The notes under the pieces: model-generated
What the model was told of the DNA's origin: nothing
Seen by the model: only the letters and a program-made list of their open reading frames with translations
Database searches by the model: none
Translations under genes and position numbers: made by a program
Shown: positions 1 to 64,000 of the stretch, in pieces
Position numbering within the stretch: the first letter of the stretch is position 1
How the letters are laid out: every line of letters starts with the position of its first letter
Assembly (NCBI GenBank): GCA_035221665.1
Contig: CM069145.1
Location: forward strand, 46,500,001 to 46,564,000
Direction: 5' to 3'
DNA: 64,000 nucleotides
DNA from: Okamejei kenojei
Taxonomy: Eukaryota

Positions 1-1894
1 AATTGTCATTCCCACTTGTTAAAAGCTGACTCAGACTGGATAAGTTATGTACTTTAACCTCTGCCGGTTTATCTAAGTATTTAATGAATTTCATGTTTTA
101 TGCCATCTTTGCAACCTTCCCTTTTGTTGGTTATTGTCAGCATCCTCTTGATAAATTCAGCAGCAAAGTGTTTATTAACTATTTCAGCCATGACCTTAGT
201 CTCATTGCAGAGGGAGGTTGGTCTTAACTAATTAGACCAAACTCTTTGTACCATTTTCTATTTATGAGCTGAGAGATCCTTTTTACATGAGTCTATAATT
301 TCATCCAGAGTATTTGCTTTTTCACTCTTCTGTGAATTGCTGCTTCACAGCCTGGATGACCCAGCTGCAACTGGCCATTTTATGTGGCCTTCAGCTTAAT
401 TAAAATTGGGTATTGCAATGTCCTGATTGGGCTACATGCTGAGCACAAGTGCTGTGAGCTTTCAGTATTCAATCTGCTTCTAATTTGTAATATTAACCTG
501 ATGTGTCAAACAGTCCCTTTGTCAACTTCATCATATTACCCGTCTCCTTCATCTGTCAAGAGGTTCTGGCTTTTGCTGTGACTTTTTGACTCGGTGAGGA
601 TTACCTAGACTATATTCACATTTTTTTCTTTAAATCTTATGCATTGTTCTACTCCGTGCCAGTATTTTATTTCAATTAACCGGGGACAGTTCTCTCCTCC
701 ATGCCATTGAAGTTGCCTTTATTTCAGTTGAGAAGTTCTGTTCGTCCTTGGCCATTTCAAATCTTGATTTACAGTACTACTAGCACTGTATCCCATGTGT
801 TCCCAGACTAACCCTGGTACATTTCATTCCTAGGAGCACATCCATCACTGTTATCTTCCACTGATTATCCTACAAATTCCTGGCCTTTCATTGTCCTCAA
901 ACATTGTTCCTAATAAAGTTGGAGTTACCAGTTGCTTTACATCTCTTAACTCATTCTGTAATCTCACACTAGATTTGCAGTTCTACCTCCTAGTCACTAT
1001 TTTGTGACTAGGAGAAAATGCCCAGTTTCGTATTGTTTCCTATCTTAAACGTTATGAGTAGAGCCTTTGTCTCTTGAAGAATATTTCCCATGTCTTCCTT
1101 AAGTATGCAGTAACTACTATCACACCTTCTCTTTTTATCCTTCCCTGTCTTTCCTGGACATTTTGTAACTCAAAATATTTATTGCCATAGCTTTCCCATT
1201 TTTATTTAGACCCATATCTTAGTAATCAAGTAATCACCATTATTTAATTTCCTATATCTATTTGCACCTGCAGCACACCGACCTATGACATAACCACACT
1301 TACATGCAGTTGTGCACTACATGCTAAGCTCATCTTTGGCTTTGATGTAGTCTGTACCTGCTCCTTCTTCCTAGAATGCTGCTTCTTCATTGAGTTATCA
1401 TTGGAGTCTCAACTATAAGGTGGCTTACACATGATCTTGTATAAAGTGGAACATCACTGCATGCAGTTTTCTGCAGGAAGTATAAATTTGTAATGTATAT
1501 TGGCCTGATGATTTAATACAGGAAGGTGCAAAAAAGACAGAGTCTAAGTTATTTTAGATCATTATGAAATCAAGTGTGACGAGCTGGAACATAAACAGCA
1601 AAAGAAAGTGGAAGCAGACATTTCAGCCCATCATACGTGCCACGCCATTCAGTAATATCATTGCTAACCTTTTCCCTCAGTGTCATTTTCCTGCACTGAC
1701 CCCAGAGCCCTTGATTCCTTTTTTGGAAATACATCGAGTGATGGAGTTTTTCTAATTCATGGGTTGAACTCCAAAGATCACTTTGCGACTGTAGGTCTTG
1801 GAATCTTGACCAATGGAAAAAAAACGTTGGTGGGGGGACCTGACCTGAAAAGACGTATGCATGCAAAAGTACTTGTATCGGTGCTGGGTCTCAC

Positions 1895-2447
1895 TGTTGT
1901 CGTAATCGTAATTAATTTATTAGCCAAGTATGTTTTGCAACATACAAAGAATTTGATTTTGCCTTACAGTCATACCAAAAAAAGCAACAAGACGTACAAC
2001 AATATGCAAATTAACATAAACATCCACCACAGTGGCTCCACCAAATTACCCACGGTGATTGAAGGCAATAAAGTCTTATCTTCTTTCCGCCTTTTCCCCT
2101 GCGGTCAGGGCAGTTGAACTATCCGCAGTCGGGGCGGTCGAAGCTCCTGCGGCTTGGAGCTCCTTGGCAAAGGGACCGCCAGCTCCACAATGATAAGTCC
2201 GCAGGCTATCGTGGTTGGAGCTCCCCAGCACGAGGCCGCCAGCTCCACGATGTTAGGCTGCAGTGATACGATACGAAAAAAGTTGCATCTCTGTCGAGGA
2301 GAGATTTTAAAAGGTTTTCCCCACCCCCCACATAATACAAAACTAAAGGTACACTAAAACATACATTTACAACAGACTAAAATCAACAAAGAAGAAAAAG
2401 ACGAGACAGACCGTTGGAAGAGGCAGCCATTGTTCTGCGCCACCTGC
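1895..2447 (-). mobile_element. Non-autonomous SINE-like retroposon with Rex1/Babar-type tail (related to 40433-41505)
   Basis: Shares the CATCCACCACAGTG..GAAGGCAA.AAAGTCTTA block and GC-rich gctcc repeats with the 40433 and 51560 copies; AATAAA plus short-repeat tail on the minus strand. Confidence 0.6.
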
Positions 2448-2449
2448 TG

Positions 2450-3330
2450 GTCCATTAATTATATTAACAATTTAAATGTAAATATAGGTGGCATTGTTAG
2501 TAAATTTGCGGATTACACTAAAGTTGGTGATATAGTTGACGGTAAAGAAGATTATCCAAGATTACAACGGGATTTTGATCAACTGGACCAAAGGGCTGAG
2601 GAATGGCTGATGGAATTTTAATTCAGATAAAGATGAGGTGTTGGTAAGACAAGCCAGAACAGGACTTGCACAATACATTCTGGAGCCCTGAAGAGTGTGG
2701 TAGAACAGAGACAAAAAGGTGCAGGTACATGATTCTGTGAAAGTGGTTATACAGGTAGACATGGTGGTGATGAAAATATTTGGCACACTTGCCTTTGTTA
2801 GTCAGCGTCTCGAGTACAGGATCAACACAAAAGTCATGGAGTATCTCATTGGCCAGGCAGCATCTCTGGAGAAAAAGGATAGGTTATATTTTGGGTTGGG
2901 ACCTTTCTTCAGACTGAAAAAGGAAAAGCATCGATTAATCAAAGATAATCAGTTGATCTTTCTCAGAACTTTGACTGCATAGGCTGGGTATGTTTTCCTT
3001 GGAGTATGTGACTGAGGAAGAGCCTGATGAGATCTACAGAGCTATGAGATAGCAGATGTGTCCAAAGCCTAATGGCATTTGTTTAAGATCACGAGTAGGA
3101 GGTATAGAGGAATTGGGAGAAGAATATTTCACCAAGGGCTTAGTTGGAATTTGCAATGCATGGAGTGGTGATGGCAGATTCGCCATATTTAAATATCCAA
3201 ATGAGTACTTGAATTGCCTTGGCATCCAAGGTGATGAAACAAATGGAATTCATATAGATAGATACTTGATGGTTGGCATGTTCATTGTGGGCCAAATGGT
3301 ATGTTTCTGTGCTGTATGAATGCAAATGAG
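2450..3330 (+). mobile_element. Degenerate CR1-clade LINE 3' fragment, interrupted by a Penelope terminal fragment (about 2820-2917)
   Basis: YINNL..SKFADYTKVG RT motif in ORF 2430. Confidence 0.75.
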
Positions 3331-3439
3331 ATGGAAGATTAGATATGTGAATCAGTTACTGTGAAATATTAGTGGGTAACAAAGATTGTTGATAGGATGA
3401 AGTACAAAACATACATTGTATTTTGCAAAGTCTGCGATA

Positions 3440-4290
3440 ATGTATCAGCTGATGATACAAAATTTGGTGGTTTTGCAGATAATGAAGATGGTTGTAGCAG
3501 GATCTGGATCGATTGGCCAGGTGGGTGGCGGAATGGTTGGAATTTAATACAGAGAAGTGTGGGGTGTTGCATTTTGGGATGTCGAACAAGGTAAATGGTA
3601 GGCCTCTGGGTAGTGTTGTCGAGTAGAGGGGTCTAGGAGTACAGGTGCATGGTTGCTTGAAGGTCGAGTCGCAGGTAGATAAGGTGGTCAAAAAGGCTTT
3701 TGTCACTTTGGCCTTTATCAGTCAGAGTATTGAGAAGTTGGGAGGTCATGTTGCAGATTTATAAGACGTTGGTGAGACCGCATTTAGAATATTGTGTTCA
3801 GTTCTGGCCATCATGTTATAGGAAAGATATTGTCAAGCTTGAAAGGGTTCAGAGAAGATTTACGAGGATGTTGCCAGGATTAGAGCGTGAGCTATATGTA
3901 GAGGTTGTGTAGGCTGGGGCTCTATTCCATGGAGCGCAGGAGGATGAGAGGAGATCTTATAGAGGAATACAAAATGATGAGAGGAATAGATCGGGTAGAT
4001 GCACGGAGTCTCTTGCCCACAGTAGGGGAATGGACCAGAGGACAAAGGTTCAAGGTGAAGGAGAAAAGATTTAATAGAAATCCGAGGGGTAACTTTTTCA
4101 CACAAATGATGGTGGGTGTATGGAACAAGCTGCCAGAGGAGGTAGTTGAGGCTGGGACTATCCATTTGGATGGATATGGACCAAGCGCAGGCAAGTAGGA
4201 CCACTGTAGCTGGGACATTGTTGGGCGGTGTGGGTGAGTTGGGCCGAAGAGCTTGTTTCCACATTGTATCACTCTCTGACTCTATGACTC
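3440..4290 (+). mobile_element. CR1-clade LINE 3' fragment
   Basis: [42 protein letters not shown]; ctatgact tail. Confidence 0.9.
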
Positions 4291-4399
4291 ATACATAGAT
4301 GATTGAATAATCAATAGTAAAAGCAAACATGACAAATATTTGCTAGGTTATACATATAACAATACAGCACATGAACAGGCCTTTCAACCCATAAGGTCA

Positions 4400-5255
4400 A
4401 TAGACAAAAGGTGCAGGAGTAGGCCATTCGGCCCTTCGAGCCAGCACTGCCATTCAATGTGATCATGGCGGATCATCCCAAATTAGTACCCCGTTCCTGC
4501 CTTCTCCCCATATCCCCTGACTCCGCTATCTTTAAGAGCCCTTTCTAGCTCTCTGCCTCAGAGAACCGGCCTCCACCGCCCTTTGAGGCAGAGAATTCCA
4601 CAGACTCATAACTGTCTGTGAGATAAAGTATTTCCTCGTCTCCGTTTTAAATGGCTTACTCCTTATTCTTAAACTGCAACCCCTGGTTCTGGACTCCCAC
4701 AACATCGGGAACATGTTTCTTGCCTCTAGGGTGTCCAAACCCTTAATATTCTTATGTGTTTCAATAAGATTCCCTCTCATCCTTCTAAACTCCTGAGTAT
4801 ACAAGCCTAGCCGCTCCATTCTCTCAACATATGGCAGTCCCGCCATTCCTTGTTCTGTCAATTAACCTTATAAACCTACGCTGCACTCCCTCAATAGCAA
4901 GAATGTCCTTCCTCAAATTAGGGGACCAAAACTGCACACAATACTCCAGGTGTGGTCTCACTATACAACTGCAGAAGGACCTCTTTGCTCCTATACTCAA
5001 CTCCTCTTGTTATGAAGGCCAACATGCCATTCGCTTTCTTCATTGCCTGCTGTACCTGCATGCTTGCTGTCATTGACTGATGAACAAGGTCCTCCCCAGA
5101 TCCCGTTGTGCTTCCCCTTTTCCCAACTTGACACCATTTAGATAATTGCCTTCCTGATAATTGCCTACCAAAGTGGATAACCTCATATTTATCCACATTA
5201 AACTGCATCTGCCCACTCACCCAACCTGTCCAAGTCACCCTGCATTCTCATAGCA
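4400..5255 (-). mobile_element. CR1-clade (HER1-like) LINE 3' fragment
   Basis: ORFs 4532 and 4918 on minus strand (QFNVDK.EVIHFG, KKANGMLAFI, WNSLPQRAVEA); 3' UTR matches the 7996-9153 copy. Confidence 0.9.
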
Positions 5256-6514
5256 TGTCTGTTCTGACATGCTGCCAGGATAAACCAATCTTATCTGCAG
5301 GCACATGATTCATCTCTCTATCGAAAAACCTGGTAGTGGACCTTTGCTGATACCCCAGTCACCCACTTGAATCAATAATCTGCTATTGCTTAAGGATCTT
5401 ACAGTTACATTTGAGGGAATCAATTTAGTAGCCATTATACAATCTATAATTTACTGCCTTCATTGGAACATTTTACTGACACATTTCAATTTATAAGATA
5501 ACAAAAATTGCAAGAAAGTTTCTAGATGTTTTGCATGAGTCACAAAAACAAAGAAAAGTAATTGGGCAGCTGCAACCAGTGTTCAGCAAGGTAAATGGCA
5601 TTTTGGACTTTATTGCATTGTTGCAATTTTACCGGTACTTGTGAGGTCACAGCTAGAGTACTGTACACAGTTCATGTCCCCTTATTTGAGAATGGATATA
5701 ATTCATAGCTTGAGAGGGTTTCCCAATTTCAGAAAATGAGATAAATTAGATCTATTTTCTTTGGCATTTTGAAGAATGAAGGAAAATCTTAATCTTACCA
5801 AAGATAGGTCGTTGGGGTATTCAAAGAAAAAATAGATAATTCCTTGATCTTTCAAAGGTCAAAGGGCAGTGAGGTTCTCGCAGTGAAGTGGAAATTGTCC
5901 TGGGTCAGATCAGTATGATCATAATGAGTGATAGGGCAGTCATGAACACATATATTGCAGAGTGGCACTTGATTATCAATCAGAGAGCTACTTTTTGAAT
6001 AATATGTTAAATATAATGGGTGATAAAATCAAAATATTTTAACACAATATTTTTGTTTCATTTTCTCACTTGAGTAACTGTTGAATCATGGCCATTTGGC
6101 ATATTGCTCTAAGTAGAATCTTTTGTTGAATCTTCAGCCTACTATTGAAGTGGCTTATCTGAAAAATTGAATCCTTGGTGTAGTTGGACAACAAGGTTGG
6201 GTTCCATTGCTATCTCCTTGTTCGATACTTTAGTCCCTGCTGTTACATCTTACATTCTGCCATAGAATATTTGAACATTTTTGTTTTAAGTCACAACCTC
6301 TTTTCATTGAGATATAAATTATAGGAATCTACTTCAATCGCCATTGGTCCAAATCTGCAATTTTTTAATTTAATGTGTTTAGATAAATAAGTGTGTTTAG
6401 ATCGGTGTGCGGTAAAGAAGTATTGCTTTTCTGAGTAATGCATGCTTAATATTAAATAATGCAATCATACTGATTTTTTTTTAAATAACAGAGGCACTTG
6501 TTATTTTGTTAAAG

Positions 6515-6620
6515 GACGATATAGACAGTCTGAGCCCAGTTCTCAGGGACAACCCCCCGCTTCATGAAGAAGTAAAAGCCTGGGTTAAAGAACAAAAGGT
6601 TCAGGAAATTTTTATGCAAG
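6515..6620 (+). CDS. JMJD1C: JMJD1C exon 4-equivalent (DDIDSLSPVLRDNPPLHEEVKAWVKEQKVQEIFMQ-G)
   Basis: aaag|GAC acceptor, CAAG|gtatta donor, 106 nt, phase 0-1. Confidence 0.93.
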
Positions 6621-7902
6621 GTATTATTTTGTGTTTATCTCGTCGTCTTACAGTAGAATTATTAAGCTCCATTGTATTCTTTATTTAATTTTCACAGGAT
6701 ATGGAATGGTTTCAGCCGGAATTAGGCCAAATGGCCTTTTGAGTATGGATTGACTATTTCCACAATCCAGCAAATCCCTCTTTCCTGTACTCCCTCCCAC
6801 TTTTGCAATTTTATTCTTTCAAATACTTATACAGCTCCCTTCTGAATAGTACTATTGAATCTACATCCGCTAGCTCAACCAGTAGTATATTGCACTTTGA
6901 TTTTAAAAGATTCTCCTGTCTTCCTCTACTTTGACGATTCTGTGTCCCCGGGTTCTGGCCTCCTCAGCTTCTATCTACTCTGTCTATACCCTTCACAATT
7001 TTATATACTTCCATCAGATCCTCTTTCAACCTCCTCTGTTCCAAGGTCACCCCAACTTCTTCACTGTCCAACCACTTCACTGAAGCCCTTCAACCCTGGA
7101 GTTATTTTAGTAAATCTAATCTGTAAAGCCTTTATGAACCAGAAACATCTCTCCCTCTTTTTTGTTTTAAATGGACAATCCTATATTCTTTTGACCATTT
7201 TGCAACCTCCCCTGTCACTTTTAAAGGAATTGTGCATATCCCCAGATATCTGTGTTCTGGTAAAGCTTTTGAAATTATGCCTTCTCGTTTATATCACACC
7301 TTCTTCCTTCCAAAATGTAATTTGTTATATTTGTCAGTATAATATTTTAATCTGCTCTCCTCTGTCATTTTTAGCAATCTACCCCTAATACTCACTTGAA
7401 GGGAAATGTAATGCACATTTTCTGCATTACACAGAACAAATGCCAGCAACATTCTTTCAGCAAACTAGCAACCACTTATTCCTTAAACATGCAGATACAG
7501 TAGAAATTGAAACATCTGAATCATTTAAGACATTCTGCCAGTTGAAAAGATTAACTATTACTCCCAGTTTTCTATTAATTAGCTACTTTCCCCCCCTGTG
7601 ACTACATCTCTTTATTTCAAAGCTTTCAATCTTGATGAAAGACCTCTTATGTTATGCCTCATCAAGCCAAAGTCCATAAAAAGCATCAACTACATTTCCC
7701 TCCTCAACCATCTTCATTACTTTGTCAAAAGACATTGTCAATAGATGAACATGTTTGTGTTGAATAATTTCATGCCATCTTTCTCTGATCAATCCACACG
7801 TCCCACATGTCCATATGACATATTCTGCTCCTAACATATTGTTTGTCAAACTTTCCTCAATGCGAAATGTAAGATGACCAGACTGCAGTTATTAGGTTTA
7901 TC

Positions 7903-9625
7903 ATATAACCATATAACAATTACAGCACGGAAACAGGCCATCTCGGCCCTTCTAGTCCGTGCTGAACACTTGTTCTCCCCTAGTCCCATCTACCTCTGGC
8001 ATTAGTATACAAACTTAAAGCATACGGTATTAGGGGTTCAGTATTGATGTGGATAGAGAACTGGCTGGCAAAAGGAAGCAAAGAGTAGGAGTAAACGGGT
8101 CCTTTTCACAATGGCAGGCAGTAACTAGTGGGGTACCGCAGGGCTCAGTGCTGGGACCCCAGCTATTTACAATATATATTAATGATCTGGATGAGGGAAT
8201 TGAAGGCAATATCTCCAAGTTTGCGGATGACACTAAGCTGGGGGGCAGTGTTCGCTGTGAGGAGGATGCTAGGAGACTGCAAGGTGACTTGGATAGGCTG
8301 GGTGAGTGGGCAAATGTTTGGCAGATGCAGTATAATGTGGATAAATGTGAGGTTATCCACTTTGGTGGCAAAAACAGGAAAGCAGACTATTATTTAAATG
8401 GTGGCCGATTAGGAAAAGGGGAGATGCAGCGAGACCTGGGTGTCATGGTACACCAGTCATTGAAAGTAGGCATGCAGGTGCAGCAGGCAGTGAAAAAAGC
8501 GAATGGTATGTTAGCTTTCATAGCAAAAGGATTTGAGTACAGGAGCAGGGAGGTTCTACTTCAGTTGTACAGGGTCTTGGTGAGACCACCTGGAGTATTG
8601 CGTGCAGTTTTGGTCTCCAAATCTGAGGAAGGACATTATTGCCATAGAGGGAGTGCAGAGAAGGTTCACCAGACTGATTCCTGGGATGTCAGGACTGTCT
8701 TATGAAGAAAGACTGGATAGACTCGGTTTATACTCTCTGGAATTTAGGAGATTAAGAGGGGATCTTATAGAAACTTACAAAATTCTTAAGGGGTTGGACA
8801 GGCTAGATGCAGGAAGATTGTTCCCGATGTTGGGGAAGTCCAGGACAAGGGGTCACAGCTTAAGGATAAGGGGGAAATCCTTTAAGACCGAGATGAGAAA
8901 GACTTTCTTCACACAGAGAGTGGTGAGTCTCTGGAACTCTCTGCCACAGAGGGTAGTTGAGGCCAGTTCATTGGCTATATTTAAGAGTGAGTTGGATGTG
9001 GCCCTTGTGGCTAAGGGGATCAGAGGGTATGGAGAGAAGGCAGGTACGGGATACTGAGTTGGATGATCAGCCATGATCATATTGAATGGCGGTGCAGGCT
9101 CGAAGGGCTGAATGGCCTACTCCTGCACCTAATTTCTATGTTTCTATGTTTCTACCTGCACTCAGACCATAACCCTCCATTCCTTTCCCGTCCATATACC
9201 TATCCAATTTATTTTTAAATGATTAAATCGAATCTGCCTCCACCACTTCCACTGGAAGCTCATTCCACACAGCTACCACTCTCTGAGTAAAGAAGTTCCC
9301 ACTCATGTTACCCCTAAACTTCTGTCCCTTCATTCTCAAATCATGTCCTCTTGTTTGAATCTTCCCTACTCTCAATGGAAAAAGCTTATCCACGTCAACT
9401 CTGTCTATCCCTCTCATCATTTTAAAGACCTCTATCAAGTCCCCCCCTTAACCTTCTGCGCTCCGAAGAATAAAGACCTTCCATGTCAACTCTGTCTGTC
9501 CCTCTCATCATTTTAAAGACCTCTATCAAGTCCCCCCCTTAACCTTCTGCGCTCCGAAGAATAAAGACCTAACTTGTTCAACCTTTCTCTGTAACTTAGT
9601 TGCTGAAACCCAGGCAACATTCTAT
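7903..9625 (-). mobile_element. CR1-clade LINE fragment (host of the nested copy), with a 91-bp internal tandem duplication at 9389-9570
   Basis: ORF 9223 on minus strand (IEVFKMMRG..FFTQRVVAVWNELP); tail at 7903-7995 resumes after 9153. Confidence 0.85.
7996..9153 (+). mobile_element. Young 5'-truncated CR1 (HER1-like) LINE, C-terminal RT region
   Basis: ORFs 8049 and 8602 (SGVPQGSVLGP.LF.IYINDL, KFADDTK), one frameshift near 8590, (TTTCTATG)n tail, TCTACCT repeated at 7989 and 9151. Confidence 0.95.
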
Positions 9626-10407
9626 CTCTGCTCCCTTTTTTTAACGAGGATGTAACATTTATGATTTTCCAGTTCTTGGCACCACTTTTTCATCCGTTTA
9701 TGTTTGGAAGCATGAGGACAGGTTCTACAAAATATTTCCTTCATAGTCTTTCATCAGCTATGCCTCTCCTTTTTGCACCCTTTCCTATTTACAAGCTCGG
9801 AATATTTTGGGGTTACCTTCATTATTTACTGCCATCTTTACTCACAATGTCTTTGTTTCACATGTACTTTTTAAAATTCTCTCTATAACCTCCTGTAATC
9901 TGGTTGGTTCTTGAATGTTAGCAACCTGACTGCTATTCTTTTTTTTGCTCTAGTTTTCACTACTTTTTTAATCATCCAAACAGTCTGTTCTTTGCTTTCA
10001 CTACCTTTCTCTCTAAAAGGATGTTCTTATTTTTGGCTGATATATCCCCATCTTAAACTTAAAGGTCTCCGGTTGTTCAACTACTTACTGTGTTGTCTGC
10101 TGAGCTTTGATTCCCTTTAAACCAGCCATTCTCTCATCCCAATAAAATTGGTCCTTCTCCAGTAACTTTTTAATCTCGGAATAGTTAATGTTCTTTTCCA
10201 TATTCAAGCTGATTGTTATGATAATAGCACTGTTTCATTGTCATTTCTAAAGCTTAGATACGTGCATGATAATTTTAAAAAGAGTCAATTATTTTAGGAT
10301 GATTTATTCAACTTTTACAACATCAAAATTGATGCAAAACATTATTTCTGGCCCATTCTCTTCCTATGCGATGACTAGTTGCTCAATTTGTGCTTTACTC
10401 CTTGCAG

Positions 10408-10532
10408 GTCCCTATTCCTTGAACGGTTATAGAGTACGAGTGTACAGGCAAGATTCTGCCACCCAGTGGTTCACTGGTATCATTACTTACCATGATCTTT
10501 TAAGTCGCACTATGATCGTGATGAATGACCAG
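10408..10532 (+). CDS. JMJD1C: JMJD1C exon 5-equivalent (PYSLNGYRVRVYRQDSATQWFTGIITYHDLLSRTMIVMNDQ)
   Basis: ttgcag|GT acceptor, CAG|gtaaat donor, 125 nt, phase 1-0. Confidence 0.95.
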
Positions 10533-10658
10533 GTAAATAGATTTGAGGAAATGCTTATTTGGGCTGCATGAATTTGTTCATTATCTTTTGAAAAATGAAA
10601 TGCAAGCAAATTTCAGCTAAATTAACCGTTCCGTAACTTTGCATATTTTATGATTATA

Positions 10659-12660
10659 CAGTGCCCTCCATATGGTTTGGGACAAAGACCCATCATTTAT
10701 TTATTTGCCTCTGTACTCTGCAATTTGTGATTTGTAATAGAAAAAAATCACCTGGTTAAAGTGTACATTGTCAGATTTAATTAAAGAGTATTTTTATACA
10801 TTTTGATTTCACCATGTATAAACTACAGCTGTGTTTATACATAGTCCCACCATTTCAGGGCACCATAATGTTTGGGATACATCGTTTCACAGGCGTTTGT
10901 AATTGCTCAGGTGTGTTTAAATGCCTCCTTAATGCACGTATAAGTGAGCTCTCAGCGCCTAGTCTTTCCTCCAGTCTTTCCATCACCTTTGGAAACTTTT
11001 ATTACTGTTTATCAACATGAGGACCAAAGTTGTGCCAATGAAAGTCAAAGAAGCCATAATGCTACTTAGAAACAAGAATAAAACTGTTAGAGACATCAGC
11101 CAGACCTTAGGCTTACCAAAATCAACTGTTTGGAACATCATGAAGAAGAAAGAGAGCACTGGTAAGCTTACTAATCGCAAAGAGACTGGCAGCTCCACAG
11201 CTGATGACAGAAGAATTAGAAACATAGAAACATAGAAAATAGGTGCAGGAGGAGGCCATTCAGCCCTTCGAGCCAGCACCGCCATTCATTGTGATCATGG
11301 CTGATCGTTCCCAATCAATAACCCGTGCCTGCCTTTTCCCCATATCCCTCGATTCCACTAGCCCCTAGAGCTCTATCTAACTCTCTCTTAAATCCATCCA
11401 GTGATTTGGCCTCCAATGCCCGCTGTGGCAGGGAATTCCACAAATTCACAACTCTCTGGGTGAAAACGTTTTTTCTCACCTCAGTCTTAAATGGCCTCCC
11501 CTTTATTCTAAGACTGTGGCCCCTGGTTCTGGACTCGCCCAACATTGGGAACATTTTTCCTGCATATAGCTTGTCCAGTCCTTTTATAATTTTATATCTC
11601 TCTATAATAAAGAAAAAAACCCAAACACCTGTCTGATAGATCAAAAACACTCTTCAGGAATCAGGTGTAGATTTGTCAATGACCACTGTCCGCAGAAGAC
11701 TTAATGAACAGAAATACAGAGGCTACACTGCAAGATGCAAACCACTGGTTAGCTGCAAAAATAGGATGGCCTGGTCACAGTTTGCCAAGAAGTACTTAAA
11801 AGAGCAACCACACTTCTGGAAAAAGATCTTGTAAAAAGATGAGATGAAGATTAACTTATATCAGAGTGATGGCATGAGCAAAGTATGGAGGAGAGAAGGA
11901 ACTGCCCAAGATCCAAAGCATACCACCTCATCTGTGAAACATGGTGGTGGGGGTGTTATGGCCTGGGCATGTATGGCTGCTGAAGGTACTGGCTCACTTA
12001 TCTTCATTGAGGATACAACAGCTGATGGTAGTAGCATAATGAATTTTGAAGTGTATAGACACATCCTATCTGCTCAAGTTCAAACAAATGCCTCAAAACA
12101 CATTGGCCGGCGGTTCATTCTACAGCAAGACAATAATCCCAAACATACTGCTAGAGCAAGAATGGAGTTTTTCAAAGCTTAAAAAATGGTCATTTCTTGA
12201 GTGGCCAAGTCAATCACCCGATCTGAACCCAATTGAGCATGCCTTTTATATGCTGAAGAGAAAACTGTAGGGGACTAGCAGCTAAAGATGGCTACAATAC
12301 AGGCCTGGCAGAGCATCACCAGAGAAGACGCCTTCAACTGGTGATGTCCATGAATCGCAGACTTCAAGCCGTCATTGCACGCAAAGGATATGCAACAAAA
12401 TACTAAACATGACTACTTTTATTTACATTACATTGCTGTGCCCCAATCATTATGATGCCCTGAAATGGGGGGACTATGTATAAACACAGCTGTAATTTCT
12501 ACAAGGTGAAACCAAAATGTATAAAAATGGCCTTTATTAAAATCTGACAATGTGCACTTTAATCACATGATTTTTTTTCTATTACAAATCTCAAATTGTG
12601 GAGTGCAGAGGCAAATCAATAATAGATAGGTCTTTGTCCCAAACATTATGGACTGCACTG
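10659..12660 (+). mobile_element. Tc1/mariner DNA transposon copy 1 (IR/DR type, defective)
   Basis: TA|CAGTGCCCTCC...GCACTG|TA, TIRs of about 200 bp with inner direct repeat CAGGGCACCATAATGTTTGGGA; transposase remnants (HTH, KHGGG, QQDN.PKH, WPSQSPDLNPIE). Confidence 0.95.
11218..11597 (-). mobile_element. CR1 3' fragment nested in Tc1 copy 1
   Basis: (catagaaa)n tail; ORF 11315 on minus strand ending GYGEKAGTGY*; Tc1 sequence resumes at 11598. Confidence 0.92.
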
Positions 12661-12965
12661 TATATTTGTTTCAACCTTAATGTAGGCGATGACACACAAT
12701 ATGGTTCAGTTTTCCTGGTGCTTGAGAAATGTACTTACCTTACCAAAGTGGCTTTTTAAAAATATATAAACATTGACAGGACATTTAACAAAATGAAAGA
12801 ATAGAAACATCCAACAACCAGTTGAGGATGGGAAATATTACCAGTGCTGATTGGTATTAACATGCTGTTAATTCAAGCAGTGAACAGTATTCTGACATGA
12901 GAACACTAAATGTTTTTTTTTTGTGGCGTATTGTAAACGCTGTCCTGCTTTTGTGAACAAACCAG

Positions 12966-13109
12966 GTGCTAGAACCACAGAATGTCGATCCTTCTATGGT
13001 ACAAATGACTTTTTTGGATGATGTTGTTCATTCTCTGCTGAAAGGTGAAAACATTGGCATCACATCAAGACGAAGGTCTCGCTCTAATCAAAACAGTCCT
13101 GCAGTTCAT
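12966..13109 (+). CDS. JMJD1C: JMJD1C exon 6-equivalent (VLEPQNVDPSMVQMTFLDDVVHSLLKGENIGITSRRRSRSNQNSPAVH)
   Basis: accag|GTG, CAT|gtgagt, 144 nt, phase 0-0; not in ORF track. Confidence 0.95.
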
Positions 13110-15059
13110 GTGAGTTTGTCAGAATCTTATTATTTAATGTGAATGTGAATTGCTCCTGTGTTTCCAGACAGCAAATCCAATTTATTTCTACAATGCCTGT
13201 TTGTATTTTTTTTAACATAGTGGTCAAGTGGTTGGAATTCAGCAATATGATTGACTTGTTCCAATAGTATGACATGGCGAGTTTTAACGCCCACACTTTT
13301 TAACATAAAAATGGATGCAGTACAGACTATGTGAGAGCATTGGCACATCTGCATCCGACCTCCAACTAGATGCTTACCTCTGCACTTGCAGCTAACCAGT
13401 TCGCTAAGAATTAAGAGCTAGTTGTCAGTTCATTCTAGCTAATGTTCATCACCTAAGCTAAATTAGAAACAAAGCTTATTTTATATTTTACTGCCATAAA
13501 TGTATATGGATGGGACGGTATTATTCCCCATCCATGGAGAAGCTTTAAATTAATTTTCTTAAACATAAATGTTTCATTCTTCTACGTTATTAATGTTTAG
13601 TTCCTAATTTTAAATCTATCTTGAGCGTTCACATACTTGATCCAATTTGTAGTCCATAGATGTTAATTGCTGCCCATAAAAAGAATACACCAAATGGGAA
13701 AATATAGAGTTGGCAATTGTAGCCTTGACTGCTGGCTTTTTCCCAATTAACAGATTAGAGTTTGATCTTCTGAGTTGCTGTAGCCTTCCAGAGATGTTCA
13801 AACATTTGCAGATTTCTCAGCACTTATGCATGTTGCAGGTATTTGGATCGTTACAGGGTAATTCCCTTTTTTATTTGCTTTAATCCAGTTAGTTTCAAGT
13901 TATTTATTATTTTAGTGTTTCTTAAATATATATTTAAAAAACTTATTATAGTCTTTGTTTTTAACAGTGAGTTTTGAATGTTTTATAAATATCTGGGATA
14001 ATTTAAAATATTTGACTTCAAGACAGCTTTGATAGCTTCGAGCTCGGGACTGCCCAAGCAATTCTACGGGAAGAGCCTGTTAGTTATGCTCTGTGTTTAC
14101 TAGCCTTGCGATCCAGCGAAAGACCGCAGCTGAGGATCCACTTCAAGTGGAAATGATCTTCAAAGGCTGATGACCAGCCAGTTGAGACAGCTAACTGGTC
14201 CATGTAAATCTACCCTGATGTTCTGGTATTTCTTAAAATTATTAATGAAAATGAGTAATTCCTAAAAGGTTGCATGAAAACTTACAACTCTGTTCCTCTT
14301 GAAATGTGAAAACTGGTGTGTATCAAGTGAAAGTTTGTGATGTGAGGAATATTCTATTTATGTCGTGTTCGATTTTCTCTTTATTCATGAAAGGTAGCAT
14401 TGGAAATGATCTTTTGTTTATCATACACGGCATGTTTAGGGAAATGTAATACTGCAGATGTTTCTGTATTCAGATTTTCCTGTATTCAATACAAAACACT
14501 TTATAGAAATAAAATTTGATTTCAAAAATAAATATTTTTGATTTTAGTTAGATTATCCTCACACATTCATCATTATGCCCAAGACTTAATTTTGATCCAC
14601 AGCGTTTTGGAGTTGCAGGTAGTTCTCACCCGATATGGCTGTCCTAATGAGAATTTCCTTTCAATTTCATGTACGAACTTTTGAAAGGAACATTGTTGAT
14701 GGTTTTGGGAATCCAGGTATATGACAGTTTAGTTTTCACCAGAACTCTTGTGATAACACTCCCTCTGACGAGTTTAGGAAGTTTGTGTTTAGAGTGTAGT
14801 GTGACAGAAGAAGTTTTGTTTTGAAGATCAACCCTTGTAAAGCTAAATTGTTTTCTGACTATTTTAAATATTTTTAAATATTTATTAACTGTAGGCATGT
14901 ATCTGCCAATCAAATTCCTGTGCCTTTGAAATTATTCCTTTGGCCTTCACTAAAGTGGCAAATAATGTCCCGTCTAGGCCTAATCTTTGTTTTATAACTG
15001 GCTCATACATTTCTTTTTGCACAGGTTATGCAATTTGCTGCCAATGCCAGATGTAATTG

Positions 15060-16140
15060 CTTACTTCTGATTACTCTTGACAATTAGTACTGAGGTACCA
15101 TCTTGAGATTCGACAGACATAATAATTTGAAAGGACTTGTGCAATGCTGTTTTTGAATAGCAAAATGTGAATCTAGAGACAATGAAGGAAAGGCGATCTA
15201 TTTCCAGTTTGGAATACTTAGTGTGTGGGTTTATAGGTCAGGGTTTTGGGAAGTGCTGCTGAAGAAGTGGTGGTAAGTTGCTGTAATCTATCATATAGAT
15301 GATCCACACTGTACTGGATGTGGCAGTGCGAACTGACTACCATCAAGATTTTGTCCAGAATTATGTTGAGTTTCTTCAGCTGTTGGAGCCACACTCGCCC
15401 ACAAATATGCTTTTGTGTTTTCCATGTGGCTCGTGGAAAAGCTTTGGGGACGCAGAAAGTGATTCATTGCTCCTGAATATTTGGTCTTTGGTATAGTCTT
15501 GTGGTTATAAGAGGCTCTAACCTAAGCCTGAATCACATACGTTGAATAAAATATCTTAAGAGAAATCCACTGTGGCCTTATGGTTGAAAAGATTTGATGA
15601 AACAGTTGGGCTTTGTGCCTTGTCCTGGAGTCCTTGTGCTCAGCTCTGAGACTGACCGCTATAATCATTCTCTGTGCTAGGTATGACTCTATCCACTGAA
15701 GTTTCCCCCACCTCCTTCGCATTGACCAGTTTTACTCGAGCTTCTTGATTCCAGGCTTGTGGATCCTCTTAATGTGAAAGGCATTTACTTTCTTCTCACT
15801 TAGTTTTTTTTGTGACAAGGTCAGAAGCCAGATGGTTTTGGCAGAACACCCAACCAGACATGAATGACTAGGTTATTGATATGCAGTTGTTGTCTTTTAA
15901 CTTGTCCTGTCACATTGCTGATGATTGACGTCCAGTAACTACTGTTTTGTGCAAGGTGCAACAATTGGAGTGCTTTCTCTTTGATCCCCATCATTGTGGA
16001 CTTGATTATAAATATTCCCATTGCACTATTCAGGAAAGAACGGGGACGAGTTAGGTTTATTGCAATCATTATTTAGACAATCATCTTGTGCGATAATTTT
16101 TCATTCTTTGTGCTTCTGCCTGGATATTGGTTCTGCTTGA
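15060..16140 (-). mobile_element. Old, highly degenerate LINE (RT) fragments
   Basis: RT-like remnants GKLQWIESYLAQR and MGIKEKALQLL in minus-strand ORFs. Confidence 0.45.
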
Positions 16141-18273
16141 TCAGATTAGCTTGGGCGAGATGCAAGGACTGATCTTATTGACTGAATTGGGTGGTGAGAT
16201 ACAGTGAGGCTTCAGTGCCGAGTAAGGCTCATTGACTGAGGTCTTGAGGCCCCACACACTGAACATCCCAATGGCTTTGACAGTAGGCAAAACAGCAAGT
16301 GAACTTTCACTACCTGCCAAACCTGACATTTTTGGCCAATTCTAAATGTGGCAAATTTTAAGGACTACTAAAGTGATGTAAATTCAAACAAAAAAGCAAA
16401 TTTTGCTTAAAAAGTTTGAATATTGCAGCCATGTTTTCTTAAAGCACTTCATTGCCATGTCTGAAACACTTCTTCAATGTCCTGATTTTGTGAATAATGC
16501 AATGTAAATAGAAGTTACTTTTTTCTTCACCTGTGATTTCCACCTTTAAATTTATTGTGAGCTTTATTATTTGTCTTCAGTTCTTCCCTGGGTTAATTTT
16601 CCATTCCATTCCTGTTGTATGATGATTCACTATTGTTATTTTGTATCGTGCTTCTGGTGTGCACAAATTTTGCAGAAAACAAGATATTTTTATATTTTCT
16701 GAATTAATCCTTATCTGTAATAAAACATATACAAAACAAAAACAGCGTAAAACTCTTAATGCATTCCTTCTGTGTCTACACACTCAATATTGCAGTAGTG
16801 TTAGAAACCTCTCATTTTCCTTACATATAGCACCATTGCTACTCGTATTCCCCTGGGGTGATATCCCTTCCCTTGTTTGAGGCATATCCTCACCAGAATC
16901 AGCCCCTCAATGTCCCTTGACAGGCCGTGGTCCTCCCCCACAGAGCCTTCACGTAGGCTTAGTGTGTCCCTCAGATTCCTGCAGTCTGGATTCAGTTCAG
17001 TTTAGTTTATTGACAAGTGTACCGAGCGAGGTACAGTGAAAAGCTTTTGTTGCGTGTTATCCAGTGAAAAGCTTTTGTTGCGTTCTATACAGATTGGTCC
17101 AGTCGGCGAGATTACCATTAAACACAGGAAATATAAGCAAGAATGGTTCTCTTTATCCCTTGCCATTTATGTTTTGAAATTGTCTTGCATATTCTTATTT
17201 TCTCAGTTTCTGATTTTCAGAGTTTGGTTTTACCTCAAAGTGTTAACCTCAATTTTAATTATCATCATTGCCAGCCTGCTTATCACATAGTTTTTCCTTC
17301 CTTCAACGTTTTTCCTCTCTTACACACACGCGCACAGGCACACACTATCTTTTGCCCATGGATATTTTCTAACAATCTCAAAGGCAGGTTACTTGTCATT
17401 TTAACTCATTGATGAGTGTTGGAGCATGCTATTTGTCCTTTTCTTGTATGAATATGAATTATTGTAGGAGTATGAATATCTTTCTAGTTTTGTCTTTCAA
17501 TTTGTGCACATGCAAACGGTGTTTTGACTTTCAACAAAATGCCAACTTTCCATCTTTGCAGTTGGCATTTTATAGGCAGGTTGGATGCTAAGTTCAAATG
17601 CTTGGACATCTGCAGCATTGTACCAAGAAGTCATTAACTTAATTTAGATGGACCACATGAAAATAAAATGTATGGAGGAATTCCTCTGTTTAAATTGTAG
17701 AAATGTGTGGAACAGATGGAAGATATTCAGCCTATTGTACCTCTGGCAAGGAATGCACTTCATCTTATATCTACTTTGCACCCCTCAGTGTATAACCCCA
17801 CATGTTATCAATCTTTCAGTGCTCATCTAAATACTTTTTAAATGTGGTGATGGTTTCAGCTTCCACCACCCTTGCAGTCTCTCACCATTATTTCATACGG
17901 TCTTTTATCTTGTACAACATTGCTCACTTCAATTCTGCTTTGAAAAGTGTAATCTCTCCACTCTTGCCCTTGTTCTGAGGAAGGGTTGTTGATCTGAAAT
18001 CGTGACTCGTTTCTCTTTGTACATATGCTGCCTGACTGGCTGAGTTCTCCAAACATTTCTGTTTGTTTCAGATTCAAACACTTGCAAGGTTTTTTTTGTT
18101 ATCGACAAAGTTATTGATCTCTCTGCTGAGGGAAATAGCCCCGTACTATTTACCTAAGTCCGCGTGTTCCATAATTTTATACACCTAATTTTAATCTCTC
18201 TTTCAATATAACCATAATTATACCTGGCAACAAAGTCATAAGTATCCTTTACACTGTGAGTTTACTAGTCCCA

Positions 18274-19893
18274 CAGTGCCCTCCATAATGTTTGGGACAA
18301 AGACCCGTCATTTATTTATTTGCCTCTGAACTCCACAATTTGAGATTTTTAATAGAAAAAATCACATGTGGTTAAAGTGCACATTGTCAGATTTTAATAA
18401 AGGCCATTTTTATGCATTTTGATTTCACCACGTAGAAATTACAGCAGTGTTTATACATAGTCCCCCCCCCCCCACCCCCACCCCCATTTTAGGGCACCAT
18501 ATTGTTTGGGACACAGGAATGTAATGTCAATGAAAGTAGTCATGTTTAGTATTTTGTTGCATATCCTTTACATTCAATGACTGCTTGAAGTCTGCGATTC
18601 ATGGACATCACCAGTTGCTGGGTGTCTTCTCTGGTGATGCTCTGTCAGGCATGTATTGCAGTCATCTTTAGCTTATGCTTGTTTTGGGGGCTAGTCCCCT
18701 TCAGTTTTCTCTTCAGCATATAAAAGGCATGCTCAGTTGGGCTTAGATCGGGTGATTGAAGGCCACTCAAGAATTTACAATTTTTTATCTTTGAAAAACT
18801 CCTTTGTTGCTTTAGCAGTATGTTTGGGATAATTGTCTTGCTGTAGAATGAACTGCCAGCCAATGAGTTTTGAGGCATTTGTTTGAACTTGAGCAGATAG
18901 GATGTGTCTAAGCACTCCAGAATTCATTATGCTACTACCATCAGCAGTTGTATCCTCAATTAAGCCAGTACCTGCAGAAGCCATGCATGCCCAGGCCATA
19001 ACATCCCCACCATCGTGTTTCATAGAAGAAATTGTATGCTTTGGATTCTTCTCTCCTCCATACTTTGTTCTTGCCATCACTCTGATATGTTAATCTTCGA
19101 CTCATCTGTCCACAAGACCTTTTTCCAGAACTGTGGTTGTTTTTTAAGTACTTTTTTGCAAACTGTAACCTGGCCATCCTATTTTTGCAGCTAACTGGTG
19201 GTTTGCATCTTGCAGTGTAGCCTCTGTATTTCTGTTCATGAAGTCTTCTGCTGACAGTGGTAATTGACAAATCCACACCTGACTCCTGAAGAGTGTTTCT
19301 GATCTGTTTGGAGATTTTTCTTTATTATAGAGAGAATTCTTCTGTCAGCTGTGGAGGTCTTCCTTGGCCTGCCAGTCCCTTTGCGATTAGTAAGCTCACC
19401 AGTGCTCTCTTTCTTCTTAATGATGTTCCAAACAGTTGATTTTGGTAAGCCTAAGGTTTGGCTGATGTCTCTGAATAGTTTTATTCTTGTTTCTCAGACT
19501 CATAATGGCTTGTTTGACTTTCATTGGCAGAACTTTGGTCCTCATGTTGATAAACAGCAATAAAAGTTTCCAAAGGTGATGGAAAGACAAGGTGCTGAGC
19601 GCTCTCATATATACCTGCATTAAGGAGGCAATTAAACACACCTGAGCAATTGCAAATGCCTTTGAAGCCAAGTGTCCCAAACATTATGGTGCACTGAAAT
19701 GGGGGAACTATGTATAAATATAGCTGTAATTTCTACATAGTGAAATCAAAATGTATAAAAATGGCCTTTAATAAAATCTGACAATGTGCACTTTAACCAC
19801 ATGTAATTTTTCTATTACAAATCTCAAATTGTGGCGTACAGAGGTAAATAAATAAATGATGGGTCTTTGTCCCAAACATTATGGAGGGCACTG
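18274..19893 (-). mobile_element. Tc1/mariner DNA transposon copy 2 (defective)
   Basis: CAGTGCCCTCCATAATG...CATTATGGAGGGCACTG|TA, 1620 bp; left TA mutated to CA; frameshifted transposase on minus strand with VLWTDE. Confidence 0.95.
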
Positions 19894-19911
19894 TATATCA
19901 TTAATTCTGTT

Positions 19912-20215
19912 AAGTATAGTTCAGAGATGCAGCGCGGAAACAGGCCCTTCGGCCCATCATGTCCGCAGCGACCAGCGATCCCTGCACATAAACACTTTCC
20001 AACACACACTGCAACAATTTAAAAAAAAAAAAAAAAACATTTCTAGCAAGCCAATTAACCTACAAATCTGTACGTCTTTGGAATGTAGAAGGAGAAACTA
20101 ACACAGGTCACGGGGCGAACGTATAAACTCCGTACAGACAGCGCCGGTAGTCAGGATCGATCCCGGGTCTCTGATGCTGTAAGGCAGCAACTCTACAACT
20201 GCGCCACCGTGCCGC
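19912..20215 (-). mobile_element. HE1-type tRNA-derived V-SINE
   Basis: tRNA-like head (GCGGCACGGTGGCGCAG on minus strand), V-domain (GTCTGTACGGAGTTT), CR1-like tail (GGGCCGAAGGGCCTGTTTCC). Confidence 0.85.
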
Positions 20216-20630
20216 AAAGTGGTGACGAGAACAGCATAGGTCAACCTAGCCTTTTGCACAGTTCTGCCCTGACCTCACTGGTCTTGTATTCTAAGCTGTG
20301 ACCTATAATGATTAGAATTCCACTCTTCCTATTTGCCACATTTTGGACATTCCTATTCAAGAACTACAAAATTAATATGTTTCTCGACACATCACACTAT
20401 TCAACTATTTATAGGGGATCCCCTTATCTTCTTCACCTCCTTGCGTGTGTTAACCTCACTTTATTCTAGACTGTATTGTTGATTATCAATCACATTTTCC
20501 CACAAAATCATTAACCACCTCCTGATGGTAGATGCAATTAAGTTTATTGATTTTTTTTTTTTTTTTTTAGTAATGCCTATTACAACACATGTACTGAAAA
20601 TTGTAAATAGTATTATTTGGTCATATCTAG

Positions 20631-20811
20631 GGTCATTACACCCGTGCTCAAGCCAATAGCCCACGATTGGCGATGATTTCCCAGAATTTATCAGGAAAGC
20701 AGAATCAGCAGCAACAACGAATGATTCGTTCAAATAAAAGGAAAGAATCTGATTGTAGCATTCTGGAAGAAGCTAAAACGGAGGATAAATGTGAAAACCC
20801 TGTAAAAGAAG
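20631..20811 (+). CDS. JMJD1C: JMJD1C exon 7-equivalent (GHYTRAQANSPRLAM...CENPVKE)
   Basis: tctag|GGT, GAAG|gtaaaa, 181 nt, phase 0-1; HYTRAQANSPR motif. Confidence 0.92.
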
Positions 20812-20908
20812 GTAAAATCATGTGTTTTGATTTGTTTTAATTTCTTCTCACATTGAGTATTTTCAAAGTATATTAACCAGATAAACATATTCCATTTTCT
20901 TCATATAG

Positions 20909-22446
20909 AATCTTCAAAGAGCAAAGCAAAACAGTCGGCTAATAAAAGGAGAAAGCCAGTTGAAGATGAAAAGCAAGTGACTTCAGAAAGACTGAGAACA
21001 AATAATAATTCGGACACTGAAAGCAGCGAGTCTGAAAATTCTGTGAATAAAGTCATCTTAGATTCTTCGTCTGAGCAGAGTTCAGAAACTGAATTGCCAA
21101 ACAAGATAACTCTGGATGATAATAAAGATGAAAATATCTTGCAGAAAAAACAAGAATCTGGGGAAAAGATGGTAATTGATAATTCAGCTCTCTGTAATAA
21201 GATTAACAAGGAGAATGAAACTCAAAGACCTGAACTAGTTGACAATAAAATTGATCTGCATAAGCCGAAGGTTGATAGTCAACAAAGCATAAAATCCCAA
21301 GAAGTAACTGGTGGGTGCATTGTAGAAGTAATGACGACTAGTGAATCTGTGGAGCCATATCCATATAAGCTGTTAAATGTATCTGAACAGAAATCTATAA
21401 TTGGTATCAGTAATGGAACTTTATCAAACAATGTGCTTCAGGAAGCTGTTGATACCTGTTCCCTCAGTCTCGCATCGCAGAAACTGGAAGTTGACACCCT
21501 AAATCCAACACTTGCAGTTTCAAAAAAACACAAATCAGATATTCAAAAATCAGAGGTAGATGTAGATCTGAACAGAATTAACAAAAAAGTCAAATCTCAA
21601 GTTGATGAATTTTCATTTGTTAATGATTACAATAGTGGTTTGGAAAAAGAAAAAGCATCTAATGCTTCAGGACCACAATCCAATCTTCCTGTTCATGCTA
21701 TCAACAAAATCAGTAAACCAAATAAAGCGACCACTTCACCTGAAACACTGAAGCCTGAAATATCTCATCCTCGCAGCCTAGCTGCTTCAGTTTCCAGGCC
21801 AACTGCAAGGTGTAAAAATGAGTCAAGTCTCCAACCTTTGGGTGCAAGAACAATTGTGGAAACGACAAGAAGCCCTTTAATTGTTGATAAAAATGAACAT
21901 TTTACTGTATACAGGGATCCTGCTTTGGTTGGACCTGAGGCAGTAACAAAATCTTTGTCACCATATTTGCACCCGCATCATCACCCACTTCACACTTCAT
22001 CACATTCAACTTGTTTGACCACAAATAGCTCTCATTTATCTGTAAGAGTGTCATCACATAATTCTGCCGGATCTCCACAGACTTCTGGTTCTAATGATGC
22101 CCGAACTCTCAACAGTGCCCTTTCCCACTCAGTTCATTCTTCCCATCTCCTTCCTAAAGTATTACCAGGAATTCCATCAGCATCTTTGGTGTGTGGGCAT
22201 TTAGATACTGTGCATGCAAGAAATTTAAACCCTTTAGCGCTGGCACATTGTCAGCAACAGTTTTTACAGCAGCAATCATCTCAGCTCCTTGGCCGGACCC
22301 ATCCATCTACTCCTTATAATCATCTTGGACTCTATCCTGTTATCTGGCAGTATTCAAATGGCACTAATCTGTCTTCGGGTCTAAGCTTGACCTCATCTAA
22401 GTGGATTCACCCTGAAAACTCAGTGAGTGCTGAAGCTTTTAGGAGG
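20909..22446 (+). CDS. JMJD1C: JMJD1C exon 8-equivalent (large low-complexity exon)
   Basis: tatag|AA, AGG|gtatgt, 1538 nt; contains ORF 20977 with SPLIVDKNEHFTVYRDPAL and HLGLYPVIWQY. Confidence 0.92.
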
Positions 22447-23384
22447 GTATGTTCCTTTGTTACATATTACACTGTACAAATGTGATGACTTACATGTACC
22501 TTGTGGTTGCATTTTAACCGTTCCTGCGATAGTATTCAGCATTTGTGTATATTTTCTGTTGCACGCTAAAGTTTAACTTACTTGAAGAATAACTGTTTAG
22601 AAGTTGTAATCTATTATTGATGATGGTAAATCCATCTTTAAACATGCAATTTTAAACAATTTTGATTGTAAATTATAGAAAGATTACAAACTTATTTATG
22701 TTTTAGTTCTTAAGTTTATATCTCATACTCGAGTGGCTTATATTTTGGGGTGGTGATAATTTCATTACAAAATGACATCTAGTTCATTGCAAAATGAATT
22801 AATGTATACTTCAGGCAAATAGTTACTGACCAGCATTTTATTAAAATCAGGCATAGATTTTTTTGCTGCAGTCCTTTTAATGCTTCCAAGCTTCATTCTC
22901 CAGCGTACTTCCTGATTTTGATCTGGATTTTTCTGTCAAATTCCTGATCATAATCTCAGCTCCCTTAGCCTGAGCGAAAATCAGATGGTGCTGAGTAGCT
23001 GCTGAGAGCCAGACCAGAAAAGAAAGGGATTAGGTGTAGCATATCTGGCTAGCTTCATGCTCAAGATAATAGAATCGTGTAAGACGAAAAATAATTGTAA
23101 CAGAAAATATCCTAAACATTTGAGTTTTTGTTTTGCTAAAATTGTGCAATTAAAACGAAAATGAAAACTTGCATGCTCTCAATGGAGAGCAGCTGAGATG
23201 AACTCATTCATATTCCTGTCCCCTATTTTCAAATGTTCATTTTTATCACGCAGGTTCAAGAAAAACAGGTTGCTTGTTGTCAAATAATTAACATGATAGT
23301 AGATAATGGTTTTGCTTTCCTACTTATATTTCTGCGTTCAGGAGGTATTGGATCTGACCAATAGATCTAAATTGAATTCACCAG

Positions 23385-23645
23385 AGCAGGATGGCTCAGT
23401 AATGCAGCTAGTTTGGTTGCTGCATGTTCAATTCCAGCCCCTGGTGCTGTTTGGGTGGAGTCTGCATGCTCCCTGTGTCTGGTTTCCATCATATCCTACA
23501 GATGTACAGGTTGATAGGTGAAATGGCTATGGTGAATTCACCCTCGTATAAGTAGGTAGTAGAATCTCTCAAGTCAATGAGAATGCGGAGAAAATAAAAT
23601 GGGATTGGTGCAAATAGGTGGCCTGGAGAGCCATTTATTATGCTG
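23385..23645 (+). mobile_element. Degenerate V-SINE
   Basis: GGTGCTGTTTGGGTGGAGTCTGCATGCTCCCTGTG core. Confidence 0.55.
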
Positions 23646-23954
23646 TTATGTTATGCTGTTTAATGCTATTACATCTATGTTATCTATATGTCTATTGTAC
23701 AGTTAAGTTGAATATTTAAACTAAAAAACAGCTGGAGCAAGAGTATTTGTAACGTGATAGCTGGAATTACTCTCAATGAGATGAATAATGCCTTTCATTT
23801 GTTACTTATTAATCAAGTTTATGTTTTCTATGGTACAATTTGACTAAAAACAAATGGCATTTCTAACTGAGGAATTAATTGCACAGAATTTATGTGCCGT
23901 CAGCTTCTGAGAGTGTGACATTTATTGATGCAATCATCTGTATTTTTGGAACAG

Positions 23955-24127
23955 AATGCATCCTGTCCGTGGCTACCTCAGCACACTTCTATGAGCTCAA
24001 CTGATGGTTTGGGATTTTTAAACCACATTCCTGTTCGTCCTGCTAGTGCTGAACTTCATCGACCCTCGAAACTGGCCCCGCCTTCTAGTCCACCTTTGTC
24101 TAAGTCAACTGGAAATCATCAGAAAGA
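23955..24127 (+). CDS. JMJD1C: JMJD1C exon 9-equivalent (NASCPWL...HIPVRPASAELHRP...NHQK)
   Basis: aacag|AAT, GA|gtaagc, 173 nt, phase 0-2. Confidence 0.92.
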
Positions 24128-24557
24128 GTAAGCCTCCTGTCTCTGAAGCTATTTAACCATTTTGATAGTAATGCTAAATAGGGCAAATTAGAATAGTATA
24201 ATGAGTTTAAAATTGTGATCAGAGTGAAAGGTGTTAATTGTTTAAAAGAATTGCATTTTTCTTACATCAGTTTAGTTAAAACTAGAAGACTGTTAAGGGC
24301 CTGTCCCACTTGGCCATCATTTACGCGGCAGGCCGGTAGTGACTGACAAGCGACAGTCCCGTGCGTCATCATGCGTCCGCACAGCCGTCTGGAGCGCGTG
24401 ACGTCATTTAAATACCCAGTTTATGATATTTCTGGTGATTTTCTAAAATGTTCCAGTTTCTTGAGTGGTGCTAGCAATTGGAAAACTGCAGATGCAATGC
24501 CCTTATTCAAAAACAGAGGTGAATGAAAAGTAGCCAGCTGCAGACTAAATTAATCCG

Positions 24558-24716
24558 TGGGAAGGAACTGCAGATGCTGGTTTAAATTGAAGATAGACAC
24601 AAAATGCTGGAGTAACTCAGTGGGACCGGCAGCATCTCTGGAGAGAAGGAATGGATGATGTTTTGGGTCGAGACTCTTCTTCAGTCTGAAGAAGGGTCTC
24701 GACCCGAAACGTCACC
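24558..24716. mobile_element. Penelope-like terminal (pLTR) fragment with head-to-head hammerhead cores
   Basis: GGAACTGCAGATGCTGG...GGGTCGAGACTCTTCTTCAG-T-CTGAAGAAGGGTCTCGACCCGAAACGTC; same repeat flanks the GIY-YIG fragment at 27467. Confidence 0.8.
24686..24713 (+). ncRNA. Minimal hammerhead ribozyme core (Penelope type)
   Basis: CUGAAGA-A-helix II GGGUC(UC)GACCC-GAAA-C-GUC; helix I weak, activity not shown. Confidence 0.55.
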
Positions 24717-25078
24717 CTGTCCTGGGCCTGTCCCACGTGGCTGTCATTTACGCGACAGGCGGGTGGCGTGCGAAGATTTCGTGCAGCACAAAATCCTGGC
24801 GCGCTGCACGATTCCGCACGCATCTCCACACTCCTCCACGCCACTCCATGCGCCTGTCCCGCACTACCCACACGCCACCCACACACTACCAGGTTACGTA
24901 AATGGCGTGCAAATGACGACCAAGTGGGACAGGCCCTTTAGGGTACCGGTTTACCCGGGTAGAGATTTAGAGGGGACCTAAGGGAGACCGTTTTCATGGT
25001 TGATGACTACCTGGAAAAGACTGACTGACAGAGTGGTGGGATCAGAGTTACTGATAGCATTTAACAAGTGTCTGGATG

Positions 25079-25372
25079 CAAGAGCGGAACTCGCTATAAA
25101 AGCATGGAGGGGACGGGGGACACAAATTTTTGGCGGCCGCGCGCGCATGTGCGCACTCACCCACTTCATGTCCCGCCCCCATTGCCTGCTGACCGACGTC
25201 TCTCTCGTCCAATCGGCACCCTTGATCAGCAGTCCCACCTCCACTGTCTCACGGAAAGCGGAGATTTTAAAATCCGGATTACAAAAGCTTGGGGGGGGGG
25301 GGGATGTCCCCCACCTCTCAAAACATGGAGGGGACGTGTCCCCTTTGGCCCCCCCTGGGTTTTCCGCCCCTG
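25079..25372. mobile_element. hAT-family MITE inserted in a CR1 fragment
   Basis: Perfect 8-bp TSD TCTGGATG (25071-25078, 25373-25380); TIR CAAGAGCGGAA / TTCCGCCCCTG. Confidence 0.85.
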
Positions 25373-25844
25373 TCTGGATGAGAACGAATTGTCGGCGTAG
25401 AAGGCTTTGGCTCAATGCTGAAAGATGGGCCTGTTCCCATGATGTATGGCTCCATGACATTTACCCACAGACTATTTTTGGTCCATTGAATTGGAACAAA
25501 AGAATAGGAACTGGGAACAAATAAAACCTGCTTTGCTGTTGAAAAATAATCATGGTTAATTTTTTTTTAACCTTTGCTCCATTTTCCTGCTTTTTTCCAT
25601 AACGCTGGATTCTCTTAATATCTAAGAAATTTTCCATCTGTCTTGAACTCAACAATTGAGCCACCACAGCCCTCTTGGGAAGTGAATCTTTGAAGAAAGA
25701 AAGCTGGCTGTTGAAATTTCTTCTCAAATGGTCAAACCCTATTTTGAGACGGTGACCCTGTCTCTTGACAACCCAATCTGGGGAAACATCAACCTGACAT
25801 CTACCCTTGCATCTTAATCTCTCCCATCTCTATTCTTGAGGTAC

Positions 25845-26900
25845 TCACCTGCTTCAAGAAGACCACTATCATCCTGGTGCCAAAATAAAGCTCTCATGCC
25901 TTAATGACTACTGTCCAGTGGGCCTTGGCATTACACCACAGTGCTTCGAGAGGCTGGTTATGACACTCTAGCCTACCAAGCAGTCTTGACCCACTGCAGT
26001 CCGACTACTGCCACACAGGGCCCATGCCATTTCCCTAGCATGCAATGATGGTGCCAAATAGAGGTGGTGAAAGCTTCAAGTTCCTAGGAAGAAATATCAC
26101 CAGCAATTTATTCTGGACCAGCCACATTGAAGCTATGACCAAGAAAACATACCTATGCCTCTATTTAAAAAACTTAGGAAGTTCGGCATGTTCCCAACAG
26201 CCTTCACCAACTTCCACAGATGCTCTGTAGAAAGCATTCTATCGGGATGCATCAAAGCCTGGTTTGGGAACTGCTCCATCCAAGACCGCAAGAAGTTGCA
26301 GATGTAGTGCAGGCCATCACGCAAACCAAGCTCCCTTCCATTGACTCCATCTACACTTCCCGTTGTGTCAGCAAGGTCGGCAGCATAATCAAGGACCAGT
26401 CACATCCTGGTGACTCCCATCTTCTCCCCTCTCCCATCAAGAGTCCTGGCAAGAAGTACAGAAGTTTGAAAAGGCGTACCTCCAGATTCAGGGACAGTTT
26501 CTTCCCAGCTGTTATCAGACTATTGAAAGGTCTTCTTATTGGCTAGAGTGCAATCTTGACCTCCCATCTACCTCATTGGAGACCTTTGAACTTTCCTCTT
26601 CAGAAGGGTCTCAACCCAAAGCGCCACCTATTCCTTTTCTCGAGAGAGATGCTGTCTGACCCGCTGAGTTACTCCAACTTTTTGTGTCCATCTTTGGTTT
26701 AAAGCAGCATCTGCAGTTCCTTCCTAAGCATATCTTCAATTGGACCTTATCTTGCACTGAATGTTATATCCTTTATCTGTACACTGTGAACGGCTTGATT
26801 ATAATCATGTACAGTCTTTTCATTGACTGGATATCGTGTAAACAAATGTTTTTCACTGAACCTCAGTACATGTGGCAATAATAAACAGAACTAAACTAAA
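25845..26900 (+). mobile_element. Rex1/Babar-clade LINE fragments, with a Penelope tail inserted at about 26600-26725
   Basis: ESFKFLG, RFRDSFFPAVIRLL, AATAATAAA-(ctaaa)n tail. Confidence 0.8.
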
Positions 26901-27466
26901 CCCTGTAAAGTCCCTTAAAATGTTTGTATTTTTCAATGTAATGTCCTCTCAGCCTTTTAATTTAAGCCTATTTTTGCTTAATCTCTCCTCTCATGACAAA
27001 TCTTACATCACAGGAATTAATTTGTTCACCATTGCTAATATATTAGTCTTTGCCTCAAGAGACCAGATCTGTATTCACTATTCCAGATTTGTCTTACCAT
27101 GGCTCTCGTTAATAATAATTGTACTCAAATTCTCTTGTTGTTGCCTTCTGAATTGCTTGCTATATCTGTGTGTTAACTTTAAGTGATTTGTGAGTATGTC
27201 TGAGCACTAACATCTTTTAATTGCTCTCCATTTAAAATTCTTTCACCTTTTTGCTACCTCTACCGATGTGGACAATGTCACATATTTCTACTGAGAAGCC
27301 AAATTAACCACTTCAACTGATTTTCGTCGTCATAGCCTTAGGGTTGGACAGAAGAAATAGGTTATTTGGCCCACCACACCCATACCAACCATTTTGTCCA
27401 TATATACCAATTCCATTAGCCTGAGTTAGGATCGTATTATGCCTTGCCTACTTGTATCTGCCCAAA

Positions 27467-28262
27467 GGTAGACAAAAATGCTGGAAAAAAATCAGCGGGT
27501 GAGGCAGCATCTGTGGAGCGAGGGAATAGGTGACGTTTCGGGTCGAGACCCTTCTTCAGACTGATGTGGGGGTGGGAGGCCGGGAAAAAGCAGAGAGGAA
27601 AAGGCGGAGACGGTAGTCAGAGACGTGGGAGAGCTGGGAAGAGGAGGGAAGGAGGGAGAAAGCAAGGACTACTTGAAATTGGAGGTCAATGTTCATACCA
27701 CTGGGGTGTAAACTACCCAAGTAAAATACGAGGTGCTGTTCCTCCAATTTGTGGTGGGACTCAGTCTGGCCATGGAGGAAGCTCAGGACAGAAAGATCGG
27801 ATTCGGAATAGGAGGGGGAGTTGAAGTGCTGAGCCACCGGGAGATCAGCTTTGTTCACTGTGCGGAGGTGTTGGGCGAAGCAATCGCCAAGCCTGCGCTT
27901 GGTCTCAACGATGTAGAGCAGTTGACACCTAGAGCAGCGGATGCAATAGATGAGGTTTGAGGAGGTGCAGGTGAACCTCTGCCTCACCTGGAAAGACTGT
28001 TTGGATCCTTGGATGGAGTCGAGGGGGGAAGATAAAGCAACAAGTGCAGCATTTCCTGCAGTTGCAAGGGAAAGTACCAGGGGAGGGGCTGGTTTCTGCC
28101 TCTTTCTTTCTCCTTCCTTACCCCCCCCCCCCCCCAACGCCCACCCCCACCCACATCAGTCACCTATTCCTTCGCTCCATAGATGCTGCCTCACCTACTG
28201 AGTTTCTCCAGCATTTTTGTCTACCTTCGATTTTTCCAGCATCTGCAGTTCTTTCTTAAACA
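27467..28262 (-). mobile_element. Penelope-like element, 5'-truncated, with GIY-YIG endonuclease remnant and inverted terminal repeat
   Basis: ORF 27556 on minus strand: FTCTSSNLIYCIRCSRCQLLYIVETKRRL..F.QH...VAQHFN...EEQ; 15-bp TSD TTGTATCTG(C/T)CCAAA at 27452 and 28263. Confidence 0.9.
27532..27559 (-). ncRNA. Minimal hammerhead ribozyme core in the Penelope 3' pLTR
   Basis: Minus strand reads CTGAAGAAGGGTCTCGACCCGAAACGTC. Confidence 0.55.
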
Positions 28263-30324
28263 TTGTATCTGTCCAAATGTTATTTAAAGATAGGAATTGC
28301 ATCTTTGGAAACACATTCCAGATATCAACCACTGTCTTTTACAATAGATAATCACCCCTCAGATCTCCTTTAAAACCCTCGACCTAAACAAACAGTCTCT
28401 TTTTGATATCCATACCATGGGAAAATAGTTTGATGATCTAGGCCTCTTAAATCATAAAATACTTCTATTAGGCCCCTCCCTCAGCCCCCTTTTGCTCCAA
28501 AGAACAAAACCCAGCCTATCCAATCTCTCCCTATAACTAAAGTCTTCCAATCTAGGCAATGTCCTGGTTTTCCCCATTGTAATTACATCATTCATGCAGT
28601 GTTGCGATCAGAACTGCGCACAATTCTCCATGCAAGGCCTAACCAGTGCTATCTAAAATTGCAACATCGTGTAACAACGTACGCCTAACCTAATGAAGGC
28701 AAGTATGCCATATGCTGCCTTTACCAGCCAATTGACTGATATTGCCACTCTCAAGGATGTGGACCCCTAGGTCTCTCTTTATTCCTTCCTTTGTGTCCTT
28801 CTATTTGCAGTATATATCCTCCTATTTGATCCGAAAGGTTGTCTGCCCATTCCATCCGCAGATGTTGCCTCACACCCTGCCTGAGTCCCTCCAACACTGT
28901 TTTTTTGCTCAAGGACCAGTGGCCTATTCCACCTACACCTTCAACTGTGGCCACAGCAAATGTGCCATCTATCACCTCCCAGAGGTGCCCTTCTGCTATA
29001 TTCTTTGGAGAGCAGGAGGCTGAGGGGTGATCTTAAAGAAAGTGTATAAAATCATAGTCGTACAGCATGGAAGCAGACCATATGGCCCAACTCATCCATG
29101 CCGACCAAAATGGGGCAGCTTGGTTGGCAGGAACGAGTTGGACCAAAGAGCCTGTTTCCCTACTCTTACTACTTTTATTTGACTACTTTCACTGTTACTG
29201 ATGTTAACCAGTCTATAGTTTGATGTTTTCTCTCTCCTTTCCTAAAGAGTGTGGTTCTACCTGTTGCTACCTTCTGATCTGTCAGATCTTTTCTAGAATA
29301 TGTGATTTTTAAAGATACCTGCCAGAGCATTTCCTTCAAAAGGATGTGTGTCTTTTGGTCTTGGGGATATTTATCTTTCACTTCTATTAATTCCTCCAGT
29401 ATGATTTTATTTAACTAACATTAATTTACTCTAAACTTGTGTAGTTCACAAATTTCAGGTTTGCTGCATTGTCCTTTTTAAAGAGACAGACACAATATTT
29501 ATTTTCTTCCGCAATATAATTTATCCTGACTCAGCCTGTATAAACATCAGGACCACAAGAAAATGTGAGCAGGAGGGCCACGAGGCCCTTCAAAGCTGCC
29601 CTGCCGCTGAATGTTACTTTTTTTCCATTTTGCATATCATGATAATCATGAAAAATCATGTTTTTGCCCGCTATTGCCATGTTCTACTTTCCCTTTCATT
29701 CCCAATGGCGTGGAACTCCTTTTATTAATGAGGAGGGCAGTGTCTAAACTAGGAAGTATAAATTAGAGTACCAAGTCGGACAGAAAATAAAATGGGGAGG
29801 GGGGAGGAGTGATTGGATTGAGTAGTAAAAGAAAAAAGGATAGTTAAATATTAAAAATATATCTCCAGGGGTTATTAAACTAAAAAAATAAAACTCCACG
29901 TTTTAAAAAGTATATTTTCAATACCACATAATTGTTTAATTTTTATCCCACTTGTTCAACATGGGCAACCTGCTTTTGATTGTTGCATTTGACTATGCAT
30001 TCAGACACTGAACGTTGGTCTGTGATTTGCAACCTGATGAGGGTGAGCATTGATAACCTTGTTGCTGAGCTGGAAAATGCTGGACCTCGACTGCACTTTC
30101 CAGTCACCCCATTGCATTTGCCTCATGTGCAAAGAAACAGAAATAATTCCTGCTGACTAATTGACTGGATGCCATGTGGTCAGAAAACATTTTCATGTTT
30201 TATAAATATAATGATAAGAAGCATTTAGAAACATATGAGAAAAGTTTTAAATAATTGACCGCTGCAATTCATATAATACACCACAACTTAATATTTACGA
30301 ATTGATTTGAACTTTGAATCTGCG

Positions 30325-30500
30325 TGATTTGAACAAATTGCTGGAGGAACTCAATGGGCCAAGCAGCATATGTGAAGGATTGGTGCTGAAACAAGGTCTC
30401 GGACAAAATATCAACCATCCTTTTGCCTCCACGGATGCTGCTTAGCCTGCTGAGTTCTGCGAGCAGTTTGTTGCAGGTACAAGCATCTGCAGTCACTCTT
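30325..30500. mobile_element. Palindromic Penelope-derived short element (degenerate)
   Basis: CTGGAGGAACTCA..GCAGCAT / ATGCTGC..TGAGTTCT..GCATCTGCAGT inverted arms. Confidence 0.6.
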
Positions 30501-30796
30501 GTGGCTCTATAATTTGGAGTATATTGACCATGAAAAATACTGTATAAATTAAAGTTCTATCTGATGATTGGTCCAAATGCTCTGTGTGAAATGTTGAAAC
30601 ATAATGCAATGGATTGGATAAACGTTATTTTCACGTTGATTCATTAACAAATGAATTATTATGTTTAAAACATGCATGTGTAATAAGGTGAAAAATAATA
30701 TTTATGCAAAGAAATTGCAGACATTTGAATGTGAATATTCTGCCAGGGAAATCATTGTTATAATCATTGCATCTGTTTCTTTTGCTTTTTAAATAG

Positions 30797-32961
30797 AAAA
30801 ATTGACAAGAAAACTGTAATTGATTCATTCCATTCTGTTACTTCTGCTCAAATGAAGCTTGAATTTAATCATGATGGACATTCACACGGAGTGGAAAGCC
30901 AGCTGACCCAAGGATTTATGAACACCGTTCTTTGTCAGAATAAGCCAAAAAGATCACCCCCGGAACAAACTGACAGTCACATTAAGTATAAAGAAGAGAG
31001 TCGAAAGATTCTGCAGGAGAGCATTGAAGTAGCTCGTCTTGCTTCCACAGTCAAGCCAAATGAATTTGTGAAATATGGCCTTTCTAGAATTCCATCTTTG
31101 CCTACTGATTTAAAACCCCAGAACATAAAACAAGATAGAGAAACTAAGTATTATGCAATCCAACTTTATGCATCAAAGAACTCGGTACCTCATTCTGTGC
31201 CCCAGAGCAACTATTTTACTACTTTGTCAAACAGTATTATAAATGAGCCACCTCGGTTATATCTATCGAAAGATGCATGTCCTTATGCTGAGAAAACAAA
31301 TTCTTCAACCCATGCACTCCTTTCCTATAATAAGACTCTTTCCAAACCGCCTCCACTTATTAAGCATCAACCTAAAGGTGAGGGATCAGGTGGCAAACCT
31401 ACAGAACAGTTTTCCCATCAAGTGACTTCTCAGAATGCCATCTCAAATACATCTGATCACAGGGGAACGACAGAACAGTTGCCAGTTTTGCCATCAAATG
31501 CTATGAGAGGTATGCCATCTCTGCAAAGAGCCCCTATTTACCAACATCCATCTCATCACATTATGGAACGGAAGGAAGGTAATTATCGCAATCTGTCGCC
31601 ACCGACCTTAACTCCAGTACTCCCTGTCAATGCGGCTAAGCTTTCTGATTTGCAGAAACCTCCAACTTTATTGCCAGAGCCAAGGCCTGGAGTAAAAAAT
31701 TGCACAAACAATCAAACAGTCGCTTCTAATGACAGCTGGAACACTAGTACAGGATTTACTCATAAGCCTGTTTGCCATTTGAACAACAAAAACAGCGATG
31801 TAATACAAGTTTCCCCAGCTTCTGTAATTGTAAGACCATCTTCCACAGTTAAGCATGAAATTAAAGCAGAAAATCAATGTAATGCCAAGGATTCTGCACG
31901 GTTAGTAAAGCAAACAAATTTATTTGATTCAAAATTCAAAGAAGTGTGTAAAGTTATATTGCCTACCTTAAACTTGGATACTGCAAGTGGAGAACATGAG
32001 AAAAAGTTAAAGACTTTCCTTCCAGACAACAATTCGAGCTCCAGTACTATCACCAACTCTTTCAATAATAGCAGTGCTAGCCCCTCAACATCTGTAGCCA
32101 CACCAATTAACATTGTAAGTGGCGAAGAAACAAATACACCCTCATGTCAGTCGTACACCCCAGTCAATAGTATAGCAGGACAAATTATTCCCAAATCTTC
32201 AGATCGTTTCAAAACACAGGTACAGGAATGCATGATTGACACCACATCTACTGCAATTTGCTTAGCAGATGCTGCAAGAACAGGAAGCGCTGTGCAAAGT
32301 GACACAGGAATCTCAAGCACAACTGATTATTACCAGTTGAAGAAACACAAAGCAGCGCTGGCTATGGCCCACTCTGGAAGTGCTCTTCCTAATAACAATG
32401 AATCTGCAAGTCTTAAATATTATAAAAGTTCAGTATCTCTACCTCCCAAATATACTGGAACATTAGGTTTATTTTGCAAAGTAAATTCTGTCACCAATGG
32501 TCAGATTTCTCAATCCAATCAACCAGGTTTTCACACAAAACTGAAAAAAGCTTGGCTAACTAGACATTCTGAAGAAGACAAAAACACGTGTAAAATGGAA
32601 AATTCAGGAACTACAGGGAATGATGCAAAGAAGCCAATTACGATTAATTCTTCGGCTTCCACAACAAATGATGTAGACAAGAAGGCCCAACCTGATGAAG
32701 GGAAAGGTGAACAGGAAGAAAGAAAACCCAGAGGAACAAAAAGAACTTATGAATCTGATGTATCAGATGACTTCGATGTATCAGATGAATTTGAACATAA
32801 ATTGGAGCACCGTGTCAAGCGTCAACCCAAACCAACCTACAAAAAGAGACAAAATGACCTGCAAAGACGAAAAGCTGAAACTGAGAGGGAGGACGTGGAA
32901 ATAAAGCCGAATGGCACATTGTATAGGAATACAAAGGAAAATAAAAATAAACTTCAGAGCA
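30797..32961 (+). CDS. JMJD1C: JMJD1C exon 10-equivalent (largest exon)
   Basis: aatag|A, AGCA|gtaagt, 2165 nt, phase 2-1; QSNYFTTLSNS, KPPPLIKHQP, LSPPTLTP, LKKHKAALA, FHTKLKKAWLTRHSEEDK. Confidence 0.93.
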
Positions 32962-33177
32962 GTAAGTGGGCTAAAGTTCAATTAATGTATCATTTGATTT
33001 GCATTTATAGTTCCAAATTATTAATATGTAGGAATTATGTACCCTACATCCAATGGATGTTGTGAAATGTTGACGTGTCTTGTGGATAACCAAGCATTTG
33101 AATAAATTATTAATTTTAATATTTGTCCAATTTGAGATGACAGGGCAGTACTATTTTATTATTTGGTTTTAACGTTA

Positions 33178-33759
33178 TGGGCCTGTCCCACTTAGGCAAC
33201 TACAGGAGACTACGCGGTCGCCACATGTTTGCGGGTGGTTGCCGGGAAGTCGCCTTCATGGTCGTGAGTAGTTCCCACATTCTCAGAACTAGTCTCGGCT
33301 TCATTCTGGTCGCCGCTAATTTTTCAACATGTTGAAAATTTAGCGGTGACCAGAATGAAGCTGCCATGGAGAGTAGTGAGAATTCTCGTGCCGTAGGTGC
33401 AGTGGTAGTGGGTCGCCAGGAGGTCGTAGGTTGTCGCCGGCGCTGACTGGGGAATTTCATTGGCTCATTGGAGGGAAAAAAACGTAAACAGTAGTTTTCA
33501 GAACAAAGGATAACTGATAAATGCTCATCCTGTTCATTGCGGTGTGTGTCTGTATCACATTGGCCTTGAACCGTGTGAATTTCACTCAGACAGCGCTTCT
33601 CCCGCTTGCCCTGTTCCGCGCCTGCACAACTGGCTAGTGAAGGAAGAGATGTGTGTATGTGTGTCCCACACTGACGGTTGCCGTTCTAGTCGCTGTTTTT
33701 TCAGCGACCTGCTACCACTTGACAGTCGCCTGAAAAATCGCTTAAGTGGGACAGGCCCA
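33178..33759. mobile_element. PIF/Harbinger-like MITE
   Basis: TTA|TGGGCCTGTCCCACTTA...TAAGTGGGACAGGCCCA; internal GTCGCC repeats; right TSD not preserved. Confidence 0.8.
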
Positions 33760-33959
33760 GGAGGACTCAATTATGGAATCAAAATTGTTAATTAATCCCG
33801 ATAAATGAATGACGTGTCCCTTGCAGAAAGGGACATGTTTAGTGAACCACATTTACAGACAGTTCTGACCTATCAACCCACAAATTAACATGTATTGGAT
33901 TCCTTTTTATAATTGCATTGGGTAACTGATCTAGTTTAAAGATATTTGAATTATTCTAC

Positions 33960-34400
33960 TGTAAGAAGAATGTCATTGCTCTAGAGATGTACAGGGGAGA
34001 TTCACCTGGATGTTGCTTGGATTGGAGGGCTTTTGTTATAAACAGAGATTGGATAGGCTGGATTTGTATTTCCTGGAAAGAAGGCTGAAAGGTGACCCAA
34101 TAGAAATATACAAGATTATTAAAGGCCTAGTTAAGGTAGGTAGAAGCCATTGGTTTGAGACGAGGGAGAGGTAGTTTAGCGATAAAAGGAAAATGTATTT
34201 CACACAGAATGGCTGATAGCTGGAATGAGCTGGAAGAAGATACAATCACAGCACTTTTAAGAGGCATTTAGGCAGGCACTTGATTTGCTGTGGATTAGAA
34301 GGCTATGTACCGAACAAGGCAAATGGGGTCAGTATAGATAGGTACAACAGTCCGCATGGATGTGGTGGGCTGAATGGCCCATTTCTGTACTGTATGACTC
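33960..34400 (+). mobile_element. Degenerate CR1 3' fragment
   Basis: Similar to the ORF2 end and 3' UTR of other CR1 copies in the window. Confidence 0.65.
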
Positions 34401-34447
34401 AAATACTCTGTGCTGTAGTTCTTAAAATGTTTGTTCTACTTTTGCAG

Positions 34448-34649
34448 ATGGTTTACCACGCTCTGTCTTAAAAGACTGGAGGAAAGTTAAAAAGCTCAAG
34501 CAGTCTGGAGAACCTTTTCTGCAAGATGGTTCGTGCTCTGAGATAGCCTCAAATCTTCAAAAGTGCAGGGAATGTCGTATGATTCGTTATAGAAAAAATG
34601 AGGAATTCAGTCATTCAGCTGTATTCTGCAGATTCTACTACTTTCGCCG
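34448..34649 (+). CDS. JMJD1C: JMJD1C exon 11-equivalent ([26 protein letters not shown]...KCRECR...VFCRFYYFR)
   Basis: tgcag|AT, CG|gtatgt, 202 nt, phase 1-2. Confidence 0.95.
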
Positions 34650-35959
34650 GTATGTAAATATGTTTGGGTTCTACACAATCATAATGCAACAAAAAAAGTA
34701 AAAGCTCTTTTTTTCTGATTAAATTGAAATTAATCAAGTTAACTTCATAATTCAGAGTGTGGTCTAGCATCTCTGCATAAATAATAAAGAATTATTTATT
34801 ATCCAGAAATGCTAGTTTTTCAATTTTTTGGAGAAGAAAAGGAAAGGGATAAGGAGATAATTAGTTTACATAATCTGAGATATTCTAGACCTGCAAAATT
34901 TAAGAGCACAAGATGCATAATATATCAAGGGGTTTTAGTTCTCAGAGAGAATAATTCTAAGTTCAACATCAGTTTGGCTATGCTCAAACATTTGAGAGCA
35001 AAGGTTTCTGGAACATATCTTCTGCTAAGGTGATTAACACTGAAAAAAGCAATAGTGAAAAGAACACAAAGGAGATCCACAGATTTATATAAGGCAAAGG
35101 TTATGCAAGAAAACATAATGCTGAGTATCTGATAAGTACAACTCTTCTGCCATTTATAAATGAGAAGAATAAGTGCAGCTGCTTGCAGTTTAGCTGCTGC
35201 TGCTACTTGCTGCTGCTGGCACTGATGATGTCTGCCATGGTGTACTGCTCCTTGCTGTTTTGTATGTGTTTGTGTCGTCTGTGAAAACCCTCAATGTTAT
35301 ATTATTAATGTTTTATGTATCATTCTTAACTGTCATTATGTAATGTTGTCACTTGCAGGCGGAGCACCAAGGCAAATTCCTTGTATGTGAATACTTGGCC
35401 AATAAACTTATTCATTCAGTAATAATACCACGTGGGTAAACTGGAGCAAAACCTTTTAAATATCTATATTTTGCTTTTAGACTGTTCAGAAATCCTGGTA
35501 GTTTCACTTCTAGCTCACCAGATGATGTTTGCAACGCATCTTTTTCATTTACTGGGCCCCTTGTCCGGTGCTCTCTTTCACACACCAGTCTCTCTGTTGC
35601 ACTCCATTTCCTCTGGTTGGGGGACCATACCTTCCTCACTCGCTAGACCAGTGAGGATGATGAACACAATTAGATTTCTCCTTTACCTTTTGAACACAAT
35701 TTAAAAAAGACCACAAAAAAGTAACTGAAATGATACATCTGAGTAATGCAAAATTGCCATTGATGGTGTGAATGTTCATCTTTTGAAAGCAAAGTAAATA
35801 TAGATTAGGAGTAATTGAATTTTTACCAACACTAAAAAGAAATTCTGATTTCCCTTTAACTGATATGAACAATTAATTATAACAAGAAGATACTGAGGTC
35901 AGATTAAAATTCTAACATAATATTTGTTAATAGGTTTCTGTTTTTTTTTTAAATCTTTC

Positions 35960-36550
35960 TATTTATTTATTTATTTATTTTTTCTTAAAAGTGACTGAAG
36001 GGAGAAAAAGAGATATAGAGAAGGTTAGATAAGATAGTAAGTATGTGAGAAAGTGAAAATAAATAGCCCGTAAAGACGTAGAATGCGAGGAAGAATAAAA
36101 AAATTTTTTAATTTAAAAAGGAAAATATAAGAAAATAAGATAAGATAAAAGGGATGTACCTTCTTCATATCTTTACACACCCCTCACCAGGTCCTGAAAC
36201 CATTTATTTCTAAAATTATATTGCACCCTATGCTTATGTCGATAAATGGAGACCAAATCTTTAAGAATTGGTCTGATTTGCCTGCGAGTATGAATCTCAT
36301 GTCTTTGAGGTGTAACATTTCAGACATATTTGAAATCCACATTTTTACCGTTCGTGGGGGTGCGTTTTTCCAAAATTTAAGTATGATTTTTTTTTTTGCC
36401 GTTATTAAGCCATAATTAAGGAAACTCTTTTGGAACAAAGTCAGCTCAAAGCCGACTTCCATTGTTCCAAAAATAATCAATTCTGCGTTCGGTTTCAATT
36501 TTATTTTTAATAATTTTGTAAAAATTTAAAAGATTTCATTCCAAAATTTT
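35960..36550 (-). mobile_element. L1/Tx1-clade LINE 3' fragment
   Basis: ORF 36184 on minus strand: LIIFG...AKK.IL..WK..PP....W...F.KIWSPF, typical L1-clade ORF2 C-terminus; A-rich tail. Confidence 0.7.
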
Positions 36551-36769
36551 AGGTTTCTGTTTTCGACAACAAATTATAAAATTAATGGAGCTTAAAAAGA
36601 CAAGTCAGAACACCATGAAAGATTATATTCATAAAGGATGTAGTCAAAAGTGGAGCGTTTTAATGGGCTAAAATGATTCAAAATTATCAAGTTTTAAGAA
36701 TGATTTTCCCATGGATTATTTAATAATAAACTAAGCAACACAACATGAACTGAGAAATAGCACCAGAAA

Positions 36770-37056
36770 TAAACCACAGGCCTTTCTGCCCATCGAGTCT
36801 GCACTGTCCAACGATCACCCTGGTGCACACGGGTTTTATCCAACACGCTAAGGATGATTTACTCAAGCCAATTAGCCTACAAACCTACACGTCTTTGGAA
36901 TTTGGAAGGGAACCAGAGCACCCGGAGAAATCCCACACTGTCACAGGGAGAACATATCAACATATCAACACAGGTACAGACAGCACCCGTACTCAGGAGC
37001 AAACACGGGTCGCTGGCACTGTGAGGCAGTAACTCTACTGCTGTGCCACTGTGCCG
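36770..37056 (-). mobile_element. HE1-type V-SINE
   Basis: Same head, core and tail as the 19912 copy. Confidence 0.8.
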
Positions 37057-37329
37057 TTCCACAGTGTTGAGTGGCACAGCGGTAGAGTTGTAATATAAAC
37101 CTTATTTTTATACAATATTATATAAAAATATAAGATATTTAAAATATAATTGGATAGAGATTTGGTGTTAGGCGTTCACAGAAAAAAGGAATTGTGAGTT
37201 CAAGTAGATGGCTCAAATTGAAAAAAATGCCCAATGTGTTGAGATTCCACACTTCTGAGAAAGAAGTTATATTTATTGAAAGCAATAAATTGCAATTTAT
37301 ATTATGTTTTCTCATTTTTATTTTCTCAG

Positions 37330-37544
37330 ACTGGCATTCAGTAAGAATACAGTACTAAGGGCAGATGGGTTTTCAACTCCTGACCAGTATGATGATGAAG
37401 CAATAAATTTGTGGTTGCCGAGATATACCACAAATCTGAATTTGGACACCGAATCTTCCAAATATATATTGAAAAATGTTGGAGATAAATTTTGTCAAAT
37501 AGAGAGATCTGAGAAGACTGCTATGACATGGTTTAAAGCAGATG
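37330..37544 (+). CDS. JMJD1C: JMJD1C exon 12-equivalent (LAFSKN...DGFSTPDQYDDEA...GDKFCQ...WFKAD)
   Basis: ctcag|A, GATG|gtaata, 215 nt, phase 2-1. Confidence 0.94.
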
Positions 37545-37993
37545 GTAATATTTAACCCTTAATGATAATTTCAGTCAGAGTGCTGAGGTTTCCATTTTTA
37601 TATGTTTAACATGTGGAATTTGATTAAATTCTTGCAATGTAAATGGTACTGCCGAATTGGTTATTAATGTTGAGTTGACAAAGATGTTTGCTTCAAGAAT
37701 TGGAAATAGATCTTTGTGTTTTGGAAGAAAACGTTGAAATTGCAAGTAAAGATAGTGTGGATAAATTGTCTTATTTGCATGTTTTGTAATATGGGCCTCA
37801 GTATATATTTATATTGTGCCAGATATAACATTGCTTTTATGATTCATGAACATTTAATACATTCATTCATTATTAATTTTAAACATTAATAATTTTCAAT
37901 GTAGCCTAAACAAAATGCAGTCAAAACTGGTGAACTTTTCCCTATTAACTGAAGGCTTCTGTGTATAGTAACATTGTATATTTTGTATTTCAG

Positions 37994-38146
37994 CCAAACT
38001 AGCCTGGAAGAGAGCAGTAAAAGGAGTTCAAGAAATGTGTGATGCCTGTGAAGCCACACTGTTTAATATCCATTGGGTTTGCCAGAAATGTGGATTTGTG
38101 GTCTGTTTGGACTGTTATGAAGCAAAGGAAAGAAGGGGTTCCAAAG
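37994..38146 (+). CDS. JMJD1C: JMJD1C exon 13-equivalent, C6-type zinc finger ([29 protein letters not shown])
   Basis: ttcag|CC, AAG|gtcagt, 153 nt, phase 1-1; all Cys/His ligands present. Confidence 0.96.
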
Positions 38147-38914
38147 GTCAGTTCCGAATCAATCCGATCTATGAGCAACATAGTATGTAAGCAATAATCG
38201 TTATTCGGTAATTTTGATGATGGAATGGCCATTCTTTTTATGGATTGGAATGAAAATCTTTGGTAATTTCACGTTTACATTTATGCTACTTTGATCCATG
38301 TAAGTCTTGGAATTATACCAAGTCATGCATTTATCAGTCTATAGGGTCTTCTGAGTGTGAAATGTTACATCTGTGCTGTTTTATGAAAATTGGATCATGA
38401 TGTTTGAAAATATGCTATGATATTGAGAAACTTCTTCAATACTCTAGTTGTGCATATACTGTGTAATATCTACATGCTGTATATGTAATTAAGATCCTTG
38501 GCATTTAGTAATCTGTGGTACCTTAGCATAATTTTGTGATCTTTTTGACAGTTAAAGCTCAGTTTAAGGTGTAAAATAATTCTGGAATAAAACAGTTTGA
38601 GATGTCTTCGGCAGATTTGTCTTTCATATCTTCAAGTGCAAAGTCCAATTTGTTGTTAAACTTGGTTTATAAAGTTCACTGGAGATAGATTGGTAAATGA
38701 ATGTAAATTGAAAGGTTTCGGGAACTATGATTCTCCCATTTTCAATATAACAATATGCATTGGCCAACCACTGTATATATAGTTTCAGGGCAAGCTCAAG
38801 CAGCATAAATATGGTTCTGCTAGTTAGTATGTGAACAGCAGTTATAGGACCCAGTGGACAGGTAGCTTATTTTTAAAAGAATAAATTGGTTTATGAGAAT
38901 AAATTGATTGAAAG

Positions 38915-39201
38915 AAACAGCATGGAAACGGGCCCACCAACCATCGATCGCCTGTTCACATTCGTTCTATGCTATTCCACTTTCTCGCCCACTCCCTATG
39001 CACAATGGGTAACTTACGGAGTCCAATCAACCTACACACCCGCAAGTCCTTGGGATGTGGGAGGCAATGGGAGCATCTGGAGAAAAACCCACGCGGTCAC
39101 ATGGAGAATGTGCAAATTTGATGGCATCCGATGTCAGGATTGAACCTGGGTCTCTGGCACTGTGAGGCAGCAGCAAAACCAGCTGCACCACAGTGCCATC
39201 C
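38915..39201 (-). mobile_element. HE1-type V-SINE
   Basis: Same head, core and tail as the 19912 copy. Confidence 0.8.
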
Positions 39202-39334
39202 TTAAATATTTATCCTTTCATCACTTGGAATGTGATCTTCACTGATGGAGCCTTTATAACTGTTCATATTCGATCTTCTCTGTAACAAAGATTCATTTTA
39301 CATAAGTGTATTTTTCCCTTTTTTATAATTGTAG

Positions 39335-39427
39335 CTGTTAAAGAAATTTATGTCTGGCTGAAGTGTGTCAAAGGCCAAGTTCATGATCCAAAGAGCCTGA
39401 TGCCAACACAGATTATCCCTGGTTCTG
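39335..39427 (+). CDS. JMJD1C: JMJD1C exon 14-equivalent (VKEIYVWLKCVKGQVHDPKSLMPTQIIPGS)
   Basis: tgtag|CT, CTG|gtaagt, 93 nt, phase 1-1. Confidence 0.95.
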
Positions 39428-39797
39428 GTAAGTTTGCAATCTACAGTTTAATTATGAATCAATTTCACAAAACCTTTGGTAAGCATGTAAAGTTCCAAGA
39501 ATTAATTATGCATAATTACTTTGTCATGTTTTAAGTTGTTATGTTGGTATGCTATGATTGTGCCCGAGAAAAAATCATTTATTTATCTTTACCTATAATG
39601 CAAGGACAATTTTGTCCATTATTAAATGGAAATATCACACTGCGAAAAATAATATTTCAGAGCAGAAAATCTGCCAAAAGAAATTTGAGTCAAAATAGAA
39701 TTCCTACTTATTAAAAGTTCTTGAGCAAATTAATTCTTGTGCATATTTGAATTTGCTCTTACAACATCAAACAAATGTTTCTTTTCTTTACTGTTAG

Positions 39798-39919
39798 TTT
39801 TGACAGATATTGGAAAGGTAGTGCATTCCATCAAGGACAGTTGGAAAATTTCTGCAGGTTATTTTAAGGAACAAAATGTACAACCTTCCAAACTCTCTAC
39901 AACGAATGGAGTTTTGCAG
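39798..39919 (+). CDS. JMJD1C: JMJD1C exon 15-equivalent (LTDIGKVVHSIKDSWKISAGYFKEQ...NGVLQ)
   Basis: gttag|TT, CAG|gtatag, 122 nt, phase 1-0. Confidence 0.88.
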
Positions 39920-40432
39920 GTATAGTACAGTATGGTGAATTGCAGCTTTCTTATTACTCGATGCAAGTAATTATTTGGATTGGTAAACCTCTGATATTTT
40001 AGGTGTTCCTTTTTGGGTACATTAGGTATTCCTGCCACTCTGGATGAAAAGTTTACTTCAGGAATTCAGAGCCTTATATTGTGGTTGATAGAAAAAGGTT
40101 TCTCTCGTGCTATGATATCAACTTACAATGCCATCAACTAATTTAAACAAGTGATAAAAATACATCATCCTGGATGGGAGGGAAATTATAATTTTGGTCA
40201 AGGAAGTTTGAACTTTTGATTATATTCTACATATTTGTAAATCCTGAATCTCAAGAGGTGAAATTACGAGGATGAAATATTCCCACCAAAAGTGACTATC
40301 TGTGGAAATAAAGAAGGTGGGATTTTTGCATCTCCCATCTGTATCCAGACCGGGGTAAGTCGATTTGTCTAAGGTCTGCCTGCACTGACGAGCTCCATGG
40401 TCTCTGATGACCCTGTGATCTCAGTCTCCAAG

Positions 40433-41505
40433 ACCTCCGGAAGTGGCTGCGCTGGCTGGCAGCTGTGGCTTACCTGCAGTCCGTCTGTTTTTTTTCTTTT
40501 TTTGTTGTCTTCTAGTGTTTGTTTTAGTAGAACTTTGTTTTATTAGGTTGCGTATGTGTGTGTGTGGGGGTGGGGGGGGTGGGAGAAACAGAGTTTTAGT
40601 CTCTCCCTTAGGGGGGATGCGTGTCCCCCGTCACCATCTGTGCTGAGGCCTAATGGCGGAGCTGCGGCGGCGGCCTGGTTTGGAGATGCAGTGCTCCAGC
40701 GGCGGCGCTGGCCCAGCTTAGAGCTGCGGTGCTCCAGCGACGGCGGCGGTGCTCCAGCGGCGGCGGCGGCCCAGCTTAGAGCTGCGGGGCTCCAGCGGCG
40801 GCGGTGGCCCAGCTTAGAGCTGCGGTGCTCAAGTGGCAGCGGCGGTCCGGCTTAGAACTGCGGTGCTCCAGCGGCGGCGGTGGCCCAGCTTAGAGCTGCG
40901 GTGCTCCGGCGGCGGCCCAGCTTAGAGCTGCGGTGCTCCAGCGGCGCCGGCGGCCCAGGTTAGAGCTGCGGTGCTCCAGCGGCGGCGGTGGCCCAGCTTA
41001 GAGCTGCGGTGCTCCAGTGGCAGCGGCGGCCCAGCTTAGAGCAGCGGTGCTCCAGTGGCGGCGGCGGCGGCCCGGTTTAGAGCTGCAGTGCGGCGGCAGC
41101 GGCCCAGCTTAGAGCTGTGGTGCTCCAGTGGCGGCGGCCACCCGGCTTAGAGCTGCAGTGCGGCGGCGGCAGCCCAGCTTAGAGCTGCGTGCTCCAGCGG
41201 TGGCGGCGGCCCAGCTTAGAGCTGCGGTGCTCCAGCGGCGGCGGTCTGGCTTAGAGCTGCGGAAAACCAGCGGCGTCGGAGGCCTGGATCGCCTCAGCGC
41301 CGAGGGAGAACTAGGAGAGATGAAGACAATGACTTAAGACTTTTGCCTTCCACCACGGTGAGGAGGTGCCTGGTGAACTCATTGTGGTGGATGTTGGATA
41401 TGTGTTTATTGTGGGCTTTTTTTAACTTATATATTATGACTGTATGGTAACAATTTCGTTCAGACCGAAAGGTCTGAATGACAATAAAGGAATCTAATCT
41501 AATCT
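40433..41505 (+). mobile_element. SINE-like non-autonomous retroposon with internal minisatellite and LINE-type tail
   Basis: CCGGAAGTGGC head, 3' hairpin TTCAGACC-GAAA-GGTCTGAA, TGACAATAAA and (AATCT)n tail. Confidence 0.7.
40690..41270. repeat. GC/CpG-rich minisatellite, unit about 30-36 bp (GGCCCAGCTTAGAGCTGCGGTGCTCCAGCGGCGGCGGT)
   Basis: Roughly 16-17 visible tandem units with a variable GGC run. Confidence 0.92.
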
Positions 41506-42059
41506 TTAACAAAAGATCCTTCTCAAGGCTGAACCCTTGGAAAAAGTCCATCCTTGATGGTGCACCTGGCTGTAGGGTTGTTATGACAGGCAGGTGGTTG
41601 GAAAAGACCAGTAATGAAAAGACAGAAGATGTGAGACAAAAGGATTGAAGAGTGGTGAATTGTGAAGCTAGAGGAAGGAATGCAGGTGGGAGGGGGAGGG
41701 GAGAAATGTGGACAGTCAAACCCGAGAAGGGAATATTGGAGCCTGTATTTGGAAATGAGCGGAAGAGCATTTTGGGGTGGCTGGAAAATGGAGATTTGGC
41801 CAAAACATAAAGACAAACAAAAAAACATTGCAGAACACTGCGTTGAATGATCAGCCATGATCATATTGAATGGCGGTGCAGGCTCGAATGGCTGAATGGT
41901 CTACTCCTGCACCTATTTTCTATGTTTCTATGCACAAGTGGTAAACGACTTTCTATCACCCCAGTTAGTGCTGATTTATTATAGTGGGGGGGAACCACCA
42001 GTGCTGATTTATTATAGTGGGGGGGAACTACTAAAAAGATGAAAATTATTTTAGAATTT

Positions 42060-42502
42060 GCCAGCTCATGCCTTTTTGTTGGTTACATCGAACAGTCCTT
42101 GTTCCTGGCATACACCGGCATCCCCTAACACTTTCTCCTCTACATCGATGACTGCATCGGGGCTGTCACTTGCACCCATGCAGAACTCGTTGATTTCATC
42201 AACTTTACTGCCGTCTCAACTGACGTCTACTACAAACCCTCCCCTGCCCAGTTCCATCTACCCATCACTCCCCCCCCCCCCCCCCCCCCCCCCCCCCCAC
42301 CCCCACCCTTTACTTAAATCCACAAATCACCCACCAGTCTGTCCTGCTCCTCTCTCAGATGTACGTAACTGCTATCTTCCCTCTACATTCTCATTCCTAA
42401 TATAGGGTCTCAACCCGAACGTCGCCCGTTTCATTTCCTCTGCCGATACTACCAGTATTTCCTCCTGTGCGTTGTATTTTGCTCAAGATTAAAGCATCTG
42501 CA
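42060..42502 (+). mobile_element. Penelope-like RT fragment and decayed pLTR
   Basis: GYIEQSLF...LYIDDCIGA...LVDFINF (YIDD motif) at about 42080-42210; AGGGTCTCAACCCGAACGTC at about 42404. Confidence 0.75.
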
Positions 42503-42637
42503 CATAGATCGGGCTTTTATTAGCTGGGCAGGACCTGTATACTGTTTTCCCTCGAGATACAGGCCTTGACTAGTTTTGTATGTATTTTCTAACTTTAGTT
42601 TTCTATTTTCTGTCATCTCTTTTGTCTGATTCTGCAG

Positions 42638-42749
42638 TGTGTCCTAAATCGCAGCACCATCAACTCAGTGGCTAAACAACTTTCGGCGTCTGAGAACCCA
42701 GAGGCTAATGACAATTCCAGCAGCCCTAGGATTCACATCATTGCGGAAG
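42638..42749 (+). CDS. JMJD1C: JMJD1C exon 16-equivalent, shortened (CVLNRSTINSVAKQLSASENPEANDNSSSPRIHIIAE)
   Basis: Long polypyrimidine tract, tgcag|TGT, AAG|gtaagt, 112 nt, phase 0-1, exactly the phase needed to join exons 15 and 17; VLN-S resembles human VLNHS. Confidence 0.8.
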
Positions 42750-43844
42750 GTAAGTTTGCACCATTTGATTCATACCAATATTAATGGCAAATAGAACGGA
42801 AAGCCATAGATAAGATAAATGGATAGTAAAAATCCAAGAATACAGTATTAATCAAAAGTTGCCAAGATTCTTTAACCACTTTAGTCTTAGCAGAAGAGTT
42901 AAAAGTTATAATGAAAACTCAATTATTGACTCCCTAACTCGGCCTTCAATGTTATCCATGTGCCAAAGAACTTTAAGCAATGGTATTTGTGCTAAATGTC
43001 AAAGTGTATGCTACCAACTCCTATTAGCCGTAGGTTTATGCACTGCATTTGTTTTTCCAGCTGAAGTTCTCTTTTATATGACAGCAATGTGGGCAATTAC
43101 AGGAAGCACTTTAGGCGTGAAAAAATCTCAGTTAAAACATGCGACTGATGTAATGGCAAAATGCTGGAATTGTTCAAGTCGGGTTTATTCAGTGTTGATG
43201 CAGGATTAATATTTTGGCCTTCAAACTTGTTAAAATTAATGTCAAGGATGTGACGGTTTTAATTGAGAACAAAGCCAGAGAAAGGGACAGAATGTATAAA
43301 AGGTTAAGTTTCATTGGTGGAAGGACACGAGTGATTAAGTGCACAATGGTGCATTTAAAAAAAATGGGGTTAATAAGTTTGTGAAGAAGCATAATGGCTG
43401 TAGTAGAGGTGTAAATGGCAGCCACATGATCATTACCAGTATGTGCTGTATATGAAAATAAGAACAATGATAATGATTATAATTCTTAAATTCTCTGAGA
43501 CAAATAAGTAGACATTGCCAGATCTTCTCCATGAAATTTTATTTAACCTGGTTTATGTCAAATGAATTATTAGTAAATTCTGCAACTTGCTAATTGTTGA
43601 CCATTGTAATAAATGTTTTGTATCAACCGTAGTCCCCGGAATAATACGATCACTAATTAATTTCCAACCACAGTGTTTTGGTGGGGTAAAATTTGCAGTA
43701 ATACCAGAATAATTATGTGCCATTTGAATGATGCCTTGTGATCCTTGCTTCACCAGGCAGGCTGATGTTTATTAAGTTATTGAAACCAGCTTCTCATACT
43801 AAATAGCATTCATGAAATGTCTGAATAATTTACAGAGACTAAAA

Positions 43845-44037
43845 AGGTTACAGATGCTATAATCTGGAGCAAAAGACAAATTGGTGGAAGAACTCAGTGG
43901 GTAAGAAAGGAGGGAAATGAATGGTTGACGTTTTGGGTTGAGGCCCTGCATCAGGACTGACTAACTCAAGCCAAAATATGTACCATTCCTTTCTCACCGT
44001 ACAGATGCCATCTGACCCACTGAGGTCCTACAGCAGG
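43845..44037. mobile_element. Palindromic Penelope-derived short element (degenerate)
   Basis: CAGATGC..GAACTCAGTGGG..GACGTTTTGGGTTGAGGCCCTGCATCAGGACTG..CCCACTGAG. Confidence 0.6.
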
Positions 44038-44482
44038 TTGGGTACAGGCAAGGCCAGCATTTCTCTTGGGAAGATGCTCATGTGCCGCAATATTGAATGA
44101 CTGAAGTCAAGTATTGACAGTATTGCTGGTAAGGAGTTTCAGAACTTGGATTGAGTGACGATGAAGGAGCAGTGATGCATTTCTAACCAAGGATTGTGTG
44201 TGGCTGGAAGAGGCCCTGAGTGGGTATTGTTTTCTTGGCTTGTCCTTGGCAGCATAGGTCGCATGTCTGGGAGATGCTATTGGAGTAGCTTAAATGAATT
44301 AGAACAGGACCTTTTACAATTGGTATATGATACAGAAACTTTGTGGTGAGTCTACAGGGAGTGCAGGAACAGGGTCCAACGAGTCTAAAGGATGCATGGA
44401 AATGGGCCCCAGTAAATCTAAAGGTAATGCACAAACAGGATCTGATAAGATAAAAGGAAATGCGGTAATGGGATGAGTCTGA

Positions 44483-44699
44483 AGGGCCTGTACCACTTTC
44501 ACGACTTAATTCACGACCTTTTTTACTCGTGGACATTTTTCATCATGTTGAAAAAAAGCCCCGACCTACTTCATGCCACAAGTACCTACGACGAGCATCA
44601 CGGCCTACCTACGACCTCGTGACGACCATGCTGCGAGTATGAGTCAAGGGCAAACTCGGCAGAGGTCGTAAATTAGGTCATGAAAGTGGGACAGGCCCT
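44483..44699. mobile_element. PIF/Harbinger-like MITE inserted in a degenerate tandem repeat of about 32 bp (44340-44765)
   Basis: TGA|AGGGCCTGTACCACTTTCA...TGAAAGTGGGACAGGCCCT|TAA; internal ACGAC repeats. Confidence 0.8.
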
Positions 44700-45509
44700 T
44701 AAAGGGAGTGCAGGAACAGGGAGTGGTGTCTAAAGAGATTGCTGGAAATAATCCAATGAGCCTAATGCTAAATCGTTGGAATAATCAATTATCTGAGTTT
44801 TACTGAATTTGTGTGAAGGAAATTGGAGATGTGCAGAAGGGCCAAAATGGAGTAAAGCATATATTCAAATGGATGGAGCAGTCAGGAGGTTCAATCACTT
44901 AGATGGATATGAACAGAAAGGAATTTTAATTTGCATCATTTCATATTGTAAAGGCAAGTCTTTTGACTGTTCAACTTTAAAGGCAAGATATTTTCCATTG
45001 GATAGACATTGAACATTGCTATTCATTTGTTGTTCACTTTATGATTTAAAGCAGGTAAAATATATGATTAAACACAAATATTTTTCTTTAATTATTCACT
45101 GCCTGTATATTTTCAGAACGCTTTCCCACAGAAGTACATTCCACTTGCTCATATTATTTCCCTGAAGACAATCTAATCTTATTTAGTACATTGTTGACTT
45201 AGGTGTATACTGATGAAGAAATGTGTTTTTTTTTCCCACAATTTGACCTGCAGTGTACACTTTGAACCATAGCCTTTTCTCTATTATTCTTTAAATTCAA
45301 CATGTAACTTTTGGAGCTGCTATTTATAATTGATTTACCTTGAATGGAATGCCTCTAATTGCAAGCAGCTAATGGCTGTATTTTTTAAATAACCAAAGTG
45401 CTGATTGTCTCATCTAAAGCATCATAACATCAGTCCACTACTTGCAACTGTCATTTACAACATTTCTTCAATGGGCAAAACCTACTCTCTTGCATTTGGA
45501 ATTTTGATG

Positions 45510-46428
45510 GACTTGATGGAATTTTGATGGACTTACCATCAACTCCAAGAAGATTCAGGTTATCTACCAATCATCACCAACTGAGACAAATCGGAAAGAA
45601 CCATTGATTCAACTTGGTGAAACAACCCTGGAAAATGTGGATCACTTTTCATACCTTGGAAGTCACTTCTCCTCCAATGTCGAACTTGATAACAAGATAC
45701 ATCGTCTTAAGTGTGCTGGAACAACTTTTGGACGTTTTCGAACGAAAGCCTTTCATAATCATGACATCTGAACAGACATCAAAATGTTAGTGTACAAGGC
45801 AGTGGTGATTCCAACGCTCCTGTATGCATCAGAAACCTGGACATATCGACGCCATCTGAAAACACTTGAAAAGTCCCATCAACGATGGCTTCGAAGCAGC
45901 TTAAATTTCAGTTGGGAAAGAAGAACCAATGTCAGCATGCTGAATGAAGCGAAAACATCTAGCATCGAAGCCTTCGTCATCAAGAACCAACTAAGATGGG
46001 TCGGTCATGTCATTCAGATGGAAGACGAGCTTCTACCAATGCAAACCTTCTACTCCCAGCTTAAAGAAGGCAAACGTAAAAGAGGTGGACAAAGTCAGAG
46101 ATTCAAAGATGCCTTAAAAGTCAGCATGAAGAAATGTGAAATCGACATTGACAATTGGGAAACCAATGCCAAGGACAGGAAACTCTGGTGAACCATCATC
46201 GAAGAAGGAACAGCGACCTTCAAAGCCAAGTGATGCGCAGAATTAGAAGAAAAGAGAAAACAGAAAGAGAGGCAGCAACAACCAAGGCCCGGTCTGCCAT
46301 CTGGAATTATCTGTCCTGAATGTCGAAGAACTTTCAAAGCGGGATTGGACTCAAAAGCCACCTGAGAGTCCATAGAAACAACAGAACGTTGACCATCATC
46401 CTCCACCTTGAGGGATTGCCACGACGAC
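45510..46428 (+). mobile_element. RTE-clade LINE, 5'-truncated
   Basis: VYKAVVIPTLLYASETW, QLRWVGHV..M, GKRKRGGQ..RFKD.LK, C-terminal CxxC..HxxxH remnant, (ACG)n tail; 70-bp flanking duplication. Confidence 0.92.
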
Positions 46429-46824
46429 TCGCAAATGTCATTTACGACATTTTTTCAATAGGCAAAGCCTGTTCTCTTGCATTTTAAATTTTGATGTAAA
46501 TCGTATGTGTTAATATTTTGGGTCACATTTCTAAGTAACTTGAGATAAGTTCCCAGTATAGTATAAATGGGCAGATTGAAAAAGAAAGATATCTGAGCAT
46601 GTAATTAAACGTCATTTAAAAAAATCCAACAATATCAAGTGTTAGATTGGTAGCATAGTTAGTTGTAAAATTACTATTGGTTCATTTTCATAATTAAACA
46701 AATTAGGTTGCCCGATGATATGTTTATATCCTGCAGCGATGTGGTGGTCGTAGTAAAAACAAATTGATATTAACATGCAAAATGTCAAAGTAAAACATCT
46801 GGTTTTTTTTTTAACTGTTTATAG

Positions 46825-47024
46825 AAAACAAAGAATTGTTCATGTCCAAGGCAGTGAAGGTTGAATTAAACCAAATGGATAAGACAGAGAATTGCAAAAC
46901 TGCTGCCCCAAATGAAACGGGGTCAACTCTACGGGAGTTACTTACTGCAACAGCTGGCAAATTGCGATTAGGCTCAACTGATGCTGGGATTGCCTTTGCC
47001 CCAGTGTTTTCTGCAGAAACACCT
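46825..47024 (+). CDS. JMJD1C: JMJD1C exon 17-equivalent with LXXLL motif (GSTLRELLTATAGKLRLGSTDAGIAFAPV)
   Basis: tatag|AA, CCT|gtaagt, 200 nt, phase 1-0; LRELL at 46929-46943. Confidence 0.94.
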
Positions 47025-47583
47025 GTAAGTAGAATTTATTAATGTGGATATTTATAGGTTTTCCATTTTGTAGTGCAACCATTTCTTCATGTTGTGCAGC
47101 TGCACTTGGAGAGGGAAGGTAGTGTAAATCTAACAACCTGCTGCTGTCATTATAATGAATTGATAATGTAGTCTGTATTTTATTTTCTGATAGAAATATT
47201 AGCTTCATCAATGGTCCTCTATTAAAGGTATTAAATGGATTTGTAAGAGCTACGAAACAATGAATGTATAGTAGAAATAGTTATATAATGTGTATTTCAC
47301 ATTATATTACTATATATCGCATATCACAAATGTCACATATAATGTGCATTTCAAAGTATTTCATCCCGCTGATTTATTTTTCAATGGCGCTGGTTTCATG
47401 CATTCCCGTAGTTTAGAGTTAGAGACACAGCAGAACGCACAGACAATTCATTCATACTAAGTGGGTTATAATCAACAAAATGTTGTGAGTGCAGTAGGCT
47501 TGTTCATTGGTACAAGATAGTCTTAGCTTATGTACATACACTTGATGAGTATTTGACATTGCTTTCTTTGCTACTCCTTGTAG

Positions 47584-47865
47584 ATTGGCAGAGGTGCAAG
47601 AAGCATGCCGAATCTCTTAGATGACATAATTGCATCAGTTGTGGAAAATAAGATCCCAGCAAGTAAATCGGAGAAATTGCACGGGAAAGAAGAAGCAAAT
47701 CAACATTTGCAAAAAGAAATAAAAAACTTAAATTTAGATTCCATCAGCAAGAATCATCCTGAAGAATCACATTCTTGGCTTTGTGGGGGAAATGTACTGT
47801 GGCTCCAAGATTCTGGAAATCCAAGCAATTGTAAGATATTCAGAGAATGCTGGAGACAAGAACAG
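47584..47865 (+). CDS. JMJD1C: JMJD1C exon 18-equivalent (IGRGARSMPNLLDDIIASVVENKIP...FRECWRQEQ)
   Basis: tgtag|ATT, CAG|gtctgt, 282 nt, phase 0-0. Confidence 0.93.
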
Positions 47866-48132
47866 GTCTGTACAAATTCAGATTGAAGAAATCAAAGCAG
47901 ATCTAAATATTGAGCACTTTACCACTGAAATTGGGTTTGTGGCTATTGCTAGAGATGTATTATTGAGAAATGAAAAAGATGATGCTGTAATTAAAAATGT
48001 TTGTAATATCAAATATTTAGATGTGTTGGCTCAAATATATATTGGGAAATTAATTCATGTGAAATTATGATATTGTTCACTTAGAAATATTCTCTTGAAA
48101 ATCAAATTTTCCCAAAATAAAATATTTTACAG

Positions 48133-48304
48133 CCTGTTCTTGTGTCTGGAGTGCACACAAAACTAAATTCCAACATTTGGAAACCTGAAAGCTTCAATGA
48201 AGATTTTGCAGACCAGAAGGTTGATCTAATTAACTGCAAAGATGGCAGTATCGTATCCGGTGTGAGAATTCAAGACTTCTGGGATGGTTTTGAAGATTTA
48301 ACGA
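48133..48304 (+). CDS. JMJD1C: JMJD1C exon 19-equivalent (PVLVSGVH...DFWDGFEDLT)
   Basis: tacag|CCT, CGA|gtaagt, 172 nt, phase 0-1. Confidence 0.95.
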
Positions 48305-48413
48305 GTAAGTATCACTTGCATATGATTTGTTTGGAGTGATTGTAATAAGGTTGATTAATTATTTGGACTCTTAATTTGCAAAATAATTTTTGATTTCACA
48401 CACTCACAAGCAT

Positions 48414-50496
48414 GGGTGATTCTTCAGTAAGTGTCTACTTTGACGTTTCTGGAAACCCGATTATAAAACTTAAATTGTTGCAACTTTGAATGTTGTTTCA
48501 CATAGATGAACATGTCTACAATGGGAAAGATATGTTTGGCACAATCTTTTAGAGAATTTAATTCATTTTTTTCTCTCTACGTTTTTCCAGGTTGCCCATT
48601 GCATTCAGTCACATCCGTCGCATTTTTATGATGAACAACACTGTTAAAAATAAATGATTTAAGAATATAAAATCACATTTTTTGGTAGTCTTTCAAATTA
48701 TAATCTTCCTCAAATAATCCACCAAAAAAAACTTTTTCAGTCTAACGCATTGATCTTAAACCTTTGTAACAGTTTACTGCCGAAAAAAAGTGGTGATTTT
48801 CAGCAAGAATGGTAACCATCACATTACTTTTCACCAACTTCCTCTAAAACAATATTAACTTCAGATGAATAGGCAGAAGCATCCTGTTAATTTATCAATT
48901 ACAATTCATAATTATGGTAATTGTTGTATTATTTTACATATATTGACCATAAAATACTCATGTGACGGACATGACTCAGCGCGGTGGAGATGATCAAGTT
49001 TGGGTGTGTCACGTGACTGAGATGACTAAAGGGTGATTTTTCAGTAACTGTCTACTTTGGTGTCCCGCTACTTTGATGCTGTATATAAGGAAAATCAGTA
49101 ATTCTATCCCATTTCTTCTTTTTCTATATTGTTAATAAACATAATCCTCATAAATAAAGATTAAACCCTAAATGAATAAAGGGAAAACTACATGTCCCGA
49201 TGGTTACTTGTGAAATTTCAAGTCAGCACATTTATTTAATGGGGGATCTATCTACAATGAAAATACTTTTAAACGGTAGGTATCAATAATTAAAATATTT
49301 ATCACCCTTAAAAACAATTCCTCTATTCTTGATAGGGCTAGGGTTGGGGCTCGGACTAGGGTTATGGCTAGGGTTGGGGATAGGGCTTGGCCTAGGGTTC
49401 GGACGGAAGCAGAAGTGCACAGAGGTAGAAGCTGCACAAGCGCCCGGTGAGAAGACCTTATCCTCCGTGCCATTGAGGCCGGTTGCAGGAGGTATTAATC
49501 CGTCACTTACCACTGATCTCCCGGACTCCAGCTCCATCTCCAGCCCTGGCAGCTCCAGCTCCCGTTGCAGCCATTGCCTCTTCCCGTGGCCCGTTGTCCC
49601 TCTCCACGCCCGGCCCTCTTCAGCCCATGTTCCGGGTTGGGGAGGGGGGGGGGGGGGGGGGGGGGGGGAACAAGGGCTGAAGAGGGTTGGAGATGGAGCT
49701 GGAGCTAGATGGAGATTGGGGGTTAACTTACGGAGGTGGCCGTGACGGGTATGGTGGCCTAAGCCTTTAGCCCAGGATAGCCTCACCGGAAGGCCATGCC
49801 TGGTCATATCGTTTGGACGAATGGCACATTGCATGATTTGTTCTCCAGAACAAATCAAAAAAGAACATTTTTTTTTAATTTTCTAAGATTCAGCACCATT
49901 CGGAGGTGGTGCTGATTAAAGGTACTCTCCCGTTATGCTGCAAAAAGCGGAGTTTTCATACGCTTCTTGTCCTGCAAATCAGGAGAAATTCACAAGGTAG
50001 GGGACTTTCGCATTCTGCGGTCTTTTGAGGTCTATTCCATTTAATTAAATCCATGTGGGATTGCTCAACACAGATGAGTGACGGTAAATGACTCCAATCG
50101 TCGGGATAAGACATTTTTGAAAAAAAACAGTAAGATTTATAATTTTATCAAGATTGGAGGAATTTTTTGAAGGATGAAAAATATTTTAATTATTAATACC
50201 TACCGTTTAAAAGTAATTTCATTTCATATAGATCCCCCGTTAAATAAATAAGTAGACTTGAAATTTCACAAGTAACCATCAGGACATGCGGTTTTCCGTG
50301 CGGGGAGGGGGGGGGGGGGGCATCGAACATCGGGAAAAAAATAACACTATTCATTTAGGGTTTAATCTTTATTTATGAGGATTCTGTTTATTAACAATAT
50401 AGAAAAAGAAGAAATGGGATAGAATTACGAATTTTCCTTAAATACAGCATCAAAGTAGCGGGACACCAAATTAGACACTTACTGAAGAATCACCCT
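48414..50496. mobile_element. Non-autonomous DNA transposon with inverted repeats of about 300 bp (49030-49334 versus 50146-50496) and an extra terminus at 48414
   Basis: GGGTGATT(C/T)TTCAGTAA(G/C)TGTCTA at 48414 and 49031; reverse complement at 50472-50495; superfamily unresolved. Confidence 0.75.
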
Positions 50497-50711
50497 CATA
50501 TCAATGGCACCTTTTTCTAATGCGTGTTAAATATTTAAACTTTATTGAGTAACCAAAGCAATTCTCTCTAGTTTAAGTTTATGATTGTCACGTGTACCTA
50601 GGTACAGTGCAAAGCTTTTGTTTGCATGCTATCAAGTTAAAGAAAAGACTACATTTTAAGAATAAACTGAGTACATTTATATTTTATCTGGAGTCTTTAT
50701 CCCTTATCCAG

Positions 50712-50802
50712 AGCGATTGAAGTCTAAGAATGGGGAATCTTTATTGCTGAAGCTCAATGATTGGCCTTCTGGTGAAGATTTTAAAACCATGATGCCTTCT
50801 AG
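50712..50802 (+). CDS. JMJD1C: JMJD1C exon 20-equivalent (RLKSKNGESLLLKLNDWPSGEDFKTMMPS)
   Basis: tccag|AG, TAG|gtaatt, 91 nt, phase 1-2. Confidence 0.94.
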
Positions 50803-51040
50803 GTAATTGTGGCAGTTGAATTTTAATGACTTGCATGGTAGGAATGGCACTGTTTAATTTTTCACTTGCGGTGTGTACAGATCCATGAAGAACAGCACTC
50901 TTCTCAATAGCATTCTTCTCAATGTTTTAAAGGTCAGAAAAGGCCATCTGTAAGATGCATAATGCAGTTACCATCTTCCACTTCAGTAGCTGTGTCAGTA
51001 GTGAAATTGATGAAATCAGTGAATTTTCACAGCAGATGCA

Positions 51041-51337
51041 GGGCAGCACAGTCTAGAGTAGAATAGGGTAGAGCTACTGTCTCTCAGTGCCAGAGACCTG
51101 GGTTTGATCCTGACCTTGAGGTTCCATGTGACCATGTGGGTTTCATCCGGGTGCTCCGGTTTCCTCCCACATCCTAAAGATGTGCAGATGTGTAGATTTA
51201 TTGCCCTTTCTAAATTGCCCCTAGTGTGCAAGGAGTGGACGAGAAAGTGGCATGACATGGAACTAGTGTGAACGGGTGAATGATGGGTCTGAGTGGGCTG
51301 AAGGGACATACATGCTATATCTCTAAACTAAACTAAG
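51041..51337 (+). mobile_element. HE1-type V-SINE
   Basis: GGGTGCTCCGGTTTCCTCCCACATCCTAAAGA core, (CTAAA)n tail. Confidence 0.85.
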
Positions 51338-51394
51338 TAATGTTTGATCAATACTAAATTAGTACATATTTTGCTGGAGTAATGTTTTGCAAAA

Positions 51395-51810
51395 GGAACT
51401 GTAGCAATTGGAGACTTGAGAGACTGCAGATGCTGTAGTGAGCAGTTCGGGTAGTATCGGGAGGGAATTCTCAAGTGACATTTCGGGACCCTTCTCGGTT
51501 TGAGGAAGGGTCATGATCTGAAACATTGTGTATCCATTCTCTTCCCAGATGCTGACAGACAAAAGTCAAAGTAAGTCAAAGTATCCTTTATTGTCATTCA
51601 GACTTTTCAGTCTGAACGAAATTTCGTGCCTTGCAGTCATAACATAGAATAGAATAACAAAACACACAATGAACACAGATTTAACATCCACCACAGTGAG
51701 TCTACCAGGCACCTCCTCACTGTGATGGAAGGCAAAAGTCTTAAAGTCCTTTTCTCTTCCCTCCTTGTTCTCGCTGAGTTCCTCCAGCACTGTGTGTTTT
51801 ACTTTAGCAT
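51395..51810. mobile_element. Penelope-derived palindromic element with a nested 3' fragment (about 51560-51772, minus strand) of the 40433-type retroposon
   Basis: PLE arms CAGATGCTG / GCTGAGTTCCTCCAGCA split by a block matching 41310-41490 in reverse. Confidence 0.7.
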
Positions 51811-52065
51811 TTTAAAATTAAAAGGATGGTAAACTATTGGAAATGGTAATTTAACCACCATCTTGCTGTACCTGCTGTGCACCTCCGATCTCTGTTTCTA
51901 GAAGTACAACTGCCTAGAAATGTCAGTGTGCCTTAAAAGAGTATACTGGAATAGCATGGGTATGATGGAGAAATAAATGTTTAATATTCAATATTAAATA
52001 TTCACCATGTAAAAATTCTAGTTGATCACTTTGTAGATTTGCACATAAGTTGCCTTAAATCCCTC

Positions 52066-52299
52066 TTTAGTTTAGTTTAGAGATACAGGCCCTTCGGCCC
52101 ACCAAGTCCGCACCAAGCCAATTAACCTGCAAACCTGTACATCTTTGGAGTGTGGAAAGAAATCGAAGATCTCGGAGAAAATCCATGCAGTCACGGGGAG
52201 AATGTACTACTCCATACAGGCAGAACCCGTCGTCGGGGTCCAACCAGGGTCTCTGGCGCTGTAAGGCAGCAGCTCCACTGCTGCAGCAGTGTGCCGCCC
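52066..52299 (-). mobile_element. HE1-type V-SINE
   Basis: (tttag)n tail, V core, GGGCGGCAC head on minus strand. Confidence 0.8.
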
Positions 52300-52741
52300 C
52301 TCTTATCCCGGTTCAAGATGTGTGTTTCATCCTGTGGCTAGAGTGATGGACGTTGGTCTTAGTGACACCAGCAGTACTGTGGCCTTTTGGTCAGGAGGTG
52401 GGGAGAATTGCTGCAGGGGAGTTGGTGAAGCAATTGGGAGTCATGAAGGGCTTTACCAATCCAGTAGTTGAGGAGGGGACAGTTAGCAGAATTGGTGATA
52501 GTATGGTAATAATGAGGGAGTCTGGAATGCTCTGGCAAAAGGATTGGGGAAAATGCCAGAAGTATTTGCACAGATCACGCGCTTTGGGTGATCTGGTGGT
52601 AGGTTTGGAGTACAGTGAGCACAAGAATGAATATAATCATTTTATTTAGCTAGCGGGCTTCCCAAGTTGGCGTTATTTTTAAGGTATTAGGCACCTAAAT
52701 ATGGATGTTCCCATCACAATGCAGTGCAGGTTTCTTTACAG

Positions 52742-53415
52742 CCTGGGCTGCGGAACCGGGGGGCTGCAGCCGCTCCACGTTTTTGGCGAGACATGCTTCA
52801 TAACTCAAAATTATCCGGTCCACAGGCGTATTTTTCTCTTCTTCTGAGGACCTCTGACATCCCGAATCTCAGAACAAGCGCACAGTGAGCGCAGCAAACC
52901 CAAAGATCATGGACCAGCTGTGGAGGAAACCGACTGCCCCCCCCAAAATCCTTCCTCCCCTCCGCTCAACAGCCAATCACAGCGTGGTTCGCAGTCGAGA
53001 TATGGGGCAGTGAACGAAGCGTTGTGATTATCCGACAAGCGGAAGGGAGGGAGGGTGAGCCCCGAGAGAGGGAGAGTCGGCCCTGAGAGGGAGGGAGAGA
53101 GAGAGAGTCGGCCCCGGGAGGGAGGGAGATAGAGAGTCGGCCCCGAGCGGGGGAGAGAGAGAGAGAGAGTCGGCCCCGAGAGAGAAAGGGGGGTGGGGAG
53201 AGATATATCCACCCCCACCCCCCCACCCCCCACTTTTTGAGTTGGGGGACAGCCTGTATTATCCCCCAGTTTTTGGAGGTCGAGCAACAACAAAAAATAA
53301 TAATTGTGCCACCCTCCCCGCGCTCGGTCGTTCCGCTCCCTCACCGGGTACCCCCGAGGCCGGTGATCAGTGATCGCTCAGCCCCCCCACTTTCAAAAAT
53401 GTTCCGTGGCCCCTG
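52742..53415. mobile_element. GC-rich hAT-like MITE with internal GA-rich tandem repeat (GAGAGTCGGCCCCGAG, 53055-53185)
   Basis: Imperfect TIR ..GGGCTGCGGAAC / GTTCCGTGGCCCCTG; TSD not resolved. Confidence 0.55.
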
Positions 53416-53745
53416 TACAGTGCTTCAAAAGTAGCAATATATACCACCAATGTTCCTCAAATCACATTGGAGTAGAAAAGGTTATTCATGATAGTAGGTG
53501 CTGATCTGATTTCACAAAGTGACTTTACCTGAAATTGGCTGCGAACAGAGTTCACCCCCAGTTGCATTGACTTTGTCACAGTTCTGAAATAAAGTAATAC
53601 AATTGTGTGATTCAACTCTGAATCAATATTGCTGTGTTTTGAAATGTTATCCTTATTTGCTTAAACGTTTAACCTGGCAGTCCACCATTTTAAGACATTA
53701 CTTTGCAAAGTATTTTAAATACTATCCTGTTTCCCTCCCTTTTAG

Positions 53746-53876
53746 GTATGATGACTTTATTAAAAATTTGCCACTGTCACAATATTGCAATCCTGAAGGA
53801 AATCTAAATCTGGCATCCCGGCTACCGAATTTCTTTGCTCAACCAGACCTAGGGCCGAAACTGTACAGTGTTTATG
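53746..53876 (+). CDS. JMJD1C: JMJD1C exon 21-equivalent (YDDFIKNLPL...NLASRLPNFFAQPDLGPKLYSVY)
   Basis: tttag|G, ATG|gtaagc, 131 nt, phase 2-1. Confidence 0.95.
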
Positions 53877-53965
53877 GTAAGCAGGAAGTGTTCTGCACTG
53901 TTCAAAATATTTTTTTTTGGGGTGGGTAGGAAGATCTAATATGTAAGTGATTGCATTATTTACAG

Positions 53966-54082
53966 GGCAAACATCAGTGAAAGAATTTGGAGCTACTAAC
54001 CTCCATCTCGATGTTGCTGATGTAGTCAATGTCCTTGTCTATGTAGGAGTACCAAAAGGGAATGGAAACAATCACAGAGCAG
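53966..54082 (+). CDS. JMJD1C: JMJD1C exon 22-equivalent, JmjC HxD motif (GATNLHLDVADVVNVLVYVG)
   Basis: tacag|GG, CAG|gtaatg, 117 nt, phase 1-1; CAT CTC GAT (HLD) at 54004-54012. Confidence 0.95.
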
Positions 54083-54859
54083 GTAATGTTTTCAAAGCAA
54101 CGGTTTGTGAACTTTTTAATGAGTCATTACTGCACGTTTTTAGCCTTTCTACCTATCTAACTTTATCACCAATATTTAAAGCAACAGATTTTAAGCAATT
54201 TGAATTTAACAAAAACATACCATGCATCATTAGGTAGTGCAAAAGAGAAAATAAACAGAGTCCAAAATATAGTGTTACAGCTACAGAGAAAAGTGCAGAT
54301 TAAAAAGAAAAATGCAAGGTTTGCAACAAGGTGGCTTGGAATATCTGGAATTCATCCCTAGCAAATGCGAGGTCCATTTAAAAGCCTGATAACAGTGGGG
54401 ACGAAGCAGATCTCAGTACATGTTTTCACGCTTTTGTATCTTCTACCCAACGGGAGAGGGTGAGAATAGAGATGAACCAGGGCATGAGTGGTCTTTAATT
54501 ATGTCAGCTGCATTCCTGTGGCAGTGTAAAGTGTAAAACTGGAGACTACTCCTCAACATTTACATTCAAAAGAATTGAAGGTATTACCTGATCTTCGAAT
54601 GTTACGCATTTAGCATTGACAACCTAATTGTTTTAGAGTTGCAGATAATGGGGGGTGGGAAAGTGTTGTGGTTGCAGGGGCTACGGTAGGGAAATAGGCA
54701 GATGATCAAAGGTGTGAGGTCAGGCAAATTGCCTGGGTTGGATGAGACTGGTGTCTCCGAGTGCGGGTTGCCTGGGCAGATGAATTGGGCTTGAGAGTGA
54801 TGCCTTGGGATCAGTGATGAGCTGGATGGAGCAATCAGGAACAATGAAAATTATTACGT

Positions 54860-55290
54860 ATGATGAGTGTTTGATAGCTCTGGGCCTGTCCTCACAGGAG
54901 CTTAGAAGCATGAGGGCGGATCTCATTTAAACATCAAATAATGAAAGGCCTGGATAGAGTGCATGTGGAGAGGTTGTTTCCACTTGAGAGAGAGTAGGAC
55001 CAGATGGCACAGCCTCAGAATAAAAGGATTTGCCTTTAGAACGGAGACGAGGAAGAATTTCTCTAGCCAGGTGGTGAATCTGTGGGAATCATTGCCACAG
55101 ATGGCTGTGGAGGCCGTCTTTGGATATTTTTAAAGCGGAGTTTGATAGGTTCTTAATTAGTAACGGTGTCAAAGGTTACGGGGAGAAGGCAGGAGAATGG
55201 GGTTGAGAGGAAAAGATAGATCAGCCATAATTGAATGACTGGACTCGCTGGGCTGAATGACCTAACTCTGCTCCTGGGTCTTATGAACAC
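54860..55290 (+). mobile_element. CR1 3' fragment
   Basis: Matches CR1 ORF2 end and 3' UTR (GGTTACGGGGAGAAGGCAGG, CCTAACTCTGCTCCT). Confidence 0.8.
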
Positions 55291-55866
55291 AACATTTACA
55301 TAAGGTACTCTCCTGGGGGAATGTGGATACCTCTGACTTTCTAGCAGATACCAGAGTTCGTATTATGTATGGTAGAATTTTGGACAGGTGAAGTCAAGTG
55401 ACTATTTTAAGTTTTTTTACTTAATTGCATGAGTCAAATGATCTTCTAAATGTTCTGCATATCAATAGAAATGTGCAGTGTGTTTCATCCTGAACTTACT
55501 GGTCCAAAGTAAATAAGTCCAACAAAGTAAAGTTGCAATTATTGCAGTGATAATATGTCTTCAGCTGAAGACTGCAACAGCACATCATGTGGAAGAAAAG
55601 GCACCTCCACAAGTAACCTCCACACATAACTGTTGATATGCAGATAACTGTCACGTTTGTCTTGTAATAGTAGTGAATGACTTAACCTTTATTACTGTGA
55701 AGTATCGACCTACATTGTCATAGTTTCACTAATAACACCACTCGTACTTACTCCCTAAAATGACCTGTGACTGAGGAAAAGGTTTTAGTAGAATATGCTG
55801 AATGTTAAATTAAACATGCTGATACCTAGTGATATTAGCTGAGATTACTATCTCCTGTTTTTCCAG

Positions 55867-56003
55867 CTATCTTGAAAAAAATTGAAGAAGAAATTGATGA
55901 AAGCACAAAGAAGAGATTGAAGAACAGTAATGAGACTCCAGGTGCTTTGTGGCATATCTTTTCAACTAAAGATACAGACAAAATAAGGGAGTTTCTGCAA
56001 AAG
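55867..56003 (+). CDS. JMJD1C: JMJD1C exon 23-equivalent (ILKKIEEE...PGALWHIFSTKDTDKIREFLQK)
   Basis: tccag|CT, AAG|gtatat, 137 nt, phase 1-0. Confidence 0.95.
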
Positions 56004-56886
56004 GTATATAGTTCATGCATTTATAGAACACAGGCATTCAGAAAAGGTGCAGTCATCTGTGGTGGAAGATATTACATTGAAATGTAAATGCAGCCATTAA
56101 GCCATTGTAATAAAAAAAACAAAATATCAGTATTGTCAAATGTTTTGGAAGTTTGCATTGGTTCCTTTCTGATTTTATTGATGTAATGGATCCCAATTTC
56201 TGAATTAGGAGAAACTGAAGAATTTAACATCTCTCTAACTGCATATATGATACTTGGAGAGTTTTAAAATCTTTAAGTAAAACAAGAAGACTTGCTGCAC
56301 AGTAAACCCTCGTTATAACAGACCATCTTCTGGACTCTACTTCAGACTGATTCAGTCTGCTGAGTTACACCAGCTCTTTGTGTTGTTTCACCTTAAGGCG
56401 CTGATGCCGCCTGTCAGCACCAGCGAGCCCTTCTTCACTGGTACATGCGGCTGATGTTGCGGCTCAAGTTGTGACTCCTGCTGACAACGCCTTCTTCAAG
56501 CTGCCTCCAACGACCAGATACTCTCGGTCACTGTGAGGTTCCCTCCCTTCTCACCTGCTGCTACTTCCAAGGTGGAGTATGTTGGTGACTCCAAGGGAGA
56601 AGTAGGAGGGTGCAGCGGTGGAGGGGGAGGTGTGGAAGACGACGACTGGACAGAGAGATGGAAGAAGCAGGAGAGAGTGGCGGTCAGGTGTCCATTAAAA
56701 GGGTTTAGAAGGATTTACTGTACATCCTTTGAGATAAGTTGTATTTACTTTGCTTTTGTGCTTCCTAAACATTGTTATACTTTTGAAATTGGGCCATGCT
56801 TAGAAAAAAAACCTGTATCGCCTTATGTTATTTGGTAGCCTAAGTTTACTAGTGGTGAGAGATTTTTTTTTTACATTTTCTAAAAG

Positions 56887-57060
56887 GTTAATGAGGAATT
56901 GGGTCAAGAGTCACCTGAACATGATCCACTCCTTGATCAGATCTGCTACCTGGATAAGAAAATGCGCCAGAGGCTCTGTGAAGAATGCGGAATACAATGC
57001 TGCTCCATCTTGCAGTTCTTGGGTGATACATTCTTAATACCAGCTGGGACATTGCGTCAG
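56887..57060 (+). CDS. JMJD1C: JMJD1C exon 24-equivalent (VNEELG...EHDPLLDQ...QFLGDTFLIPAGTLRQ)
   Basis: aaaag|GTT, CAG|gtaatt, 174 nt, phase 0-0. Confidence 0.94.
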
Positions 57061-57089
57061 GTAATTCAGGATATTCATGCCAGTTAATC

Positions 57090-57765
57090 TCAGTACATGG
57101 TGATTGAAAGCAGAGGGTAGAGGCCTGTGGGGTTTTCTGACTGGAAATCTGTAACAAATGTTGTGCTACAGGGATTGTTGCTGGGACTTCTGTTGCTTGT
57201 AATATATATTAATGACTTGGATGATGATATAGATAGTCTGAATAGTTAGCTTGCAAATGTTGCAAAAAAATGGAGGGATCATTGATAGCAAAGTCGTTTT
57301 GGCTGGGGATACAAAAGGATATAGATGATCTGGAAGACTGGTTGGAGCTAAGGCAGGTGGATTTTAATCCAGACAAATGGGGATGTGATGCATTTTGGCA
57401 AGTTAAATTCTGCAAAGACATTTAGAGTTAATGTCAGATACCTTGGAGTTCTGGGTTTATTCTCAGAGGGTGATTTTATAGATTTTTGTAAAATATATGA
57501 TGGGCATAAATGGGATAGATCATGTCAGATAAAATTTAAAGGAAATCTGAGGGGTATGTTTTTCACACGGTGTGAGTTGAGATGCCAGTTGAGGTGGTAT
57601 TTACAAATACAATTACCACATTAATAAGACAATTTAAACAAGTACTGGCAGATGTAAGGTTTGGACAGTCACGGGCCTATTACAGGCAACAGGATTAGCA
57701 TGGATATGTACCACAAACAACATGAATGAGGTGGACCTACAGAGTCCACTTCTGTGCAATATGAT
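57090..57765 (+). mobile_element. Degenerate CR1 fragment
   Basis: IYINDLD, FNPDK, MHFGK remnants. Confidence 0.65.
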
Positions 57766-58078
57766 TCTTTGGTTTTATATCCTGGCTTCTTTGTCTTCAA
57801 TCATATAAAGAAAGAACACAAAGTACAGCAATTCCAGGAGCAATCTTTATGCAAGTTATTCCCTCAGACATTGAGCTTTATTTATATTTTAATTGTTGAT
57901 TGTTTCCAAAATGGGGGTACAGTGCATAAATTAAGATTTCTTGTTGAGATGTTTTTCTTAATTAGAATTGTTGCATGCATTATTCCTATAATTAAATGTA
58001 ATGTGTTTTGGCAAGTTATATTTGTTTATATTATGAATGTTAGATTCATTGCACAGTGGTTTGGTGTTTGCTTTGCAG

Positions 58079-58213
58079 ATGCAGAGTATTTACAGTTGCA
58101 TTCAAGTTTCTGGAGACTTTGTGTCACCTGAGCACATAGCACAGTCTTTCCATCTGACACATGAGCTAAGACATCAGTCAAAAGATGAGATAAACTATGA
58201 GGATAAATTACAG
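58079..58213 (+). CDS. JMJD1C: JMJD1C exon 25-equivalent (MQSIYSCIQVSGDFVSPEH...INYEDKLQ)
   Basis: tgcag|ATG, CAG|gtatga, 135 nt, phase 0-0. Confidence 0.95.
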
Positions 58214-58628
58214 GTATGAACCTTTTTGCTCTAGACGCTCTACTGGCCAGTTCCAATTAAGGTTTTGAAGGAAAATGGTTGTTTTCAGGAAGAGTTGATG
58301 GGAAGAGAGAGCAATGAATTCTAAATTATTGTAGTATTATTAGATTCTTGGTTTATAATTTCACATAATTTATGACCACCATTTTTTATTGCTTCAATTA
58401 CATTGCATAAACCGAGGGGAATAGGTCCAGAAAATGCATGTTAATATCTTGAACATAGCAGGAAAATTAATTTGTTTCCATTCTTCCATAAATGTTCATA
58501 ATAGTTGTCCTGTTAGTGGAATTGTATATTATTTTTGTTTATAGAATCTACTATGCGTACATCTGATATACAACAATTTGATGAATAGAATTAATTGACC
58601 AAATCTCTTGTAAGCAGCACATTACATA

Positions 58629-60226
58629 CAGTGCCCTCCATAATATTTGGGACAAAGACCCATCATTTATTTATTTGCCTCTGTACTCCACAATTTGTGA
58701 TTTGTAATAGAATAAAATCACATGTGGTAAAAGTGCACATTGTCAGATTTTATTAAAGGCTATTTTTATACATTTTGGTTTCATCATGTAGAAATTAAAG
58801 CTGTATTTATAAATAGCCCCCCCATTTCAGGGCACCATAATGTTTGGGACACATGGCTTCACAGGTGTTTATAATTGCTCAGGTGTGTTCAAATGCCTCC
58901 TTAATGCAGGTACAAGAGAGTTCTCAGCACCTAGTCTTCCCTCCAATCTTTCCATCACCTTTGGAAACTTTTACTGCTGTTTATCAACATGAAGACTAAA
59001 GTTGTGCCAATGAAAGTCAAAGAAGCCATTATGAGACTGAGAAACAAGAATAAAACTGTTAGAGATATCAGCCAAACCTTAGGCTTACCAAAATCAACTG
59101 TTTGGAACATCATTAAGAAGAAAGAGAGCACTGGTGAGCTTACTAATCGCAAAGGGACTGGCAGGCCAAGGAAGATGATGGCAGAGGAATTCTCTCTATA
59201 ATAAAGAAAAATCCCCAAACACCTGTCCGACAGATCAGAAACACTCTTCGGGCGTCAGGTGTGGATTTGTCAATGACCACTGTCCGCAGAAGACTTCGTG
59301 AACAGAAATACAGAGGCTACACTGCAAGATGCAAACCACGGGTTAGCCGCAAAAATAGGATGGCCAGGTTAGTTTGCCAAGAAGAACTTAAAAGAGCAAC
59401 CACACTTCTGGAAAAAGATCTTGTAAAAGGATGAGATGAAGATTAACTTATATCAGAGTGATGGCATGAGCAAAGTATGGAGGAGAGAAGGAACTGCCCA
59501 AGATCCAAAGCATACTACCTCATTTGCAGACCACCTCATCTGTGAAACACGGTGGTGGGAGTGTTATGGCCTGGGCATGTACGGCTGCTGAAGGTACTGG
59601 CTCACTTATCTTCATTGATGATACAACAGCTGATGGTAGTAGCATAATGAATTCTGATGTGTATTTGCACAAGTTCAAACAAATGCCTCCAAACTCATTG
59701 ACTGGCGGTTCATTCTACAGCAAGACAATGATCCCAAACATACTGCTAAAGCAACAAAGGAGTTTTTCAAAGCTAAAAAATTGTCAATTCTTGAGTGGCC
59801 GTCAATCATTCGATCTGAACCAAATTGAGCGTGCCTTTTATATGCTGATGAGAAAACTGAAGCATAAGGTAAAGATGGCTGCAATACAGACCTGGCAGAG
59901 CATCACCAGAGAAGACAACCAGCAATTGGTGATGTCCATGAATCGCAGACTTCAAACAGTCATTGCATGCAAAGGATATGCAACAAAATACTAAACGTGA
60001 CATTGCTGTGTCCCAATCATTATGGTGCCCTGAAATGCGGGGGACTATGTATAAACACTTCTGTCATTTCTACATGATGAAATCAAAATATATAAAAATG
60101 GCCTTTATTAAAATCTGACAATGTGCACTTTAACCACATGTGATTTTTTTTCTATTACAAATTGTGCAGTACAGAGGGAAATAAATAAATGATGGGTCTT
60201 TGTCCGAAACATTATGGAGGGCACTG
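58629..60226 (+). mobile_element. Tc1/mariner DNA transposon copy 3 (defective)
   Basis: TA|CAGTGCCCTCCATAAT...ATTATGGAGGGCACTG|TA, 1598 bp; transposase remnants in ORFs 58989 and 59524. Confidence 0.95.
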
Positions 60227-60744
60227 TATGATACAACTAACTCCATTTCACATTTTAGTGCTGAATAAGATAACACAACATTTGGTCCATTCTGGCAGTT
60301 TTGATTCTTTAATAAAATGAACTAATTAATCTTATTCTCCTCTTCTTTCTATCTAAGTTTGTTTTCCTTTATACTTGATATTTGATTATATTCAAACATT
60401 GCCACCCTATCCAAATGCCACCAATTTATTTCACATATTAATAGGGAGCGTAACATTTCCCTGTATCTTTGATAATTCTTTGCCAGTCATATAAGGGTCT
60501 CGACCCGAAATGTCGCCTATCTCCTTTGCTCCTTAGATGCTGCTGCACCCGCTGAGTTTCTCCAGCCTTTTTTGTAACCCCCCATTGAAATGTGTATCTC
60601 TGGTTAGTCTGCATACAGTTTTATTTTTCTTAATCAAAATAAATATTTCTCTGAAGTTTATCTTTGGTCTTCTCCATTCTAAGATTAAATCCAACTTCCA
60701 AAAACTTCGTATTATCTCTAAAATGATAACATTCTTACTAAAGT

Positions 60745-61140
60745 GTAGCTCCATCCAAGACCCTAAGAAATTGCAGAGAATTGTGGGCGCAGTCCAGACC
60801 ATCACACCTCTCTTCCATTGACTCCGTTTACACCTCACAAAGCCTCGGCAAGGCCACTAGCATAATAATCAAGGATGAGTCGCATCCCGGCCATTCCCTC
60901 TTCTCCCCTCTCTCATCGGACAAAAGGTATAGAAGTGTGAAAACGCACATCTCCAGATTCAGGGACAGTTTGTTCTCGATTGTTATCAGGCTACTGAACC
61001 ATCCAAACAACAACTAGAGAGCAGTCCTGAGCTACTATCTACCTCAATGGAGACCCTCGGACTATCTTTGATCGGACTTCATCTTTAACTAAACATTATT
61101 CACGTTATTCCCATTATCACATATCTACACACTGTGGATG
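60745..61140 (+). mobile_element. Rex1/Babar-clade LINE 3' fragment
   Basis: IIKDESHPGHSLFSPL.S.KRYRS.K....RFRDS.F...IRLLN. Confidence 0.8.
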
Positions 61141-61717
61141 ATTGAAAAACAAGAATAAGGAGATCTTGCTGCATGACAAAAAACATATGCATGAGGAGCA
61201 TTGGGAGGCTGTACAGCCCTTGACTCCATTCAGTTAGATCATAAAGCATGTGATTTTTTGCCTCAATACCACATTTCTGCCCATTCTTTCCATAACCCTT
61301 GATTCTGCGGTATCCTGAAAGTTTGTTTCAGTGTTCATCGGCAAAAGGATTCTGAGGACTTGTAACCTGCTGAGAGTAACACTTCCTTATTACAGTGTTC
61401 ATTGGACAACCTGTTAACGCAAGATGAACTAACCATAGTTCTTACTCTTGCAAGGCTGGGAAACCTCTTAGCAGCATCTGCCTTGTCATACCAGCCTCAG
61501 AATTTTGATTATGATGGGAGGAACTAGATATTTGTATATCTGGCTTTGTATGGCTTTGTTTATTGGCTAATATAATTTGCTTCAACATTTCGTATATAGG
61601 CTAATATAATTGGCTTCCATATTTAACAGCAAATATATTTTCTAAACTTTGTTAAAATGATGGCCATATTTATCCTTGGAATTGCTTGTGCTAATCAATT
61701 CTAATGTCTCTCTGCAG

Positions 61718-61801
61718 ATAAAAAATATAATTTACCATTCTGTTAAAGATGCTGTGGGAACTCTGAGACTGCATGAAGAAAATGCACATCAAAAGGTTTA
61801 G
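61718..61801 (+). CDS. JMJD1C: JMJD1C terminal coding exon (IKNIIYHSVKDAVGTLRLHEENAHQKV*)
   Basis: tgcag|ATA, TAG stop ending at 61801. Confidence 0.94.
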   Translation: MKNIIYHSVKDAVGTLRLHEENAHQKV

Positions 61802-62530
61802 TTTTTTCTGAGCATTGAGAATTTACATCACCTTCTTTTAACATAAGTACCTACAGTGCCATAATCACCATTGTGGCTACTGTATTTATTGGCCGGTCTA
61901 TCAAAATTATTATAATTAGAAAAGCAAAATGTAGCTATAATAACCTGCAGAAAAATAGCACTGTGGTGTTCCATGTACTATATTGTACATTTTGAAAATT
62001 ACAAATGTATTTATTTTTTGAAAAATTGTTACAGAACTTTATGCTGTTATAGATCTAATGTAAATGTGATTTGTACAGTTTAGTTTGCTAAAATTGATAT
62101 TTTTCACTACATTGAGACAGTTACTGTGAAAAGGCAGGTGCAATTACCAGCAATGCCTATTTTTTAATCGCTGAATCGCACAGCCATCCGTGTCATACCT
62201 TAAGGTATTGCCAAAAGAAGTACACTTTGAAGTTCCTTATAGGCCAGATAATGGATGGATATACTACATGCATTAGCTTTTAATTAACTATTCATTGTAA
62301 CATTAAAACATTTACAGTGTTGTAATTTATTCAAAATGTCATCCTGTTTTGTTATTAGTTATTGTGAATCTTTTGCAAGCAAAATGACTTTTAAAGAAGA
62401 AAGTTGATATTCTATGTAAATACATATAAATATATACATCAATTATGTATTTTTTTAAAGCATAGCTTGCTTCAATTTGTTAAAGTACCTGTGTTATGTG
62501 CTTTATACATTAAAATTCAAAGGGGTTTTA
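61802..62530 (+). promoter_or_regulatory. Probable JMJD1C 3' UTR with candidate poly(A) signals
   Basis: AT-rich, repeat-free sequence after the stop; ATTAAA at 62302 and 62509; TGTAAATA (Pumilio element consensus) at 62415; 3' end not determinable. Confidence 0.6.
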
Positions 62531-62569
62531 CATTTTGAAATACAATTGATTCATCTGTTATCCAAATAT

Positions 62570-63977
62570 AATATAATAATAATTATATATTTTATTGTCA
62601 TTACACATAAGTGCAACGAGATTTGGTTTGAAACTTCCATCCGATGTCATAACTTAATCGACAAATAAAATTTAGGTTTAAATACCCTGAGAACAAGGTT
62701 TGTAAAAATGAACATTAGACCAGTAAAATCAACACAGACTAAAGTGCGAGGCCGGGGGAGACAGTCCATGGGGGTGGGGGGGGGTATTCAGCAGGGCCAG
62801 TTTAAAGCCGCTATAGCTCTGGGAATGAAGCTGTTCCTGAGTCTGGTGGTGCGGGCGTAGAAGGCCTTGTAACGTCTGCCGGAAGAGAGTAGTTCGAACA
62901 GTCCATTACAAGGGTGAGAGGAGTCTTTATGTATGCTAACAGCCTTCCTGAGGCACCGTGTGTGGTAGATGCCCTCCAAGGCTGGTATCGGTGTCCCAAC
63001 AGCGCGCTGAAGAGCTCTCCTCTCCGCCTCCGTGCAGCTGAGATACCACACAGAGATGCCATATGTTAGTATGCTCTCTGTGGTGCAGTGGTAGAAGGTC
63101 CTCAGCAGCTGTTGGGGCAGACCAGTCCATTTCAATGTTCTTAGGAAGAACAGTCGTTGCTGTGCCTTTTTGACCAGCGCAGCGGTGTTGGTGGACCATG
63201 TGAGGTCCTCTGAGATGTGAGTGCCCAGAAACTTGAAGCTGGACACACTCTCCACACTGTCTCCGTAGATGGAGATTGTGGCGTATTCCCCATTCTGTGA
63301 CCTCCTGAAGTCGATAATCAGCCCCTTGGTCTTGGAGGTGTTTAGCGACAAGTTGTTCCGTGAGCACCAGTCTGCCAGGTTCTGCACCTCCGCTCTATAG
63401 TTTGTTTCATCACCGTTGGTGATCAGCCCGATTACCGTTGTGTCGTCTGCAAACTTGACAATGGTGTTGTTGTCAAATGTAGGGACACAGTCGTGAGTGA
63501 AGAGGGAGTAGAGCATGGGGCTCAGTACACAGTCCTGCGGTGTGCCGGTGCTCAGGGTGATAGTGGAGGACAGGTGCGGCCCCAGTCTCACTGCCTGCGG
63601 TCGCTCCGTCAGAAAGTTCAGAATCCAACCGCATATCAGTGAGCTGAGGCCTAGCTGGTGGAGTTTGGTGGTTAGCTTGGTGAGGATGACCGTATTGAAG
63701 GCAGAGCTATGGTCAATGAAGAGCATCCTCACGTAGGTGCCCTGTCTTTCCAGGTGGGTCAGGACAGTGTGAAGAGCCACAGAGATGGCATCCTCTGTGG
63801 ATCTATTTGCCCTGTATGCAAATTGATGAGAGTCCAATGATGCAGGGATGCTGGATTTGATGTGGGAGAGGACCAGCCTTTCAAAGCACTTCATTGGTAT
63901 TGGAGTTAGGGCAACCGGGCGGTAGTCATTCAGGTTGGTGACTTTAGACTTTTTTGGCACCGGCACTATGGCAGCTG
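62570..63977 (-). mobile_element. Rex1/Babar-clade LINE, 5'-truncated, with uninterrupted 392-aa RT frame (62788-63966)
   Basis: [49 protein letters not shown]; TGACAATAAA and AT-rich tail. Confidence 0.93.
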
Positions 63978-64000
63978 TGTTTAATTAATTGGGCAGTGTG

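Follow-up and report, generated by a model that had tools for sequence, protein, structure and literature searches.

The window analysed here, a 64,000-nucleotide stretch of the Okamejei kenojei genome (contig CM069145.1, positions 46,500,001 to 46,564,000 of the forward strand), carries all but the first part of the gene for JMJD1C, a member of the KDM3 family. A scripted model guided by the JMJD1C protein of Amblyraja radiata (P0267) has 23 coding exons on the plus strand between 6515 and 61801; their 6852 nt encode 2283 residues, 2213 of which are identical to the guide, and the frame is open throughout, with GT-AG boundaries at every intron and a single terminal stop. The gene begins upstream of the window, and approximately 110-150 N-terminal residues fall outside it. 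An N-terminal Tudor/PWWP region, a zinc finger, an LxxLL motif and, at the C terminus, a JmjC domain were all found, by Pfam on the 96.9%-identical P0267 protein (with a JmjC score above the cut-off) and by motif reading in the window. The initial annotation had described 23 exons in frame with clean splice sites, as well as an intact zinc finger and LXXLL motif; both descriptions are borne out, the cysteines and the LxxLL being legible in the window model. Frames of decayed LINE-type reverse transcriptases and fragments of Tc1/mariner-like transposases, recognized by eye, occur in the introns and downstream of JMJD1C. The features of the window are:

6515-61801, plus strand: JMJD1C coding span, 23 exons, 2283 residues (guided gene model)
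6515-6620, 10408-10532, 12966-13109, 20631-20811, 20909-22446, 23955-24127, plus strand: coding exons 1-6 in the window
30797-32961, 34448-34649, 37330-37544, 37994-38146, 39335-39427, 39798-39919, plus strand: coding exons 7-12
42638-42749, 46825-47024, 47584-47865, 48133-48304, 50712-50802, 53746-53876, plus strand: coding exons 13-18
53966-54082, 55867-56003, 56887-57060, 58079-58213, 61718-61801, plus strand: coding exons 19-23
38038-38115, plus strand: Cys-rich zinc-finger motif, intact (read in the window model)
46929-46943, plus strand: LxxLL motif, intact (read in the window model)
54004-54006, plus strand: His (CAT) retained as the first iron ligand; H2336 in human (alignment and window reading)
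54010-54012, plus strand: second iron ligand, Asp (GAT), kept (window reading)
56887-57060, plus strand: Arg-bearing exon, 21st coding exon in the window (gene model; spliced on both sides in RNA contigs)
56944-56946, plus strand: Cys where KDM3A/B and tetrapod JMJD1C have Trp (alignment; 16/16 cartilaginous-fish rows)
57055-57057, plus strand: CGT, coding for Arg where human His2466 is the distal Fe(II) ligand (sequence, structure alignment and run contigs)
58079-58213, plus strand: next coding exon, containing the final barrel strand (gene model, RNA contigs and AlphaFold model)
58103-58105, plus strand: Gln (CAA) ten residues past the distal ligand, Lys in KDM3A/B and most invertebrate KDM3 proteins
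58112-58114, plus strand: Gly (GGA) for Glu, private to the window species, 1/16 (alignment; confirmed by X13/X16 RNA contigs)
62788-63984 (minus strand), 58935-59994, 8034-9054 and 45517-46191: repeat fragments recognized by eye, ordinary repeats

The exon at 56887-57060, which we take to be exon 24 on the assumption that the JMJD1C gene has 26 exons, closes with CCA GCT GGG ACA TTG CGT CAG, followed by a GT donor, and its translation (...QFLGDTFLIPAGTLRQ) has FLIPAGTLRQ as its C-terminal residues. The closest solved structures are those of human JMJD1C (5FZO, 2YPD and 9GDK; E ~1e-15 to 2e-14), together with KDM3B, and the window arginine lies opposite the His of PAGALHQ, which is His311 of human JMJD1C chains 2YPD/5FZO. 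In the same structure alignment the His of the HxE motif is chain residue 181; because PMC13149330 numbers the human HxE residues H2336/E2338, so that chain His181 is H2336, chain His311 corresponds to H2466. The claims that the third Fe(II) ligand of the JmjC domain is Arg rather than His, and that the equivalent human residue is H2466, are thus supported by the window codon and by the human chain numbering, respectively. As outlined in PMC4233403, the iron site of the JmjC family is the HxD/E...H triad; the skate protein retains its first pair, read as HLD at 54004-54012, and lacks the distal His of strand VII.

Eight of the 24 listed sequencing runs were compared with the exon, which is read in X13, X16, X11, X17, X19 and X20 and lies outside the coverage of the X6 contigs; contigs were taken as RNA on the basis of intron skipping, the RNA label being otherwise a program's guess. 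Those of X13 and X16, samples other than the possible source of the assembly, lack the introns on either side of the exon and match it everywhere except at 56925, where the difference is synonymous; those of X17, X19 and X20 span the whole exon and continue into neighbouring exons, with 3, 4 and 3 other letters, none of them in the codon; and the X11 contig is unspliced over the stretch, with at least five of its seven differences located outside the codon. Position 57056, at which an RNA check had been proposed, accordingly lies in a CGT and not a CAT codon in contigs from six runs, of which five are spliced, and since the intron-skipping contigs of other samples share the codon, it is not a sequencing error. 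PAGTLRQ is also present in two assembled proteins (P0002 and P0085). The exon has four matches in the genome, namely itself, PAGAPHQ on C11 and C1, and PTATSYQ on C38, so that no His-bearing second JMJD1C copy exists among the genome candidates scored; an alternative exon restoring the His, which the initial annotation had raised as a possibility, was likewise not found. Run contigs and the genome candidates scored together rule out sequencing error, an alternative exon and a second His-bearing copy.

Phylogeny and synteny identify the window gene as a true JMJD1C orthologue. In a tree of 51 C-terminal regions (quick maximum-likelihood search, no bootstrap; P0261 left out as a duplicate species), the window and 15 cartilaginous-fish JMJD1C rows form a clade (SH-aLRT 99) whose sister group comprises 14 bony JMJD1C rows (SH-aLRT 99 for the two together) and which is separate from the KDM3A, KDM3B and hairless-like rows. 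NRBF2_MIT exons lie on the opposite strand 11-20 kb beyond the downstream end of the window (C15:46,575,194-46,583,653), and a REEP-family exon is found upstream (C15:46,362,982), in what we take to be the human gene order around JMJD1C (REEP-JMJD1C-NRBF2). Each of the four KDM3 loci has a REEP-family exon within ~0.14-0.22 Mb, a pattern that agrees with the presumed pairing of human REEP1-4 with KDM3A, KDM3B, JMJD1C and HR. The KDM3A-like and KDM3B-like genes of the same genome (C11 and C1) keep the full triad, HLD...H. The fourth KDM3-family gene (L004, C38:11947361-11947507, minus strand) has Tyr at the distal ligand; its resemblance to a Pristiophorus protein (P0197) that groups in the tree with hairless-named proteins of coelacanth and turtle, and the presence of a REEP-family exon at a distance of 0.15 Mb, make it the probable hairless ohnologue of the skate. 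According to a 2011 study, hairless was not found outside mammals (PMC3216519).

The arginine extends well beyond the window species. Callorhinchus milii JMJD1C (P0086), the top match of a representative protein search, reads PAGALRQ, and a query with its JmjC region retrieved 1312 proteins, the best 120 of which were tallied (16 cartilaginous, 104 bony). Among these best 120 of 1312, Arg occupies the distal ligand position in all 16 cartilaginous-fish JMJD1C proteins, which represent 15 species (a chimaera, the only one of its group, Heterodontus, Heptranchias, Pristiophorus, Mustelus, Rhincodon, Chiloscyllium (twice), Cetorhinus, Scyliorhinus, Stegostoma, Pristis, Amblyraja, Rhinoraja, Narcine and Hypanus), and His in 103 of the 104 bony-vertebrate proteins, the sole exception being a Gln in Triplophysa rosa (P0284). 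The bony set is the most query-like part of the matches, rich in birds and teleosts and with no mammal, the human protein being represented by the PDB alignments. No Arg is found in the 189 other homologues with a readable motif, 178 of which have His. A change limited to one species or to skates, which the alignment of orthologues proposed in the initial annotation was suited to reveal, is ruled out by the chimaera and shark proteins. Since Arg is present in the chimaera as well as in sharks, skates and rays, the substitution predates the split between chimaeras and elasmobranchs, approximately 400 million years ago, and its simplest history, judging from these alignments, would be a single His-to-Arg change on the cartilaginous-fish stem.

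Other departures from the distal His were noted within the family. As an isolated case, like that of Triplophysa, a teleost-like JMJD1C (P0041) has Phe at this position; the long-form KDM3 proteins of the lamprey Petromyzon marinus (P0159) and of what is probably another jawless fish (P0184) have Tyr and Phe, respectively, and are both devoid of the Lys at +10, and a hagfish protein (P0134) keeps the full set of distal His and Lys at +10. On the JMJD1C/hairless side of the KDM3 family, ligands seem to have been lost repeatedly, with long branches that make the placement unsure.

Several neighbouring positions that had been quoted as also differing were traced in the alignment. The W to C, V to M and N to S changes are shared by 16, 15 and 14 of the 16 cartilaginous-fish rows, respectively, but the E to G change is private to the window species (1/16). 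The exons at 53966-54082 and 53746-53876 hold further changes that set the species apart from other skates, with Phe for His and Ala for Thr immediately ahead of HLD, and Ala for Val; of the private changes, the Glu to Gly at 58112-58114 alone was compared with RNA contigs. The first ligand pair also distinguishes the two lineages: among the best 120 of 1312 proteins, its second residue is Asp in 16/16 cartilaginous and Glu in 104/104 bony JMJD1C. A Tyr that matches KDM3B Y1541 is kept in 13 of 16 cartilaginous-fish proteins and lost in bony JMJD1C. Within the best 120, the residue three before the first His is Ala in 40 of the 104 bony proteins, and the Thr found there in cartilaginous fishes is replaced by Ile in 3 of 16. 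The lineages have hence diverged differently, bony vertebrates exchanging Asp for Glu and keeping the His, and cartilaginous fishes keeping the Asp and losing the distal His.

Ten residues past the distal ligand, Gln is found in 120/120 jawed-vertebrate JMJD1C proteins (best 120 of 1312), whereas His is accompanied by Lys at +10 in 145 of the 189 other homologues. We take this KDM3 Lys to be the probable 2-oxoglutarate anchor. The C5 carboxylate of 2-oxoglutarate is normally held by a basic residue (PMC4233403); a statement that the KDM3 Lys at +10 does so was not found in the open literature. Two reviews and Brauchle et al. call the cofactor residues of human JMJD1C fully conserved, which speaks against this Lys as the 2-oxoglutarate anchor; PMC13149330 describes the JMJD1C active-site features as atypical. 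The Gln at +10 is a candidate reason why human JMJD1C activity is hard to show.

An AlphaFold model of the closely related protein P0002 (59 sequences; mean pLDDT 89.1, pTM 0.88) has eight core strands, Arg270 falling within strand 269-274 and Gln280 within the final one, 277-285. The double-stranded beta-helix barrel is thus predicted to stay folded, with Arg occupying the place of the His at the beginning of strand VII.

Taken together, these features suggest, with a probability of roughly 0.7, that JMJD1C of cartilaginous fishes is a class-wide pseudo-enzyme, likely without normal Fe(II)/2OG catalysis, that serves as a scaffold or binding module. Arg not being an iron ligand, the HxD...H triad is broken, and a fold that is kept, conservation of the rest of the protein and the presence of two complete paralogs make this the likeliest reading of a gene that combines the natural loss of an iron ligand with an intact, expressed and conserved state. 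The arginine would be unable to ligate iron, and its long charged side chain would crowd the metal site of a pocket from which the Lys that probably anchored 2-oxoglutarate had already gone (Gln in jawed-vertebrate JMJD1C); H3K9 demethylation would be left to KDM3A/B, and JMJD1C may rely for its action on the Tudor/PWWP region, the disordered middle, the zinc finger, the LxxLL motif and a JmjC domain that is folded yet inactive. Several observations run against a pseudo-enzyme, the reduced activity of AspH H725A and the weak activity reported for mammalian JMJD1C (both taken up below) among them. His and Asp of the first pair are kept in 16/16 proteins, which fits a residual metal site or a structural role alike, and ancestral KDM3A/B-type residues that bony JMJD1C has lost are still present (Asp in 16/16, Tyr in 13/16). 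A bolder version, which we put forward tentatively, is that Arg stands in for the iron: its positive charge would form a pair with the invariant Asp and so fix the pocket in a metal-free state able to bind methylated lysine without modifying it, JMJD1C having been non-catalytic since the jawed-vertebrate ancestor. If so, the change from Lys to Gln (120/120) would have come first, sharks would merely have completed the loss, and catalysis would be dispensable for the essential, conserved function of the human protein as well.

Alternatively, the protein might be an altered oxygenase that holds iron on His and Asp alone and uses the Arg to bind the carboxylate of a co-substrate in place of the lost Lys, the co-substrate perhaps being other than 2-oxoglutarate. 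The invariance of His and Asp among the 16 cartilaginous-fish proteins of the best 120 of 1312 agrees with such activity, as do the unusual co-substrate needs suggested for JMJD1C (PMC13149330), the requirement of Epe1 for its own replacement Tyr (PMC7192584) and the behaviour of AspH, variants of which remain active with one protein ligand: H725A, devoid of one of the two His ligands, keeps reduced activity, and the enzyme is partly active without either His (PMC8252765). The AspH mutant, however, carried Ala, which leaves room for water, whereas Arg would be bulky and positive beside the metal. Moreover, a second conserved residue changed from Trp to Cys on the same stem, Ile replaces the Thr located three positions ahead of the first His in 3 of the 16 proteins, and human JMJD1C, with its triad complete, is already hard to show active, so that we consider an altered oxygenase unlikely.

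The JmjC core of JMJD1C evolves faster than that of KDM3A in both cartilaginous and bony lineages, with p-distances over the same split of 0.39-0.44 (cartilaginous versus bony JMJD1C, three pairs) versus 0.16 (KDM3A of skate versus bat, one pair). This much faster divergence, and the private changes of the window species near the pocket, would suit a vestige, in which JmjC function was lost first and Arg drifted into a slowly decaying domain of an otherwise functional protein. The invariance of the Arg would be unexceptional in that case too: 70 of 165 ungapped columns of the core (42%) are invariant, and so are 3 of 8 Arg-majority core columns, which makes the constancy of Arg weak evidence and leaves special selection on the residue itself weakly supported. 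Mean p-distances between the chimaera and elasmobranchs, on the other hand, are 0.148 for the zinc finger, 0.304 for the JmjC core and 0.407 for the disordered region, as compared with 0.129, 0.276 and 0.477 between lobe-finned and ray-finned vertebrates; the core-to-finger ratio is ~2.1 in both groups, indicating no extra relaxation in the Arg lineage, and relaxed JmjC constraint in cartilaginous fishes has no sign in these protein distances. The core is also better conserved than the disordered region (42% versus 15-29% invariant columns, with 37 of 240 in a loose part of the latter), the window contains no stop or frameshift, the motif is readable in all 16 cartilaginous-fish proteins, and differences among runs are mostly synonymous (5 synonymous variable sites on 36.8 and 2 non-synonymous on 137.2 in the exon, small numbers that come from run contigs whose differences were fully or mostly listed). 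A decaying domain is for these reasons improbable. An artefact, whether an error of sequencing, a pseudogene or divergent paralog, or a minor exon whose His-bearing alternative lies elsewhere, has next to no chance of accounting for a codon found in contigs from six runs, of which five are spliced, and for an Arg at the same position in 15 named species, in a genome with just four KDM3-family matches, the others of which are KDM3A-like, KDM3B-like and hairless-like.

The proposal that the protein is kept as a catalytically dead or altered scaffold therefore holds as regards replacement of the distal His in an intact, spliced and constrained orthologue, loss of catalysis remaining a prediction. 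Its supposed bearing on the dispute over JMJD1C demethylase activity is indirect, as 103 of 104 bony proteins keep the His (best 120 of 1312); because bony vertebrates keep the triad, nothing is proven about inactivity of human JMJD1C. According to the respective papers, the human protein has no H3K9 activity (PMC3623819, PMC13149330), mammalian JMJD1C has weak, extract-stimulated activity (PMC4617977), reviews report weak, cofactor-stimulated or cellular demethylase activity (PMC11208531, PMC13632499), and the protein has a non-catalytic N-terminal role in leukaemia cells, with some lines sensitive to JmjC disruption (PMC12120245). Mixed as they are, these data point the same way as the pseudo-enzyme reading. 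As far as comparative sequence goes, one whole vertebrate class shows that JMJD1C can be retained for some 400 million years without its triad, one iron ligand being absent, and thus provides a natural test of the need for the disputed human enzyme activity. The class-wide Arg is visible in public annotations that are still labelled probable demethylases, and for cartilaginous-fish JMJD1C the database label 'probable histone demethylase' is doubtful. A natural and well-folded variant (human H2466R or the skate domain) would separate catalytic from scaffold function more cleanly than alanine mutants, which may also disturb partner binding.

Among known systems, bony-vertebrate JMJD1C/KDM3C (human Q15652; 2YPD, 5FZO and 9GDK) is the orthologue, with the same domain order and the same Gln at +10, but it keeps HxE...H (103/104), whereas the cartilaginous-fish protein has HxD...R (16/16; best 120 of 1312) and Cys at a position where tetrapod JMJD1C, like KDM3A/B, has Trp. 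The active H3K9me1/2 demethylases KDM3A and KDM3B share family, fold and HLD motif with skate JMJD1C but keep the distal His, also in this genome, and the Lys at +10 (seen in Rhinoraja KDM3A). Hairless (HR/KDM3D) and the long-form KDM3 proteins of jawless fishes belong to the family and, like skate JMJD1C, have lost ligands, the distal residue being Tyr in lamprey P0159 and in all four hairless-like rows and Phe in P0184; in these proteins, however, the first ligand pair, which skate JMJD1C keeps, is mostly lost or altered too, and 48-69% of catalytic-class invariant columns are kept, versus 74-83% in cartilaginous-fish JMJD1C. JmjC proteins with lost ligands are thus already known, Epe1 among them, and PHF2 is likewise a kept JmjC protein with natural loss of the distal His. 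The class-wide JMJD1C case was not found in open papers, subscription journals falling largely outside this search, and could be visible in a supplementary alignment of a JmjC survey. By analogy, the closest precedent is fission yeast Epe1, in which, according to PMC7192584, the same His is naturally replaced by a Tyr that is itself required, the protein being kept with non-enzymatic functions. Epe1 differs in that its Tyr can still ligate metal and in belonging to another JmjC subfamily, whereas the replacement in cartilaginous-fish JMJD1C is an Arg, fixed in a whole class.
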